The translations under genes were made by a program, and so were the position numbers. A stretch of DNA of 64,000 bases from an alpha proteobacterium SCGC AAA536-G10 (lineage in GTDB: Bacteria; Pseudomonadota; Alphaproteobacteria; Puniceispirillales; Marisalimonadaceae): contig CAJJBL010000022.1 of assembly GCA_905182395.1 (NCBI GenBank), positions 281-64,280 on the forward strand, written 5' to 3'. The notes under the pieces are model-generated. The model was not told the DNA's origin. It worked only from the letters and a program-made list of their open reading frames with translations, and made no database searches. Positions 1 to 64,000 of the stretch are shown piece by piece; the first letter of the stretch is position 1; the number at the start of each line of letters is the position of its first letter.

Positions 1-1300
1 CCTCTGTAAATACTTAGCGTAGCAATTTCTGGAGGAGCAACACCTTTTAAGTAGAACAAGGCAAACCCAAATGGGGGAGTAAGAAATGATGTTTGCAAAT
101 TTATAGCCATTAATACTAAAAACCATATCATTGTTTCTTTTCTTCCATCAAGGCCTGTCAATTGTGTTACATGATCTCCAAAATCAAGAAGAAGAACCAA
201 TGGAGCAAAAATTGGAAGAATAATTAATGTTATCTCCACCCAATCAAGAAAGAAACCCAGAATAAATGTCATACCCATTAATAAGAATAACAATCCCCAT
301 GAACCCAATCCTGCTTTTTCAATTAACTCTTCAACTATATAGTCTCCACCCAGTGATCTAAATACATAAGCAAAACAAGTAGCACTTATAATAATCAAAA
401 ATACCATTGAAATAGTCAGACCTGAAGAGTGCATAACACTCCTAAGCATTGGAAAAGTAAATTTACCTCCTATAACTGCAAGCATAGTTGCACCAAAAGC
501 ACCAACTGCTCCAGCTTCACTAGGAGTTGCCCACCCAAGAAGAATAGATCCTTTGATTAAAGCTATTAGCGCTACTGGAGGCATGAATGCCTTAAGAACC
601 ATTATTGGTAATTTTCCTTTTTCATATTGCATGTCTTCTTCTTTAATAGAAGGAGCAACTTTTGGATCTACTGAGGCCCAAATAAAAATGAATATTAGAT
701 ACATCAAGGCAAGTGTCAAACCTGGGATTAAGGCACCCATAAATAGATTGCCAACTGAAACCTGCATAATATCAGCCATAATAATTAACATAATACTAGG
801 TGGTATTAGTATTCCTAATGTACCAGAAGCTGCTATAACACCAGTTGCCAAAGCATGACTGTATTTTGCTTTTATCATTGGAGGTAAAGCCAAAGCTGTC
901 ATCATAGTAACAGAGGCTCCAATAATACCAGTCATAGCAGCCAAAACTGTTCCCATAACCGTAACTGACATAGCTAAACCACCAGGAACTTTCCGAAGTA
1001 GTATCTGCGTAGTTCTAAGCAAATCATTAGCAATACCACTTCTTTCCATCATGGTTCCCATAAACACAAAGCTTGGTATGGCCACTAAAATGAGATTTTC
1101 TGCTGAAAATCCCCAAATTCTAGGTACAAAGTTAAAAAATTCTGCAAATCTAAAAACTCCAAACATATAACCTATAAAACCATAGGTTATAGCAACACCA
1201 CCAAGTATAAAACCAACAGGATACCCTATGAAAAGTAAGACACCCATCGTCACAAACATAAAAATAGGTAAATATTCAATTATTATTTCAACAAAATGCA
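1..1300 (-). CDS. dctM: TRAP transporter large permease subunit DctM (C-terminal end cut by window edge)
   Basis: Not in ORF track (no stop inside window). Own minus-strand translation from ATG at 1300-1298 gives MHFVEIIIEYLPIFMFVTMGVLLFIGYPVGFILGG...AIPSFVFMGTMMERSGIANDL...GILIPPSIMLIIMA..., apparently open to position 1. Typical polytopic DctM; lies downstream of dctP/dctQ. Confidence 0.85.
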
Positions 1301-1783
1301 TTACTGCCCCCACGCTTTATTTTTATTATTGTTAATTTCGTTATTTTCATTATATTTTTGCCATCCGACAATTTTTATTACTCTCCAACCATATTTGACT
1401 GACAACATAAAAAGGCAAACAAAAATAGTTAGAGGTAAAATAGATGCTTTAGCTATAAGAGCTTCATAAAAACTAATACCAATTATAATAGATGGACCAA
1501 ATGAGATTAAATAAGAAGAAATTAAGTCATTCTTTCTTACTACTCCAAAAATTGATCCTATAACTCCTAGGGAGGCAACTAACCATAATAAGTAAATTAT
1601 ATTATTAGTATCAAAAAAAGTTAATGTAGCTGCGAGAGCTATAATTCCAAATAGACTTCCAACAAAAATACCATAAGCAACTAACTCATATTGAGATTGA
1701 GCTAAAGTCAAGTCTTTAGCTTTAGTCAAATATGGTGTTTTTTGTTTATCAAACACATATCCTGGAACTTTTGAAAACCACAT
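1301..1783 (-). CDS. small polytopic membrane protein encoded between dctQ and dctM (unknown function)
   Basis: 160-aa ORF with about 4 hydrophobic segments. Its stop codon (1303-1301) directly abuts the dctM ATG (1300-1298), implying co-translation with the TRAP operon. Confidence 0.5.
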   Translation of the reverse strand: MWFSKVPGYVFDKQKTPYLTKAKDLTLAQSQYELVAYGIFVGSLFGIIALAATLTFFDTNNIIYLLWLVASLGVIGSIFGVVRKNDLISSYLISFGPSIIIGISFYEALIAKASILPLTIFVCLFMLSVKYGWRVIKIVGWQKYNENNEINNNKNKAWGQ

Positions 1784-1814
1784 AATTTATCTCGCAAAAG
1801 CGGGCTGAGTTAAT

Positions 1815-2456
1815 TTATTTTTTTTCATCGTAATCAAGTATCATAAGATCTAATTTCTTTTTATTATCACCCCAAATAACAGCTATTAATTGTATCATTA
1901 CTGACACCCCTCCTAAGAATAGGAAGAAACAACCAACTGGTAGGAATGTTTTAATAATCCATCTATTACTTAACCCAACTAATGAGGCCGAAACTTCATT
2001 AATTTGATAAGAGTCAATTGTGTAGATTACAGCAAAATACATACAAACAAGAGTAAAGGGCAACATAAAGAATATATTACCAAAAAATTCAACCATAGCT
2101 TTTGTTTTAAATTTCATATTTTCTCGAATAAAATCAACTCTAACATGTCTGTTATGAGTGTAACCCATCCCAAGAACTAAGCAGAAAACTGCTGTGTGAA
2201 GATGCCATTCCATCTCCTGCATTAATGTAGACTCAAAGAAAGAACCAAAATTGGCAACCATATATACTTGTATCCAAATTAATTTTCTAGCTACTACATC
2301 CCACATTGTTATTAAAACCAGAGGAACTAAAAGCCATGTACCTGCTCGTCCAACTCTATTTACAAGCTCTCGTAGCTTTTCACTAATTGAAATAAGACCT
2401 TCCATATTTTTTTCTGTAAGAGCCGCCATAATTTTTCCCCAGTCATGATTTAACAA
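1815..2456 (-). CDS. dctQ: TRAP transporter small permease subunit DctQ
   Basis: 213-aa 4-TM protein between the DctP-type binding protein and DctM. Start may be the internal Met at 2429. Confidence 0.75.
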   Translation of the reverse strand: MLNHDWGKIMAALTEKNMEGLISISEKLRELVNRVGRAGTWLLVPLVLITMWDVVARKLIWIQVYMVANFGSFFESTLMQEMEWHLHTAVFCLVLGMGYTHNRHVRVDFIRENMKFKTKAMVEFFGNIFFMLPFTLVCMYFAVIYTIDSYQINEVSASLVGLSNRWIIKTFLPVGCFFLFLGGVSVMIQLIAVIWGDNKKKLDLMILDYDEKK

Positions 2457-2522
2457 GTATAGTTTTAAATAAACGTTTAACTTATTAAATATAATAATTC
2501 AATTATTTTTTAGAAAAATAGA

Positions 2523-2558
2523 AAACATCACACCTATATTTAAATAGGTGTGATGTTT
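2523..2558 (-). terminator. intra-operon stem-loop (attenuator/terminator) between dctP and dctQ
   Basis: Perfect 15-bp inverted repeat AAACATCACACCTAT / ATAGGTGTGATGTTT with a 6-nt loop, 8 nt after the dctP stop. On the minus strand it is followed by a T-rich run (TTTTCTATTTTT). Confidence 0.5.
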
Positions 2559-2565
2559 ATATTAT

Positions 2566-3630
2566 TTAGTATTTCACGCCTTGCTTTAAATAAGCTTTGC
2601 TAGACCAAATTTGGTAATCGTCTCTAAAAGCATTATAGCTAGCAGTAATTTCTTTAAACAAAGGATCTGAAGCAGATTTTTCTTCTACAACTTCATCCCA
2701 AGCTTTTTTAAACTTAGAAATTTCTGAATCAGGCCAGGTAACAAATGTTACGCCCTTACTTTCAAGTTCACGCATAGCTGGAACTTGTTTAGCATCAGAT
2801 CTAACAAGAGCCCACCAAGCAGTGGATTCACATGCTGTAGAAATAACACTTTTTTGTGTTTTTGTTAAACCATTCCAAGCTTTCTTATTTAACAATAACT
2901 CTCCAATTGATGTCTGCTGATGCCATCCAGGGAAATAGTTAAATTTAGCTAATTGGTAGAAACCATAACTTAAGTCATGAGTAGGCATTGAAAATTCAGT
3001 TGCATCAATAACACCTTTTTCAAGAGCTGGATAAATATCTCCACCAGCTAAAAGCTGTGTTGAAACACCAAGCTTACTCATTACCATTGCACCAAGTCCA
3101 AAGAAACGCATCTTCATTCCTTTTAACTCTTCAACATTGTTGATTTTCTTACGAAACCAACCTGAAGTTTCAGGAGCATGCACTAAACAGTTAAGAGGTT
3201 TAAGGCCATATTCACCATAAATTCTATCTTTTAACTGATTTCCGCCGCCATATTCCATCCAACCAACATACTCACTTGCACCTGGACCAAAAGGAACAGC
3301 TGTAAAATATGAAACTGCAGGAATTTTTCCAGCATGATAACCAGGTGTTGTATAACCTGCATCTACTGCACCATTCTTAACAGCATCCCAAACTTCTAAT
3401 GAAGGTACAAGAGCGTTTGGCTCATGGAACCTTAATTGCACATCACCACCTGAGATTTCTTTTACTTTATTTGAAAAGTAAACAGCTGCTTCACCATTAA
3501 TGGCAACTTGGCTTCCCCAAGTACTTTGCATCTTCCAACGTAATTTCTCAGCTGCGTTTACTGATACCGCCATAAGACTAGTTGTAGCAATAGCTACAGC
3601 GCCTATAAATAGGCTAGATTTGAATTTCAT
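2566..3630 (-). CDS. dctP: TRAP transporter periplasmic solute-binding protein, DctP family
   Basis: 354 aa with signal peptide (MKFKSSLFIGAVAIATTSLMAVSVNA). Length and sequence are typical of DctP-type SBPs; operon context with dctQ and dctM. Confidence 0.85.
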   Translation of the reverse strand: MKFKSSLFIGAVAIATTSLMAVSVNAAEKLRWKMQSTWGSQVAINGEAAVYFSNKVKEISGGDVQLRFHEPNALVPSLEVWDAVKNGAVDAGYTTPGYHAGKIPAVSYFTAVPFGPGASEYVGWMEYGGGNQLKDRIYGEYGLKPLNCLVHAPETSGWFRKKINNVEELKGMKMRFFGLGAMVMSKLGVSTQLLAGGDIYPALEKGVIDATEFSMPTHDLSYGFYQLAKFNYFPGWHQQTSIGELLLNKKAWNGLTKTQKSVISTACESTAWWALVRSDAKQVPAMRELESKGVTFVTWPDSEISKFKKAWDEVVEEKSASDPLFKEITASYNAFRDDYQIWSSKAYLKQGVKY

Positions 3631-3890
3631 AGAATTCCTCCCTAGTATTGTAATTAAAGATTATATCTAAGTTCATTAATTATTCCCCAAAATATTAATC
3701 CGACTAAAAGAAACAAAACGTTTCTCAATTAGCTCACATCTTCTCAATTATTTCAATAAAGGCAAGCAAAATTAGCAAATATATCAATTTTTTTTAATAT
3801 TATAATGATATCTGAAGCCATGCTTAATATTTTTTATACTTTGGAAATACTATTTTTTAATTTCTTTTAAATATATAACTTTAGTACAGG

Positions 3891-4703
3891 CTAAAGGTCG
3901 TCATAATGACCAGCAGAAGCAAAGTAACCTCCATGAGTAGTAACAAGAGGATCTTTAGGGTCAACAAAACCTTTTTGTTCAACAACCTTACTTCTAAAAT
4001 GTTCAGCATTATCCTCAGGTTTAAAACCTATATGATTCGCATATTTATTATCAATTAAAATTGAGTCGTTATTAGAAACTCCAAAAATAATAGAATGCTC
4101 AACATTTGAAGAATTCATACAAGCCTTAATTAAGCTTCTTAAATCATTATAGCTTAGCCAAGTAGACAGCACTCTTTCATCTTTTGGCTCAGCTAAAGAT
4201 GAATAAATTCTTATTGAAACGGTTTCAATTTTATATTTGTCCCAGTAATATTGAGCTAACGTTTCTCCAAAAACCTTTGACACACCGTAATTGCTATCTG
4301 GCCTTGGCATCATCTTATTATCAACAACATGTGATCTAGGATAGAAACCAACTGTATGAACAGAACTTGCCCATATAATTCGTTTAACATTATTTTTTCG
4401 ACATCCTTCGTATAAATTATACATACCTATTATATTCGAGTTCAAAACATTATTCCATGAACCTTCAATACTTTGGCCTCCCATATGAACAACACAGTCA
4501 ATATTTTTTGTTAATTCCAGCATTTCACTTTCATTAGATAATTCAGCTTGAATAACCGTCTCATTTTCAAATTTTTTATTTAAAGCTGCTTTATCTGATA
4601 TTCTAAGCACCTTACATGACATTGAAAGAAATTCTCTTAACTCCTCTCCTAAAGCACCCGCAGCCCCAGTTAATAATATGTTATTATATTTAAAATTAGA
4701 CAT
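3891..4703 (-). CDS. NAD-dependent SDR, uronate dehydrogenase (Udh)-like
   Basis: 270 aa. LLTGAAGALG Rossmann motif, VHMGG, NIIGMYNLYE, ASSVHTVGFYP, YGVSKVFGE, LSTWLSYNDL and GFKPEDNAE closely track my recollection of Agrobacterium/Pseudomonas Udh. Confidence 0.6.
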   Translation of the reverse strand: MSNFKYNNILLTGAAGALGEELREFLSMSCKVLRISDKAALNKKFENETVIQAELSNESEMLELTKNIDCVVHMGGQSIEGSWNNVLNSNIIGMYNLYEGCRKNNVKRIIWASSVHTVGFYPRSHVVDNKMMPRPDSNYGVSKVFGETLAQYYWDKYKIETVSIRIYSSLAEPKDERVLSTWLSYNDLRSLIKACMNSSNVEHSIIFGVSNNDSILIDNKYANHIGFKPEDNAEHFRSKVVEQKGFVDPKDPLVTTHGGYFASAGHYDDL

Positions 4704-4713
4704 CTTTATCTCC

Positions 4714-5595
4714 TCAATTTATTTGCTTCTTTACGTGCTCTCTCCAAAATGTAAATAACCCAGCTGAAATTACTATTGCTGAACCTATAACAACTTCCTG
4801 CTCTAACTTTTCATCAAATATCAAAACTCCAATAATAGAAACAAAAACCAACTGAAGATAAGTAAAAGGTTGAAGTAAGGAAGCTTCACTGACTTTAAAT
4901 GCCTTAGTCATCAAATAATGTCCTGCAGTTCCCAAGCAACAAACAATTAATATCCAAATCCAGTCATAATTATTTATAGTTGTATAAAAAAATGGACCTA
5001 TAAAAGTCAGTAAAATAAAACCAGTAAGACCTGTGTAAAACATAGTTGTATCAGCACTATCTTCTCTGGATACATATCTTGTTAAAATTTGATAAACAGC
5101 AAAGGCAAATGCGCAACCAAGAGCAATTAGTGATAAGGGATCAAATACTTTGGTCCCTGGCCTCAATATAATTAAAATTCCTATAAATCCTATTAAAATT
5201 GCAGTCCATCTTTTCCAACCAACTTTTTCATTCAAAAAAACTACAGACAATGCAGCTACGATAAGTGGGCAACTAGCAAAAATAGCATGCGTCTCTATCA
5301 AACCTATTTTTAAAAAAAGATAATGCGCAAAACACATTTCAACAGCTAAAATCGATCCTCGAATAAGCTGAATATATTTGTATTTACTTCTGGAAACCAA
5401 AATAACACTTTTATTTTTTTGACTATTTATCAAAATTACAAATGAAAATAAAAACAAATACCTAAACATATTTATTGTTATTACATTATAATAATCAGTT
5501 AAATATCTAGTAAAACCATCCATTAATGAAAGAAAAAAAATGGCAGATACCATAAATAAAACACCAGTGGCGTTTGATGATTTTGGAAAACTCAT
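4714..5595 (-). CDS. EamA/DMT-family transporter
   Basis: 293 aa, about 10 TM helices, two EamA-like halves. Confidence 0.75.
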   Translation of the reverse strand: MSFPKSSNATGVLFMVSAIFFLSLMDGFTRYLTDYYNVITINMFRYLFLFSFVILINSQKNKSVILVSRSKYKYIQLIRGSILAVEMCFAHYLFLKIGLIETHAIFASCPLIVAALSVVFLNEKVGWKRWTAILIGFIGILIILRPGTKVFDPLSLIALGCAFAFAVYQILTRYVSREDSADTTMFYTGLTGFILLTFIGPFFYTTINNYDWIWILIVCCLGTAGHYLMTKAFKVSEASLLQPFTYLQLVFVSIIGVLIFDEKLEQEVVIGSAIVISAGLFTFWREHVKKQIN

Positions 5596-5619
5596 ACTAC
5601 CCTTTTAAATTAAAAAAAA

Positions 5620-6501
5620 TTAATAAAAATCCATTGTTTCATTTATACCTTTTTCTAAACTTGTATATTGAAATTCTTTAAAAAGCTCTTTTGGGCTTCC
5701 TCCTAATATCTCATCTACAACTGGTAATGCATCCCCTTTAATTGATATATTTGCATGAGGAATTTGGTTTTTGATTATATTAGTAAAGTTTTTTACACTT
5801 GTCGTAATTCCATTGATATTTATTGTATTCGCTCCCAAAGGACTTTTGTCTAAAGATAGTTTTACTAAACTTGCAACATCCTCCACATAGACAAAACCAG
5901 CGCTTCCTGAAAAGTTAACACTAAATGAAGTCCCTTCCTTAGCTGCCTTACAAGCTAAAGTTACACCGGCAGTACCTCCAACTTCTCTTCCTGGTCCATA
6001 TATAACAAATGGACGTATACCAATGCTTGAAATTTTATTTTCCAGAAAATAAGCTCTGGCTATACCTTCAACTGCTAATTTATAAGATCCATAATGAGTT
6101 TCAGGAAAAGGCAAATATTTATCCTTTTGTCCAAAAACACCAGCACTGCTGGCATAAACAACAAATGATATGCCATGATCCTTTACTGCCTCAAAAACAT
6201 TTATTGCACCAAGAATATTTACTTGCGCTCCTAAAATAGGGTTTTTACTACAATCTGGTGTCATTAAGCCTGCAAGGTTTATGACGTAATCCATTTTATT
6301 AATAGAGGAGAGAACTTGCTCATAATTAGTGACGTCACCAGTAATAAATTTTACTTGTGAAAATTTATCTCCTATTAGTTTTTTAAGAAGATAATTATCA
6401 ATTTTTAAATCAAATACAGTAACATTATAATCACTTTCAATCAGTTTTTTTACTATCCAACTACCAAGAAAGCCTGCTCCCCCAAAAACAATAACATTCA
6501 T
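5620..6501 (-). CDS. NAD-dependent epimerase/dehydratase family protein
   Basis: 293 aa; N-terminal VFGGAGFLGSWIV Rossmann motif; YGSYK catalytic-type YxxxK. Confidence 0.7.
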   Translation of the reverse strand: MNVIVFGGAGFLGSWIVKKLIESDYNVTVFDLKIDNYLLKKLIGDKFSQVKFITGDVTNYEQVLSSINKMDYVINLAGLMTPDCSKNPILGAQVNILGAINVFEAVKDHGISFVVYASSAGVFGQKDKYLPFPETHYGSYKLAVEGIARAYFLENKISSIGIRPFVIYGPGREVGGTAGVTLACKAAKEGTSFSVNFSGSAGFVYVEDVASLVKLSLDKSPLGANTININGITTSVKNFTNIIKNQIPHANISIKGDALPVVDEILGGSPKELFKEFQYTSLEKGINETMDFY

Positions 6502-6504
6502 TGA

Positions 6505-7476
6505 TTATTTTCTCCCTAAAACCATAGATTTTGCTGCCTTCCCAATTTCTTTAATACAATCCATTGATTTAGGAAAATGTTTTGAATTTGATAAAAAGCC
6601 GTGAATTTGTCCTGGATATAATTTATATGAAACTTTGTTTCCAAAAAACTCTAATCTTTTTTTATAGGCTATTCCCTCATCTAATAATGGGTCTAATCCA
6701 GCTGCAAAAATATATGTTTCAGGCATGTTTTCTAAATTAGGAGCAAATAAAGGCGAAGCTTCCCAATTCAAAGCTTGAACTTTATTTTCTAAATAGTGAT
6801 TGATAAAATACTCCATAGTTTTGTATGTTAGTGTCATTCCATCTAAAGCAATATCCATTGATCTCATTGATAAGGTTAAATCAACGCACGGGTATATTAG
6901 AATCTGCCCTTTAATTGGCATTGCTTTATTCTGCGCAGAGTTGATCGCGAGGACTGTAGCTAAATTACCCCCTGCACTATCACCACATACAAATATATTT
7001 TTAAGGTCTAAATTTAACTCTTTACTATATACTGAAAGCGATTGAAGCACGTCTTTTGCTTCACTTAAAGCAATAGGAAATTTATTTTCTGGCGAAAGGC
7101 TATAATCAACTGCAACCACAACCATTTCTGATTCTATACATATTGAACGACAAGTATAATCGTGAGTGTCTAAGTTTCCCATGACGAACCCGCCCCCATG
7201 AAAAAAAATAATTACAGGAGTTTTAGTGTTAGTTTTATATTTCTGAGGAAAATAAAATCTTAAATGTATATTTTTATTGTCTTTACTCAATATTTCTAAA
7301 TTTTTTGTTTGGAATATCTCTGGTGATATCAAGTTATCTATTTTTAGCTGATTTATTCTTTCTTTTCTCAATTTATCCGGAGACAAAGTATGATGGAGCT
7401 TAGCGTTAGAGTTAAACCTGTTTTGTATAAATAGTTTTGTTTCAGCATCTATGTTCATAAATTTATCTTTTCTCAA
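6505..7476 (-). CDS. alpha/beta hydrolase fold-3 (hormone-sensitive-lipase family) esterase
   Basis: HGGGF oxyanion motif (FFHGGGFVMG), GDSAGG nucleophile elbow, C-terminal HGF. Confidence 0.75.
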   Translation of the reverse strand: MRKDKFMNIDAETKLFIQNRFNSNAKLHHTLSPDKLRKERINQLKIDNLISPEIFQTKNLEILSKDNKNIHLRFYFPQKYKTNTKTPVIIFFHGGGFVMGNLDTHDYTCRSICIESEMVVVAVDYSLSPENKFPIALSEAKDVLQSLSVYSKELNLDLKNIFVCGDSAGGNLATVLAINSAQNKAMPIKGQILIYPCVDLTLSMRSMDIALDGMTLTYKTMEYFINHYLENKVQALNWEASPLFAPNLENMPETYIFAAGLDPLLDEGIAYKKRLEFFGNKVSYKLYPGQIHGFLSNSKHFPKSMDCIKEIGKAAKSMVLGRK

Positions 7477-7566
7477 ACTAAAAAATATAGTTTACTGAGT
7501 ACATCTTTTTTTTCAAATATAATAATTTAAATTAAAGTAACAGAGCAATATAAATTGGGGGATAAA

Positions 7567-8448
7567 ATGAGTAAACTTAAAGGGGTTATCGCGCCTTTCA
7601 CCACGGCATTTAAACAAGATGGATCAATTGATCTTAATTTAGTAAAGCCACAAGTTGATTGGCTAATTAACAATGGAGTTCACGGCTTAGCCGCTGGTGG
7701 AAGTACTGGAGAAGGACATGTTCTAAATAGGGATGAATATGTTTCTTTAATGGAAAAAACATCAGAAGCTATTGATAATAGAGTTCCATTGGTTGCCGGA
7801 ATAATTGCAAACTCTACTGCTGAGGTAATAGCTCGTGGAAAATCAGTAAAGCCTCTTAATGTTGCCGCTCTTCAGATAACTCCTCCTAGCTACCTATTCA
7901 GGCCAGACGACGATGCTATGGTGAAACACTTTCAAGAGATTCATGAAGCATGTCAAATACCTATTCTAATATATAACGTGGTTCCGTGGTGTTATTTATC
8001 TCCTGATTTACTTTTAAGAATTATGGATGAAGTTCCAGGTGTATTAGGCGTCAAACAAAGCGCAGGAGATATGAAACTTTTTGCTGATTTAATAAGAAGA
8101 GCTAAACCAGAAAATATGATTTTTAGCGCTGTTGATGCACTTCTTTATTCTTCATATCAACTGGGTGCCCCAGGATCAATTGCAGCTATACTGACTGCCG
8201 CTCCAGGACCTTCAGTTAAACTCTGGGAAGCTGTAATTAAAGAAGATTGGTTAACTGCACGTGATCTTCATGAGCGTTTAATGCCCTTATGGGATGCTAT
8301 AGGTTTAGATAACATGCCCTCGCTTTGTAAATATGCGCAAAACCTACAAGGACTTGAAACAGGGTTTGCAAGAAGACCAACCTCCCCAGCAACGGACAAA
8401 CAAAAAGAGGTAGTTAAATCTGCATTAATTAACTTAAATTTAATTTAA
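7567..8448 (+). CDS. DapA/N-acetylneuraminate-lyase family class I aldolase/dehydratase (possible KdgD-type)
   Basis: GVIAPFTTAF...GVHGLAAGGSTGEGHVL...IYNVP-like motifs of the DHDPS family. ORF track starts at TTG 7555; ATG at 7567 preferred. Confidence 0.75.
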   Translation: MSKLKGVIAPFTTAFKQDGSIDLNLVKPQVDWLINNGVHGLAAGGSTGEGHVLNRDEYVSLMEKTSEAIDNRVPLVAGIIANSTAEVIARGKSVKPLNVAALQITPPSYLFRPDDDAMVKHFQEIHEACQIPILIYNVVPWCYLSPDLLLRIMDEVPGVLGVKQSAGDMKLFADLIRRAKPENMIFSAVDALLYSSYQLGAPGSIAAILTAAPGPSVKLWEAVIKEDWLTARDLHERLMPLWDAIGLDNMPSLCKYAQNLQGLETGFARRPTSPATDKQKEVVKSALINLNLI

Positions 8449-8504
8449 TTTAATTTAATTTAAAGAAAATAAAAAAATGGGATGAAAAAATAGGAAAAAA
8501 TAAA

Positions 8505-9464
8505 ATGAAAGAAATTTATCCTAAACCTACTAAATCTCTGGCAATAGCAAAAAGTGACTTGAAAAAATGGGGATACTGCCTTCTAGAAGATGCTATTCCA
8601 AATAAATTAAATAAATTAGCAATAGCTAGATTAGTAGAACAAGCCAAAGCAGAGAAACATTTAAATTTAGCTTATGAAGATGGAAGCAAATCTAAAAAAT
8701 GGGGTGATTTTGACATCAATGATTCAAACGCTGGAGTTAATCAAAGAGTATGGATGCTTCCCAATAAAGGAAAAGTTTTCTTAGATTTTTTACAAAATCA
8801 TAATTACATGAAATGTCTGGAAAACATAGTAGGTAATGAATTTATAGTTTCTAGCTTTAGTGCTAATATAGCAAAACCAGGAGGGGTTCCTATGGAACTT
8901 CACACCGATCAATGGTGGATGCCTGATCCAGTAAAAAGAGAAATAGATTTTCTTCCTGTTGGTTCTATGAGCAGAAAAGTTTTTGATTTTCAAATTAACG
9001 ATAAAATTTTAAGTAACGATGACTTAATTTCAAGACCTGTAGTTTCTAATGTATTAATAATGTTAAATGGAATGAGCAAAGAAAATGGCGGAACCTTAAT
9101 CGTTCCAGGATCACATTTATTTGGGCGACATCCTGACAAAGAATTAGATCAAGATATTAAAACTATATCAGCAGAAGGGCCTCCTGGATGCGCTATAATT
9201 ACAGATGGCAGGTTATGGCATGGAACTGGAGCAAATATAAGCAATCAAGATAGATTAGCTATTCTTATTACATTTTGTGGCCCTCAGTTCAGACCCCAAG
9301 AAAACTTTACAATAGGTATTAAAAAAGATGTATTTCCTTCCCTTACAGAATTTCAAAAAGAACTTCTCGGCTTTAAAGTATGGAATGGTTATGGAAGAAC
9401 AGGAAACCCTACAGAAAAATTTATTGATATTGAAGATGATTTAATTGGTGAACTAAAAATTTAA
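8505..9464 (+). CDS. phytanoyl-CoA dioxygenase (PhyH) family Fe(II)/2-oxoglutarate oxygenase
   Basis: HTDQ (HxD) motif, GGTLIVPGSH, RLWHGTGAN distal His region. Confidence 0.7.
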   Translation: MKEIYPKPTKSLAIAKSDLKKWGYCLLEDAIPNKLNKLAIARLVEQAKAEKHLNLAYEDGSKSKKWGDFDINDSNAGVNQRVWMLPNKGKVFLDFLQNHNYMKCLENIVGNEFIVSSFSANIAKPGGVPMELHTDQWWMPDPVKREIDFLPVGSMSRKVFDFQINDKILSNDDLISRPVVSNVLIMLNGMSKENGGTLIVPGSHLFGRHPDKELDQDIKTISAEGPPGCAIITDGRLWHGTGANISNQDRLAILITFCGPQFRPQENFTIGIKKDVFPSLTEFQKELLGFKVWNGYGRTGNPTEKFIDIEDDLIGELKI

Positions 9465-9529
9465 AACTATTGCTTATATCTAATTTAGCGATCATATATT
9501 TTATACTATAAATTTAACCGGCTCTTACA

Positions 9530-10750
9530 ATGAATTTTATTCTTCAAAATGCTAGGTGGCTAGCCGCAACGGCTTTGCTTTATTTTTGTTCATCCTTTGG
9601 ACAAACTTTTTTTATTTCTTTGTTTGCCGGCGAAATAAGAGAAGCATTTAATCTATCTCATGGTGACTGGGGATTTATTTATTCTGGAGGCACATTAGCT
9701 TCAGCTATAGCTATGCTTTGTTTTGGGGGCTATGTAGATAAATATAAAATCTCTTTAAATATTAAAATAGTTGTAATTTCACTAAGTTTAATTTGTTTAG
9801 CTATGACTTTTGTAAAGCAAGTTTGGATTTTACCTTTTATTATTTTTGGCCTTAGGTTTTTTGGACAAGGAATGCTTATACATATCCCTGCTGTAGCAAT
9901 TGGAAAATGGTACGGTAAGAATAAAGGAAAAGCATTATCTTTATCTATAATGGGATTTTCTATAGGAGAAGCTATATTACCAGTTATATTTGTATCTTTA
10001 TTTATATTAATTGGTTGGAGAAATAGTTGGTTAGTGGGCACAATAATATTATTTATAACACTTCCTATTATAATAAATCTTTTATCAAATGAACGAATAC
10101 CTAATAGTTCGCAGGAAAATATAATTGATCAGGTTGGAATGGGATCTAAGCATTGGAAAAGAAAAGAAGTTCTTAAACATTGGGTTTTCTGGTCTGTAAT
10201 TATTCCTTTTCTAATTCCACCTATTTTTTCAACTGCATTTTTTTTCAACATGGTTCATTTAACTGAAATTAAAAATTGGTCATTAATCACTTTCACTTCT
10301 TTATTTCCATTTTATACAGGGATGTCAATTTTAACGACTTTAATTTCAGGTTGGATACTTGATAAGTTTGGCGTTGAAAAAATATTACCTTTTTATCTTC
10401 TGCCTATGGCATTAGGATTGTTAGTTTTTTCATATAGTGACACTTATATGACAGCCGCTATTGGATTTTCTTTTCTAGGTATGACACAAGGGTTAGCTAT
10501 GATGATCGGTGGAACATTTTGGCCAGTTTATTATGGTACAAAAAATTTAGGGTCTGTAAGATCCCTGTCAACTTCTTGCATGGTATTTGGCACAGCAATA
10601 GGTCCTGCTGTAGTTGGAAAACTACTTGATTTTAGTATAAACTATAATTTAATCCTTTTAGGAATGAGCTTTTTAGCTATTATTGCCAGTGTTTCTTTAT
10701 GGTTTATTATGTTAAAAGCACCAGCGTTATTACCTAATAAGAAAAATTAG
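9530..10750 (+). CDS. MFS transporter
   Basis: 406 aa, about 12 TM helices in 6+6 organisation with a central hydrophilic loop. Confidence 0.7.
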   Translation: MNFILQNARWLAATALLYFCSSFGQTFFISLFAGEIREAFNLSHGDWGFIYSGGTLASAIAMLCFGGYVDKYKISLNIKIVVISLSLICLAMTFVKQVWILPFIIFGLRFFGQGMLIHIPAVAIGKWYGKNKGKALSLSIMGFSIGEAILPVIFVSLFILIGWRNSWLVGTIILFITLPIIINLLSNERIPNSSQENIIDQVGMGSKHWKRKEVLKHWVFWSVIIPFLIPPIFSTAFFFNMVHLTEIKNWSLITFTSLFPFYTGMSILTTLISGWILDKFGVEKILPFYLLPMALGLLVFSYSDTYMTAAIGFSFLGMTQGLAMMIGGTFWPVYYGTKNLGSVRSLSTSCMVFGTAIGPAVVGKLLDFSINYNLILLGMSFLAIIASVSLWFIMLKAPALLPNKKN

Positions 10751-10765
10751 AAAGGAGAATTTTAT

Positions 10766-11215
10766 ATGTTAAATGTATATCTATCAGGCGAGATACATAG
10801 TGATTGGAGAAATGAGATAATTAACCTATGTAAAAATGAGAACTTAGAAATTTCTTTTTCTTCTCCAATCACCAATCATGAAGCCTCAGACAATTGTGGA
10901 ATAGACATTCTAGGTCCTGAAGAAAATAATTTTTGGAAAGACAATAAAGGTGCAAAAATTAATTCTATAAAAACAAGAAAAGCAATTAAGGATTGTGACT
11001 TAGTGATTGTTAAATTTGGTGATAAATATAAACAATGGAATGCAGCCTTTGATGCCGGATTTGCTTCAGCTTTAAATAAATCAATAATTGTTATACATAA
11101 CGATGAGCATCAACATGCATTGAAAGAAGTTGATGCTGCAGCATCAGCCGTCGCTAAAGATCAAAACCAAGTTGTAAGAATATTAAAATATATTTTACAA
11201 GGTTCACTTAAATAA
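10766..11215 (+). CDS. YtoQ family protein (nucleoside 2-deoxyribosyltransferase-like fold)
   Basis: VYLSGEIHSDWRNEI ... FGDKYKQWNAAFDAG matches the YtoQ signature as I recall it from Bacillus YtoQ. Confidence 0.65.
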   Translation: MLNVYLSGEIHSDWRNEIINLCKNENLEISFSSPITNHEASDNCGIDILGPEENNFWKDNKGAKINSIKTRKAIKDCDLVIVKFGDKYKQWNAAFDAGFASALNKSIIVIHNDEHQHALKEVDAAASAVAKDQNQVVRILKYILQGSLK

Positions 11216-11277
11216 TAAAAACAAAGATTTGCAATAAATATTTTTAAATATGATTAGTAAAGGACACTAAACAGTAT

Positions 11278-11742
11278 ATGTTTCATATAATTTTATTTAA
11301 TCCAGAAATCCCTCCTAATACTGGAAACATTATAAGACTGGCTGCCAATACCGGAGCTACATTACACTTAATAAGACCTCTTGGATTTAAGTTAGATGAT
11401 AATTCTATGAAAAGGGCAGGATTAGATTATATAAAAAATGCGACAATACGTATTCATGATGACTTTGACTTATGTATAAAATCTATAAAATACAACAATA
11501 TTTATGCATTAACAAAATTTGCTACAAAAACTTATACTGATATAAAATTTTCTTCTAATGACTGTTTTTTATTTGGAAGTGAAACAAACGGTTTACCAGA
11601 AACAATTATTAGTAAAATTAAAAAAGAAAATCTTTTAAGAATACCAATGGTAACCGAAAGTAGAAGCTTAAATTTAAGTAACTCAGTTGCAATAACTATA
11701 TATGAAGCACTAAGACAAAACGCTTATAAAGACCTTATTTAA
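11278..11742 (+). CDS. trmL: tRNA (cytidine/uridine-34 2'-O)-methyltransferase TrmL (SpoU/TrmH family)
   Basis: 154 aa. ILFNPEIPPNTGNIIRLAANTGATLHLIRPLGF and C-terminal LNLSNSVAI knot motif. Confidence 0.85.
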   Translation: MFHIILFNPEIPPNTGNIIRLAANTGATLHLIRPLGFKLDDNSMKRAGLDYIKNATIRIHDDFDLCIKSIKYNNIYALTKFATKTYTDIKFSSNDCFLFGSETNGLPETIISKIKKENLLRIPMVTESRSLNLSNSVAITIYEALRQNAYKDLI

Positions 11743-11767
11743 TATTAATTTTGAAACAAAATTTACA

Positions 11768-12418
11768 ATGAATATTTTTGAATGGTTAACAATTTTTTCT
11801 ATTTGTCTAATTGGTGCAGCTACACCTGGTCCAAGTTTAATTATCATACTTTATATCACTAATACCAAAGGTTTATTAGCAGGTATAATTACGTCTATTG
11901 GCCATGGATTAGGAATTTTTATCTATGCTATTATTTCAATATTAAGCATTAGCTATTTAATAAAAATATCACCTGTCACTATTCAAATAATACAATTATT
12001 AGGAGCATTATTTCTAATTTTTATTGGTTATAAAATTATATTTTTGAAGAATATTGAAGAAAATAATTTTATTAAATATAAAACATCTAAATCATTAATA
12101 GAAAGTTTTTTAATAGGCTTTACCACATCTTTCATTAACCCTAAGGTAATTATATTCTTCTCAGCAATTTTTAGCCAATTCTTAAATCAAGATTATAGTG
12201 TTTATACAAAGTCAGGAATGGCGCTTTTAGCGGGGGGCATAGATACTATTTGGTATATTCTGGCTTCATTCTCAATAACAACCCCAGTTATTAAACATTA
12301 TATTATAGTTAAACAAAAAATTATTTTTATAATTTGCGGATATATTTTAGTATTTCTATCTTTTTGTCTTATGTATCAAACATTAAAAAAATTGTTTTTA
12401 TTTTTTTTTCTCAATTAA
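11768..12418 (+). CDS. LysE/RhtB family amino-acid exporter
   Basis: 216 aa, 6 TM helices, N-terminal GPS motif typical of LysE translocators. Confidence 0.75.
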   Translation: MNIFEWLTIFSICLIGAATPGPSLIIILYITNTKGLLAGIITSIGHGLGIFIYAIISILSISYLIKISPVTIQIIQLLGALFLIFIGYKIIFLKNIEENNFIKYKTSKSLIESFLIGFTTSFINPKVIIFFSAIFSQFLNQDYSVYTKSGMALLAGGIDTIWYILASFSITTPVIKHYIIVKQKIIFIICGYILVFLSFCLMYQTLKKLFLFFFLN

Positions 12419-13795
12419 GTTTTTATCTAAAAATCCATTTGTTTTAGACAACAAGTTATTACCTTGAAAATTAATATCTTCTATTTTAGTCCATCTAATC
12501 GTACTTAAAGAATCACATTTTGGGCAATGCAATTCCCATTTATTATTATTAATACCGCAGGATACACAAAAGTAATTAGCCCCATGCTTGGCGTTTGCAA
12601 CACTTTCAAGATAATTTTTTGTTTTTTCTATATCATTTTGTGAATTAGCTATATCTGACAGAGTTTTATATGCTTTTTTTGTTAATTCTGATTTAGGTAC
12701 TTCATCTAATAATTTATTCGCTTCACCCCATATTTCTTCACTTGCTGCATAAGATGCAATTTCAATTTTTAAATCATTATATATTTTAGATATTGATTTC
12801 TTGTTTAAGAGATCAATAGCTTTTGAAACCCTGGATCCTGAGGTTTTTATATTCCATTTTTTTGATAATTCTAATAAAATTTCAGGATGTGCTGTAATCA
12901 AGAATGCTTTTTCTAAATAATTAACAGCCTTAGTTTTTGACCCTATTCCAGTAATCATATTACATAATGTAATTGCTACTAAAATATGTCCTGGATTTTG
13001 TATAATAGCTTCTTTTAGAAAATTCATTGCAGCCTTTGAATCATTAACTTCAATTAAGTCTAATGCATTTAAATAATTTAAATCTGCAGCTATAAATTTA
13101 TATGTTTGAGTATCAAAATATTTTAAATTTTTTAGGGTTTTAAGATGTTTTAAAGAATTTTTTAAATCCTTTATTTTAGCGTAAGAATAAAATAAAACTT
13201 CTAGAATTTGTTTAGAATTGGGCTCAAACTTAAGAGCTTTTTCACCTTCACTTATAATTTTATTTATATCTGTTTGATCTATTATGGCTTGACGCATTAA
13301 AGCTAGATGGCCAACAAAGGCTGTGGTTGGCTCATCAGTTAAAATTTTAAAATAATTTTGAGAAATATCTTTTTTATTATCTGAACCAACATTAAGATTA
13401 TTCACAACTGTTAAATGATCTTTTAATAATTTACCAAGCTTTTTATCGTTAGTATTTTTAGAGATCAATGCAGCCTCTTTTGCTGCTAAAACAAATTCAC
13501 CATGACTAGCCAGCAAGAAAGCTTTAACTAATTTTTGCTCAACTTTTTCACTGTTTTTTGAATTTAATCTTCTAATTGCTAATTTAGGAATATTAAATAA
13601 TAAAATCCAAATTCTATCTATAAAAACTATTAGCCCAGCCATTATCAACAAGATAAAAATAAATATATCAGTTGAAAGTTCAACCCCCCAACCCATCCAG
13701 TTAATAGTCGTACTTCCTTCTGAACTGGAAATAAAATTTGAGACAAATCCAATAATAATTACAAATATAATTAATTTTAATATTCTAAACATCAC
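12398..13795 (-). CDS. HemY-like N-terminal-domain / TPR protein with C-terminal zinc ribbon
   Basis: Two N-terminal TM helices, TPR-like repeats, C-terminal CxxC...CxxC (CVSCG...CPKCD). Position downstream of hemC-hemD-hemX-like. Confidence 0.65.
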   Translation of the reverse strand: MMFRILKLIIFVIIIGFVSNFISSSEGSTTINWMGWGVELSTDIFIFILLIMAGLIVFIDRIWILLFNIPKLAIRRLNSKNSEKVEQKLVKAFLLASHGEFVLAAKEAALISKNTNDKKLGKLLKDHLTVVNNLNVGSDNKKDISQNYFKILTDEPTTAFVGHLALMRQAIIDQTDINKIISEGEKALKFEPNSKQILEVLFYSYAKIKDLKNSLKHLKTLKNLKYFDTQTYKFIAADLNYLNALDLIEVNDSKAAMNFLKEAIIQNPGHILVAITLCNMITGIGSKTKAVNYLEKAFLITAHPEILLELSKKWNIKTSGSRVSKAIDLLNKKSISKIYNDLKIEIASYAASEEIWGEANKLLDEVPKSELTKKAYKTLSDIANSQNDIEKTKNYLESVANAKHGANYFCVSCGINNNKWELHCPKCDSLSTIRWTKIEDINFQGNNLLSKTNGFLDKNLIEKKK

Positions 13796-13803
13796 TTATT
13801 CAA

Positions 13804-14688
13804 TCACTTAATATTTTTATTTAATAATTGATCAGCTCTTGAAATATATTCATTAATTGAGCTTTTCCAATTTTCAGGCAACTGCTTTAATAAAGTAATT
13901 ACATTTTTAATATTGCCATTTTTTAATTCTTTTTCTGCTTTTGTAATTAAAGAACGCGGGGAAGAACTTTCCCCAAACTCTCTTAGTTTTAGAACTCCAG
14001 CTAAATAGTTAGTTATTTTATTAAAATAATTAGTTCCTTCTTTTATAATCTCACTATGTGAAGTTAAACCTAAATCTTTTCTCTTTAATAACCTTTCTAT
14101 AATAATATTAGCTTCATTTATCAAAATTTTTTCAATTTCAATTTTATTGTGATTTGATTTAGAAGATTTAGTTAATTTTTCTTTGTCTTCTAATTTTGAT
14201 GTTGTCTCATAAAATCCATCTTTTTTTACAATAGAATTATCATGGCTTAATTGTTCCAGATTATTTTCTTTTTTATCCACTTTAGATAATTTATCTAATA
14301 TGGAATTAATTTTTTTTTGTAATAAAGTATTAACGTTATTCAAATTTTCTAAATCAGAAATAATTTTTTTATTATTGTCTTTTTGAAGATCTATATTTTT
14401 TATATCATCGCTTAAACTAATAAAATCTTGTTTAATTTTATCGAATTCCTTATCCAAAGATTTGTTTGTATTTTCAAAATTATCTAATAGATCATAGAAT
14501 TTAGAATATTCTGAATTTATCTGCTTAGGCATATAAAAATTAGTTATCCAATAAAAAAATAAAATTGAAATAATTACTATAGAAAAACTTAAAAAAAATG
14601 ATCCATAAGTTAATAATCTGAATTTTTTTTCATTGTTAACAGGGCCCATCTCTATAACAGTCTCTTTATCGCTTTTAGAAGTGACCAT
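13804..14688 (-). CDS. HemX-like / candidate alphaproteobacterial Mic60 (mitofilin) homologue
   Basis: 294 aa: one N-terminal TM helix, a long Lys/Asp/Asn-rich coiled-coil and a conserved-looking C-terminal domain. Sits between hemD and the hemY-like gene. Confidence 0.5.
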   Translation of the reverse strand: MVTSKSDKETVIEMGPVNNEKKFRLLTYGSFFLSFSIVIISILFFYWITNFYMPKQINSEYSKFYDLLDNFENTNKSLDKEFDKIKQDFISLSDDIKNIDLQKDNNKKIISDLENLNNVNTLLQKKINSILDKLSKVDKKENNLEQLSHDNSIVKKDGFYETTSKLEDKEKLTKSSKSNHNKIEIEKILINEANIIIERLLKRKDLGLTSHSEIIKEGTNYFNKITNYLAGVLKLREFGESSSPRSLITKAEKELKNGNIKNVITLLKQLPENWKSSINEYISRADQLLNKNIK

Positions 14689-14702
14689 ATTAACTTTCCT
14701 AA

Positions 14703-15449
14703 TTATTTAGTTATCTCTACTATATGGTTTAAGATATCTTTAGTAAAATTTTTCTTAATAACTTCTATACGATTCCAACCTAACGTTTTTGCTTTTTTAG
14801 CAACATTATCACTATTTACAAACACAATTGATTTACTATTAATTTTTTTAAACAAATCATATTTCTTTAAAAGATTCTTTGTAATTAATAAATTTCTTGA
14901 TGAAAGTATAACAAGATTACAATAAACTGCATGAATTAAACTATCTATAGTATCTTTATCTATTACCTCAATTGGAAACATCTTATATGCTTCATAAATT
15001 TCAAGTTTTCTATTATTTATTCTAAGAGCTTCCTGTAAATTAAAACTTCTATCTTTGGCCGCAACCCACAACCCTTGCTCATGAGGCAATGTATTATTTA
15101 CAATTAATTGCATAAGAGACTGTGAATTTCCATCTGCTTGGAAAATATTTTTGTAAAGTGTCTTCTCTAATTTTTCCTTTGTTTCCAACCCTACAGTAAA
15201 AAATTTAATTGTATTTGAAAGATTATGTTGATTGTTTTTTATAAAATTAGTTAATGGATTTATTGCTTTAGGACTAGTTAAGACAAAATAATCAAATTTA
15301 ACTTCGAAGGCATTTGGTTCGTAATAAACCAAACTTACTATAGGTAGAGGTTCAACTAAAATACCTTTTTCTTTTAAGTATTCTGAGTTTAAAAAAGCAT
15401 CTTCTTTTTCACGAAGCACAAATGTTATTGTATTGGACTTATTAGACAA
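14703..15449 (-). CDS. hemD: uroporphyrinogen-III synthase
   Basis: 248 aa, directly downstream of hemC. Weak HemD-like pattern (VLREK..., YFVLTSPKAI); the call rests mainly on synteny. Confidence 0.65.
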   Translation of the reverse strand: MSNKSNTITFVLREKEDAFLNSEYLKEKGILVEPLPIVSLVYYEPNAFEVKFDYFVLTSPKAINPLTNFIKNNQHNLSNTIKFFTVGLETKEKLEKTLYKNIFQADGNSQSLMQLIVNNTLPHEQGLWVAAKDRSFNLQEALRINNRKLEIYEAYKMFPIEVIDKDTIDSLIHAVYCNLVILSSRNLLITKNLLKKYDLFKKINSKSIVFVNSDNVAKKAKTLGWNRIEVIKKNFTKDILNHIVEITK

Positions 15450-15473
15450 AAAAACTCCTAATATTATATAATT

Positions 15474-16388
15474 TTATTGCGCCAATAAATTTTTTCCACC
15501 TTTTGAAACTATTTCTTTTCCTAATTCTTTACCAAGCAAAAAAGCATCTTCCATTAAACCAGATATGCTAGACTTTATAACAACTGTTCCATCTAACTTT
15601 GCTATTGCACCATCTAAGATTAAATTATTATTTTCAGTTACATAGGCGCTTGCAGAAATTGGTGTGCGACAAGAACCATCTAAAAACCCTAGAAAACTTC
15701 TTTCTGCTAAAGTTTCATAATATGTCTTTTTATCATTAATTTCAGCAAGCAAATTATTAATATTTAATTCTAAACTTGTATTTTTAAAATTAGTTGATTG
15801 AATTGCTATTACACCTTGTGAAGATGCAGGTGGTATTATTTCTTTTGGAATGACATGCCCTATATTAATATTTAATCTATCTAGGCCAGCTTTAGCTAAA
15901 ATAATTCCATCAAACTCTCCATTATTTAACTTTGCTATTCTCGTTCCTACATTCCCTCTCAAAAGTTTAATTATCAAATCTGGTCTATATGACTTAGCAA
16001 AAGCAGCTCTTCTAACTGAACTGGTCCCGATAACGGCTCCTTTTGGAAGGTCATCAAATGAACTGTAACCACTTATTAATAGATCACTTCTATCCCCTCT
16101 AGGCAAAACTGCAGAAATAATAGTATTCTGTGCAATTTCTGTTTCCATATCTTTCATGGAGTGAACAGCAATATCTGCTTTATCATTTAAAATAACATTT
16201 TCTAACTCTTTGATAAATAATCCTTTCCCACCAATATCGGCAAGAGATTTTTCTAGAGTTTTATCACCAGAAGTAACTATATCTAATATAGTCGCCTCAA
16301 CATTTTTACCAAGAGCATCTGTTACCAAATCAACTTGTCGAAGTGCTAATTGAGATTTACGTGTAGCTATTTTTATTTTTAATATCAT
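15474..16388 (-). CDS. hemC: porphobilinogen deaminase (hydroxymethylbilane synthase)
   Basis: IATRKSQLALRQ, HSMKDM, GTSSVRR, LRGNVGTR and GSCRTPI motifs. Confidence 0.92.
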   Translation of the reverse strand: MILKIKIATRKSQLALRQVDLVTDALGKNVEATILDIVTSGDKTLEKSLADIGGKGLFIKELENVILNDKADIAVHSMKDMETEIAQNTIISAVLPRGDRSDLLISGYSSFDDLPKGAVIGTSSVRRAAFAKSYRPDLIIKLLRGNVGTRIAKLNNGEFDGIILAKAGLDRLNINIGHVIPKEIIPPASSQGVIAIQSTNFKNTSLELNINNLLAEINDKKTYYETLAERSFLGFLDGSCRTPISASAYVTENNNLILDGAIAKLDGTVVIKSSISGLMEDAFLLGKELGKEIVSKGGKNLLAQ

Positions 16389-16558
16389 TTAAAATTCATT
16401 CATTTTTTATTAAATCAAAGATTTAACAAAGTTAGTTTTAATTAACATTTTAATACTAAATTTAGAAAATCTATTAACCTACAATACTAATTTATATTTG
16501 CTTTACTAGACTTTAACTCTATTTTAGGCTTAAAAAATGGTTAACTTAGGATAAAATC

Positions 16559-17653
16559 ATGCAAAATACTAATCAAAAAATTATTATGGGCATAGAAACA
16601 AGTTGTGACGATACAGCAGTATCTATAATTAGCTCAAATAAAGAAATTTTGTCCAATGTAATTATTAACCAAAACTCTGATTTAGCTAAATATGGAGGGG
16701 TAGTTCCTGAGGTGGCAGCAAGAGCTCATCTTGCACATATAGAAAATGCAGTTAAAGAATCATTAAAAATATCTCAATTAAAAATAAATAACATGGATAT
16801 AATTGCTGCTACTGGAGGACCAGGGTTAATTGGCGGAGTGATTGTAGGCACTGTATTTGGAAAATCATTAGCCATGTCATTAAATGTCCCTTATGTCGCA
16901 GTTAATCATCTTGAAGGACATGCCTTAACAGCTAGATTAACAAACAATATCAAATACCCTTATTTGCTTCTTCTTGTTTCTGGAGGTCACACACAAATCA
17001 TTGCAGTGTTAAAATATGGAAAATATATAAGATTGAGCACAACATTAGATGATGCTGCAGGAGAAACTTTCGACAAAGCTGCTAAAATTCTTGGTATTGG
17101 ATTTCCTGGAGGACCTCAAATAGAAAAAACCGCCCTTAATGGAGATCCAAATAGTTTTAAACTACCAAAACCAATGTATAAATCCAAAAACCCTAATTTT
17201 TCTTTTTCTGGATTAAAGACAGCATTTTCTCAAACTGTTTCAAAGAACAAATTAACAGAAACTTCAATCCAGAATCTTTCTGCTAGTATACAAAAAACTA
17301 TATCCGAATGTTTAGTTGATCGAACAAGAATATCCCTAAAAAGTTTTAAAGAAATAATTGGTCCTGATTTACAAACTCAATTAGTTGTTGCTGGAGGTGT
17401 TGCATCTAATACATTTATACGTCAAGCATTAGAAAAACTTGCCATTGAAAATGATGCTGTTTTTATTGCCCCTCCAATAAATTTGTGCACTGATAATGGT
17501 GCAATGATTGCCTGGGCTGGTTATGAAAAATATAATTTTGAAGGGGAAACTGATTTAAATTTTAAACCAAGGCCCAGATGGCCATTAGATCCTGATGCCC
17601 ATATTAGTAACCCAATAATAAAAAATGTTGGGAAAAAAGGAGTTAAAGCTTAA
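16559..17653 (+). CDS. tsaD: tRNA N6-adenosine threonylcarbamoyltransferase TsaD
   Basis: GIETSCDDTAVS, VPEVAARAH, NHLEGH, LLVSGGHT and GGVASN motifs. Confidence 0.92.
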   Translation: MQNTNQKIIMGIETSCDDTAVSIISSNKEILSNVIINQNSDLAKYGGVVPEVAARAHLAHIENAVKESLKISQLKINNMDIIAATGGPGLIGGVIVGTVFGKSLAMSLNVPYVAVNHLEGHALTARLTNNIKYPYLLLLVSGGHTQIIAVLKYGKYIRLSTTLDDAAGETFDKAAKILGIGFPGGPQIEKTALNGDPNSFKLPKPMYKSKNPNFSFSGLKTAFSQTVSKNKLTETSIQNLSASIQKTISECLVDRTRISLKSFKEIIGPDLQTQLVVAGGVASNTFIRQALEKLAIENDAVFIAPPINLCTDNGAMIAWAGYEKYNFEGETDLNFKPRPRWPLDPDAHISNPIIKNVGKKGVKA

Positions 17654-18637
17654 ATGTCTAAATATTCAAATATATGTTTTTATGGTGGAGGAGCTTGGGG
17701 ACAAGCTCTGTCAATTACCCTAGCTTCACTTGGGCACAAATCAAAGTTAATAGTTTCTGATCAAACAAGAGCAAATGAAATTAATTCTGGAATATCAAGA
17801 AGATTTTCTCAAATAAAGCTAAGTCCTTTGATCACATCATCTGTTAACGCTAAAGAAGTAATCAAGGAAAGTAATTTAGTTTTTATTACTACCGAAAGCA
17901 AAAGAGTAATGAGTGTGATTGAGCAAATAAATTTATTAAATAATAATGAAATTAATATAGTCATAACTTCTAAAGGTTTTGCAAATAAGCATGGAGAAAC
18001 TTTTAATGAAATTATTCAAAATCAATTTCCTACTTTAACAACAGGAATTTTAACAGGGCCAACATTTGCAGATGAAATTGCTAACAATTTTCCTGCCGCT
18101 GCCATTTTAGCTAGTAATCATATAAATTTTGCAAACTCTATATGTAACTTATTTAAAAATTCTTGCCTTAGACTTTACCAAAGTAATGATCCTTTAGGAG
18201 CTTCAATAGCAGGAGCAGTAAAAAATATAATTGCAATTGGTGCAGGTATTATTGAAGGATTAAATCTAGGAGACAATGCCAAAGCAGCTTTAATAACCAG
18301 AGGCATTTCTGAAACATCTAGATTAATAAAATCATCAGGTGGTAATTATGAAACAGCATTTGGTCTTGCAGGCATTGGAGACATGTCTCTAACATGCAGT
18401 GGACCGCATTCTAGAAACATGGCGTATGGTATGCATTTAGTTACAAAAACAAATAAAAATAAGACCTTAGATCTTGTAGAAGGAGTAAATGCTGTAGAAG
18501 CGACTTTAGTATTAGCTAAAAAATTTAATATTGAACTCCCAATTGTAAATGCAATTAATGAAATTTTAAATAAAGAAGGTAATATTAAAGAAATAATACA
18601 TAAACTTTTATCTAGACCTATCAAAAATGAATTCTAA
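17654..18637 (+). CDS. gpsA: NAD(P)H-dependent glycerol-3-phosphate dehydrogenase
   Basis: GGGAWGQAL, KGF, LTGPTFADE, NIIAIGAG, GDMSLTC and SRN motifs. ATG immediately follows the tsaD stop. Confidence 0.9.
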   Translation: MSKYSNICFYGGGAWGQALSITLASLGHKSKLIVSDQTRANEINSGISRRFSQIKLSPLITSSVNAKEVIKESNLVFITTESKRVMSVIEQINLLNNNEINIVITSKGFANKHGETFNEIIQNQFPTLTTGILTGPTFADEIANNFPAAAILASNHINFANSICNLFKNSCLRLYQSNDPLGASIAGAVKNIIAIGAGIIEGLNLGDNAKAALITRGISETSRLIKSSGGNYETAFGLAGIGDMSLTCSGPHSRNMAYGMHLVTKTNKNKTLDLVEGVNAVEATLVLAKKFNIELPIVNAINEILNKEGNIKEIIHKLLSRPIKNEF

Positions 18638-18655
18638 ATTTGGAGTATGAAGAAT

Positions 18656-19074
18656 ATGAGTTTTTGGTTATTTAAATCTGAACCCGAAAAATGGTCATAG
18701 GATGATCAATTAAGAAAAGGTTTATTTGGAGAGTCTTGGGATGGAGTAAGAAACTTTCAAGCCTCAAATAATATGAAATCTATAAAAATTGATGATATAG
18801 GTTTTTTTATCATTTCTCTAAGGAAAAGAAAATTGTTGGAATAGTAAAAGTTATAAAAGAATATTATCCAGATTATACAGACAAAACTAGAAGATTTGGA
18901 ATGGTTGATATAGTGGCAATAAAAGCAACTTTTAATCAAGTAAGTTTAAAAGATATTAAACAAAAAGAAGATTTAAAAGATATACGCCTAATTAAACAAG
19001 GAAAGTTATCTGTCTTATCAATTTCAGATAATGAATGGGAAATAATTCTTAAAATGAGTGAAACAAATATTTAA
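18656..19074 (+). pseudogene. EVE-domain (PUA-like) protein gene, disrupted
   Basis: Translation MSFWLFKSEPEKWS*DDQL...GVRNFQASNNM...DDIGFF then, in the +1 frame, YHFSKEKKIVGIVKVIKEYYPD...KLSVLSISDNEWEII. There is an in-frame TAG at 18698-18700 where EVE proteins have Trp, plus a 1-nt frameshift in the T7 run at 18802-18808. Confidence 0.7.
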
Positions 19075-19089
19075 ATTTTATTCAATTAT

Positions 19090-19461
19090 TCATTTCTCCT
19101 TTTTCTCTTTATGTATAAAGTATAAATTTCTTAAATATATTAATACACCTACAGATTGCCCAGCAATAATAACTGGATCTTGCCTCCATATAGCATATGT
19201 CAACAAGACTAGTCCTCCAGAAATAGAAAAATACCAAAATGCAACAGGTATTACTGAACGACCTGCATTTTCACTACTTAACCATTGAATAATAAAACGA
19301 GTTGCAAATAAAGCCTGCCCACCAAAACCAATAATTATCATGATTTTTTCAGGATGATTATCTAGATAATAACCTAGAAATGGAAACAGAGCCGTTATCA
19401 TTGAGCTAAATAAAACTGCAAATGCTTCAATTTTCAAAGAAAGGTATTCTATCAAATTCAT
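19090..19461 (-). CDS. lipid-A-disaccharide synthase N-terminal (LAB_N) domain membrane protein
   Basis: 123 aa, 3-4 TM helices. GGQALFATRFIIQWLSSE...PVAFWYFSISGG matches the LAB_N signature. Start overlaps the stop of the upstream GT2 gene. Confidence 0.6.
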   Translation of the reverse strand: MNLIEYLSLKIEAFAVLFSSMITALFPFLGYYLDNHPEKIMIIIGFGGQALFATRFIIQWLSSENAGRSVIPVAFWYFSISGGLVLLTYAIWRQDPVIIAGQSVGVLIYLRNLYFIHKEKKEK

Positions 19462-20204
19462 TAATTTTCCTTATTATTACTTATCTCTTGGGAGGTTAAA
19501 TCTTTTGGCATTCTTTTTATTAACCACATAACTCCTAAAATATCAGAAATACCAACTAACAATCTTCCAAAATTAGTATACTTTGAAATCCCTTTTGTTC
19601 TTTCTCTATGATTTACATTGTATTCTAATACCTTCGCACCTTCTCTCAAAGCTAAAGCAGACAAGAATCTATGCATATGATCAAAATAAGGAAGTCTAAT
19701 ATATAAATTTTTGTGAAAAACTTTAATACCACAACCTGAATCAGAATGATTGTCTCTAAGGAGTGACTGCCTACAAAGTCTTGCGAAAGCTGATGCCCAC
19801 AAACGTGATTTGCTATCTTTTCTATTAACTCTAACTCCTCCAATCAATGTTAATTGATTTTTTTGACCCTTTATTAATGCAATCATTTCAGTTAAATCAG
19901 CTGGGTCATTTTGACCATCTCCGTCCAAGGTTGCAATTATATTTGAGTTAGAAAAGCTCACTCCTGTTCTCAGTGCAGCCGATTGTCCTTTACTAGATTT
20001 ATGATTAATAACTCTTAATCTTTTATTAATCTTTAAAATTTCTTTTAAATCTTCTAGTGTGGAATCATTCGATCCATCATTTACATATACTATTTCATAA
20101 TTTAATGCTTCTAATGCATGATCAATTTCTTGGATTAAATTTGCTATATTTCCAGATTCATTTTTTACTGGAACAACAACCGTAATATCTTTATTTAATG
20201 CCAT
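19461..20204 (-). CDS. family 2 glycosyltransferase, polyprenyl-phosphate sugar transferase (ArnC/DPM1-like)
   Basis: VVVPVKNE, YVNDGSNDST and LDGDGQNDP (DxD) motifs. Confidence 0.8.
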   Translation of the reverse strand: MALNKDITVVVPVKNESGNIANLIQEIDHALEALNYEIVYVNDGSNDSTLEDLKEILKINKRLRVINHKSSKGQSAALRTGVSFSNSNIIATLDGDGQNDPADLTEMIALIKGQKNQLTLIGGVRVNRKDSKSRLWASAFARLCRQSLLRDNHSDSGCGIKVFHKNLYIRLPYFDHMHRFLSALALREGAKVLEYNVNHRERTKGISKYTNFGRLLVGISDILGVMWLIKRMPKDLTSQEISNNKEN

Positions 20205-20252
20205 CGTTTTTCATTTATTTCAAAAATTAATTTTAACAAATTAATAGCTTTA

Positions 20253-21977
20253 TTAATATCTAAGGTCAAATAATTGATTTTTAAAAACATGAACTTTAAC
20301 ATGTTTTCCTTTAGCAATATTATATCCTTTAATTATACCTACTTCTTTTATTAACAATTTTAATTCTGAAGCTATGTTTAAGAAATCATCCAATGACTTT
20401 GTTTCAACTAAACCTATATTATTTTTCCCTTCTACCAAAAAAACGGCAACTTCTTCAGGAGTAGATAACATTATATTCCCATTAAGCAAAAAAACTAAAC
20501 TTGGTTCATGATAACCTGTTGCTGCTATGGCATCTGGCTGAATCATTTTAATTTTATTTGCAATTAATTTGCTAGGATATAAATAATCTAATTTAGGAAA
20601 AATAAATTTAAAATTAATAATATTAAATAAAGTTGCAAACCCTATTATTAAAAAAGGTATATTATAAATAATACTTTTAGACTTGTTTCTATAAAGTTTT
20701 GTTTTAATTAATAAAACCATGCTTAGAACAAATATTATTAGGGTAATCATAAAGGCTATAATAGCTGATATTATTATACTAAGATCATGGTTATAATTAA
20801 ATTTAATAGATAAATATAAAATAGCTCCCCCTAACACAACTCCACCTAAACCAAAAAGTGTTGAGAAACTAATAAGGGCTCTTCGAGCCAATTGATTATT
20901 TATATTTTCAATATTTGATTTGAGATGAAATAGGCTGCCTATTGAAAGTATCGCTATGGCAGGGAGAATAGGAAGAGAATAATGAAGTAATTTAGTTGGA
21001 ACTATTTCAATTAAAATCCAAAAAGGAATTATCCAACAAATTAGAAATTGAATAACTATATTACTCTTATTTTTTATAAAAAATATTATTGAACCGGGTA
21101 TAAATATAGCTAATGGCCATAATGTAATAGATAATAGCAACAAGTGTGTTCCAGGCCATGCACCATGTCCTTCTTGACCACTTTTTAGTTTAGAAAAAAA
21201 ATCTTCATTAAATGCTTTTTCAATAAAGAGACCTTGAGTTGAATTATTTATAGCAATAAACCAAGGAAGAATAATAATTGAACAAATAACTATACCTAAG
21301 AGAGGATTTAATAATTTTACTAAAGAAAAATCTTTTCGAAGAAAACAAAAACTTATTAAAGTCAAACCAAATATGATAATAGATAATGGCCCTTTAACTA
21401 AAATACCAAATGAAAATACAATCCAAAAAATTGAAGGAAACCAATACTTAATTTGTTTTGAAGTTCCTTTTTTTAATATTAATTTTAAAAGGTAATATTG
21501 TTGTATACATATCAAAGCTAATAAAGTCGCATCTGTTTTTGCTAAATGTGCCTCACCTATAAAAACAATGCTTGAAGCAAAAAACAGCGTTATTATTATA
21601 GATTGATACAAAGGAAATATTAACCTAGATAACAATCCTACAAAGAAAAGTGATATTATTGAGCTTATTAAAGACGGTATACGAAAGGATGAAATTTCTG
21701 TTTCACCAAAAAATTTAGCAGATAAAGCTTGTATCCAATAAATTCCTACGGGCTTTTTCGCCCTTATTTCATCTTGAAACTTAATATTAATAAAATCATT
21801 GTTTTGTATCATTTGCCTACTTGCTTGTGCAAAGCGAGCTTCGTCACGATCAATCGGTGGCAAAGTATTTTGGCCTACAAAAAGTGCTGTAAAAGACAAA
21901 AAAAATAAAACGCAAATTGTTAAAAAATTAAATTTTCCAATTTCTTTTATATAATTTTTGATATTTAATATTGTCAT
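20253..21977 (-). CDS. ArnT/PMT-like (GT39/GT83) membrane glycosyltransferase
   Basis: 574 aa, more than 10 TM helices. First periplasmic loop carries DRDEARFAQASRQM (the DE..R motif of ArnT-like enzymes). Confidence 0.75.
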   Translation of the reverse strand: MTILNIKNYIKEIGKFNFLTICVLFFLSFTALFVGQNTLPPIDRDEARFAQASRQMIQNNDFINIKFQDEIRAKKPVGIYWIQALSAKFFGETEISSFRIPSLISSIISLFFVGLLSRLIFPLYQSIIITLFFASSIVFIGEAHLAKTDATLLALICIQQYYLLKLILKKGTSKQIKYWFPSIFWIVFSFGILVKGPLSIIIFGLTLISFCFLRKDFSLVKLLNPLLGIVICSIIILPWFIAINNSTQGLFIEKAFNEDFFSKLKSGQEGHGAWPGTHLLLLSITLWPLAIFIPGSIIFFIKNKSNIVIQFLICWIIPFWILIEIVPTKLLHYSLPILPAIAILSIGSLFHLKSNIENINNQLARRALISFSTLFGLGGVVLGGAILYLSIKFNYNHDLSIIISAIIAFMITLIIFVLSMVLLIKTKLYRNKSKSIIYNIPFLIIGFATLFNIINFKFIFPKLDYLYPSKLIANKIKMIQPDAIAATGYHEPSLVFLLNGNIMLSTPEEVAVFLVEGKNNIGLVETKSLDDFLNIASELKLLIKEVGIIKGYNIAKGKHVKVHVFKNQLFDLRY

Positions 21978-22044
21978 ATATACATAAACTCAAATTTTTG
22001 ATTAAGAAATAACATAATTTAAAAATAATGTTATAATTTTTATA

Positions 22045-23541
22045 TTGGATACAAAAAATACTGTAGGGAATAAAATGGAATATAATTTTGAAAAAAAAAT
22101 AATTGGTTTTTGTGATAATAAAAAAATACCCTCTATTCCTCTATATATAATAAAGGATCTTAAAAATATAAATACTAATAAACTAATCTCTGCAGAGCAA
22201 AAAACATTTTTACAATCAGCTTTTTTATTAGAAAAAGGTTTTTTTGGATTTTTCCCAGATTTAAATAATAATGTTGGAGGAGCTGTCGCGGTAATTGAAA
22301 ACTCTAATCAACCTCGAAAAAGTATAATTGATCAAGCAGCAAAATTATCATCAAAGCTTCCTATAAAAAAATGGACCATTAAGTTTATTGACAAACAAAC
22401 TGAAGAAGAGATATACGATTTTTTACTTGGTTGGGGACTTAGTTTTTATAAATTCAACATCACAGATAACATAAAAAATAAGAGTTTAAATAATTCATTA
22501 TGTATTAATCAAATTAAAAATATACTTGATAAAAATAAATGGCAGCAATGTATTGCTGAATTAAAAAGTATTTTTATTACAAGAGACTTAATTAATTTAC
22601 CTCCAAATATTTTAACTCCTTTAAATTATGAAAAAATTATTAATAATTGTTTAAAGAAATTTTCTCCTAAAATAACAACATATAAAGGGAAATCTCTTGA
22701 AAAAAATTTCCCTCTCATTGATTTTGTTGGTCGTTCATCTGAAAATAAACCTGTGTTTTTAGATATAACTTGGAGTAAAAATAAAAAAAATAATTATCCA
22801 AATATAACATTGATAGGTAAAGGGGTTACTTTTGATAGTGGAGGGTTGGATCTAAAACCTTCAAATAGTATGATGTTAATGAAAAAAGATATGGGAGGCA
22901 GTGCTATAGCATTTGGGATAGCACACACTTTAATGAGTATAGGTTGCCCAATTAATTTAAGGCTTCTACTTCCACTTGCAGAAAACTCGGTTTCTGATCG
23001 CTCTATGAGACCTTTAGATATTTTATTTTCACGAAATAAAACTCCAGTAGAGATTGGTAATACAGATGCAGAAGGAAGGTTATTGTTAGCAGACACTCTT
23101 ACTTTTAGCCAAGAAACAGAAAGTAAAACTGATTTTATTATAGATTTTGCAACTTTAACTGGTGCAGCAAGAGTTGCATTAGGTACAGAGTTACCTGCAC
23201 TTTTTACTAACAATAAAAAATTAGGAAAAAGAATTATTGATGCCGGAATCCAAAAAGTCGATCAAATGTGGGAATTACCTTTATTTGAACCATACGAAAG
23301 ATTTTTAGATAATAAATATGATGCAATAAGTAGTACAGGTTCCTCTAATACTGGCGGAGCAATTACTGCCGCTTTATTTTTAAAAAAATTTATTAAACCA
23401 GAAACAAATTGGATACATATTGATTTAATGGCATGGAATGTTTCCGGACGACCTGGTTTTCCTGAAGGTGGAGAAGCAATGGGATTAAGAAATATAGTTA
23501 ATATGATTGTAAATTATTGTAATGATACTAATAAAAATTAA
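22045..23541 (+). CDS. M17 family leucyl aminopeptidase
   Basis: GKGVTFDSGG, MKKDMGGSA and NTDAEGRLLLAD motifs. Start uncertain (TTG 22045 or ATG 22075). Confidence 0.85.
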   Translation: MDTKNTVGNKMEYNFEKKIIGFCDNKKIPSIPLYIIKDLKNINTNKLISAEQKTFLQSAFLLEKGFFGFFPDLNNNVGGAVAVIENSNQPRKSIIDQAAKLSSKLPIKKWTIKFIDKQTEEEIYDFLLGWGLSFYKFNITDNIKNKSLNNSLCINQIKNILDKNKWQQCIAELKSIFITRDLINLPPNILTPLNYEKIINNCLKKFSPKITTYKGKSLEKNFPLIDFVGRSSENKPVFLDITWSKNKKNNYPNITLIGKGVTFDSGGLDLKPSNSMMLMKKDMGGSAIAFGIAHTLMSIGCPINLRLLLPLAENSVSDRSMRPLDILFSRNKTPVEIGNTDAEGRLLLADTLTFSQETESKTDFIIDFATLTGAARVALGTELPALFTNNKKLGKRIIDAGIQKVDQMWELPLFEPYERFLDNKYDAISSTGSSNTGGAITAALFLKKFIKPETNWIHIDLMAWNVSGRPGFPEGGEAMGLRNIVNMIVNYCNDTNKN

Positions 23542-23545
23542 ATAT

Positions 23546-24337
23546 TTATTTTAAAATTGATAACGCTGATTTATAAATATTTTTGTTATTAGACGCCAAA
23601 ACAGAAATGGAACCTTCTTTGTTTGAAGCTAGTGATAATTCACTTCCTTGCCAATCAGTTATTTTTATACCTTGCGTCTGAAGAATGGGTACAAGAGGAA
23701 TAATGTCATATAATGCAAGTCCTTCTTCAACAACTAAATCTAAATTACCATTAATTAACAATATATAATTATGACAATCTCCAGACCATATATGACTTTT
23801 AGTATTTAATAATATTTCTTTATATTTCTTTTTGCCTAGATCCGAAAACAGACTGGGAGAAGTAGAAGCAACAGTAGCTTGTGATAGATTATTATGAATA
23901 GATACTCTTGATTCAAAATCGTTTTTATTTAAATAACACCTTTTACCATAACCAAGCCATCTTTCATCTAACGCTGGAAAATCAGCAAGACCAATAATTG
24001 GCATACCTTTAAAGGCCAGGCCAATTAAAGTACCCCATAAAGGTCTTCCAATTATATAACTCCTGGTTCCATCAATAGGATCTATAATCCAAGTATAGTC
24101 GGATGCATTATTTTGTGATTCATTTTCCTCTGCAATTATATTATGATTAGGAAATTTTTCTTTTATTAGGTTAATAATTACTTTTTCAGCGTTTATATCA
24201 TACTGTGTAACAGGACTTCCATCCTCTTTACCTATAACTTGATGAGATAAGTTAAAGCCAGTCATTGTAATTTTTTTTGCACTGTCAGCTAACAAATAAA
24301 TGAATTCTGAAATCTCTGTTAATTCAGTTTCATTCAT
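23546..24337 (-). CDS. inositol monophosphatase family protein (possibly HisN-type histidinol-phosphatase)
   Basis: IIAEE and WIIDPIDGTRSY motifs; 263 aa. Confidence 0.8.
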   Translation of the reverse strand: MNETELTEISEFIYLLADSAKKITMTGFNLSHQVIGKEDGSPVTQYDINAEKVIINLIKEKFPNHNIIAEENESQNNASDYTWIIDPIDGTRSYIIGRPLWGTLIGLAFKGMPIIGLADFPALDERWLGYGKRCYLNKNDFESRVSIHNNLSQATVASTSPSLFSDLGKKKYKEILLNTKSHIWSGDCHNYILLINGNLDLVVEEGLALYDIIPLVPILQTQGIKITDWQGSELSLASNKEGSISVLASNNKNIYKSALSILK

Positions 24338-24376
24338 TTAAAATAACCTTTGTTTAACAACAAAAAACTATATTTT

Positions 24377-24916
24377 TTACTGGCCAGGAAGAGGTACAGG
24401 CTTATTAGATTTTGTCCTTAACCAAGCTATTAAGTTGGCTCTATCATTTGTTTTGGTTAAGCCAGCGTAGTTCATTTTTGTACCCTTAACATATTCTTTA
24501 GGCTTGTATAAAAATTTATTTAATTCCTCATAAGACCATTGACCTGACATTGCCAAAAAAGCTTTTGAATATGCAAACTCTGCTTTAGCTTGTTCGCGTC
24601 CGATAATATCATATAAATTTGGACCTACTTTATTAGCTCCTCCAGATTCAAATCCATGACAAGCTGAACATTTTTTTGCAACTTTTTGACCTGCCTCAAT
24701 ATTAGCTCCTGATAACATTGCAAGTATTGGCTCAATAACAGTAACACTAACCTCTTTTATTGCATTAGCAGCATTATCAGGCACCTCTATTGGGTATGCA
24801 TTGCTTATAGATGTGTTTGGATGAACTAAAAAACTACCTAATTTACCAAAACCTAATATTAATAAACCTCCACATAGAATAGCTGCGGCTATTTTGTTAA
24901 ACTTCAGTGCGTCCAT
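24377..24916 (-). CDS. membrane-anchored class I c-type cytochrome (CycM-like)
   Basis: N-terminal TM anchor, CSACH haem-binding motif, distal Met region (KMNYAGL). Confidence 0.8.
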   Translation of the reverse strand: MDALKFNKIAAAILCGGLLILGFGKLGSFLVHPNTSISNAYPIEVPDNAANAIKEVSVTVIEPILAMLSGANIEAGQKVAKKCSACHGFESGGANKVGPNLYDIIGREQAKAEFAYSKAFLAMSGQWSYEELNKFLYKPKEYVKGTKMNYAGLTKTNDRANLIAWLRTKSNKPVPLPGQ

Positions 24917-25057
24917 AAACTTACCGATCTAATAAAAAATTTGAATAACTAATCCAATATTTACATGCAAGATTGTGATACTTCAAGTATAATTATTTTA
25001 AAATATAATTATTTGTCATTTTTTTTAAATAATAGAAATATTATGTATGAATTTTAA

Positions 25058-25855
25058 TTGATAAAGATAAAATTAAAAATTATAAGGAATTTAGCATTGG
25101 ACTTTTCAGACTTCATAATCATAATCCCAGCTAGAATTGGTTCCACACGCCTACCTAACAAGCCTTTGTTAGAAATAAAAGGTGTCCCAATGATTCTTCA
25201 TGCTTATAACAGTGCTAAAAAAGCCAATTTAGGTACTCCAATCATAGTTGCAACAGATGATCATAAAATTGCAAATGTAGTAAATGAAAGTGGTGGAATA
25301 GCTATTATAACCTCAAACAATCATGTGAGTGGATCAGACAGAATTTACGAAGCTATAGAAAAGTATGACCCTGAAATGAAATTTAAAAAAATAATTCACT
25401 TACAAGGAGACCTTCCAAATATATCTGGTGAATTAATTAAAAATTTAGCAAAAATTATTAAAGATGACAAAAAAGATATAGCAACAGCTGTCGTTAAAGC
25501 AACACCTGATGAGTTAGACGATCCATCCATAGTTAAAGTAGCTATAGCTTTTGGGAAAGATAATCCAAAATTAGGTGATATAGGAAGAGCAATATATTTT
25601 AGTAGAGCTTGTATACCCACAGGATCTTTAGATGTTTGGCATCATATTGGTATCTATGCTTGGAAAAGAAATATCTTGAAAAAATTTATTACCTTACCAG
25701 CATCTCCTTTAGAAAAATTAGAAAAATTAGAACAACTAAGAGCAATAGAATCCCGTATAGACATTCATGCTATTATAACATCTGAACATCCAATAGGAGT
25801 TGATACAGAACTAGATCTTAAAAAAGCAGAAAAATATTTCAACGACTTTACTTAA
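25058..25855 (+). CDS. kdsB: 3-deoxy-manno-octulosonate cytidylyltransferase (CMP-KDO synthetase)
   Basis: IIIPARIGSTRLPNKPL, VATDD, SGSDR and LQGDLP motifs. No in-frame ATG near the conserved N-terminus; start is TTG 25058 or TTG about 25096. Confidence 0.85.
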   Translation: MIKIKLKIIRNLALDFSDFIIIIPARIGSTRLPNKPLLEIKGVPMILHAYNSAKKANLGTPIIVATDDHKIANVVNESGGIAIITSNNHVSGSDRIYEAIEKYDPEMKFKKIIHLQGDLPNISGELIKNLAKIIKDDKKDIATAVVKATPDELDDPSIVKVAIAFGKDNPKLGDIGRAIYFSRACIPTGSLDVWHHIGIYAWKRNILKKFITLPASPLEKLEKLEQLRAIESRIDIHAIITSEHPIGVDTELDLKKAEKYFNDFT

Positions 25856-25911
25856 ATTTTCATATAATATTATAAAGAGTAAAAATAGAAATAAAAATAC
25901 AAGAGAGTTAT

Positions 25912-26763
25912 ATGATCAGTCAAAAACAAGATAAATTAGTTGTAGCCTTTCAAGGTATGCCTGGCGCGTATTCTAATATAGCTTGTGAAGCTTATTTTAA
26001 TGAAATTACAACCTTACCATGTAACTCATTTGAAGACATGCTCAAAACTACAAAAAAAGGAATATCTGATTATGCTATGGTACCAGTAGAAAATTCTTTA
26101 GCTGGAAGAGTAGCAGATATTCATCATTTGATACCTGAAAGTGGACTTTTTATAATAGGAGAACATTTTCAAAGAGTTAATCACCAATTATTAGGCCTTC
26201 CGAACACAAAAATTGAAGATCTGAAATCAGTAAAAAGTCATGCTCAGGGATTGGCTCAATGTAGAAAAGTGCTTAATAAATTTAACTTAACTCCTATACA
26301 ACATATCGATACCGCTGGAGCAGCAGAAGAAATTTTTAGAATTGGAGATCCTACAATAGGAGCTATTGCATCAAAAATGGCTGCTGAAATATATGGTTTG
26401 TCCATATTAAAAGAAAATATAGAAGATGCAGAACATAATACGACTAGGTTTCTTATAATGGCAAAGAAACCTATAATGCCACCCATAGATATTCAAACAA
26501 CTGTTACAACTATAATCTTTGAAGTAAGATCAGTTCCAGCGGCCTTGTATAAAGTTCTGGGAGGATTTGCAACTAATGGAATTAATCTTACTAAACTTGA
26601 GAGCTATATTGGCGGAAAAGAAATGAATGCTGCCCGTTTCTATGTAGATGCAGAGGGGCATCCTGAGACAGTTTCAATGAAAAATGCATTAGAAGAGATG
26701 CATTTTTATAGCGAACCTAATTCTGTAAAAATTATAGGTACTTATTCAAGAAAGAAAAAATAA
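25912..26763 (+). CDS. pheA: prephenate dehydratase
   Basis: VAFQGMPGAYS, PVENSLAGRV and TRF motifs plus a C-terminal ACT domain. Confidence 0.85.
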   Translation: MISQKQDKLVVAFQGMPGAYSNIACEAYFNEITTLPCNSFEDMLKTTKKGISDYAMVPVENSLAGRVADIHHLIPESGLFIIGEHFQRVNHQLLGLPNTKIEDLKSVKSHAQGLAQCRKVLNKFNLTPIQHIDTAGAAEEIFRIGDPTIGAIASKMAAEIYGLSILKENIEDAEHNTTRFLIMAKKPIMPPIDIQTTVTTIIFEVRSVPAALYKVLGGFATNGINLTKLESYIGGKEMNAARFYVDAEGHPETVSMKNALEEMHFYSEPNSVKIIGTYSRKKK

Positions 26764-26826
26764 AATCTTAAATAAAAGTTTTAGAATTTCTTGCAAATAT
26801 CAAATATTTATAACATATATATTAAT

Positions 26827-26914
26827 GAAGGGTCACACGGACGTAATTCTTGCCAATCCGGTCAGGTCCGAAAGGAAGCAGCCGTAACAATGATAGCGGG
26901 TTGTGCGGCCCTTC
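26827..26914 (+). ncRNA. ffs: signal recognition particle RNA (4.5S / small bacterial SRP RNA)
   Basis: Contains the near-invariant domain IV motif GGTCAGGTCCGAAAGGAAGCAGCC. GAAGGG at 26827 pairs with CCCTTC at 26909-26914 to close a long hairpin, followed by a T-run. It is a GC-rich patch in AT-rich DNA, in the conserved position just upstream of dnaX. Confidence 0.8.
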
Positions 26915-26921
26915 ATATTTT

Positions 26922-28589
26922 TTGCAAAATTTAAATACGAGATCTCAAATTAATAATATTAATGAACAAATAAATTATAGAGTTTTGGCTCGCAAATATA
27001 GACCCATTGATTTTAAAGAATTAATTGGCCAAGACACTCTTGTAAAAACATTACAGAACTCACTAAGTAAAGGTCGCTTAGCTCATGCATTTTTATTAAC
27101 AGGAATTAGAGGTGTAGGAAAAACAACAACTGCAAGAATTATAGCTAAAGCCCTAAATTGTATTGGTGAAGGAAATAATACAGAACCAACTTTTGAAATA
27201 TGTAACAAGTGTTCTCCATGCCGGTCTATTAATAAAGGTAACTTCCTAGATGTTATAGAAGTTGATGCAGCAAGTAGAACTGGAGTTGATGGTATTAGAG
27301 AAATTATTGATGCAGTTATGTACTCACCTAATGATGGCAGATATAAAGTCTATATCATTGATGAAGTTCATATGTTATCAAATGCAGCTTTTAATGCTTT
27401 GTTGAAAACACTTGAAGAACCTCCTGAAAATGTAAAATTTATATTTGCTACTACTGAGATAAGAAAAATACCAGCTACAATTATTTCCAGATGTCAGAGA
27501 TTTGATTTACAAAGAGTAAATATTGAAATCTTAACTACACATTTAGAAAAAATTTGTAAGCTAGAAAATATTTTCTTTGAACAAGATGCTATCCATCAAA
27601 TATGTAAAGCAAGTGAAGGTTCCGTTAGAGATTCATTATCATTGTTAGATCAAGCAGCTTCTTTATGTAACGATAATATTAAAGATGAAATTGTAATTAA
27701 TATGCTAGGACTAAATGGATATGAAAATAACATCAAACTAATTGAACTTTGTCTTTTAAGCGATTGTAGTGAAGCCTTAAAAGTTTACGATAAAATATTA
27801 TATAATGGCATACAACCTATTCAATTAATAAATAATCTTCTCGAAGTATGTCATTACGCATCAAAACTTAATGTTATAAAAGTTGACAATAGTTTATCAG
27901 AATCATTCCAGAAAACTATACTAAACTTATCTTCATATGGTCTTCCTAAACTTGTAAGATTATGGCAAATATTAATAAAAGGAATTGAAGAGTTAAGATA
28001 CGCTCCAAGTGAATATCAAGCAGGATCAATGATCATAATTAAATTATGTTATGCTTCTTCATTACCAGATCCAGGTGAACTAGTAAAAAAAATTTCTAAT
28101 ACTAAATCCTCAGATAAACAAAATATTAATGAATTTAATAGTAATAATAATAATAATAATAATAATACGGATATTTCAAATATAGAAAAAAAATTGATTA
28201 AAAATGCTGCTGATCAAATTATAGAATACGAAAATCCCAAAAACTTTGATGCAATGTTAAAAACATTACTAAAAAACAAAGAAGTTTTACTCCATGCTCA
28301 AATAGTTAATAATGCTCATTTAGTAAAATACGAAGAAGGATTTATTGAAATAAGATTAAAAGAAAATACTAATACTGAAATTATAAAAAGCTTATCTTTA
28401 GCTCTAGAAAAACTAACTAATATTAAATGGATAGTAAAACTATCCACTCAAGAAGGAGATAAAACAGTAACAGAAAAAAAGAATATTGAGAATAATAAGA
28501 TAGAAGATAATATTAAATTAAATACTAACGTTGCAGAAGTTTTCAAACATTTTCCAGAGGCTGAAATAACCTCTATTAAAAATATTTAA
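26922..28589 (+). CDS. dnaX: DNA polymerase III subunit tau/gamma
   Basis: YRVLARKYRP, GIRGVGKTT (Walker A), zinc module CNKCSPC, IIDEVHML and SRCQRF. The ORF-track start at 26850 overlaps the SRP RNA, so the start is moved to the first in-frame TTG after ffs. Exact start unresolved. Confidence 0.88.
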   Translation: MQNLNTRSQINNINEQINYRVLARKYRPIDFKELIGQDTLVKTLQNSLSKGRLAHAFLLTGIRGVGKTTTARIIAKALNCIGEGNNTEPTFEICNKCSPCRSINKGNFLDVIEVDAASRTGVDGIREIIDAVMYSPNDGRYKVYIIDEVHMLSNAAFNALLKTLEEPPENVKFIFATTEIRKIPATIISRCQRFDLQRVNIEILTTHLEKICKLENIFFEQDAIHQICKASEGSVRDSLSLLDQAASLCNDNIKDEIVINMLGLNGYENNIKLIELCLLSDCSEALKVYDKILYNGIQPIQLINNLLEVCHYASKLNVIKVDNSLSESFQKTILNLSSYGLPKLVRLWQILIKGIEELRYAPSEYQAGSMIIIKLCYASSLPDPGELVKKISNTKSSDKQNINEFNSNNNNNNNNTDISNIEKKLIKNAADQIIEYENPKNFDAMLKTLLKNKEVLLHAQIVNNAHLVKYEEGFIEIRLKENTNTEIIKSLSLALEKLTNIKWIVKLSTQEGDKTVTEKKNIENNKIEDNIKLNTNVAEVFKHFPEAEITSIKNI

Positions 28590-28626
28590 TTAATAATATT
28601 TGGATAAAATATCGGAAAAATTAAAA

Positions 28627-29220
28627 ATGTCAGAACAAATTCTTGAAAAACTAATTAAAAAAGTATCAAGACTTCCAGGTCTAGGACCAAGATCATCAAG
28701 ACGAGTGGTATTGCATTTACTAAAAAATAAAGAAAAATATCTTCTACCTCTAATTAATGATTTATCTCAAGTAGCTGATAATATAAAAAGTTGTAATGAG
28801 TGTGGAAACTTAGATCAAGATGATGTCTGTGAAATTTGCAAAAATCCACTCAGAAAAAATAATTTAATTTGTGTTGTAGAAACAGTGGCAGATTTATGGG
28901 CATTAGAAAGAACTCAAGTATATGAAGGAAAATATCATATATTGGGAGGTGTTCTTTCGGCGATAGATGGAATAAATCCAGAACAGTTAAATATTAATTC
29001 ACTTGAAAGCAGATTAAAAAAACAAAATTGTACTGAAGTTATTATAGCTATATCCGCTACACTTGATGGACAAACAACAGCTCATTATATTGCTGATAGA
29101 CTGAATACTTTTAATATTAAAATTACTAGACTGGCACATGGAGTGCCTATAGGTGGAGAACTTGATTTTCTTGATGATGGAACTATTGCTCAAGCATTAA
29201 AAGCTAGAAATGAAATGTAA
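28627..29220 (+). CDS. recR: recombination protein RecR
   Basis: LPGLGPRSSRR helix-hairpin-helix, C4 zinc finger CNECGN...CEIC, Toprim domain. ATG at 28627 preferred over TTG 28600. Confidence 0.9.
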   Translation: MSEQILEKLIKKVSRLPGLGPRSSRRVVLHLLKNKEKYLLPLINDLSQVADNIKSCNECGNLDQDDVCEICKNPLRKNNLICVVETVADLWALERTQVYEGKYHILGGVLSAIDGINPEQLNINSLESRLKKQNCTEVIIAISATLDGQTTAHYIADRLNTFNIKITRLAHGVPIGGELDFLDDGTIAQALKARNEM

Positions 29221-29223
29221 AAC

Positions 29224-30288
29224 TTATTCTATTTTTTTCTTTTGATTGATCTCGATTATTTTTTCATCAATATCTATGGATGTTATAACATCACCTCTAT
29301 TTTCAATTTTCCTTTGCGAAATTTTAATATCATCTAAATCTTTTCGTGCTAAATCAAAATGTTTGTCTAACTTAAAAACTCTGTCTGCCAATAAATTTAA
29401 ATCTATTATTAATTTTCGAACTTCAATTTGAATTTTACCCGCAGTTTGACTCATCGTTACATCTCTTAAAATTGCTCTTACTGTATGCAAGAGAAGCATC
29501 AAGTTATCAGGACCAGCCATGTAAACTTTTTTAATTCTGCTTTCATTAACTAGCTTAGGAAATCTTATATTTATTTCTGAATAAATAGACTCACTTGGCA
29601 AAAACATAATTGCTGAATCAGCTGTTTCACCAGGCAAAATATATTTTTCAGAAATATCTTTAATATGCTTTTGAACTGCATTATGAAATAATTTAAGATA
29701 ATTATTTTTATCTTGTTCATTTGAAGCGCCTACAAACTTTTTATAATCTTCTAAAGGAAATTTTGAGTCTATACAAATAGGACCAGGTGGCTCAGGCATT
29801 TTAACTATACAATCAACTCGATTGTTGGATGAAAGAGTATATTGAAACTGATATGCATTTTGTGGAAGAGCATCTTTAACTATGTTTTCAAGTTGAACTT
29901 CTCCAAATGCTCCTCTTAATTGTTTATTTGATAAGATATTTTGCAAGTCATTAACTTGATTTGATAGAGCACTTATATTTTCTTGGGCTCTATCAATAAT
30001 AGCCAACCTTTGATGCATTTCTGTCAATGATTTTTGAGTAGTTTCTGTTTGATGGGTTAAGCTATTACCTAAAGAAGAACCAAAACTACCAAGTCTCTCT
30101 TCTATAGATTGACTCATCTGCAAAACAGCACCTTTTAATTCTAAAATTTGATTTATTTCTTCTCTTTCAGAACCATTTGAAAAGTTTTTATTATTTTTAT
30201 TGTCAAAATACATTTTGCATATTTGATAAACAAGAATTAACAAAAGTATAAAAGATATAAATAATATTAAAATATATTGAAAATTCAT
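29224..30288 (-). CDS. rmuC: DNA recombination protein RmuC
   Basis: N-terminal TM helix, coiled-coil, and RGAFGEVQLENI..., IDSKFPLE and MFLPSESIY motifs. Confidence 0.8.
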   Translation of the reverse strand: MNFQYILILFISFILLLILVYQICKMYFDNKNNKNFSNGSEREEINQILELKGAVLQMSQSIEERLGSFGSSLGNSLTHQTETTQKSLTEMHQRLAIIDRAQENISALSNQVNDLQNILSNKQLRGAFGEVQLENIVKDALPQNAYQFQYTLSSNNRVDCIVKMPEPPGPICIDSKFPLEDYKKFVGASNEQDKNNYLKLFHNAVQKHIKDISEKYILPGETADSAIMFLPSESIYSEINIRFPKLVNESRIKKVYMAGPDNLMLLLHTVRAILRDVTMSQTAGKIQIEVRKLIIDLNLLADRVFKLDKHFDLARKDLDDIKISQRKIENRGDVITSIDIDEKIIEINQKKKIE

Positions 30289-30379
30289 TTCAACTCCAAT
30301 TGTCTTTAGCTATAATATGACAAATTGATTAGTAATTCACTATGATTTAATTAAATATTAATTAGGATAAAATATACGC

Positions 30380-30940
30380 ATGAGTATTAGAGAAATAATT
30401 AGAGTACCAAATCCATTTTTAAAAATTGTAGCTAAACCAGTTAGCATCATTAATGATAGCATTCTTGGTCTTCTAGATGATATGTTAGAAACAATGTATA
30501 ATGCAAATGGAATTGGCCTAGCTGCAACACAAATCTCTGAAGATAAAAGACTAATTGTTATGGATTGCGGCAAGGTAGATTTCAATGAAGACGACATGAC
30601 AGAAGAAGAGTATAACGATAAAATTAAAGATATTGAACCACAACCAATCAAGATGATTAATCCTCAAATAATCCATTCAAGCCTTAACTTAACTGAAAGA
30701 GAAGAAGGCTGCTTATCAATTCCTGGTTATAATGCTCAAGTAAAACGACCAGATACAATAACAGTTAATTATATTGATGAAAATAAGAACGAGATTGCTC
30801 TTGAAGCTGGTGGTCTTCTTGCTACTTGTATTCAGCATGAAGTTGACCATTTAAATGGCGTTCTATTTATTGATCATATTTCTAGATTAAAAAGAGAAAT
30901 TATTTTAAGAAAAGCGATTAAAGAATTTACCACTGATTAA
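30380..30940 (+). CDS. def: peptide deformylase
   Basis: GIGLAATQI, EGCLSIPG and QHEVDHLNG motifs. Carries an acidic insertion between motifs 1 and 2. Confidence 0.9.
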   Translation: MSIREIIRVPNPFLKIVAKPVSIINDSILGLLDDMLETMYNANGIGLAATQISEDKRLIVMDCGKVDFNEDDMTEEEYNDKIKDIEPQPIKMINPQIIHSSLNLTEREEGCLSIPGYNAQVKRPDTITVNYIDENKNEIALEAGGLLATCIQHEVDHLNGVLFIDHISRLKREIILRKAIKEFTTD

Positions 30941-30964
30941 TAAATATAAAAATGCGAGGAATAA

Positions 30965-31900
30965 TTGAACATAGTATTTATGGGAACTCCAGATTTTGCC
31001 GTTCCAACTTTAGAGTTATTATCCAAACATCACAATATTTTAGCTGTTTACTCTCAACCTCCTCGACCTAATGGACGTGGACTGATTGTTAAAGAATCAC
31101 CAGTTCAAAACTTTGCCAAAAAACTTAACATTAAAACCATTACTCCATTTTCATTAAAAACTGATGAAACATATATAGAATTTAAAAACCTAAACCCAGA
31201 TATTGTAGTGGTAGTAGCTTACGGAATAATTTTACCTTCTAATTATCTTGAAACTCCAAAATATGGCTGCATTAATGGTCATGCAAGCTTACTACCAAGG
31301 TGGAGAGGAGCGGCTCCTATACAAAGAGCAATTGAGTTTGGTGACAAAGAAACTGGTTCATGCGCAATGTTAATGGAAAAAGGTATGGATACAGGTCCAG
31401 TTATTTTATATAAAAAAATTAATATTGATCAGGAAGATACATTCATAACTCTGCATGATAAACTTTCAACTTTAACAGCCAAATCTCTTCTTGAAGCTAT
31501 TAAAGGATATACAGAAGGTAGCATTTTACCAAACCCACAAATTGAACATGGTATTAAATATGCTAAAAAAATTGAAAAAACAGAATCTCAATTAGATTGG
31601 TCATTATCTTCGCAAATGATTTATAATAAAATTAGAGCATTGCATCCCTTTCCAGGAACTTATACAAATGGATCTTTTGGATTATTAAAAATAATAAAAG
31701 CTCATGTAATTAATGAAAATCATAATATGATTCCTGGAACAATAATTGATAATAAAGATAAACTAATTGTTGCCTGCGGTGAAAATTCAAGTATTGAAAT
31801 AACCGAAGTACAAAAGCCAGGGAAAAAAACAATTTCAACCTCAGCTTATTTAAGAGGAGTTCAACTTAATATTGGTGAAAAACTTGGAAATACAAAATAA
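30965..31900 (+). CDS. fmt: methionyl-tRNA formyltransferase
   Basis: VFMGTPDFAVP, HASLLPRWRGAAPIQRAI and the C-terminal domain. TTG start. Confidence 0.9.
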   Translation: MNIVFMGTPDFAVPTLELLSKHHNILAVYSQPPRPNGRGLIVKESPVQNFAKKLNIKTITPFSLKTDETYIEFKNLNPDIVVVVAYGIILPSNYLETPKYGCINGHASLLPRWRGAAPIQRAIEFGDKETGSCAMLMEKGMDTGPVILYKKINIDQEDTFITLHDKLSTLTAKSLLEAIKGYTEGSILPNPQIEHGIKYAKKIEKTESQLDWSLSSQMIYNKIRALHPFPGTYTNGSFGLLKIIKAHVINENHNMIPGTIIDNKDKLIVACGENSSIEITEVQKPGKKTISTSAYLRGVQLNIGEKLGNTK

Positions 31901-32720
31901 ATCAAAGTTTGCATTATTAATTGAATATAACGGTAAAAATTTAGTAGGTTGGCAAAAACAAGATAATAGAATGTCTGTTCAAGGCTCTATTGAAAATGCT
32001 GCTAAAGCAATATTTAATGATGACTTTCAAATTCAAGGTGCAGGTAGAACAGACGCTGGAGTGCATGCAATAGGTCAAGTTGCTCATATAAATCTTCCAT
32101 TTGGCCATCAACTAACATCAAAGCATCCTTTTTATTTAATTTCTGCTTTTAATTCATTATTACGAGAAACAAACATAAGAATTATATCTGTAAAACCTGT
32201 AAGTTCCGATTTTAACGCACGTTTTAGTGCTATTAAACGTTATTATAAATATAGAATATTATGTCGTGCTGCTCCACCAGGGTTAGATAAAGGTAAAGTT
32301 TGGCATTTTAGGAAAAATTTAAACATAGAATTAATGGAACAAGGTGTAAAATATATTATTGGACAACATGATTTTACAAGTTTTCGAACGTCTAAATGTC
32401 AAGCAAAATCTCCTATTAGAACTTTAGATGACATTACTTTTTCTAGGGTCAATCATGAAATAATAATGAATGTTAAAGCAAAAAGTTTTTTACATAGTCA
32501 AGTAAGAATTATAGCAGGCACTATTGTGAAAATTGGAGAAGGTATATGGGATCCATCACATATTAAAACTATACTAAGTTCTAAAGATCGAACTGTAGCA
32601 GGACCTACCGCACCAGCCGAAGGATTGTATCTAGAAAAAATTGATTATCCTAAAGAATTGTTAGATGATAATTGGCCAATTATATATGACGCAAATTCTA
32701 AAATAGATTTAAAAGGATAA
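31872..32720 (+). CDS. truA: tRNA pseudouridine(38-40) synthase TruA
   Basis: GWQKQ, GAGRTDAGVHA, RYYKY and FLHSQVR motifs. Start uncertain; it overlaps the fmt 3' end. Confidence 0.85.
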   Translation: MVKNLEIQNKSKFALLIEYNGKNLVGWQKQDNRMSVQGSIENAAKAIFNDDFQIQGAGRTDAGVHAIGQVAHINLPFGHQLTSKHPFYLISAFNSLLRETNIRIISVKPVSSDFNARFSAIKRYYKYRILCRAAPPGLDKGKVWHFRKNLNIELMEQGVKYIIGQHDFTSFRTSKCQAKSPIRTLDDITFSRVNHEIIMNVKAKSFLHSQVRIIAGTIVKIGEGIWDPSHIKTILSSKDRTVAGPTAPAEGLYLEKIDYPKELLDDNWPIIYDANSKIDLKG

Positions 32721-33290
32721 AGATAAAGCTCTTGATAACATTCCTAAACCTGCTTCTGAAGCAACTGATAGAAATATCATTCCAGTAGCCCCCCATCCAG
32801 TTAATCCAACCTCTTCTTTCCCTATTCTCCACAAAGAAAAAGTAACCCATATAACAAGACCTAAACTAAAAAAAACAAAGATAGAGGGTGGCAAAAATAA
32901 TCCCAATACTGCAAAAGATAACATTATGATTGCTTGAAATGATTGTACCCAATTAAATGGAATAATAAATTTATAAAAAGCTTCTGGCTTTCCAATTTTT
33001 TCAAATATGAAATTCACTATTATTGAAAATAAACAAATATCTATAACTGTAATTAAAAGCAGACGAGGAAGTATTCCATTTTGCATATCTCCGTCAATAT
33101 TTGCCTTAAGGCCATAAGAAGCCAATATAGATACAACAGCGTTTATAAAAAAAACAATCCAGCAGCTATCCCAAAAACCATTTTTATTTAATTGAAATAC
33201 ATTATTCACTCTATCTTTCTTAGACATAAATCTAAAAGCTGAGATCATACCTGCTTTAAAAGCCATTGGATGAGGCGGAGGATTAATCAC
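32709..33290 (-). CDS. hypothetical polytopic membrane protein
   Basis: 193 aa, about 5 TM helices. Overlaps the dapE start by 8 nt (translational coupling). No recognised family. Confidence 0.45.
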   Translation of the reverse strand: MINPPPHPMAFKAGMISAFRFMSKKDRVNNVFQLNKNGFWDSCWIVFFINAVVSILASYGLKANIDGDMQNGILPRLLLITVIDICLFSIIVNFIFEKIGKPEAFYKFIIPFNWVQSFQAIIMLSFAVLGLFLPPSIFVFFSLGLVIWVTFSLWRIGKEEVGLTGWGATGMIFLSVASEAGLGMLSRALSLSF

Positions 33291-34449
33291 TAGCGTTTAC
33301 TCCAAAAAAATTATATAAAAATTGATTATAGATTTTTGTTAAATTCAACACGTCACTTACTTCAACATGTTCGTCTATTTTATGCATTGTTTTTCCTACT
33401 AAACCAAATTCTATAACAGGAGAAATTTTTGTTATAAATCTGGCATCTGAGGTGCCTCCAGATGTAGATTTATCTGGAGTTAAGTTCATAATTTTTTTTA
33501 TTGCGCTTTCTAACGTTGATTTAAGATAATCATCACTAGTTAGGAATGGTTCTGCATTACAAAAGAAATCAAACTGATAATTATTTGTTATTGAGTTAAA
33601 ATGATTTATCAACATTTTTTCTAAGGACACTTTTGAATGCAAAGTGTTATACCTTATATTGAACTGTGCTTTTGCTATTTCTGGTATTACATTGGTAGCT
33701 GTATTATTTACATCTATCGTTGTAATCATAGCAGTGCTAGGTTGAAAATTAATTGTACCTTCATCTAAAGATATTTTTGAGATGGGCTCTAACATTTTTA
33801 TTAAAGTATTTATAGGATTATCTGCTAAATGTGGATACCCTACGTGACCTTGTATTCCTTTAACCGTCAATGAACCAGAGAAACTACCTCTTCTACCAAT
33901 TTTTATAGTATCTCCCATTTTATCTACATTTGTAGGTTCTCCAACAATGCATCCACTTATAATTTCAGAGTTATTATCTAACCATTCAACTACTTTTTTA
34001 GTTCCATTTATAGCTTTTCCTTCTTCATCACTTGTTATTATTAATGAAATACTTCCAGTCTCTAGAATAGCTGAATTATTTTCTAGAAAAATTGAAACTG
34101 CCGCTATAAAAGCAGCAATCCCAGATTTCATATCAGCGGCTCCTCGTCCCCATATTTTATCGTCCTTTACTTCTCCTGAAAATGGATGAATTGACCAGTT
34201 ATTTATATTTCCTGTGGGGACAACATCAACATGGCCTGCAAAACAAATATTTGGTTCCATAATTCCAATTCTAGCATATAAATTTTCTACTTTGTCATCA
34301 CCCTCTCCAAAATCAAGTCTTGTGCAATTAAAACCTAAAGGCTCTAAATATGATATTATTATATCTAAAGAGCCTGCAGATTCAGGAGTTATACTTTCAC
34401 ATCTAATTAACTCTGATGTGAGCTTGATAGGATTTATTTGCTTAGACAT
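33283..34449 (-). CDS. dapE: succinyl-diaminopimelate desuccinylase
   Basis: M20 peptidase motifs: FAGHVDVVP, WGRGAADMKSG, SDEEG and GGTSDARF. Confidence 0.85.
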   Translation of the reverse strand: MSKQINPIKLTSELIRCESITPESAGSLDIIISYLEPLGFNCTRLDFGEGDDKVENLYARIGIMEPNICFAGHVDVVPTGNINNWSIHPFSGEVKDDKIWGRGAADMKSGIAAFIAAVSIFLENNSAILETGSISLIITSDEEGKAINGTKKVVEWLDNNSEIISGCIVGEPTNVDKMGDTIKIGRRGSFSGSLTVKGIQGHVGYPHLADNPINTLIKMLEPISKISLDEGTINFQPSTAMITTIDVNNTATNVIPEIAKAQFNIRYNTLHSKVSLEKMLINHFNSITNNYQFDFFCNAEPFLTSDDYLKSTLESAIKKIMNLTPDKSTSGGTSDARFITKISPVIEFGLVGKTMHKIDEHVEVSDVLNLTKIYNQFLYNFFGVNASD

Positions 34450-34461
34450 AAAATACCTGAT

Positions 34462-35322
34462 TTAATCTCTTAATAATTCATTAACAGAAGTTTTTGATCG
34501 TGTCTGTTCATCTACTTTTTTTACAATAACTGCGCAATAAAGACTTGGGCCTTGCTTACCATCTGGCAATGCTTTTCCTGGAAGAGATCCTGGGACAACA
34601 ACTGAATAAGCAGGGACTCTTCCAATAAAAATCTCTCCAGAACTTCTATCAATAATTTTAGTTGACGCTCCAATAAAAACGCCCATTGACAAAACAGCTC
34701 CTGTTTCAATTACGACACCTTCTGCAACTTCAGATCTAGCCCCAATAAAACAATTATCCTCAATTATAACTGGACCTGCTTGGATAGGCTCTAACACACC
34801 TCCTATTCCTGCTCCTCCAGATATATGAACATTTTTCCCAATTTGCGCGCAGGATCCTACGGTCGCCCATGTGTCAATCATACTTCCAGTATCTACGTAT
34901 GCTCCTATATTAACAAAAGAAGGCATTAGAACAACACTAGGAGCTATATAAGCAGAATGTCTAACTACACATCCTGGGACGGCTCTAAATCCTGCAGATT
35001 TAAATTCTTCTTTACTCCATCCAGAAAATTTAGATGGAACTTTATCCCACCAATTAGTTGGACCTTTATTTGAACTCTGAGGACCTCCAGTTATAATATC
35101 CATATCATTTAATTTAAAAGATAATAAAACAGCTTTTTTTAACCATTGATTAACTTTCCATTGGCTTTTTCCTAAAGGCTCTGCAACTCTTAATTCTCCT
35201 TTATCTAAATAATTTAAAGCTGAATTAATTGCTTCCTTAACTTCACCAGAAGTATTTGGATTAACATCCTCATTATTATCAAAAACTCTTTCAATTATTA
35301 CTTTAATATCTTCAAAAATCAT
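34462..35322 (-). CDS. dapD: 2,3,4,5-tetrahydropyridine-2,6-dicarboxylate N-succinyltransferase
   Basis: Left-handed beta-helix hexapeptide repeats; [40 protein letters not shown]. Confidence 0.9.
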
Positions 35323-35360
35323 TATATTATCCTTTATTAAATTTAATTATTTATTAATTC

Positions 35361-36080
35361 TTAGTTTTCAGTCATATCATTTAAAATAGTTTTAATATCT
35401 GAACCGATGAAATCTATATACTGGTGGAACGTTTTAGCCTCTTCCAAATTAAAATCATTGTCAATCCATACTGTGCTAACACCTAATTCATTAGCGGGCT
35501 TTAAATTTCTAGCTGTATCTTCAAAAAAAATGCTTCTTTTTATTTTATTACCATCTAATCCAAATTTGGCTATCATCATATCATATGATTTATAATCTGG
35601 CTTAGCTATGTAATTGGAGTCTTTAATATCAAAAATAATTTCAAATTCTTCTAATATCCCCATTGACACTAGTATATTTTTGGCATGATCGTAAGACGCA
35701 TTAGTATAAATAAACTTTTGTCCTTTAATTTTTTTTAAAAGAGTTTTTAGCTCATAATCTTTTTTTAAATCATAAAAATCAACATCATGAACATATTTTA
35801 AAAAAGGCTCAGGATCCATTTTTTTTTCAATCATTAATCCTCTTAATGTTAAACCATATTTTTTATACATTTCCTTTTGTAAATTTAAAGCATCAGTAAA
35901 CTCAATATCAAAAAAATTAACAATATATTCGGTCATTCTTTCTGAAATTCTTCTAAATAGACCAAGATTATAATCATAAATAGTATTATCTAAATCAAAT
36001 ATCCAATAATCATATTGCAACATAAAATTTTTGTAATCATGTTTAGCTTTATTGTAAAATGACGCCTGATCAATAGTCAT
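35361..36080 (-). CDS. HAD-superfamily pyrimidine 5'-nucleotidase-like hydrolase
   Basis: WIFDLDNTIY (DxDxT) motif I, TNA motif II, FFEDTARN motif III/IV. Confidence 0.7.
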   Translation of the reverse strand: MTIDQASFYNKAKHDYKNFMLQYDYWIFDLDNTIYDYNLGLFRRISERMTEYIVNFFDIEFTDALNLQKEMYKKYGLTLRGLMIEKKMDPEPFLKYVHDVDFYDLKKDYELKTLLKKIKGQKFIYTNASYDHAKNILVSMGILEEFEIIFDIKDSNYIAKPDYKSYDMMIAKFGLDGNKIKRSIFFEDTARNLKPANELGVSTVWIDNDFNLEEAKTFHQYIDFIGSDIKTILNDMTEN

Positions 36081-36082
36081 AA

Positions 36083-36997
36083 TTAATTATGATTTTTTCT
36101 AATAATAGTACCAACACCATGCTCGGTAAACAATTCTAATAATAGCGAATGTGAAATTCTACCATCCATTATTACCGCCGCCTCAGCTCCACCTTCAACA
36201 GCTTCAATACAGGTTTTTAACTTTGGAATCATACCTCCAATAACAACTTTACTATTTATTAGTTCTAATGATTCATTAATTGTTAATTCAGGAATCAAAT
36301 TACCATCTTTATCAAGAACACCCGCTACATCAGTTAACATTATCATTCGCGAAGCCTTCATAGCAGCTGAAATAGCACCCGCTGCTGTGTCTGCATTAAT
36401 ATTATATGTTAACCCGTCTATTCCAATTCCAACTGGAGCTATTACTGGTATCATCTTTTCACTTATAAGCGCGTTAATAACTTGAGGGTCAATTTTTTCT
36501 GGAACACCAACAAAACCCAAATCTATTGCTTTTTCAACATTAGAATCTGTGTGTTGGTCTATATTTAATAATCTTTTGGCCGTAATAAGTTTTCCATCTT
36601 TTCCAGAAATACCAACAGCCTTTGCTCCAGCATTTGAAATTGCAGTTACAATTGATTTATTAGTTACTCCGCATAAAACCATTTCAACAACGTCTATCGT
36701 TGCTGAATCCGTTACTCTAAGGCCATCAATAAATTCAGTTTCAATTTTTAATTTTGCAAGCATTTCTCCTATTTGAGGCCCCCCTCCATGAACTACTATT
36801 GGCAACATTCCAACTTGTTGCAACAGAACAATGTCTTCTGCAAAACTTGCAACATATTCTTTTTTTCCCATAGCATTGCCACCAAACTTAACTACAATTA
36901 CTTTGTTCGCATACCTTTTCATAAAAGGAAGTGTCTCAGTAAGGAGTTCAGCTTTTTGGAGCCATTCAGCTTGTATTTTTTCTTTATTTTTATCCAA
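36083..36997 (-). CDS. argB: acetylglutamate kinase
   Basis: VVKFGGNAM, VVHGGGPQI, GLRVTD and NINADTAAGAI motifs. Confidence 0.9.
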   Translation of the reverse strand: MDKNKEKIQAEWLQKAELLTETLPFMKRYANKVIVVKFGGNAMGKKEYVASFAEDIVLLQQVGMLPIVVHGGGPQIGEMLAKLKIETEFIDGLRVTDSATIDVVEMVLCGVTNKSIVTAISNAGAKAVGISGKDGKLITAKRLLNIDQHTDSNVEKAIDLGFVGVPEKIDPQVINALISEKMIPVIAPVGIGIDGLTYNINADTAAGAISAAMKASRMIMLTDVAGVLDKDGNLIPELTINESLELINSKVVIGGMIPKLKTCIEAVEGGAEAAVIMDGRISHSLLLELFTEHGVGTIIRKNHN

Positions 36998-37087
36998 TGA
37001 TTTAAGCCAATTACATAATTAATTTCAATAAATAATATCACACAATTTATAAAATTTTATTATTTTATTAATTTTTTTATTAATTTT

Positions 37088-37723
37088 TTAAGATAGACTT
37101 GCTAAATAAGTACGCAGTAGAGGAATGCCTTCAGTCTTCAAACTTGAGGTCACTATAATTTCTGGATATGCAGCAGGATGAGAAGATATTATTTTGGTGG
37201 TTTTATCTTTAATATTCTCTATTTCTTCGCTCGTTAATTTATCAGCTTTAGTTAATATAACAATCCAACTGACAGCTGCTTTATCAAGCTCTTTCATAAT
37301 TAATTCATCATAAACCCCTACGCCTCTTCTTGAATCAATTAACAAACATATAGTTCTTAATGAAGGCCTACCTTTTAAATATTTTACAGTTAATGATGTC
37401 CATGATTGAATATCTTTTTTGGGAGCTTTAGCATAACCATATCCTGGTAAATCAACTAATCGAAGTTTTGTAATATTATATTCAAGTTGAAAAAATATTA
37501 ATTGTCTTGTTCTACCAGGAGTTTGACTTGTTCTAGCCAAAGTTTTTCTATTAGTTAATGCGTTTACAAGAGAGCTTTTTCCGACATTTGAACGTCCCGC
37601 AAACGCAATCTCATAACAGTCCTCATCTGGAACAGCATTGGAATTGACTGCGGCAGCTATAAACTTACATTCGCCTGAAAATAACTTACGAGCTTTTTCA
37701 ATTTCCAAATCTTCATATATCAA
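37088..37723 (-). CDS. engB: ribosome biogenesis GTP-binding protein EngB/YsxC (YihA)
   Basis: GRSNVGKSSLVNAL (G1), DLPGYGYA (G3), TKADK (G4). Confidence 0.9.
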   Translation of the reverse strand: MIYEDLEIEKARKLFSGECKFIAAAVNSNAVPDEDCYEIAFAGRSNVGKSSLVNALTNRKTLARTSQTPGRTRQLIFFQLEYNITKLRLVDLPGYGYAKAPKKDIQSWTSLTVKYLKGRPSLRTICLLIDSRRGVGVYDELIMKELDKAAVSWIVILTKADKLTSEEIENIKDKTTKIISSHPAAYPEIIVTSSLKTEGIPLLRTYLASLS

Positions 37724-37736
37724 CTTTAAAACTTTC

Positions 37737-39467
37737 TTATTTAGTCTTTTTTTTCATACCATTCATTATTAACCATTGCTGACAAATGGAAAGCAAATTA
37801 TTCCATGTCCAATATATAACGAGACCTGCAGGGAAAGTTGCTAATAAAAATGTGAAAGCAACTGGCATCCATGCAAAAATTTTAGCCTGAATAGGGTCAG
37901 GTGGAGTTGGATTTAAACGTTGTTGCAAAAACATTGTTACACCCATTAATAATGGCCAAACTCCAAGATTTAAAAAGTCAGGAAATATAGATGTACTATA
38001 AGGCAGCAATCCAAATAGATTAAGTACACTAGTTGGATCGGAAACAGAAAGGTCTTTTATCCATCCGAAAAAAGGTGTTTGCCTCATTTCTATAGACACA
38101 AATAAAACTTTATAAAGAGCAAAAAATACTGGTATTTGCACTAGAATTGGCAAACAACCTGCAGCAGGATTTACCTTTTCTTTTTTATATAAAGCCATCA
38201 TTTCCTGATTAAGTTTTTGCCTATCATCTCCTACTCTTTCTCTCAACTTTTGTATTTCAGGAGAAAGATTTCTCATTTTTGCCATGCTCTTGTATGACTT
38301 ATTAGCTAAAGGAAAAAACACAAGCTTAACAGCTACTGTAATAGCTAAGATGGCTAATCCAAAATTACCTAAATATCCATATGCCCATGAAAGAGCATAG
38401 AAAAATGGTTTTGTAAGAAAATAGAACCACCCAAAATCAATTGCTAAATCAAAATGCTTTATATTGAATCGTTCTTCATAATCATCAAATAACACCAACC
38501 TTTTAGCGCCCGCAAAAGTTCTAGCTAAAAACTCGCCTTGCGATTTAGAATTGATTTTAATAGCTTGTCCAAGAAAATCAGTTTGAAACTCACCTCCATT
38601 GGAATTTAAATGCCTATATGTAAAGTTATAATTTTCCTTTTGATCAGGCAATAAAGCTGTCATCCAGTATTTGTCAGTAAGACCTATCCAACCACCCGAT
38701 TCTATAGGCTTAATGTTTATGCCTTTCCTTCCTGCATCTTTTAAATCATCATAGCTTTTTTCTGATAACGTTCCGTCAAAAACACCAAGAGGACCTTCAT
38801 GCAACACAAAGAATTTAGTTGTTTCTGGCTCTCCCGTTCTTCTTATCAATCCGTATGGATATAATGAAATAGAATTTTTTGAGTTATTTTGTACTCTTTG
38901 ATTTACTGTAAACATAAACGTATCATCTACACTTATATCTTGAAAAAACAAAACTCCCTCACCATTATCCCATGATAAAGTGATATTAGTTTCAGGAGTT
39001 AAAATTTCTTTTGAGGATTTCCATAAAGTATTCCCATTAGGAACCTTTATACCATCAGGGCTACTCCAACCAAATTCAACAAAATAGGGATTTCTTTCAT
39101 TTGATTTTAATAAGAAATTTATTTGCTTACTGTCTGGCTCAATAGTTTCTCTATATTGAGTTAAGGTTACATCATCAATTCTTGCTCCTCTTAACGATAT
39201 AGACCCAGAAACTTCCTTACTCATTACAGAAACTCTAGGCACAGCCTTTGTTTCCACTATTTTACTATTATCCGAATTTAATATTCCGCTATTTTCGTTA
39301 GATGGAATTGGTATATTAGAACTATCGTTAGTATTTTTAGAAATACTTTCTTTTTGCATCAGATCCTGATTAACGTTATTAACATCACCAAAGAGCAATT
39401 GATAACCAATTAATACAGCCATGGATAAAGAAATTGCTGCAACTAAATTTCGGGTTTCTGGATTCAT
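37737..39467 (-). CDS. yidC: membrane protein insertase YidC
   Basis: 576 aa: N-terminal TM helix, large periplasmic P1 domain, and a C-terminal 5-TM core with PLANKSYKSMAKM, GCLPILVQIPVFFALY and QQ motifs. Confidence 0.9.
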   Translation of the reverse strand: MNPETRNLVAAISLSMAVLIGYQLLFGDVNNVNQDLMQKESISKNTNDSSNIPIPSNENSGILNSDNSKIVETKAVPRVSVMSKEVSGSISLRGARIDDVTLTQYRETIEPDSKQINFLLKSNERNPYFVEFGWSSPDGIKVPNGNTLWKSSKEILTPETNITLSWDNGEGVLFFQDISVDDTFMFTVNQRVQNNSKNSISLYPYGLIRRTGEPETTKFFVLHEGPLGVFDGTLSEKSYDDLKDAGRKGINIKPIESGGWIGLTDKYWMTALLPDQKENYNFTYRHLNSNGGEFQTDFLGQAIKINSKSQGEFLARTFAGAKRLVLFDDYEERFNIKHFDLAIDFGWFYFLTKPFFYALSWAYGYLGNFGLAILAITVAVKLVFFPLANKSYKSMAKMRNLSPEIQKLRERVGDDRQKLNQEMMALYKKEKVNPAAGCLPILVQIPVFFALYKVLFVSIEMRQTPFFGWIKDLSVSDPTSVLNLFGLLPYSTSIFPDFLNLGVWPLLMGVTMFLQQRLNPTPPDPIQAKIFAWMPVAFTFLLATFPAGLVIYWTWNNLLSICQQWLIMNGMKKKTK

Positions 39468-39574
39468 TTTATCTCACTTAAATTTTACTTATTTTATTAA
39501 AAGCTAATATAATTTTAAAAACTATATGTATTTACATTAAAGATCCAATATTTCAAAGGTATGAAAAAAATAAT

Positions 39575-39799
39575 TCACTTTATAGGATCATAGTCACTCT
39601 TTCCCCATGGATGACATTTAATAATTCTTTTTATCCCTAACCATGTTCCTTGCGTAAAACCAAACTTCATTATTGATTCTTTGGTATACTCTGAACATGT
39701 AGGCAAAAATCTACAGTTATTGCCTAAAAAAGGCGATATAAGATATTTATAGAAATTAATTAAAGTTAATGCGAAATATGTAAGAGCTTTATTTATCAT
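39575..39799 (-). CDS. yidD: membrane protein insertion efficiency factor YidD
   Basis: YKYLISPFLGNNCRFLPTCSEY...CHPW signature. Overlaps the rnpA stop by 4 nt. Confidence 0.88.
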   Translation of the reverse strand: MINKALTYFALTLINFYKYLISPFLGNNCRFLPTCSEYTKESIMKFGFTQGTWLGIKRIIKCHPWGKSDYDPIK

Positions 39800-40137
39800 A
39801 ATCTATTCAAACAATTTTTCATTTCATTTTTTAAATTAACAAATGAAGCTTTTATTAAACTTGCTTTTGCTATTAAAACATAACTATTACCATTTTCAAA
39901 ACTAGATATATCATTTTTTAGAAAAAGTGATATCAACGATCTCATTCGCCTTTTTGCTCTATTTCGATTGACAGCGTTACCTATTCTTTTAGTAGCCGTA
40001 AAACCAAATCTTACATTTGATATTTCGTTATTTGAATCTTTGTTTTTTTGAAGGATAAAGTTGTTGGTATAATATTTTTTACCAAATTTATTAGATGAAA
40101 TAAAATCTTTTCTTTTTTTTAAAGTTTCAATTTTCAT
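39796..40137 (-). CDS. rnpA: ribonuclease P protein component
   Basis: 113 aa, basic; RFGFTATKRIGNAVNRNRAKRRMR (RNR motif). rpmH-rnpA-yidD-yidC synteny. Confidence 0.85.
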   Translation of the reverse strand: MKIETLKKRKDFISSNKFGKKYYTNNFILQKNKDSNNEISNVRFGFTATKRIGNAVNRNRAKRRMRSLISLFLKNDISSFENGNSYVLIAKASLIKASFVNLKNEMKNCLNRL

Positions 40138-40204
40138 CTAATATTTCCATTTATAAATAATAATAAAGATATATAGAAAAAATTTAATGTGAATATTTTA
40201 TGTT

Positions 40205-40339
40205 CTAAGCAGACAGTCTTTTTCTACCTTTAGCTCTTCTACTACGAATAACATTCCTTCCACCAACAGTAGAAATCCTACTTCGGTATCCATGTCTTCT
40301 TTTTCTTACTAAATTACTTGGTTGAAATGTACGCTTCAT
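40205..40339 (-). CDS. rpmH: 50S ribosomal protein L34
   Basis: Below the ORF-track cut-off. Own translation: [44 protein letters not shown] (44 aa), the canonical L34 sequence. Confidence 0.92.
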
Positions 40340-40420
40340 GTTTACTCTGTATTTACATACAGCCTCTTTATTTAATTCATTGATGCTTATTAGACACTTT
40401 GTATTAAATAGTCAATATGA

Positions 40421-40918
40421 TTATTTTTTAGCTCTTTCGAAAATTGTAGGAGCTGGCTTCATTTCCATATCCCATGGAAAATATATCCAAGTGTCTTGAG
40501 AAACTTCTGTTATAAATGTATCAACTTGTTCTCTGCCACTTGGTTTAGCATAAACAGTGGCATAATGTGCATCAGGTAAAGTTAATCTGATCGACTTAAT
40601 GGTTTCTCCTGTATCTACAAGATCATCAACTATTAGCCAATTTTTCCCAGTTCCTGCAGCAGTAGCGTCTTTCAAAACATTAACTGAGCCTTTACTTTTT
40701 TTATTATATGACTTAACGCAAACAGTATCTATTAACCTTATATCTAATTCTCTTGCAACTATCGCAGCAGGCACCAAACCACCTCTTGTGACTGCGACGA
40801 TACCTTTAAAAGTATTCATCTCAAGTAATCTCCAAGCTAATGCTCTGCTATTCCTATGGAGTTCTTCCCAAGAAACAGGAAAAGATTTATCATAATTACT
40901 ATTAACCATATTACCCAC
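40421..40918 (-). CDS. gpt: xanthine-guanine phosphoribosyltransferase
   Basis: 165 aa. SWEELH..., [11 protein letters not shown] and the [16 protein letters not shown]-binding motif. Confidence 0.85.
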
Positions 40919-40980
40919 TAAAACTATTTAAAGATTTCTAATACACTATTATAATACTGATTTATAATATTTATTTTCTT

Positions 40981-41020
40981 ACTTGCTTATAATTATTTAT
41001 ATAGATAATTATAAGCAAGT
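40981..41020. repeat. 40-bp near-perfect palindrome between the gpt promoter region and tRNA-Arg
   Basis: ACTTGCTTATAATTAT-TTATATAG-ATAATTATAAGCAAGT: 16-bp perfect arms (19 of 20 if extended), 16 nt upstream of the tRNA 5' end. Confidence 0.6.
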
Positions 41021-41035
41021 AAAATTTAAAAATAA

Positions 41036-41112
41036 GCGCTCGTAGCTCAGCTGGATAGAGCACTAGACTACGAATCTAGGGGTCAGGAGTTCGAATCTTC
41101 TCGAGCGCACCA
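41036..41112 (+). tRNA. tRNA-Arg (anticodon ACG)
   Basis: 77-nt cloverleaf folded by hand: acceptor GCGCTCG/CGAGCGC, D-arm GCTC/GAGC, anticodon arm CTAGA-CTACGAA-TCTAG, T-arm AGGAG-TTCGAAT-CTTCT, encoded CCA. Confidence 0.92.
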
Positions 41113-41215
41113 TTTTTTTAATTTAATATCAATAAGTTAGAAAAATAGAAACTTAACTCACCTCAGTAAATACTCAGTTTTGTCATAGATTTGACTCAAT
41201 AAAACGAGTCGAATC

Positions 41216-42200
41216 ATGGGATGCATGAGAAAAAGAGGTAAATCTTGGAATGCTCAAGTAAGAGTATCTGGTTGGAGAACTTTTACTAAATCATTTAAAA
41301 CAAAATTAAGTGCTACAGAATGGGTTGCGAATTTTGAAAAAGAACTTCGTTCTAAACCTATTCCAAAGAAAGATATTAAAAATTTAAAGTTAAAAAATTT
41401 ATTTAATAAATATAAATTAGAAATTCTTCCTAAGTTAAAAAGTTATAAAATCGTTTCTTATAAATTAATAAATTTGTCTAGATTATGGTTAGGAGATATT
41501 GTTGTTATAAATTTAACAAAAAGATATTTAGAACAGTTTTGTGAAGACAGAAAATTAAAGGTTCAAGAAGGCACTGTTAAATCCGAATTGATGCTAATTA
41601 AAAGAATTTTTAAAATTGCAATTGATAAATGGAATTATGGAATACCTTTTGATGCCTTTAGTGGACATGAAATTCCTTCCTCTCACAAACCAAGAAATCG
41701 AAGAGCATCTAAAGAAAAATCAACAACTCTTATATTCAATACAGAAAAACAAAAAAACAAATACATCTCCATTATCATTCAGTTTGCTGTTGAAACTAGT
41801 ATGAGAAGATCAAAGATACTTAAACTAACTTGGAACTATATAAACTTAGAGACTAGAATTGCCTCTCTGTATGACAATAAGAATGGAGATGATGGACACA
41901 TTCCATTAACTAAAACTGCTATAAAATTATTATCTGATCTTACTCAGTCATCTGAGTTTGTATTTCCAATATCTGCTAATTGTTTAAGACTTGCATGGGA
42001 GAGATGTAGATATAAATCCAATATCAAAGGATTAAGATTCCACGATTTAAGACATGAGGCAGTTTCAAAATTTTTTTGAAATGGGATTATCTGTTCCAGA
42101 GGTTGCATTGATATCTGGTCACAAAGAAGTAAGTCAATTATTTAGATATACTCATTTAAAACCAGAGAATTTGATTGCTAAATATTCAACTATTTTTTAA
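41216..42200 (+). pseudogene. tyrosine recombinase / phage-type integrase, frameshifted before the catalytic Tyr segment
   Basis: N-terminus MRKRGKSWNAQVRVSGW; catalytic R (ETSMRRSKILKLTW) and HDLRH. The ORF stops at 42079 inside a T7 run (42071-42077). The +1 frame continues EMGLSVPEVALISGHKEVSQLFRYTHLKPE..., carrying the GH and the nucleophilic Tyr, to the stop at 42198-42200. Confidence 0.8.
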
Positions 42201-42550
42201 TGTATCAATCATGGAAAATAAATGAAATTTACAAAGTTTATAGAATATTACAAATGGTTCAAAACTAATTTTCCAACTTTAAAAGAATTGGAAAGAAAGC
42301 AGTTGGAAAAAAAACTAAAAGAATTGAAAAAGTAAAAATACAAGTAACATAACAATATTCCCAAACAACAAAGTACTATCACCAAATAAATTTTATGATG
42401 AGATTGCAAAGTCTGTTAATGACAAACTTAAACAATCAAAAAATGAAACCTTTGGTGCATTAAAAGAAACAGATGATAAATTGAATTTGCCTTGGGGAAC
42501 TTTATTTGAGATGTCTGGATATGCAGATTATTTTGAATCAATATATGAAG

Positions 42551-42694
42551 ATGGTGATGATTAATCTCATTTTAGGAATAATACTCTGCATGATTGTGAT
42601 AAAATACAATCAAGAAATAGTTCAATTTTTAATTGTATCTGGTAATATAGATTCTTTAATCACTTATTTACATAGTCTTAAAGAAACCAAATGA
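42551..42694 (+). CDS. small single-TM protein (island module gene 1; paralogue at 51850)
   Basis: MVMINLILGIILCMIVIKYNQEIVQFLIVSGNIDSLITYLHSLKETK. Conserved copy in island 2. Its stop overlaps the next ATG (ATGA). Confidence 0.45.
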   Translation: MVMINLILGIILCMIVIKYNQEIVQFLIVSGNIDSLITYLHSLKETK

Positions 42695-42861
42695 ATACTA
42701 AAGTTCCTTGTCCATATTGTAGTAGTCCAAAAGGATTTATCTATGTTCAGTCACACTACCAATGTTTGACTTGTAAGAGAGTTGTTGACGACTGTTGTGG
42801 TGGTGAAACTGTTCAATGTATAGTTCCAGTCATGACGTCAAAAAAACTAGAGATAGAATAA
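42691..42861 (+). CDS. small zinc-ribbon protein (56 aa)
   Basis: Below the ORF-track cut-off. MNTKVPCPYCSSPKGFIYVQSHYQCLTCKRVVDDCCGGE...: CxxC...CxxC. ATGA overlap with the upstream ORF, and the next ATG directly follows its stop. Confidence 0.5.
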   Translation: MNTKVPCPYCSSPKGFIYVQSHYQCLTCKRVVDDCCGGETVQCIVPVMTSKKLEIE

Positions 42862-43149
42862 ATGAGTGAGAATTTTCATTATCTAAAACAACCAATCCCA
42901 TTAGATTCTGTTTATGAAATCAAGTATTTCACAAAAGGATTTCAAGTAGATTGGAGAGATATAGGTAATGAAGGTCATTGTCCTATAAAAATTACTTATA
43001 AGGAAAATACTTTAATTGTTCATTGGAAAAATGATAGTCAATTTGGAGAAATGATTACTCATTTTGAAATTGAAGATGATGCTAACAATAATCCAATGAA
43101 TATTCTAAACCTGTTGAACTCACAGTTTAATTTGGAATGGAAAGAGTAG
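42862..43149 (+). CDS. hypothetical protein
   Basis: 95-aa ORF, tightly packed in the same-strand module. No recognised family. Confidence 0.45.
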   Translation: MSENFHYLKQPIPLDSVYEIKYFTKGFQVDWRDIGNEGHCPIKITYKENTLIVHWKNDSQFGEMITHFEIEDDANNNPMNILNLLNSQFNLEWKE

Positions 43150-43162
43150 GTTTGAATAAATT

Positions 43163-43399
43163 ATGTATTTTAAGAAAAACCATCCATGTGAAGAATGTAA
43201 TCTTCCATTCAAGACTGTCTGGAGTTGCAAGAGGACATTTGAAGATAAGGAATGGATTTTACTTTGTTATAACTGTATTCGTTATTTCAAACATCTGAAT
43301 AGGTGGAGATTTAAAACAAGACTTCAAAACATCAAAGGCTTTAAATGGTGTAGAATAAATCCGACTAAACTTGAATTACCTTTGTATGAAGTTAACTAA
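43163..43399 (+). CDS. small Cys-rich (zinc-finger-like) basic protein; decayed paralogue at 52217
   Basis: 78 aa with CEEC...C...CYNC. A second, pseudogenised copy supports that this is a real gene. Confidence 0.5.
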   Translation: MYFKKNHPCEECNLPFKTVWSCKRTFEDKEWILLCYNCIRYFKHLNRWRFKTRLQNIKGFKWCRINPTKLELPLYEVN

Positions 43400-43563
43400 T
43401 CCAGTGCGATATAGTTGGAAAAATTAAAAAAAGTATTGTACCCAAAACTAATAAAGTAATTTTAAACTTTTTCATGTAAAGTAAATAAATCCAGCAATAA
43501 GTAAGATCCAAAATAGAGTTTCCACACTCATCACTTTATAAAATAATTTAAGTTCTTGTCTCA

Positions 43564-44070
43564 TTAAATTTTATTTTTTTTAGGTTTGTTATTATGACTA
43601 TTTTGATACTTTTCAGATAATTGATTCATATTTTTAAAAAAATCAATTTCTGAAAATGCCTCACACATTCTAAGATTGTGTGTTTCAGTTTTTATTATAT
43701 TCATTTTGCTTAGATTTAAAGTTTTTCTATTTAATTCATAAGCGTAAACATTTAGACTATCTCTATAAGTCCATTTGATTTTATTTTCATCTGTAGAAAA
43801 CCTTTTTTTCTTTCGAAGAGTTGTTTGATTATTCTCACTTACTTTTATATCATCACCAATTTTACTGATATAATATATTGCTACTTTATTATTTTTAAAA
43901 TGAAATCCTATTTCAGTTGGTTTTTTACTAGGTATATATGAAGAAGGATCTATATGATCTAACTTGCAATCTAAACACTCACAAACAATTCCCTTACCAT
44001 CTACACTTCCTAAAGACGGAAAGGAATGAAGTAAGAAGATAATAGTTACTAATATAATTTTTTTATTCAT
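43564..44070 (-). CDS. hypothetical secreted protein
   Basis: Signal-peptide-like MNKKIILVTIIFLLHSFPSLGS when started at the Met at 44070. No recognised family. Confidence 0.45.
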   Translation of the reverse strand: MNKKIILVTIIFLLHSFPSLGSVDGKGIVCECLDCKLDHIDPSSYIPSKKPTEIGFHFKNNKVAIYYISKIGDDIKVSENNQTTLRKKKRFSTDENKIKWTYRDSLNVYAYELNRKTLNLSKMNIIKTETHNLRMCEAFSEIDFFKNMNQLSEKYQNSHNNKPKKNKI

Positions 44071-44413
44071 GCTCTCCACCTTTATCATTAGGATCTAACT
44101 CTATTCTCTTTCCTTGATAATAAATTGCACGACTTCTACTGGGAGTATAATATCCGCCAAAAAATTTTGGTTTTCTTTTTGCAGTTTCAAAAGTTGCAAC
44201 TGTAATAGCAATAGCACCCAATAAAAGAATATGTAGAACTGTTGTTATTCCAAATATCCACATACTGGTAAAATAAAATGAAAACATAATGCACCACATC
44301 CATGCCAAGATTTGCATTATCATATGTCTAGTATTTGTATCTGGAATATTTTTAAGTGGATTTTTATTATGATTCATAACAAAAGACCAATTATCAAAAA
44401 TGAATTTTTGCAC
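44063..44413 (-). CDS. hypothetical 2-TM membrane protein
   Basis: 116 aa, two hydrophobic helices. Overlaps the start of the downstream secreted-protein gene. Confidence 0.45.
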   Translation of the reverse strand: MQKFIFDNWSFVMNHNKNPLKNIPDTNTRHMIMQILAWMWCIMFSFYFTSMWIFGITTVLHILLLGAIAITVATFETAKRKPKFFGGYYTPSRSRAIYYQGKRIELDPNDKGGEHE

Positions 44414-44862
44414 TTAATCTCCATTAATATTGATTATATAAATTTTATTGTTAATTATTGTATGAAATACTTAGTATAATTATTCATTATGTAATTCTTA
44501 ATTTTGGAGTAGTTCCATACACCAATAAAAGAAATTAGCGCAAAAAGAAAAGGTGATAATAAACTGGATGAAGAACCTATACACATAATTTTATTATAAT
44601 TTATTTTTTCTTAATTACAAGACAGTTTCTTTAACTATTTTAATTGAACTTTAAAAGCATAATAGTTACGTAGATTATGTCTGTTAATATTTTAAAAGAA
44701 AATAATAATTCATAAAATACTCAAATGAGATATTTTGAAATAAACAGAAAATATGAACAATTGTTACCTAACAAGAATTTGTAAATATCCAAATGAATTC
44801 AATATTCATAATAGTAGTTTTAAAATAATTAATTAAGAAAAAAATACAGAAATATTAATATA

Positions 44863-45105
44863 ATGACTTTTAAGTATAATAAATTAAACGCTATATGTAT
44901 GTGGTGTAAAAGAAAAAGAAATCCTCATCCTGATTACAAAAATGAAACTATACCAACAAAAATATTCATGAGTGAAAAAGGTAGACAAATTGAACTCTGT
45001 TTTAGTTGTTATGAGGATGATAAATTTCAATCAAATAATATTGAATTTAAGAAAAACTTAGATTTTAAATTTGAAACAATGACACTTTTAAAACTATTAT
45101 CCTAA
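44863..45105 (+). CDS. small Cys-rich protein (CxxC...CxxC)
   Basis: 80 aa; CMWCKRK...CFSCYEDD zinc-ribbon-like spacing. Confidence 0.4.
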   Translation: MTFKYNKLNAICMWCKRKRNPHPDYKNETIPTKIFMSEKGRQIELCFSCYEDDKFQSNNIEFKKNLDFKFETMTLLKLLS

Positions 45106-45420
45106 CAATATTGAGATATTTTACTACTTACAATTATTTTATATAAAGTATCATCATAATAGTTATATATATTGAAAACAAATAAACTGACAAAACAAAC
45201 TCAATATTAAAGTAATTTAATCATACGATAAGTTTGAAGTTGTTTTTTAAGAAAATGCATCTGGATTTACTTCAAATATTAGATTATTAAATCGTTTGGA
45301 AACTATAAAGCAGACTAGAATAAAAAGCTGATTAATGAGAGTGTTCTTTTTATAAGAACTCTTCGCTAAATCAGTAAAAATTGAATAACATTAAACGCAT
45401 ATATAAAAAAGGTGTTTGCC

Positions 45421-45702
45421 ATGGAAAAAAAACTTTCTAGTGTTCAAAAAAAAGCATTACGAAAAAAAGGATACTCACTAAAACCTGTTGTCATGATCGG
45501 TCAGCACGGTCTTACAGATGCTGTTCTTGCTGAGATTGATACCGCTCTCAATGCTCATGAACTGATTAAAGTTCGTATCAGAGGAGCAGATAAAAATAAA
45601 CGAACTGAGCAATTTACAAAAATTGAACACCAGTTGAATGCCGAGGTAGTGCATCAAATTGGTGGGATTACTGTCTTGTACCGACCTACAACCGCTCTTT
45701 AA
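45421..45702 (+). CDS. yhbY: YhbY/CRM-domain RNA-binding protein
   Basis: LSSVQKKALRKKGYSLKPVVMIGQHGLTDAVLAEIDTALNAHELIKVRI...VLYRP parallels E. coli YhbY. Visibly G+C-richer than its neighbours. Confidence 0.8.
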   Translation: MEKKLSSVQKKALRKKGYSLKPVVMIGQHGLTDAVLAEIDTALNAHELIKVRIRGADKNKRTEQFTKIEHQLNAEVVHQIGGITVLYRPTTAL

Positions 45703-45706
45703 AAAA

Positions 45707-45777
45707 CAATGATATCCAAAGAAAAATATCAATTACTCTTTACCTTTAATAATCATTTCGATTAAACTATGAGTATG
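45707..45777 (+). repeat. junction element copy 1 (A-part truncated, B-part complete)
   Basis: ..ATGATATCCAAAGAAAAATATCAATTACTCTTTACC-18 nt-TAAACT-ATGAGT-ATG. -35-like 45739-45744, -10-like 45763-45768, ATG 45775. Confidence 0.8.
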
Positions 45778-46251
45778 AAAAAATTATTCGTTATATTATC
45801 ATTTTTAATTTCAATCACCTGTCTGTCATCACAAAGTTGGGCATTGAAAGAAAAATGGTTTCCCACAGATAAACCAAATTGCCTTGTTTGGAATTCAGAT
45901 CCTCAACCAGAAGAAACTGTTAAGTGGTCAGGAGAATGTTTGAATGGAAAAGTCAATGGTATCGGCACTTTATCATGGTCAATTGGAGATCAGTATATAG
46001 GTGAATACAAAAATGGTAACATGAATGGACAAGGGACTTATAGTTGGCAAAAGGGAGACCAATACACAGGTGAGTGGAAAAATAATCATATATATGGACA
46101 AGGTACTTTTACTTTTGTAAATGGAGATAAATTTGAAGGTGAATGGAAAGATGATCTGATGCATGGACAAGGAACTTATACTTTTGTAAATGGTAAAAAA
46201 ATAGAAGGTATATGGGAAAATGGAAAAAAAGTAGAAGTGACTAAAACCTAA
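45769..46251 (+). CDS. secreted MORN-repeat protein
   Basis: Signal peptide MKKLFVILSFLISITCLSSQSWA (from ATG 45775). About 5 tandem YxGEWKNGxxxGxG MORN repeats. Confidence 0.75.
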   Translation: MSMKKLFVILSFLISITCLSSQSWALKEKWFPTDKPNCLVWNSDPQPEETVKWSGECLNGKVNGIGTLSWSIGDQYIGEYKNGNMNGQGTYSWQKGDQYTGEWKNNHIYGQGTFTFVNGDKFEGEWKDDLMHGQGTYTFVNGKKIEGIWENGKKVEVTKT

Positions 46252-46304
46252 TCTATAAACTAAGATATTATCTAATCAATTAATCCTAAGAGTTAAAAAC
46301 TTGA

Positions 46305-46700
46305 ATGCCTAACACTTCAGAAGATATAGTCTATAAACACCATAACGCAATTAATACTCAAGATGAACGAGAATATCTCGATAGCGTAAAGTTTCCTTTT
46401 ACCTATCAGAATTATAATGGTGTTTCTATCACAATTAAAGATGAAGAAGACTATAGAACTAATTATCAAATGCCATGGGATATAATAAAGGATACTGAAT
46501 CAAACTGGTCCCATACGGAAATGGATAAAATTGAAGAAGTGGCACGTTCCAATTCGTCTGTGGTTTTTAAACTTTTAATGAGAAGAATAAATAAATCAGG
46601 CAATACAGATCTCATTATTCAAGTGATTTGGATTGCTGTCTCTACACAAGGGAAATGGGGTATCCAATTTAGGCATAACCTTGGTATTCCTACCCCTTAA
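46305..46700 (+). CDS. hypothetical protein
   Basis: 131-aa ORF filling the cassette. No recognised family. Confidence 0.4.
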   Translation: MPNTSEDIVYKHHNAINTQDEREYLDSVKFPFTYQNYNGVSITIKDEEDYRTNYQMPWDIIKDTESNWSHTEMDKIEEVARSNSSVVFKLLMRRINKSGNTDLIIQVIWIAVSTQGKWGIQFRHNLGIPTP

Positions 46701-46711
46701 AATGGAAATAC

Positions 46712-46750
46712 AAAAACTAATCTGTAAACCATGATAGTATCCAGAGAAAA
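46712..46750 (+). repeat. junction element copy 2 (A-part; B-part degenerate up to about 46797)
   Basis: AAAAACTAATCTGTAAACCATGATAGTATCCAGAGAAAA, 12 nt after the upstream stop. Confidence 0.75.
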
Positions 46751-46860
46751 CCATTAATTATTTTTTAACAATAATAACTACTCTAATTAAACTTAGATAT
46801 ATTTATAATTAACAAGTATCAACAGCAATATCATCTCAGTTTTTAAAATAAGGATATAGT

Positions 46861-47211
46861 ATGTCTTTTTTTATTATAAAGATTTTTATAACTGCAATAT
46901 TAATTGTATCAATAAGTGAAATTGCAAAATTTAATGACCGATTAGGTGGAATTATTGGTGCAATGCCTATAACAACATTTTTAATTTTATTTTGGTTGTA
47001 TTATGAAAATAGTTCTTTAGAAAAAATTTCTAATCATATGTCATATACTTTGTTATATGTCATACCAACATTGCCAATGTTTATAACTTTTCCTTACTTC
47101 ATAAATAAATTTGGATTTTATATATCAATAATTCTAAGTATTATATTAACAATTTTATTTGTAATTATAGTACATATTATTTCTAAGAAATTTGGATATA
47201 AATTAATATAA
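46861..47211 (+). CDS. hypothetical 4-TM membrane protein
   Basis: 116 aa, strongly hydrophobic. Confidence 0.45.
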   Translation: MSFFIIKIFITAILIVSISEIAKFNDRLGGIIGAMPITTFLILFWLYYENSSLEKISNHMSYTLLYVIPTLPMFITFPYFINKFGFYISIILSIILTILFVIIVHIISKKFGYKLI

Positions 47212-47255
47212 TAAGATTACTAACAATTTTGCTAAAAAGATGATATGGAGTAAAA

Positions 47256-47498
47256 TTATTTATTTTTAGAAATTTTTAATTCTTTTTTAATTTTTTCTTC
47301 TAAATGTCCTATCATTATTCTTCTCATATACTCTGCTCTTGCTAAATCAGTAAAAGAGTATTCTCTTATATCCTCATTACTAATTCTAATAGAAAAGTTA
47401 TAAAAAGCACCACTCTTTTTTATAGTTGAAGCACTGCCAGAAGCGATTTTATTAGGACTTACAAGTGCGCCAAATTTAGTTTCAATTATATTTGTCAT
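47256..47498 (-). CDS. hypothetical 80-aa protein, paralogue A (second copy at 56138-56374)
   Basis: About 66 of the first 75 residues are identical to the 56138 ORF by hand alignment. Strong GAGGAG Shine-Dalgarno 7 nt upstream of the ATG on the minus strand. Confidence 0.6.
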   Translation of the reverse strand: MTNIIETKFGALVSPNKIASGSASTIKKSGAFYNFSIRISNEDIREYSFTDLARAEYMRRIMIGHLEEKIKKELKISKNK

Positions 47499-47570
47499 AA
47501 AATTATCTCCTCACAACATTTCTATATATTATAATATCAAATAATAAATTTAATCAATGTTTATAATATT

Positions 47571-47984
47571 TTAAAAATTAATCGTTTCTATAAGTAATTG
47601 AATTGAAAAAACTACGAGACTTAAATAAGTAAATAACATTCCAGAAATTCTTAAAAAAGGATTTGATTGGTAAAACGCAAAACAAATTGCATGTGCCAAT
47701 CTTCCATATGAGAAAACTAGACTAATTACTAATAGATAGTTAAAAGAAGATTTTCCTGTAATTTCTAAAATCAATAAAAGGATCAAGAAAATGGGAGTGT
47801 ATTCAGAAAAGTTTCCGTGTGCTCTAACATTTCTTTGTAACTTTTCCTCTGATATTTCTTTGTCCATTTTAAAAAGTAGTTTCATAACAGGACTACCCCT
47901 TAAATACCCAATACGAAATGATAAAAACAAATAAAATAAAGTAAAAATTGATGCAAAAATTGGAGTTAATGTAAGAGTGTTCAC
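47571..47984 (-). CDS. MAPEG-family membrane protein
   Basis: 137 aa, 4 TM helices; RAHGNFSEYTPIFL and GRLAH motifs typical of MAPEG/YecN. Confidence 0.65.
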   Translation of the reverse strand: MNTLTLTPIFASIFTLFYLFLSFRIGYLRGSPVMKLLFKMDKEISEEKLQRNVRAHGNFSEYTPIFLILLLILEITGKSSFNYLLVISLVFSYGRLAHAICFAFYQSNPFLRISGMLFTYLSLVVFSIQLLIETINF

Positions 47985-48063
47985 TATTTATCTAACTAAT
48001 TAAAATTTAATTTTAATACTTTCTTTATCTCAAAATATTATACATTTACAAAGAAGCGTAGTC

Positions 48064-48148
48064 AAAACCTAATATATAAACAACAATAGTATCTGATGAG
48101 AAATATCAATTACTCTTTAACTTTTATTTTGATTAAACTATGAGTACA
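48064..48148 (+). repeat. junction element copy 3 (full; 6-nt deletion in the promoter spacer; ATG decayed to ACA)
   Basis: AAAACCTAATATATAAACAACAATAGTATCTGATGAGAAATATCAATTACTCTTTAAC-12 nt-TAAACT-ATGAGT-ACA. Confidence 0.75.
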
Positions 48149-48219
48149 AATTTTATTTTTAACTATTCATTGCTATGGTTTTTAAAGTTTTTTAAATTCT
48201 TGCTAATTAAAGAAAGAAG

Positions 48220-48600
48220 TTGAATATATTGATTGCTGATATTGTATTAATATTTCATTTTGGCATTGTTATTTTCATAACATTTGGTTTATTTTTAATA
48301 CCAATTGGTTACAAATTTGGTTGGATTTGGATTAAAAATTTAAAATTAAGAATATGTCATTGTGGAATGATTATTTTTATTACTTTAGAAACGTTATTGG
48401 GAATTACTTGCCCACTGACTTCTATAGAAAATAATTTACGTGGAATTAATATGTCTACGTCATTTATATCTTATTGGATTAATCAAATTATTTATTGGAA
48501 TTTCCCGACCCAATTTTTTATCATTTTATATTCTATTATATTAGTATGGACTTTATTGATGTGGAAACTCTTTCCACCTATGATTAAAAATAGTGTTTAA
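48220..48600 (+). CDS. DUF2784-like membrane protein
   Basis: ADIVLIFHFGIVIFITFG...GITCPLTSIENNLRG resembles the DUF2784 pattern (..CPLT.LE..LR). TTG start. Confidence 0.5.
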   Translation: MNILIADIVLIFHFGIVIFITFGLFLIPIGYKFGWIWIKNLKLRICHCGMIIFITLETLLGITCPLTSIENNLRGINMSTSFISYWINQIIYWNFPTQFFIILYSIILVWTLLMWKLFPPMIKNSV

Positions 48601-48627
48601 AACCTCACTATCATAAAATGATAAGTA

Positions 48628-48717
48628 AAGACTAATCTATAAATTTAATAAGCATCATTAGATGAATTTCAATTACACTTTACCTTTTTAAACTATTTTG
48701 ATTAGACTATGTATATG
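48628..48717 (+). repeat. junction element copy 4 (full)
   Basis: AAAGACTAATCTATAAA...TTTCAATTACACTTTACC-18 nt-TAGACT-ATGTAT-ATG. -35-like 48679-48684, -10-like 48703-48708, ATG 48715. Confidence 0.8.
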
Positions 48718-49614
48718 AAAAATAAAGATTGGATATTAGTGATTTTACTTGGTCTCTTTTGGGGATCAAGTTTCTTTTTTGTTGAGATGCTTTTAAAGTA
48801 TCTAAGTCCCTTTATGATCGTTTATCTTAGAGTGTCAATTGCATCTATTTTTTTAATTGTGTTTATAATCATTCGAGGTACTAAATTTAAACTATCACTC
48901 AAAAACCTTTTTAATCTTTTTATAATGAGTTTATTGAATAACATTTTTCCTTTTCTTCTTATAACTTTTGGTCAACAAACTACGACAGGCGGTTTAGCAT
49001 CAATTTTAAATGCAAACACATCTTTTATTGGAATACTTTTAGCATCATTATTTTTACCTCTAGAGCGACTAAATTTTTATAGATTAATAGGAGTTTCAAT
49101 TGGAGTTTTAGGAGTAATAATCGCTATTGGTTATCAAAATATTATTCAATTAAATGATGATGATTTAGGTAAATATTTAATTTTAATTGCCACCCTTTCA
49201 TATGGTTTTGCAGGAGTATGGGGAAAATTAAAACTACAAAATTTTACTCCTATTATCGCTGCCACAGGTATGTTAACAATGAGCACTATAATTCTTACTC
49301 CATACGCTTTTACAATGCACTTAGAAGAAATATATTCTTTAAACTTTTTTATTCTTAAATATGCATTTGTTTTTGCAATAATTTGCTCGGTATTTGCTTA
49401 TTTTTTATATTTTAAAATACTTGAAAGTGCAGGAGCAGGAAATCTATTAATTTGTACTATAATTATTCCTCCTTCATCAATCTTCCTAAATGCTTTTATA
49501 TTAGATCAAATTATTACTTTTAATGAATGTTTGGGATTAATAATCATTATATTAGGTCTAATTATATTAGATGGTCGCTTAATAAACAAACATACCCCCA
49601 CCTCCCAAAAATGA
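48715..49614 (+). CDS. EamA/DMT-family transporter
   Basis: About 10 TM helices, two EamA halves. Start taken at the element-borne ATG 48715 (ORF track: 48709). Confidence 0.75.
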   Translation: MKNKDWILVILLGLFWGSSFFFVEMLLKYLSPFMIVYLRVSIASIFLIVFIIIRGTKFKLSLKNLFNLFIMSLLNNIFPFLLITFGQQTTTGGLASILNANTSFIGILLASLFLPLERLNFYRLIGVSIGVLGVIIAIGYQNIIQLNDDDLGKYLILIATLSYGFAGVWGKLKLQNFTPIIAATGMLTMSTIILTPYAFTMHLEEIYSLNFFILKYAFVFAIICSVFAYFLYFKILESAGAGNLLICTIIIPPSSIFLNAFILDQIITFNECLGLIIIILGLIILDGRLINKHTPTSQK

Positions 49615-49615
49615 C

Positions 49616-49659
49616 AAAAAAACTCAACCTATAAAATACGATAGTATCCAGAGATAAAT
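49616..49659 (+). repeat. junction element copy 5 (A-part only)
   Basis: AAAAAACTCAACCTATAAAATACGATAGTATCCAGAGATAAAT begins 2 nt after the EamA stop, then diverges into unrelated, G+C-richer sequence. Confidence 0.75.
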
Positions 49660-49810
49660 TTTCTAAGTGGGAAGGGTTCTATTCGCGCTATTTATCTTCT
49701 TATTCTTTATATTATTAAATCAATTGAAGTATTAATTAATTTTAAATATTATTTTCTGTATATAAGAATAGAGAATTAAGATAAATAAAATATAAATTAT
49801 TGGATAGAGC

Positions 49811-50257
49811 ATGGATAAACAAAACTTATTTGACAAATATGGTGGTGTACCAACTATTAAAGCGATATTAGAAAAATTTTATAAAGATTTATTAAGTCTT
49901 AGATGGACAAGAAAAATGTTTGTAAATGTTAATATGGATAAACTTATATTACATCAAATTCAATTTGTTAGTTTTGCCATGGGTAAACCAGAAAGTGAAT
50001 TTGATGATAAAAGATTAAGAGAAGGTCATGCAGGTCTGGGAATAACGGAAGCACAATTCTAAGAAACAGTTGGTATACTAGTAAAAGTTCTTACAGACTT
50101 CAAAGTTAAGTTTGATGACGTCAAAACTATAGGTGATGCTATAAACACTAAGAAACATTTAATAGTAAATGTCCCAGGAATTAAAAAATCAGCCAAAAAA
50201 GTATTAAAAAAATTAAGAGAAAAAGAAAAATACAATAATACAAAACTTATTTTATAG
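49811..50257 (+). pseudogene. group I truncated haemoglobin (trHbN-like) with in-frame TAA
   Basis: LFDKYGGVPTIKAILEKFYKDLL...HQIQFVSFAMG...LREGHAGLGITEAQF-TAA(50060-50062)-ETVGILVKVLTDFKV... The globin fold continues in the same frame after the stop, down to TAG at 50255-50257. Confidence 0.7.
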
Positions 50258-50271
50258 TTAATCTTATTTGT

Positions 50272-50455
50272 AGAACTGCCAGTAAGTATTAATCATCCAA
50301 TATCAACTAAAGATGTAACTTCAAAATGTTTCTTAGATATGTTGTCAGTCTTTTCAGAGTTTGAAACTAATTTAAGAAAAGAAAGACAGATGGAAGGCAT
50401 TACAAAAGAATTGGATATTGGTCGTGCAAATGTTTATCCTGCATTGGAGGTTTAA
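50272..50455 (+). pseudogene. serine recombinase (resolvase/invertase) remnant
   Basis: ..INHPISTKDVTSKCFLDMLSVFSEFETNLRKERQMEGITK-ELDIGRANVYPALEV*. This is the end of the catalytic domain and E-helix fused to the last helix of the HTH. No N-terminal catalytic Ser region. Confidence 0.6.
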
Positions 50456-50709
50456 TATTAAAAGAGTAGGTAATGATTGCACATCTGTCTATCATTCATA
50501 GTAGTGTTAAATTCTAAAATAATGGAAAAGAAATGCATAAAACAATAAAAATAATTATCGGTACCGTTCTCATCATATACATTGTTCTGGTTGTTATGCA
50601 GTTAACAGGAATAAGTTTATTTTAAGAAGTAATAGTTACTAATTAATATAAACCAGAAGTGTTAAAATTAAGAAATTATTAATCCCCTACTGCTTAAAAC
50701 TGACAACTA

Positions 50710-50799
50710 GAAACTAATCTATAAATCACGATATTATCTAGAAAGAAATATCAATTACTCTTTACCTTTAATATGTATTTTGATTAAACTTTGACAATG
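50710..50799 (+). repeat. junction element copy 6 (full)
   Basis: GAAACTAATCTATAAATCACGATATTATCTAGAAAGAAATATCAATTACTCTTTACC-18 nt-TAAACT-TTGACA-ATG. The ATG at 50797 opens only a 13-codon ORF. Confidence 0.8.
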
Positions 50800-51020
50800 A
50801 CAAAATATCTTAAAAATAACCTCAGTTTAGTTATATAATTTCACCCAACTTAATATAACAATTTGAAACAAGAGAATTTTACATACAAATCTAGGAAAAA
50901 AGTTTGATAGAAATGTTCTAAAGATGATGAATTATCTAAAGAAATTTTTAAAAGGTTAAAAAGAAACTATTGGGAAAAAGTAGATTTAGATAGAGAAGTT
51001 CATAAGTATATAAAATAATT

Positions 51021-51536
51021 ATGTTTAGGAAAGGTTTAGACACTATGGGAATGATGAGAAGTAGATACATACCACATTGTTGTTTTGTATATTTGACTGA
51101 AGAATTAAAATATCTAACCACAATAACTAAATGTGATGAGGAATGGATTAGAAATGATATGGAAAATGTAGAAGAATTTAAAAGAAGAATTGAAAGTGGC
51201 GAAATGTTTGAAGATGAAATACACCCATATGAAATAAGTCAAAAAGGAGATGATTTTTACCTTTATGAATGTGAACCAATTAAAAATGAAAGGTATAAAG
51301 AATTACTACAAAAGTATGGAAAATTAGAAGAATACATTAATGAAGAAAAACCTATTGATGTATTTTTTGGAATTGGAGAAGGTAGAATCTATGTTGAAGA
51401 GGGTAAGTTTAATACCAAAGAAGAAGGAGGGTCACATATCTATGATGAAAATGGTTATGGAACAGAAAATCCAAAATATAGATTTACAAAATTAAAAAAA
51501 ACGGAAAAATTATTTAGAAAAGTTAGATTAGGTTAA
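51021..51536 (+). CDS. hypothetical acidic protein
   Basis: 171-aa ORF. No recognised family. Confidence 0.4.
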   Translation: MFRKGLDTMGMMRSRYIPHCCFVYLTEELKYLTTITKCDEEWIRNDMENVEEFKRRIESGEMFEDEIHPYEISQKGDDFYLYECEPIKNERYKELLQKYGKLEEYINEEKPIDVFFGIGEGRIYVEEGKFNTKEEGGSHIYDENGYGTENPKYRFTKLKKTEKLFRKVRLG

Positions 51537-51537
51537 A

Positions 51538-51587
51538 CAAAAACCTAATCTATAAACCACGATAGTATCCAGAGAGAAATATTAATC
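51538..51587 (+). repeat. junction element copy 7 (A-part only), last element before the island 1 right end
   Basis: CAAAAACCTAATCTATAAACCACGATAGTATCCAGAGAGAAATATTAATCA, directly after the stop at 51534-51536. Confidence 0.8.
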
Positions 51588-51700
51588 ATACACCAATTAA
51601 ATGCCCTCAGATTGTCACACAGATTTGACACAGTAAGGCAATAAAAGGTACTATTATTCAATAATAAATCTTTAAGAAAATAAGGGTTTAAAGGGGTCAA

Positions 51701-51762
51701 CTGGATAGAAAACTAGACTACGAATCTAGAAGGAAGGAGTTAGAATTTTCTCTAACGCACCA
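51701..51762 (+). pseudogene. degenerate partial copy of tRNA-Arg (att direct repeat; D-loop to CCA)
   Basis: CTGGATAGAAAACTAGACTACGAATCTAGAAGGAAGGAGTTAGAATTTTCTCTAACGCACCA versus tRNA 41051-41112: 52/62 identical by hand alignment. The 5' acceptor half is missing and the T-arm and acceptor pairings are broken. Confidence 0.8.
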
Positions 51763-51849
51763 TTTCTGATTATTTTTTTACAAAACTAAATCTTCAATTT
51801 AGAACTTTATTTGATATGTCTTTAAGAACAGATTATTTTAAAGGAATAT

Positions 51850-52006
51850 AATGAGATGGTCATGATTAGTTTTTATTTTACTTTTAGGAATTATTCTTTG
51901 TTTAATTATAATAAATTATAATCAAGAAATAGTTCAATTCTTAATTGTATCTGATAATATAGATTCGTTAATCAACTATCTACAGAGTTTTAAAGAAACC
52001 AAATGA
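51850..52006 (+). CDS. small single-TM protein (paralogue of 42551-42694)
   Basis: MRWSWLVFILLLGIILCLIIINYNQEIVQFLIVSDNIDSLINYLQSFKETK. Same ATGA stop/start overlap with the next ORF as in island 1. Confidence 0.45.
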
Positions 52007-52200
52007 AATATAAAACACTAGAAGAAATACAAAAAAATTCCGTATGGATAAAGTTACAATCTCATGGCACTGAAAAAGAACAACTTGATAAACAATTCTT
52101 GTCTCTTACAGAAGATGAAAAGATTGTTGCAATTGACTTATTTGAGTCTTTGAAAGTTGTGATGGAAAATGTCCTTAAAGAAAAGAAAACTCATCATTAG
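52003..52200 (+). CDS. hypothetical protein
   Basis: 65-aa ORF translationally coupled (ATGA) to the small TM gene. Confidence 0.4.
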   Translation: MKYKTLEEIQKNSVWIKLQSHGTEKEQLDKQFLSLTEDEKIVAIDLFESLKVVMENVLKEKKTHH

Positions 52201-52216
52201 ATAGTATCAATTTATT

Positions 52217-52457
52217 ATGTATTTTAAAAAAAAAATATTTATGTGAAAACTATAATTTTCCTTTTAAGACTGTTTGGAATTGTAGGAAGACGATCGAGGA
52301 GAAAAACTAGATATTACTTTATTATAACTATATCCGTATTTTTAAACATCAATATCGATGGCGATGCAAATCTCAATTACAAAATATAAAAGGATTTAGG
52401 TGATGCGTATTAAGTCCTTCTAAAATGAAATTATCACTATATGAAATCAATGTTTAA
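52217..52457 (+). pseudogene. decayed copy of the Cys-rich gene 43163-43399
   Basis: Nucleotide-level alignment along the whole gene. Frame disrupted in the 5' A-run, Trp codons changed to TAG and TGA, and three Cys TGT codons changed to TAT. Confidence 0.7.
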
Positions 52458-52592
52458 TCTTGCTCTTCTTTGGAAGATACAAAAGTATATCAGATATATC
52501 TGTTATTTTATTATTATTGTAATGATGATTTTAATATGGATTAAATTGTCTTCTCAAATTTAATTTGAGATGTAATAAGTTAATTTATTTTC

Positions 52593-53177
52593 TTATTGAG
52601 TTTTATCATCTTTTATTTTCAAAATTGGATTATGAATCCACAAGCTTATTTTTCTAAAATATAACCAATTAAAAAGTAATATAGTTAAAGACATCATTAG
52701 AAAAATAATAAGAGTAAAGTTAGGAGCAATTTGTCTATTAAAAACTAACTCGTTACTTTCTATATAATGCAGAATTAATAAGATAAAATATAGCAAGGAC
52801 ATAAAAATACAAAAAATTGATAGAATTCTACTTATTCTAAACTTAAAGTTACTCTTGTTTAAAATGTTATCAGAGTATGTCTTTTTATTAATCCATAAAT
52901 AGACACTTCCAAAAGTAACCCAATTAATTAGGGTAATAATAAAAATGGATACAATTATATCAATGGTTAACCCAAGTATGTACTGAATAAATAAGTAGTC
53001 ACCAATTTTTTTAGAAAAGTTATCAATATATGAGTTAACAAACATAATTGTTTTTAAAACAATTAAAACTAATAACATTAAAGGAATCAAACGACTCATT
53101 CTAAATAAAAATATTGTCATTTTTAAATCATAATCAAAAAAGAAAAAAAACTTAACTAAAAAATAATATCTATCCAA
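52593..53177 (-). CDS. hypothetical polytopic membrane protein
   Basis: 194-aa ORF, 4-5 TM helices. The true start is probably an internal Met. Confidence 0.45.
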   Translation of the reverse strand: MDRYYFLVKFFFFFDYDLKMTIFLFRMSRLIPLMLLVLIVLKTIMFVNSYIDNFSKKIGDYLFIQYILGLTIDIIVSIFIITLINWVTFGSVYLWINKKTYSDNILNKSNFKFRISRILSIFCIFMSLLYFILLILHYIESNELVFNRQIAPNFTLIIFLMMSLTILLFNWLYFRKISLWIHNPILKIKDDKTQ

Positions 53178-53344
53178 TCTTTTTCTAATCGTTTTTGATT
53201 TTAGATAATCAGTTTGTATATTGAATATGATTTTTTAAAAAAATATGTCATATTTACATAGTACTAATTAAAATAGTCAAAAATTAATGTTAATTTTTTA
53301 TAATTTAATTGTATTAAAAGTTAGAAATTTTCTAAAGGAAATAC

Positions 53345-53524
53345 ATGGGTACTAGTAATAAAAAGTTTCAAGTTATCTACGATGGAGATTGCGTCATATA
53401 TAAGTTTGAAACAAGAAAAGAAGCAGAAGAATATATGGATGGCTGGAAAGGGAATAACTTAGTATTTCCTCTTCTCACTATTAAACAACGTTTACCAGCA
53501 AGTGGTTTAGGAATATTCATATAA
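53345..53524 (+). CDS. hypothetical small protein (59 aa)
   Basis: Below the ORF-track cut-off: MGTSNKKFQVIYDGDCVIYKFETRKEAEEYMDGWKG... It is the only open frame in an otherwise empty 850-nt stretch. Confidence 0.3.
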   Translation: MGTSNKKFQVIYDGDCVIYKFETRKEAEEYMDGWKGNNLVFPLLTIKQRLPASGLGIFI

Positions 53525-53723
53525 AATTAAATGAACCTATTACTGGTCATGACAGAGTTTTAATAATTAGTTATAATCACTTATTAGATAAAAGACCGTA
53601 AACTCTAGATGCAAATGAAACACTATAGGAGATCCTAAGAAAGTTAAATGTGTCTCATTACATTGGTGTATTAAATGATCAAATGGTAATATATTAAAAT
53701 TAAATTTTATTACTGGAGTTACA

Positions 53724-53897
53724 ATGGATTTTAAATATGCACAAAGTTGGTTATTAGGAGTTGTTTGTTTTATCTATGGTATTTATAGAATTATTGGTGG
53801 AACAAATGAAACATTTAATTGGGTAGATGTTGCTGCAATAATAGGATTTTGCTATTCAATATATGTAACAAAAATTGCAGGTTCAAAAGAGAAATAA
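53724..53897 (+). CDS. hypothetical small 2-TM protein (57 aa)
   Basis: Below the ORF-track cut-off: MDFKYAQSWLLGVVCFIYGIYRIIGG...AAIIGFCYSIYVTKI. Confidence 0.3.
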   Translation: MDFKYAQSWLLGVVCFIYGIYRIIGGTNETFNWVDVAAIIGFCYSIYVTKIAGSKEK

Positions 53898-54029
53898 GTT
53901 TAAAAAAACATACTCCCATTTTTCTATTTATAAAAATAATTAGATTTTATTAAGTGTTATTTGATAAACAGTGAGTATGAAAATATATATTGGTTTTAAA
54001 ACTATTTTTTTTATAATAGAAAATGAATA

Positions 54030-54227
54030 ATGTCATCAAATGAACAAACTATAACATGTCACTTTTGTTTTGAAACCTTTGAAATTGATCTAGGAATAGA
54101 CCAAAATTTTAGTGGCCATAACACTGAGATCTTTGACTGTGCAATATGTTGTAATCCTAACAAGGTAGACACTGAAATTTATGATGGCGAAGTTAGTTCT
54201 GTAACTGTTAACGATGGAAACGAATAA
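54030..54227 (+). CDS. CPXCG-motif cysteine-rich protein
   Basis: ITCHFCFETFEIDL...EIFDCAICCNPNKV: the two-Cys-pair layout of the CPXCG family. Confidence 0.6.
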   Translation: MSSNEQTITCHFCFETFEIDLGIDQNFSGHNTEIFDCAICCNPNKVDTEIYDGEVSSVTVNDGNE

Positions 54228-54253
54228 AAAGACCTCAATATTATAAACTTTTA

Positions 54254-54340
54254 CAAAAATCTAATCTAACAATCACGATAGTTTCCAAAATTAAACATCA
54301 ATCTTATCTTTACCTCTTACAACTATTTTAATTAAAAAAC
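54254..54340 (+). repeat. junction element copy 8 (full, diverged)
   Basis: CAAAAATCTAATCTAACAATCACGATAGTTTCCAAAATT...ATCTTTACC-18 nt-TAAAAA. -35-like 54309-54314. Confidence 0.7.
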
Positions 54341-54505
54341 ATAAAATAATTAGAAATAGATCGTGTAATTATTTATCTTTGATTTAAGAATTAGATTATG
54401 TACGATGATGATAAAACAGAAATATTAAATGTAACGCATGTTAATAATTCAAATTTGGATTAATCTAACTATTAAAAATTAAACAAGATAATTAGGAGTA
54501 ATTTA

Positions 54506-54814
54506 ATGTCAATTTCACTTCAAGTGTTATACCCAATAACAGAAACAACAAACTTTGATTATGATTATTATTTTTCTAAACATATGAAACTTGTAAAAGA
54601 TACGTTTGGCGACCATTTAGATGATACCCTTGTTATAAAAGGTATTGCTGGTGGACCTGATAAAACTCCAGCATATTACGCTATTGCAACGATGATTTTC
54701 AAAAATCAATCCGCTATGGATTTAGCGTTATCAGGAGCAAGCCCCGTACTTGAAGATATTCCAAATTTTACTAATACGGAACCAGTTATGTTAATAGGCG
54801 AGGTCGTATCCTAA
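54506..54814 (+). CDS. EthD-domain protein (TIGR02118-like)
   Basis: 102 aa. LQVLYPITETTNFDYDYYFSKHMKLV...AIATMIFKNQSAMDLAL...FTN pattern of the EthD family. Confidence 0.6.
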   Translation: MSISLQVLYPITETTNFDYDYYFSKHMKLVKDTFGDHLDDTLVIKGIAGGPDKTPAYYAIATMIFKNQSAMDLALSGASPVLEDIPNFTNTEPVMLIGEVVS

Positions 54815-54918
54815 TTTGTTATATAAACCTAGAATGATCAAATTTTATGCATTTATAATATCAATGATAATTAAACTAATTTAGTTTCAAACATAACCAA
54901 TGGATAAGTTAACTTATA

Positions 54919-55401
54919 TTAATATTTTAGTATAAAGTAAGAACAAATTAATATTGTTATGACAGTTATAGAAAGCGATCTTCTTAAGAAAATATACCAA
55001 TTAGGAAATAACAAAATTTTATTATAAAATTCATCTACTAACTGACAAATCAAATATCCTAATGATAAAATTATTAAACTAATTCTTTTATCAATTAATA
55101 AAGTTACTATGCCTAGAAGCGCAGGTGTGATTGACCAAATCAACATAAAAATTTTAAATTGATTTGTAAAAGCATTCATTTTGTTTTGATTTAATATTAT
55201 ACCCCAATAGACACTTCCTAAAAAAGTTAAAATGATTACACCATAATTTTTAGGAATGTTAATAGGAAAAATAAGGTTTTCTTGGTTAAACCATAAATCT
55301 AATAATCCAATAATAAATGGAATTAGTCCCATAAAGCCAAGTAAAATAATTGTCTTTTCATAACTCTTTAATTGATAAATATTATTGATTAGTTTTTTCA
55401 T
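54919..55401 (-). CDS. DUF3429-like membrane protein
   Basis: 160 aa, about 5 TM helices; LLGFMGLIPFI N-terminal signature. Confidence 0.5.
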   Translation of the reverse strand: MKKLINNIYQLKSYEKTIILLGFMGLIPFIIGLLDLWFNQENLIFPINIPKNYGVIILTFLGSVYWGIILNQNKMNAFTNQFKIFMLIWSITPALLGIVTLLIDKRISLIILSLGYLICQLVDEFYNKILLFPNWYIFLRRSLSITVITILICSYFILKY

Positions 55402-55560
55402 ATTGAAATCTACTGAATTTATTATCTACTACTATAAAGTTTTTTAGAAAGTTATTTATTTAATCAGATAGAAAAATAACAGAATAATAATCAATAGTAA
55501 CGAAAAATTTATCCAAACATAGCGCTAAATCGTAATACTAATTTCTTCAAAAATGATAAT

Positions 55561-55652
55561 CAAAATCTAATTAGAGATAAACATTGTTTCTAGACTTAAA
55601 TATTAATCTTATCTTTACCTTTCTCAATCATTTTGATTAAACTATGAGTATT
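55561..55652 (+). repeat. junction element copy 9 (A-part diverged, B-part complete, ATG decayed to ATT)
   Basis: CAAAATCTAATTAGAGATAAACATTGTTTCTAGAC...ATCTTTACC-18 nt-TAAACT-ATGAGT-ATT. -35-like 55614-55619, -10-like 55638-55643. Confidence 0.75.
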
Positions 55653-55702
55653 AAAAAAAGTATAAGTTGAATATCTATTTTCGCGCTTTGGAGAATTATA
55701 TT

Positions 55703-55870
55703 ATGAGCAAACAGACTATAGGTTGGATAATAGTTGGTAGTTGTTTACTATGGGGTTTGTTAAGAGCTGGAGATTTGGTTGAACCTAATTTTGTTATAAA
55801 TTTTTTAGCAATTGGGGGTTTTTGTTTAGGAATTCACTTAACAAAAAATAATGAAGATAAAGAAGAATAA
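55703..55870 (+). CDS. hypothetical small 2-TM protein
   Basis: MSKQTIGWIIVGSCLLWGLLRAGD...FLAIGGFCLGIHL. ATG at 55703 preferred over the TTG at 55667. Confidence 0.35.
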   Translation: MSKQTIGWIIVGSCLLWGLLRAGDLVEPNFVINFLAIGGFCLGIHLTKNNEDKEE

Positions 55871-56137
55871 TTGTCGTCAATCATAGAATGATAGGTAAAT
55901 TATTATGGATAAAGAATCTCAAGAAAAACTTCGTACTTGGTGGGATGATGGAGACAGTAAATTAAAAAAATCTCTGTATATTTTTTTATGTCTGCAAATA
56001 CTTTTAGGAATTATCTGGTTTATTGAATATATTTTCATATAAAATAAGTTCATATTAAAACAAAAACAATCAACACTTAATCTTTAACCAATAACAGCAA
56101 ATATAATATCAATTATTCTTAAATTTTATAATTGTTT

Positions 56138-56374
56138 TTACTTAGGTTTTTTTATTTCTTTTTTAATTTTTTCTTCTAAATGTCCTATCATTATTCTTCT
56201 CATATACTCTGCTCTTCCCAAATTAGTAAAAGAATATTCTCTTATGTCATCATTACTAATTCTAATAGAAAAGTTATAAAAAGCACCATTCTTTTTTATG
56301 CTTGAAGCACTCCCAGAAGCAATTTTATTAGGACTTACTAGTGTACCAAACTTGGTTTCAGTTATGTTTGCCAT
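56138..56374 (-). CDS. hypothetical 78-aa protein, paralogue B (see 47256-47498)
   Basis: MANITETKFGTLVSPNKIASGSASSIKKNGAFYNFSIRISNDDIREYSF...; GGTG/AGAGGTG SD-like sequence upstream. Confidence 0.6.
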   Translation of the reverse strand: MANITETKFGTLVSPNKIASGSASSIKKNGAFYNFSIRISNDDIREYSFTNLGRAEYMRRIMIGHLEEKIKKEIKKPK

Positions 56375-56493
56375 AAAAATTACACCTCTATATAGTATTA
56401 ATTATTAATCTAATATTAAAAATTAAATTAAATCAAACATAATCTCTATCAAGGTAAATATTGTAAGCTTTAATATAAGCAAATATTTTTGAT

Positions 56494-56547
56494 TGATAAT
56501 ATTACTTGTTTACCTTACGCAACTATTTTGATTAGACTGTTAATATG
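56494..56547 (+). repeat. junction element copy 10 (B-part only)
   Basis: ..GATAATATTACTTGTTTACC-18 nt-TAGACT-GTTAAT-ATG. -35-like 56509-56514, -10-like 56533-56538. The ATG at 56545 is the ORF start. Confidence 0.75.
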
Positions 56548-56817
56548 TTAATCTTAATCAAAGAGCTCTCTAAAAATGAATATGAAATTATAGTTAACTC
56601 GGACACTTCAACTAAACATATTGTTACTTTAACAGATATAGTTTATCAAAAATTTACTAATGAAAAGATTACTAAAAAGGAACTTTTGGACTTTAGTTTT
56701 AAATTTCTATTAGAAAGAGAACCTAACACTTCAATCCTTTCTTTTTTTGAATTAAAAATCATTACAAGATATTTTCCTGAATATGAAGTGAGCATTAAAA
56801 AATGGTGTGGGTTTTGA
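56545..56817 (+). CDS. hypothetical protein
   Basis: 90-aa ORF beginning at the element-borne ATG. Confidence 0.45.
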   Translation: MLILIKELSKNEYEIIVNSDTSTKHIVTLTDIVYQKFTNEKITKKELLDFSFKFLLEREPNTSILSFFELKIITRYFPEYEVSIKKWCGF

Positions 56818-57043
56818 AATAAATTTAATATGATCAAAGCAGTTAAATATGATAGAAAACTAGAGTTTGATTTAACTGTTTATAGTACATTGAAGGATGA
56901 ACTTATGAATGATGATGATAAAAAAAATTGGTGGTACTGGGTAGCAACGTATGCATGTATCTCATTAGTATTATTTGGTATTTTTTCTATTTATGTAACT
57001 ATCAATTAAAAATTAATAAAAATATATCTCCTTCAAAGTAGAT

Positions 57044-57135
57044 AACTAAGTTTCATTCTGTAAATGACGATAGTATTAAAAATTAAGTACCAAACACTCT
57101 ATCTTCTCGATCTATTTCAATTAATTTAAAACTAT
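57044..57135 (+). repeat. junction element copy 11 (strongly degenerate)
   Basis: ..AACTAAGTTTCATTCTGTAAATGACGATAGTATTAAAAATTAAGTACCAAACACTCTATC... retains the CGATAGTAT core and ACTCT. Confidence 0.45.
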
Positions 57136-57245
57136 AAATATTTTCATAAAGTAATAATATTTAATATTTTATTTATTAAAATTTATATCTTTATTTGATT
57201 TTTTTAAAAATCATGTAACCTAATACTTTGTTATAAGGAGTTAGG

Positions 57246-57638
57246 ATGAAATTAATAAAATTAAATTATATTTTTTTCTTCTTAATTTTTTTTTCAATTA
57301 ATGCAATTGCTCAAGGACCTACTTCAGGTATACTTTGCAAAAACTTAAAAAACACAGTCTCTCTTGAATTTGTATTTAAAAGTAATGAGGATGAAATATT
57401 TGCAAATGCTTTCAAAAGGGTAAATGGTAAATTTATTAAAGTTGGTAAAGTTGTAGGACAAAAGCCATCATCATTTATACTTTTTGAAGATAAATACGCA
57501 TATCTCGGCATTGATTTTGCTTGGCATTTAGATAAAGTTACCAAAAATCTCAAACCTATTATTTTAAGTGAAGGGACTATTAAAATGGGTGCAATGCCTG
57601 AGACATTGTCCTGTATTAGTAAAAATTTTTGGTATTAA
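57246..57638 (+). CDS. hypothetical secreted protein
   Basis: Signal peptide MKLIKLNYIFFFLIFFSINAIAQG. AAGGAG Shine-Dalgarno 6 nt upstream. Confidence 0.5.
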   Translation: MKLIKLNYIFFFLIFFSINAIAQGPTSGILCKNLKNTVSLEFVFKSNEDEIFANAFKRVNGKFIKVGKVVGQKPSSFILFEDKYAYLGIDFAWHLDKVTKNLKPIILSEGTIKMGAMPETLSCISKNFWY

Positions 57639-57690
57639 ATAAAAAGAATTAATTAACTAAACATTTACTTACTAAGTATTGTTCTTTTAA

Positions 57691-57748
57691 AGAAAAGTAT
57701 CAATTATCCTTTGCCTACCATAATCATTTTGATTAAACTGTGATTATA
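57691..57748 (+). repeat. junction element copy 12 (B-part only)
   Basis: AGAAAAGTATCAATTATCCTTTGCC-18 nt-TAAACT-GTGATT-ATA. -35-like 57710-57715, -10-like 57734-57739. Confidence 0.7.
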
Positions 57749-57781
57749 AAAAACTAGTTTTTAGAATATTAAGATTATTTA

Positions 57782-58054
57782 ATGAATTTTAAAGATGGTG
57801 AAGAAGCAGCGGAAAAAGAAATTAAAGAAAACGGTTTTGATATTAATTTATGGAATGAGTTTTTAGAAAATCCTGACGATTTTAATAAACTTTTTAGTAA
57901 ATTATTAATAGGTCAATCTGACAATTTTATCCAAGGTTATAGGAGTTATTACAGTTCTTATTCATTATGGGCAGATACAAAAGCATATAGAAACAACCTT
58001 CCTTTTTGGAGAACACCATGGAAAAAAACAAAGAAACCATTAAATGAAATATAA
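57782..58054 (+). CDS. hypothetical protein
   Basis: 90-aa ORF, 42 nt downstream of the element's -10-like box. Confidence 0.4.
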   Translation: MNFKDGEEAAEKEIKENGFDINLWNEFLENPDDFNKLFSKLLIGQSDNFIQGYRSYYSSYSLWADTKAYRNNLPFWRTPWKKTKKPLNEI

Positions 58055-58106
58055 CAATAAATTAGTTAATTTAAGAATAATTTAGATATCTTATAAATAA
58101 ATTATT

Positions 58107-58649
58107 TTACTCAATAAACTCTATTTCTTGAATATACAATTCTGCTAAATGATCTCTTCCAAAAGCAACTAAACCTATTGATGTAATATTTTGAGGATTA
58201 ATTGTTTTAGATAAAAAGGAACCTGATCTCTTAAATTCTCTAATTGGTAGCTTTATTTCCTTATAATCTTCCTCAACATTGAAATCTAATTGATAATATT
58301 GCCATGGGAAAAATGTTCCGGTTGTTCTTATATGTACAAAATATTTTTGATTATTGCCTTTAGCAATTACTTTAATAAATTGAGATTTACTTAAATTAAT
58401 ATCATTAAGTTTTCTACGAATTTGAATAAATCCACCATTATTTTTTGTGGAAACCTTACCAGAAATATAGGCAAAGTTTTTATTATCTTTAGAATTAAAA
58501 AAAACTTTACCTGATGAAATTCCACCCATCACCTTATCAGAAACAAAAGACCATTTTTCTGGATTTTGAAAATTATCTTTTAAAATTGTGTCAGAATAAG
58601 ATTGAGTGATCATAACTAATAAAAAAACTGTTGTTGTGAGAATGTACAT
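58107..58649 (-). CDS. secreted CIA30-domain protein (complex I intermediate-associated protein 30 family)
   Basis: Signal peptide, then WSFVSDKVMGGISSGKV...STKNNGGFIQIRR, the CIA30 signature. Confidence 0.6.
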   Translation of the reverse strand: MYILTTTVFLLVMITQSYSDTILKDNFQNPEKWSFVSDKVMGGISSGKVFFNSKDNKNFAYISGKVSTKNNGGFIQIRRKLNDINLSKSQFIKVIAKGNNQKYFVHIRTTGTFFPWQYYQLDFNVEEDYKEIKLPIREFKRSGSFLSKTINPQNITSIGLVAFGRDHLAELYIQEIEFIE

Positions 58650-58712
58650 TCTATATTAATTAACTAAAATTTAATAATTATCAAATAAAATTATTTTCTT
58701 AATAGGTTATAG

Positions 58713-58910
58713 ATGAGCAATTGGAAAACAGATTTTGAAGTTAAGTTCCATTTACACTTTGAACATCATAATGGAAGACAAGAAAAAAAATATAATTCTT
58801 TAATTGTAGAAGCAGAATCTGAAGAAAAAGCAAAAGAAATAGTTTTTTATCAATATGAAAATAGTAGTTTTTTAGTAATTGATGAAGTTAAAAAATTATG
58901 GAAATACTGA
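58713..58910 (+). CDS. hypothetical protein
   Basis: 65-aa ORF. Its stop is immediately followed by junction element copy 13. Confidence 0.35.
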   Translation: MSNWKTDFEVKFHLHFEHHNGRQEKKYNSLIVEAESEEKAKEIVFYQYENSSFLVIDEVKKLWKY

Positions 58911-58986
58911 TTTATAAATCCTAATAGTATCTATGGTGCAATATCAATTTCTCTTTAGCTTATATTATTTTGGTTAAACTTTAATA
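58911..58986 (+). repeat. junction element copy 13 (full but diverged; 15-nt promoter spacer)
   Basis: TTTATAAATCCTAATAGTATCTATGGTGCAATATCAATTTCTCTTTAGC-15 nt-TAAACT. Confidence 0.65.
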
Positions 58987-59015
58987 AGTTTATTTATAAT
59001 ATTTTATTGATTTTA

Positions 59016-59561
59016 CTAATTTGAACGAATACCCCATTTCTGATATTTTATAAGCGCATCACTACAAAATTGAAATGAAAGATTTCTAATAAGATGCAAA
59101 GGTGAACCTCCCCTACCTTTTCTGGATTCTCCTTGAGAAACTGTCAGGCATAATTTTTTATTTTCAATCAGACTGACACTACCATTACTCAAAAATATAA
59201 ATTTCTGAGCATCTCCTAAATTACAATTCTTTAAAGATAAACTTCCGGGCATGACAACGGATAAAACTTCCATACAGACGTTGAATCCAGAAAGAAAAAA
59301 CTCATTATTCATTATTCTTTTTCTATCAAAACTTTGATCTATTGCGATACTTCCTTCATACGAATAACAGGTATGAGCCTGAACCCCTCTATTAGTTTTT
59401 GCTCGTGATTTATAACCTTTTATATCAATACAATAACCTCTTTGGTCATCAATTTGATTGATCAGGTAAACTTCTACTAATTCACCAACAGTTTCACTTC
59501 TTACAATATTTGGTAAAATAAATATCAAAGCGGTTAATAATATGAGTAAGTTTTTTTTCAT
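59016..59561 (-). CDS. hypothetical secreted Cys-containing protein
   Basis: Signal peptide MKKNLLILLTALIFILPNIVRSE and several Cys pairs. No confident family. Confidence 0.45.
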   Translation of the reverse strand: MKKNLLILLTALIFILPNIVRSETVGELVEVYLINQIDDQRGYCIDIKGYKSRAKTNRGVQAHTCYSYEGSIAIDQSFDRKRIMNNEFFLSGFNVCMEVLSVVMPGSLSLKNCNLGDAQKFIFLSNGSVSLIENKKLCLTVSQGESRKGRGGSPLHLIRNLSFQFCSDALIKYQKWGIRSN

Positions 59562-59838
59562 TATTCATTCTCTCTCAAATGATTTTTTCTAATGTATAAG
59601 AGGTTTACTAAAGGTGCTAATAACCAAAGTATTGCCGAACCCCATAAGATTAAACTTTCTGGAAAACTATGACTAATGAAGTATCCAAAAAATAATAATA
59701 TAAGAAGGACATTTAGTACGATTGTAATATTCTTTAAAGTAATATTAATATCCTATTACAATTTTTATACAAACTACCTCACAATCAAAATCTGATAAAC
59801 TTTTATTTGAACCTATTTAGTAAAATATTAGAATAAAA

Positions 59839-60390
59839 CTATGAAAAGTTTACTGATACAATTAAAGATGAATTGTTATTAATAGGACTGTTGACATCTT
59901 TACTAACACGATGAAAGTTGATGTTATTATTTGCATTACTATTGAGTATATCTTCACCATCTAGATAACGAGATATTTCAATATCTTCTAATAAGACTGG
60001 TTGTCGATGATGAATATGATTGATCGCATCTATTGAACTGCGAGTAAGTATCAGACAACCAATTTCATTATAAAGACCTGCAAAAATATGTGATGAACAA
60101 TAGTGATAGTAAGGAATTTTTTCTTTATCTTTTCTTTGCCATTCATACCAGCCATTATGAAATATTACACATCGTTTAGTATTCCTAAAGGAAGTTTTCT
60201 CATACATTGTTTCAGAACGACAGTTTATAAGATTCATGTTTTTCTTCCAGGAGGGTGCATATGACCATTTCATCAAACATACATTATCTTTAGTTTTAAC
60301 CGGAATCAATTGTGAAGGTGCCACGTTATACGATGACTCATACTTAAGACCAAACATATCGTTAGAGGAAATTACAAACCGACCACACAT
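59839..60390 (-). CDS. SOS-response-associated peptidase (SRAP/YedK, HMCES-like abasic-site sensor)
   Basis: MCGRF N-terminus (the catalytic Cys2 requires a start at the Met at 60390, not 60408); YNVAPSQ, WYEW and HHRQPV motifs. Confidence 0.8.
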   Translation of the reverse strand: MCGRFVISSNDMFGLKYESSYNVAPSQLIPVKTKDNVCLMKWSYAPSWKKNMNLINCRSETMYEKTSFRNTKRCVIFHNGWYEWQRKDKEKIPYYHYCSSHIFAGLYNEIGCLILTRSSIDAINHIHHRQPVLLEDIEISRYLDGEDILNSNANNNINFHRVSKDVNSPINNNSSLIVSVNFS

Positions 60391-60427
60391 AACAATATAA
60401 TAACTCACTCCCCTTAAAACAGATAGA

Positions 60428-60519
60428 TAAAAACTAATCTATAAATGCAATAAGTATCAAGAGCAATATATCAATTACTCTTAACCTTTCTAATCTATTT
60501 TGATTACACTATAAGTATG
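60428..60519 (+). repeat. junction element copy 14 (full) lying between two minus-strand genes
   Basis: TAAAAACTAATCTATAAATGCAATAAGTATCAAGAGCAATATATCAATTACTCTTAACC-18 nt-TACACT-ATAAGT-ATG. The ATG at 60517 opens only a 23-codon ORF antisense to the 3' end of the 560-aa gene. Confidence 0.8.
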
Positions 60520-60531
60520 AAGAAACCTTTT

Positions 60532-62214
60532 TTAATAAAAGAATCTTCTTTTAACAGTTGTTTGTTGTCTGACACTACTTCCATTTAAATTTGGGAAAAT
60601 AAATTGATCTGCTGATAATCTAAACATATATCTATTGTTTATTGTTATTGGTGTTAAATCCATTCTTATTGAATGTTTTTTATCTAACGCATATTCTTTT
60701 TTGTTTTGTTCTTTTAACATATCTGAAACGTAAGGTATAAATTTGTATAACAAATCTGATTGTCCTGCTTTTAATATGTATCCAATTTTTTTTGAATTTT
60801 TATTGCAGTATTTTTTTGCACTCATATAGAAGTAATCAAACACTCCGTCTAAATTGATAAATTGAGTAATATCTTTAATAGGATATTTTTGATCATTTAC
60901 TGCTTTTTTTCTAAAACCATCCACAAATTTGAAACAAGATTGCATTGCAAATATATCAACTACATTTAAAAATCGATAGTCTGCAAGAATAACATTTTGA
61001 GGAGTTGCAATGATTTCTTCTTTACTCATTGAACTAGTTGCAAATAAAATTTTATCTTTCTTTACTTTGAATTCACCAATACAAGTATAAAACTCATCAA
61101 AGAAAGTTGGGTTTTCCATTTGCCCTTTAGTCAACCATTTATCTTCTAAAATTTTTTCTGCTTCATCATCTTGTACCTTACAATATTTTTTAATAATAAA
61201 AGATGAAATGAACCAACCTAAACGAACTGCAGTAAATTTAGATAATGAGTATGAAAAACTATTCCCTGCTTGATAAATTAGACTATATTGATTGTCTAAT
61301 GTTATCCCTTTTCTTATTGGTTCTCCTTTAGGAACTTTAAATGAACGATAAACTGTCAGATATTCATCATCTCCAACATTATTAAAAATAGTTTTAGTCC
61401 AAAAATCAGTTATTGGAAATTTGCTTGATTTATCTACAAGAGAATCTTTAAACTCACCATTATTCATTGAACTATTTAAGGTTTCATTTAATTGTAATCT
61501 TTCTTCAAATGGAATATCTAATCTTCCATAACGAGCAAAAGTTTTGTCTGTAAAGTATTTACTTTGAATTGTAAAAATCCATTCAAATATGTGCCAGAAC
61601 ATTCTATTGTCAGTAATTAAATGTTCAAGTTCCTCAAACCATTTAAAAATATATAATGGCATTTCTAATGTTTCATTTGCGTCCATTTTATGTGTATGAA
61701 TATTCCATCTATATTTTGAAAATAAAAAAAACAAACAAGTATCAATATAACTCAGAGTTACTTCACCATCTTCAACGCCTGTATTACTTCCATGATGTAT
61801 TTCTAATGGGTTAAGGTAACCAAAAGATTTTAAAAACCATTCCATCATTTCTTTTGAAGTATTAGTTTTTTTTATGTTTTGATCAAATTCATTTATTGGA
61901 ACGTATTGAAAAAAGTATTTTATATTAAAAAAAGGAGTTCCATCTTTATTAGTTTTTTTCCAAACTTGTTTTTCTTGTTCTTTTATTTTATCAAGTTTTA
62001 TTTTTTTCTCTAATTCTTTTGCTTTAAATGCGTCTCGTTTTTCCCATTTTGTACGAATAGGTTCTTCAAGTTTCCAAACAACTGAATCATACAAAGATGG
62101 AAAATTATTTTTAATTGCTTTTTTTTCTTCATAGTTTTTTTTACCAAGAGAAATTTTTTTTATTATTTCAATTGCTTCTTTATTATCCATTTTTAGAATA
62201 TTCCATATTGACAT
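60532..62214 (-). CDS. large orphan protein (560 aa)
   Basis: Long uninterrupted ORF, the largest in the island. N-terminal Lys/Glu-rich coiled-coil region. No family recognised by eye. Confidence 0.55.
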   Translation of the reverse strand: MSIWNILKMDNKEAIEIIKKISLGKKNYEEKKAIKNNFPSLYDSVVWKLEEPIRTKWEKRDAFKAKELEKKIKLDKIKEQEKQVWKKTNKDGTPFFNIKYFFQYVPINEFDQNIKKTNTSKEMMEWFLKSFGYLNPLEIHHGSNTGVEDGEVTLSYIDTCLFFLFSKYRWNIHTHKMDANETLEMPLYIFKWFEELEHLITDNRMFWHIFEWIFTIQSKYFTDKTFARYGRLDIPFEERLQLNETLNSSMNNGEFKDSLVDKSSKFPITDFWTKTIFNNVGDDEYLTVYRSFKVPKGEPIRKGITLDNQYSLIYQAGNSFSYSLSKFTAVRLGWFISSFIIKKYCKVQDDEAEKILEDKWLTKGQMENPTFFDEFYTCIGEFKVKKDKILFATSSMSKEEIIATPQNVILADYRFLNVVDIFAMQSCFKFVDGFRKKAVNDQKYPIKDITQFINLDGVFDYFYMSAKKYCNKNSKKIGYILKAGQSDLLYKFIPYVSDMLKEQNKKEYALDKKHSIRMDLTPITINNRYMFRLSADQFIFPNLNGSSVRQQTTVKRRFFY

Positions 62215-62537
62215 TAAAGATAAAAAATATTTCTAGCAATCTTTACAACTTCTATATTTTTTTCTCTTTTATTTTTACTTTGTGTTTTGCTAATGATGAT
62301 CTATATCAAAAAAATAAAATTAATAATTATAAAAAAAAGTTAATTAATAAAAATCTTTTAATTAATACGACTGGAATATATGAGGAATACCTTAATAAAA
62401 GTTCTGTTGATTTATTTTTAATTGTAATAACAAACCAAAAAAATAAAAATTAATCTATTATAAAGATAATTACAAAAAACCAATCTATCCTATTTGTTCT
62501 ATTACATTGCAACGTTGGTTTCAAATAATTTCTGCTC

Positions 62538-62575
62538 TATATAAACCTAATATCGTTATTTTGATAAACTCTTAG
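62538..62575 (+). repeat. possible last, fragmentary junction element copy
   Basis: TATATAAACCTAATATCGTTATTTTGATAAACTCTTAG resembles the fused ends of the element (..CTATAAAC..ATTTTGATTAAACTATGAG). Confidence 0.35.
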
Positions 62576-62618
62576 TTATTTGTTAAACATCATTAATGTT
62601 TAAATATTTTAATTTAAG

Positions 62619-63083
62619 TTAATATAACCAACTTTTAAGTTCTTCGTTTTCTAGATTAAATTTCTCTAACAACCTTTTAACTACATCACCAATAGAAACA
62701 ATTCCTATCAATAAATCTTTTTCTAATATTGGGATATGTCTAATTTTATTAATTGTCATTATCTTCATTAACTCATTGGATTGAATATTTGTATTACAAG
62801 TTATAACTTTATAAGTCATGATAGAGTTAATAAACATTTGGGAAAAATCTATTTTTTTATTTTCAGACATTTTATGAATAATATCTCTTTCTGAAATAAT
62901 CCCGCATAATTTCATTTTATTATTTATTACTGGCAAAGCTCCTATTTTATTTTCAGATAATAATTTTATAGCATCATAAACAGTTTGATTTTCATTAATT
63001 GAAATAACTTTTCTTGTTAAAATTTTTGATATTAAGTTGTTTTCATTCTCTGAAGTCATTACTTCCTCCAATAAAATATACAT
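62619..63083 (-). CDS. CBS-domain pair protein
   Basis: Two CBS repeats (..IGALPVINNKMKLCGIISERDII.. and ..IRHIPILEKDLLIGIVSIGDVVK..). Start possibly at the Met at 63059. Confidence 0.75.
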   Translation of the reverse strand: MYILLEEVMTSENENNLISKILTRKVISINENQTVYDAIKLLSENKIGALPVINNKMKLCGIISERDIIHKMSENKKIDFSQMFINSIMTYKVITCNTNIQSNELMKIMTINKIRHIPILEKDLLIGIVSIGDVVKRLLEKFNLENEELKSWLY

Positions 63084-63232
63084 TATTAGTAAACAAATAT
63101 GTCAATTTTACTGCAATTAGATAACTAATCAGAATAATTTACAACACATCTTAAATATTTAACGATCCACAACTATTATGGTTACAAAAGATTTTGATAG
63201 AAAATTCTATTAAAAAGAAATAAATTCAAAAT

Positions 63233-63865
63233 ATGAAACTGATAATTGCCACCCCTAGTCCATTCGCTCGAAAAGCAAGAGTAGCTTTGCTTGAAAAGAA
63301 AATAGATTTTGAAGAAATTGTAGATGTTCCTTGGAATCAAAACACATTAACTAAGGGTATAAATCCCCTAGGAAAGATACCAGTTCTTATTCAAGATAAT
63401 CATGAGCCTTTATTCGACAGTAAATTAATCGTCCAATACTTAGATTGCTATAAACCACACCCTCTAATGTATCCTGAAAATCCTGAGGAAAATATCTCAG
63501 CACGGTTAATTGAAACTGTTGCGGATGGGGTATGCGATGCAATAGTTCTAGTATTTCTTGAAAATGCAAGAAAAGAGATGTTAAGGAGCAAAGACTGGAT
63601 TAAAAGACAAGAGAGAAAAATATTTGAAGGTGTAAAATATCTTTCTTATCATCTTAAAGGCAAAAATTATTTTGTAGGAAGCTCTTTTAATATTGCAGAT
63701 ATCTGTGGATATTCCTGTTTAGAATATATAGATCTTAGATTTCCTAAGTTTGAATGGAGAAGTGATTTTCCAAATTTAGAAAAATATTGGATTTTTCATA
63801 AAGATAGGCAATCATTGAAAAAAACAAAGCCAATAGCTCAGATCATAGAACCTTTAGAAGATTAA
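63233..63865 (+). CDS. glutathione S-transferase family protein
   Basis: 210 aa. N-terminal thioredoxin-like domain (SPFARKARVALLEKKIDFE...GKIPVL) and a helical C-terminal domain. Confidence 0.8.
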   Translation: MKLIIATPSPFARKARVALLEKKIDFEEIVDVPWNQNTLTKGINPLGKIPVLIQDNHEPLFDSKLIVQYLDCYKPHPLMYPENPEENISARLIETVADGVCDAIVLVFLENARKEMLRSKDWIKRQERKIFEGVKYLSYHLKGKNYFVGSSFNIADICGYSCLEYIDLRFPKFEWRSDFPNLEKYWIFHKDRQSLKKTKPIAQIIEPLED

Positions 63866-64000
63866 AAAAATTTATAAAATTAAATCTAAATTGCTTTAAG
63901 TTTATAATATTTAAGTATATTTTATGTACTATTCTATATTACTTTAATGTGTTGTAATGTAGTTCTAAAATTAAACTGTAATAATTAAAATAATAACGGA

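Follow-up and report, generated by a model that had tools for sequence, protein, structure and literature searches.

A modular repeat at the cassette junctions of tRNA-Arg islands in low-GC SAR116 bacteria, with half-copies that end in an enriched zone around the joint between its modules

The window, by which we mean the whole 64,000-nucleotide stretch of DNA analyzed here, carries a tRNA-linked island of a low-GC marine SAR116 bacterium in which a repeat of ~110 bases, the junction element, lies between gene cassettes, with ~15 junction repeats dividing 17 kb. Island 1 has the layout of a tRNA-targeting integrative island, with an integrase beside an intact tRNA gene and a partial direct repeat of that tRNA at the far end. 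Its two ends are made up as follows:

41036..41112, + strand: tRNA-Arg(ACG), the left attachment site of island 1 (ARAGORN; Rfam, 66 bits)
41127..41139, + strand: TATCAATAAGTTA, which matches the IHF consensus WATCARNNNNTTR and has AATATCAAT in common with the A/B joint of the element (the "O" motif)
41216..42200, + strand: tyrosine integrase, split into two ORFs at 41216-42079 and 42054-42200 (ORF list; PF00589, E=7.6e-15)
51589..51696, + strand: right att arm, running from AATTAAATGCCCTCAG through TGTCACACAGATTTGACACAG to a spacer (sequence; arm alignment across loci)
51697..51765, + strand: decayed 3′ copy of tRNA-Arg, the attR of island 1 (direct repeat D12, 84% identical to 41047-41115)

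The same arrangement of tRNA, integrase and partial tRNA was found in L031, L042, L043, L044, L036 and L046. At the left end, the tRNA core was followed 15 nt on by the perfect IHF consensus and then by two direct TTGACACAG repeats, and a motif of the same consensus stood at an equal distance past tRNA-Arg in 6 of the 7 island left ends printed for comparison, a set that includes L031, the window's ortholog; in L043 and L044 this motif read AATATCAATTACT, which is exactly the junction core. The intact ortholog of the integrase (L043:5322-6302) scored 31 bits against the integron-integrase model TIGR02249, for which the cut-off is 265, and its best matches were to generic Xer-like models, every one of them far under its cut-off; judging from these profile scores, the island recombinase is a generic tyrosine integrase and not an integron integrase (IntI). 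The gene was broken both in the window and in G003, and no integrase adjoining the array was found in G007, the complete genome of the cultured Candidatus Levibacter sp. Uisw_134_01. Of ten backbone proteins compared with Pfam (eight from island 1, two from island 2), the YhbY-like protein alone gave a family match.

Positions within the element are given below in a 113-position model (nhmmer), of which the 5′ side is referred to as the A-part and the 3′ side as the B-part. The copies in the window, together with one recombinase remnant lying among them, were:

45681..45785, + strand: first element of array 1, model 6-110 (nhmmer, E=9e-19; alignment), with its A-part 5′-truncated (from about position 33) and its B-part complete, overlapping the stop codon of the YhbY-like gene
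46237..46281, + strand: short A-type copy with an internal deletion, model 6-59, ending at about 59-62 (nhmmer; register display)
46704..46798, + strand: full-length element with a point-mutated B-part, model 4-98 (nhmmer, E=1.7e-14); the G003 ortholog, L031_15485, has an intact B-part
48057..48149, + strand: full element, left repeat of a 2.6-kb block absent from G003 (nhmmer)
48618..48722, + strand: full element preceding the EamA cassette, its A-core divergent (nhmmer)
49619..49674, + strand: A-part (nhmmer, model 12-54) plus a decayed remnant of the palindrome-insert subfamily (TCTAAGTGGGAAGG), lacking a canonical B-part
50270..50460, + strand: serine recombinase (resolvase) remnant with an internal deletion (PF00239 match; longer version in L066)
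50699..50805, + strand: full element bounding the 2.6-kb indel on the right and sharing 94% identity with the one element of G003
51536..51588, + strand: terminal A-only copy, model 8-60, abutting the right att arm (nhmmer)
54255..54336, + strand: array 2 element, model 11-91 (nhmmer)
55553..55659, + strand: full-length junction element (nhmmer)
56501..56550, + strand: B-only copy starting at about model 57 and matching 57-105 (nhmmer)
57005..57124, + strand: degenerate element, model 18-90 (nhmmer; alignment; blastn overlap)
57688..57753, + strand: B-only copy starting at about model 42-44 and matching 42-107 (nhmmer)
58898..58987, + strand: junction element, left repeat of a 1.4-kb indel relative to G003 (nhmmer)
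60420..60526, + strand: junction element, right repeat of the 1.4-kb indel, with both neighbouring genes on the minus strand

The resolvase remnant is cargo: a resolvase as the array recombinase was rejected, as none was found in the window's genus or in the complete G007 and the intact copies in relatives are not near elements.

All significant nhmmer matches in the source genome fell on the window's contig and on the + strand only, and the 15-mer GATAGTATCCAGAGA occurred exactly three times in the window (46733, 49640 and 51561). In the window, and likewise in all related loci but L045 (25 of 26), the copies were one-stranded. Among the 192 genomes of the order that were searched, the element was restricted to the window's own family, Levibacteraceae, which are abundant marine bacteria with streamlined genomes, and within it to tRNA-Arg islands; it was present in all three genomes of the window's genus, in 31/45 of Candidatus Levibacter (the genus of G007) and in 1/14 of a third genus.

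We regard the element, with moderate confidence, as a composite intergenic module of these islands that reads, from 5′ to 3′, Z, A-core, O and B. Z consists of a C-rich box and TAAAACTGACAAC, has stops in every frame and is similar to the CCCTCAG..TGACACAG motif in the att arms of the island; it has CCTCA-N4-TGACA, as do the arm-type repeats, a motif found only four times in the window's whole genome. The A-core spans ~45 nt (CAAAACCTAATCTATAAACCACGATAGTATCCAGAGAGAAATATC) and is 95–100% identical across species and two genera, while the flanking genes are only ~75% identical. This conservation depended neither on whether an upstream + strand ORF ends there (0.85 vs 0.88, p=0.87) nor on whether a B-part follows (0.86 vs 0.88); since neither context matters, we rejected the view that the A-core merely terminates the upstream + strand gene or forms an upstream promoter element. 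Motifs of the A-core recur in the att arms. O reads ATCAATTAC and is an IHF-like half-site to which IHF may bind and which also opens both att arms; B and the two att arms, right and left, are three different right-hand partners, and each starts with ATCAATTA. B is a promoter-like −35/−10 block ending on the ATG of the next gene. It ended on a start codon in 63 of 142 copies, and in 59 of these 63 complete, ORF-opening copies we observed TTTACC, a gap of 17–18 nt, and TTAAAC/TAAACT ahead of an ATG located at model position 94 or 100, a pattern suggesting that the B-part may serve the downstream gene as a sigma-70-type promoter, which would make that gene leaderless, its transcript beginning on the ATG. 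A simple promoter scan did not call the B-part (8/12 consensus positions), and a terminator scan showed no excess over chance. In 11 of 68 distinct contexts, a palindromic insert was found exactly at the A/B joint, after ATATC; in the subfamily concerned, the insert is a 20-nt palindrome (CCAAGTTGGGAATTTTGATT) following GAAATATC. In several contigs, the A-core and O were followed directly by Z, resembling empty cassettes.

Several searches of the element for features of known sites and sequences gave negative results. Folding of the consensus and of a window copy on both strands gave no attC-like structure better than shuffled sequences (z −0.9 to −0.02), and inspection revealed neither RYYYAAC/GTTRRRY boxes in the element nor an 11-6-11 dif-like palindrome in the 113-nt consensus. 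No Rfam family overlapped any copy at gathering score, nor, within 45500-52000, at E≤1. When the element was aligned locally with the att regions, the score was no better than that of shuffles, which led us to reject the A-core as a decayed tRNA or att copy, and the search of the element turned up no inverted repeats of core type that would match the att core. Searches for a trans partner of the A-core elsewhere in the genome returned chance matches of 12–17 nt only, inside coding regions; the A-core was not found in viral contigs; and matches to the 17-mer AGAGAAATATCAATTAC in a scan of genome contigs were mostly chance, from unrelated phyla.

The first-pass annotation of this DNA had proposed that half-copies of the element break at one internal point, as a crossover site would. 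Half-copies do exist, at 49619-49661 (model 12-54), 51536-51588 (8-60), 56501-56550 (57-105) and 57688-57753 (42-107), yet a single breakpoint is not what they show, as their boundaries in the window lie at ~52-54, 58-60, 57 and 42-44, a spread of 18 nt. A further copy that had been read as A-only, at 46712, proved to align with model 4-98 (46704-46798), its B-part being point-mutated here and good in the G003 ortholog. Likewise, the sequence after 49659, taken earlier to be unrelated, retains similarity to the 20-nt-insert subfamily as far as 49674, and 49596-49674 matched L046 10427-10506 at 81% (blastn). It was correctly noted that no further element separates the copy at 51538 from the right att region, an arrangement that recurs in L031, L034, L042, L046, L047 and metagenome contigs.

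We then took the ends of all copies in a set of ~240 from related genomes and metagenomes, counting on 218 deduplicated copies. Internal alignment ends fell at positions 51-65 (TATCAATTACTCT) in 37 of 64 cases (binomial p=3e-7), and internal starts fell at 56-65 in 12 of 32 (p=3e-4), with a second cluster of starts at 21-35 (11/32, p=0.03). Independent A-only ends, placed by eye, were at 53, 54, 55, 55, 57, 59, 60, 60, 60, 63, 63-64, 64, 64, 68, 70 and 77, and B-only copies started at 43, 49-58, 52, 56-57, 57 and 61-64, those starting at 61-64 consisting of the promoter block alone before other genes, e.g., GST. The earlier claim that discontinuities cluster at the A/B boundary thus holds for the zone 51-65 and fails for a single point: the enrichment describes a zone of ~15 nt with tails.

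Two related expectations, that the A-part closes the upstream unit and that the B-part is the 5′ end of the downstream cassette, were supported. Stops occur in every reading frame of the A-part, at which a + strand ORF ended in 73 of 154 copies; B (61-99) was largely or wholly common to pairs of loci with the same downstream flank and was never common to pairs sharing the upstream flank alone. For this comparison, a recombinant was a pair of loci with one flank common at an identity of at least 93% and the other not, and about a dozen were mapped. Same-downstream pairs switched at 98-100, beyond 109, 77-84, 72/73, 83-95, 73/74, 61/62, 12-62, ≤16 and ≤12, such that 6 of the ~10 informative ones switched 3′ of position 61 and several others at the 5′ edge. 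Most same-upstream pairs were uninformative because the A-core is invariant; their first difference came at 54-58, which is the end of the invariant block, and in others from ~16-17 or 13-29. Overall, switch points lay at ~12-20, 13-29, 61/62, 72/73, 73/74, 77-84, 83-95, 98-100, beyond 109 and inside an ORF. This range, from ~12 to beyond 109, agrees neither with the single A/B crossover proposed for exchange nor with strand exchange at one fixed position, which we used as the test for an integron.

Cassette content did change within the element or at its edges, as had been anticipated. Two indels distinguish the window from G003 (2.6 kb and 1.4 kb), each lying between two direct element copies; the junction upstream of the EamA cassette switched at 73/74 and 83-95 in the L060 and L245_399 variants, and in L060 the change in cassette content fell within the element or at its edges. 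In L317, homology ended at the 5′ edge of the 58898 element, at about position 16. Most of the mapped synteny breaks were of these kinds, within elements or at their edges. Others lay outside: the junction of the L066 variant was inside the resolvase remnant, that of a GST gene variant was exactly at the ATG, and L037 and L050 show rearranged modules at ~59.0-59.8 kb with no elements involved. What looked like variants in contig L057 proved to be runs of N and were discarded. The first-pass annotation had named in advance two outcomes that would speak against its crossover site, breakpoints scattering along the element and variant junctions lying outside it, and both were observed, the former in the switch points of the natural recombinants and the latter in the L317 (~16), L066 and GST junctions at the element edge or beyond it. 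A smaller polymorphism concerned the degenerate element, the first 70 nt of which (57005-57074) are absent from L321 and G003, with a 12-nt direct repeat, ATTAAAAATTAA, flanking the indel.

The junction repeat is a site of gene-order change built of separable modules, with an enriched zone of ends, scattered exchange points and a B-part linked to the downstream gene. Since the modules are separable and partners switch at many places, the half-copies mark the joint between modules rather than one dedicated crossover site. On balance, we think that the element probably acts as a modular junction supplying portable homology for homologous recombination, in contrast to an integron-like site; what these data indicate as driving cassette shuffling is short portable homology rather than an integron-like enzyme. 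The A-core and B are separable units, and under this model half-copies end in the 12–15 nt around O because O is the joint between them, a joint at which insertions such as the 20-nt palindrome of one subfamily also fit. Cassette exchange would be mainly homology-dependent, possibly by RecA-mediated double crossover with incoming DNA or, alternatively, by unequal crossover or slippage between direct repeats, using chiefly the invariant A-core and secondly the −10 block, and dedicated single-nucleotide strand exchange would be unnecessary. We count in its favor the 70-nt polymorphism between 12-nt direct repeats, the indels between direct copies, the scattered switch points, the absence of an attC fold, the non-IntI integrase and the lack of an integrase beside the G007 array. 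Against it, the enriched zone and the three partners starting with ATCAATTA are also expected of a common recombination core, a preferred crossover at O may hide among later homologous events, blocks of 45–60 nt are short for RecA-dependent exchange, and no demonstrated function accounts for an A-core conserved almost perfectly at each of its positions.

We weighed several other explanations against portable homology. The element could consist of expression signals only, the A-part with Z forming a 3′-end, insulator, terminator or regulator-binding signal and B a promoter, with cassettes gained and lost in some other way, e.g., by tandem tRNA integration or illegitimate recombination. The promoter-like B ending on a start codon in 63/142 copies, the stops in all three frames of Z/A, a 5′ part that on inspection is C-rich and G-poor like a Rho-utilisation site, and the variant junctions outside elements (L066; 59.0-59.8 kb in L037 and L050; the GST ATG) all suit this idea. 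However, we consider it unlikely, given that most mapped synteny breaks lie inside the element or at its edges, that A-core conservation is independent of an upstream + strand gene or a following promoter, that orientation and sequence are kept even between minus-strand genes (e.g., 58898 and 60420), and that 95–100% conservation over ~60 nt across genera exceeds the usual need of such signals. Integron-like site-specific recombination, with strand exchange within O (ATATCAATTAC) by the island tyrosine integrase and IHF, or by host XerC/D, would turn the element into a cassette attachment site, with its 3′ half in the A-part and its 5′ half in the B-part, and would ascribe the scatter to later homologous events. 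It accounts well for the enrichment of half-copy ends at 51-65, the palindromic insert exactly after ATATC (11/68 contexts), the opening of both att arms by O with a perfect IHF consensus 15 nt past the tRNA, the CCTCA-N4-TGACA that Z shares with arm-type repeats (only four genome-wide), the single orientation of copies and the contigs in which the A-core and O run directly into Z. Yet the 6 of ~10 informative same-downstream recombinants switching 3′ of 61, with several others at the 5′ edge, are hard to reconcile with it, as are A-only ends at 63-77 and B-only starts at 43-52, which lie outside any 6–8 bp overlap region. In addition, dyad symmetry around O proved weak on inspection (10/18 positions), the integrase falls outside the IntI type and is broken in the window as well as in G003, the G007 array has none beside it, and the element aligns with the att regions no better than shuffles do, which together leave us doubtful of this explanation.

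A further reading treats the element as the attachment site of an undescribed, non-integron cassette system, in which the island's lambda-type tyrosine integrase would bind the arm-like Z (CCTCA-N4-TGACA) and IHF would bend ATCAATTAC; we hold this to be distinctly improbable, and hold equally so its corollary that promoter-bearing cassettes are inserted and excised between the A-core and B, with the terminal "A-core, O, att arm" as an empty acceptor. Least probable of all, and in our view barely tenable, is a MITE-like element in which the mobile unit is the element itself, inserting between genes, and not the cassettes. The same ORFs do occur with and without the element or with other B-parts, as for GST in the window compared with G007 and L040 and for L197_11783 compared with L200_1942, and a 6-nt inverted match (CTAATC / GATTAG) lies near both element ends. 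Set against this, the terminal inverted repeats, target-site duplication and occurrence in both orientations by which MITEs are recognized were not found for the element: arrays have a single orientation in every case but one, the element occurs in tRNA-Arg islands only, the arrays have no associated transposase, and wherever the element is absent both flanks differ. Among ~120 loci, we found no target-site duplications, no empty sites with matching flanks and no otherwise identical loci differing by a precise element insertion and target duplication alone.

The array has features in common with several known systems and differs from each. It resembles integron arrays (attC sites, the VCR super-integrons of Vibrio, CALINs) in having same-orientation repeats of ~100 nt at each junction, cassettes that contain one or two small genes, mostly without known function and in some cases on the opposite strand, and persistence without an intact integrase. 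An attC site is imperfectly palindromic (R''-L''/L'-R' boxes) and folds when single-stranded; here, in contrast, there was no IntI-type integrase, neither strand had an attC hairpin, what is conserved in the repeat is sequence and not structure, each junction has its own promoter-like block instead of one promoter for the array, the array sits inside a tRNA-integrated island, and exchange points scatter. The pdif modules of Acinetobacter plasmids (XerC/D) likewise have short conserved sites around small gene modules in varied contexts, a pdif/dif site being 28 bp with two 11-bp inverted arms and a 6-bp spacer, whereas our element shows no 11-6-11 palindrome on inspection and its copies are all direct, unlike the alternating pdif sites. 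Lambda-type attP arms, which combine IHF sites with arm-type integrase sites, are resembled by the island left end, with its tRNA core, IHF consensus and two direct TTGACACAG, and the element reuses ATCAATTAC and the CCTCA-N4-TGACA box, but its motif order differs, its IHF-like motif is without the TTR half, and it has no core-type inverted repeats matching the att core. Neisseria Correia elements and REP/BIME are also conserved intergenic repeats with promoter-like content that mark rearrangement points; unlike them, this repeat is confined to one island type and a single orientation, lacks terminal inverted repeats accompanied by target duplication, and is in register with start and stop codons. 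Finally, tRNA-linked additive flexible genomic islands, such as those of Alteromonas, and tycheposons (bioRxiv 10.1101/2020.12.28.424599) are alike in the tyrosine integrase adjoining a tRNA gene, in tandem islands between partial tRNA copies with degenerate integrases, and in small cassettes that vary between strains, although the passages searched in the tycheposon preprint do not mention a conserved promoter-carrying junction repeat between cargo genes.

The array of the window was collinear at an identity of at least 99.4% in ~14 metagenome contigs from several samples, and its turnover is therefore slow.

The junction element, the repeat of about 110 nt between gene cassettes of the tRNA-Arg islands, was modeled with an HMM seeded with eight full copies from the window and iterated to 113 positions, to which "positions" refers below. 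Its consensus, in ten-base blocks, is AACTGATAAC CAAAACCTAA TCTATAAACC ACGATAGTAT CCAGAGAGAA ATATCAATTA CTCTTTACCT TTAATAATTA TTTTGATTAA ACTATGATTA TG. The genome is metagenome-assembled (1.43 Mb, 30% GC), with the window on its contig C22, and all significant matches to the element in it were on C22 and on the + strand. The window features considered here are:

41036-41112, tRNA-Arg(ACG)
41216-42200, tyrosine integrase, split, after tRNA-Arg(ACG)
49619-49661, +, half-copy, positions 12-54
49654-49674, remnant of the palindrome-insert subfamily
50270-50460, resolvase (serine recombinase) remnant, decayed, internally deleted between two copies of ATTGCAAAAG
51536-51588, +, half-copy, positions 8-60
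51697-51765, decayed 3′ tRNA copy that closes island 1; a second island then begins
56501-56550, +, half-copy, positions 57-105
57688-57753, +, half-copy, positions 42-107

The first-pass annotation had proposed that half-copies break at one internal point, the A/B boundary, as expected of a crossover site. Half-copies do exist (four by HMM), but two of the three described as A-only were misdescribed. The copy at 46712 aligns over 46704-46798 to positions 4-98 and has an ortholog with a good B-part in G003, a genome of the same genus, and it is therefore a full copy whose B-part is mutated; the supposedly unrelated sequence after 49659 continues to match a subfamily with a 20-nt insert as far as 49674. 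With these two copies corrected, the four boundaries in the window are spread over positions 42-60 rather than meeting at a point.

Downstream sequence was sampled without bias by searching metagenome contigs for a 22-mer of the A-part (positions 33-54), which yielded 92 copies on 80 contigs. The 68 distinct downstream contexts comprised a standard B-part (37), a palindromic insert (11), a variant −35 region (∼4) and A-only copies (∼16). Independent A-only ends, placed by eye, lay at 53, 54, 55, 55, 57, 59, 60, 60, 60, 63, 63-64, 64, 64, 68, 70, and 77. B-only copies started at 43, 49-58, 52, 56-57, and 57, with four or five further cases at 61-64 that are just the −35 block preceding other genes, e.g., GST. 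About ten 5′-truncated copies started at positions 21-33, and one copy had an internal deletion of positions 22-32. Across 218 deduplicated copies, enrichment was found for internal alignment ends at 51-65 (37/64, p = 3e-7) and for internal starts at 56-65 (12/32, p = 3e-4) and 21-35 (11/32, p = 0.03). A real discontinuity zone thus exists at the A/B joint, and to this extent the proposed clustering of breaks stands, but the zone is about 15 nt wide and tailed, and another exists besides it. Many short metagenome contigs (L188-L267) terminate in or beside the element, with 9 of the 92 copies cut by a contig end; assemblies evidently break there, and array variants will thus be under-represented in short-read assemblies.

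Collinearity with the window, at ≥99.4% identity, extends to approximately 14 metagenome contigs drawn from several samples, which indicates a stable array in this population. Among contigs that depart from the array, L060 carries different cassettes upstream of the EamA cassette; its 99% identity with the window begins only at position 74, placing its switch point within the B-part, in the interval that separates the −35 block from the −10 block. Contig L317 is identical to the window only as far as about position 16, the 5′ edge of the element at 58898; the DNA beyond is unrelated and contains no element. Contig L066 leaves window homology inside a resolvase remnant. A 70-nt segment (57005-57074), which contains the 5′ half of a degenerate A-part and has its left edge inside a TATCA/ATTA motif, is absent from L321 and G003 and has a 12-nt direct repeat, ATTAAAAATTAA, at its flanks. 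G003, which is about 93% identical, also lacks window blocks 48143-50711 and 58984-60429, each with a direct element copy at either end; the one element that G003 has in place of each block appears chimeric, switching near position 20 at one block and between 28 and 57 at the other.

We then compared 128 full copies systematically, keeping inter-locus pairs whose 220-nt flanks were ≥93% identical on one side and ≤65% on the other, and placed their mismatches in model coordinates. In pairs with the same downstream flank, differences vanished after 98-100, >109, 77-84, 72/73, 83-95, 73/74, 61/62, 12-62, ≤16, and ≤12. In pairs with the same upstream flank, the first difference fell at 54-58, which is simply the end of the invariant block, or in two cases already from position 17 or 29. 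The suggestion that B is the 5′ end of the downstream cassette was borne out, as B (61-99) was wholly or partly common to same-downstream pairs and never to same-upstream pairs. A fixed crossover at the A/B boundary was not: of the same-downstream events, six or more fell clearly 3′ of the joint and several others at the A-core's 5′ edge. Switch-point mapping in variants had been set beforehand as the test, with scatter named by the first-pass annotation as the outcome against it, and by that criterion the scattered switch points refute the single-site reading.

Upstream of the A-core (∼45 nt), the Z module consists of a C-rich box with TAAAACTGACAAC in many copies. Z and the A-core carry stop codons in all three frames (TGA at 4, TAA at 18 and 25, TAG at 35), and in 73 of 154 copies a + strand ORF of ≥60 codons terminates at Z. 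Of 87 copies, 31 have the motif C[CT]TCA-N3-6-TGA[CT]A; the window's entire genome contains just four instances of its strict form, CCTCA-N3-6-TGACA, and both att arms carry this form as CCCTCAG, a short spacer and TTGACACAG twice. Conservation of the A-core depends neither on an upstream + strand gene (0.85 against 0.88, p = 0.87) nor on the following B-part (0.86 against 0.88), and this context independence excludes the A-core as simply an upstream-gene terminator or an upstream promoter element. An ORF opens at the end of the B-part in 63 of 142 complete copies, and for 59 of the 63 its terminal ATG is at position 94 or 100. The GST gene (window 63233-63865; L033 13266-13898; L040 2052-2561; also L034 and L047) has a varying 5′ neighbor: a full element in the complete Levibacter genome G007 and in L040, a B-only copy in other Levibacter genomes, and unrelated DNA in the window, where homology begins precisely at the ATG.

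At the A/B joint lies the O sequence, ATATCAATTAC, which recurs 15 nt past tRNA-Arg in island left ends, where it fits the IHF consensus WATCARNNNNTTR in 6 of the 7 left ends printed, and which also opens the right att arm. To the right of the A-core and O there is therefore one of three partners: B, the right arm, or Z. In L202, L211, L213, L231, and L228, a Z-like box, ACACCCTACCCCCTAAAACTGACAAAG, comes immediately after the A-core and O, with unique DNA beyond it; these junctions look like an empty cassette and parallel the array terminus, where A-core and O run into the right att arm. The palindrome subfamily has a 20-nt insert, CCAAGTTGGGAATTTTGATT, directly after GAAATATC. The insert includes a perfect palindrome, TCCCAAGTTGGGA, and could act as the operator of a dimeric regulator. 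Besides the window remnant, members of the subfamily include:

L046, 10447-10563
L033, 15441-15332
metagenome loci, e.g., L189, L203, L206, L245

Relatives carry the same element arrayed beside tRNA-Arg(ACG) or tRNA-Arg(TCG), its strand uniform within each locus with the sole exception of L045, where copies at 3485-3577 (+) and 15143-15037 (−), 11.5 kb apart, may be members of two oppositely oriented islands. The 61-nt A-part was found in 1 of 14 genomes of a third genus, in 0 of 126 genomes from other families of the order, and in 3 of 3 genomes of the window's genus and 31 of 45 of Levibacter; it is often 95–100% identical among genomes, and flanking core DNA is ∼74–77% identical between the two genera. 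G007 (NZ_CP159808, Candidatus Levibacter sp. Uisw_134_01) is a member of Levibacteraceae, a low-GC family of SAR116 named in PMC12421898. The A-part was not found in the viral contigs searched, no Rfam family matched the element, and the literature searched held no description of it.

Site-specific crossover at O by the integrase with IHF is unlikely: the O and Z motifs common to the element and the att arms speak for it, and the scattered switch points, the lack of dyad symmetry and a dispensable integrase speak against it. The integrase is broken in both the window and G003, and complete G007 has none between tRNA and array. The most economical reading is instead a modular junction, Z + A-core + O + B, in which half-copies end near O because two separable modules meet there; the palindrome subfamily shows that O also accommodates extra DNA. 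Recombination of a homologous or slippage type may use the conserved blocks of such a modular junction as portable homology, and uniform conservation of ∼50–60 nt would be the expected outcome of selection for transferable homology.

We rejected the island integrase as an IntI; it is a generic tyrosine recombinase, and no single-strand fold was found in the element. The left-end layout of the islands (IHF-consensus match, CCTCAG, two direct TTGACACAG) resembles the P′ arm of lambda attP. The consensus is matched perfectly at 41127-41139, and at the same distance after tRNA-Arg in L042, L043, L044, L036, and L046; downstream of the window match lie CCTCAG and then the two direct repeats, just upstream of the integrase start. 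Intact resolvases were absent from the window's genus and G007, and elsewhere they were not near elements. In L066 (7624-7848, 8598-8720) and L245 (∼1400-1500), an A-core ending at 53/54 is fused to a resolvase 3′ HTH-coding remnant, and this fusion is a recurrent module. A globin-family gene (49811-50256) has an in-frame stop in the window that shortens its product to 83 aa; it was called at 148 aa in L056, L059, L064, and L065, metagenome contigs of the same population. At 51524-51552, the last codons of the gene at 51021-51536 and the start of the A-core form a perfect inverted repeat with 11-bp arms (TAGATTAGGTT and AACCTAATCTA, 7 nt apart; fold z = −4.5), conserved with one mismatch in G002 (L003).
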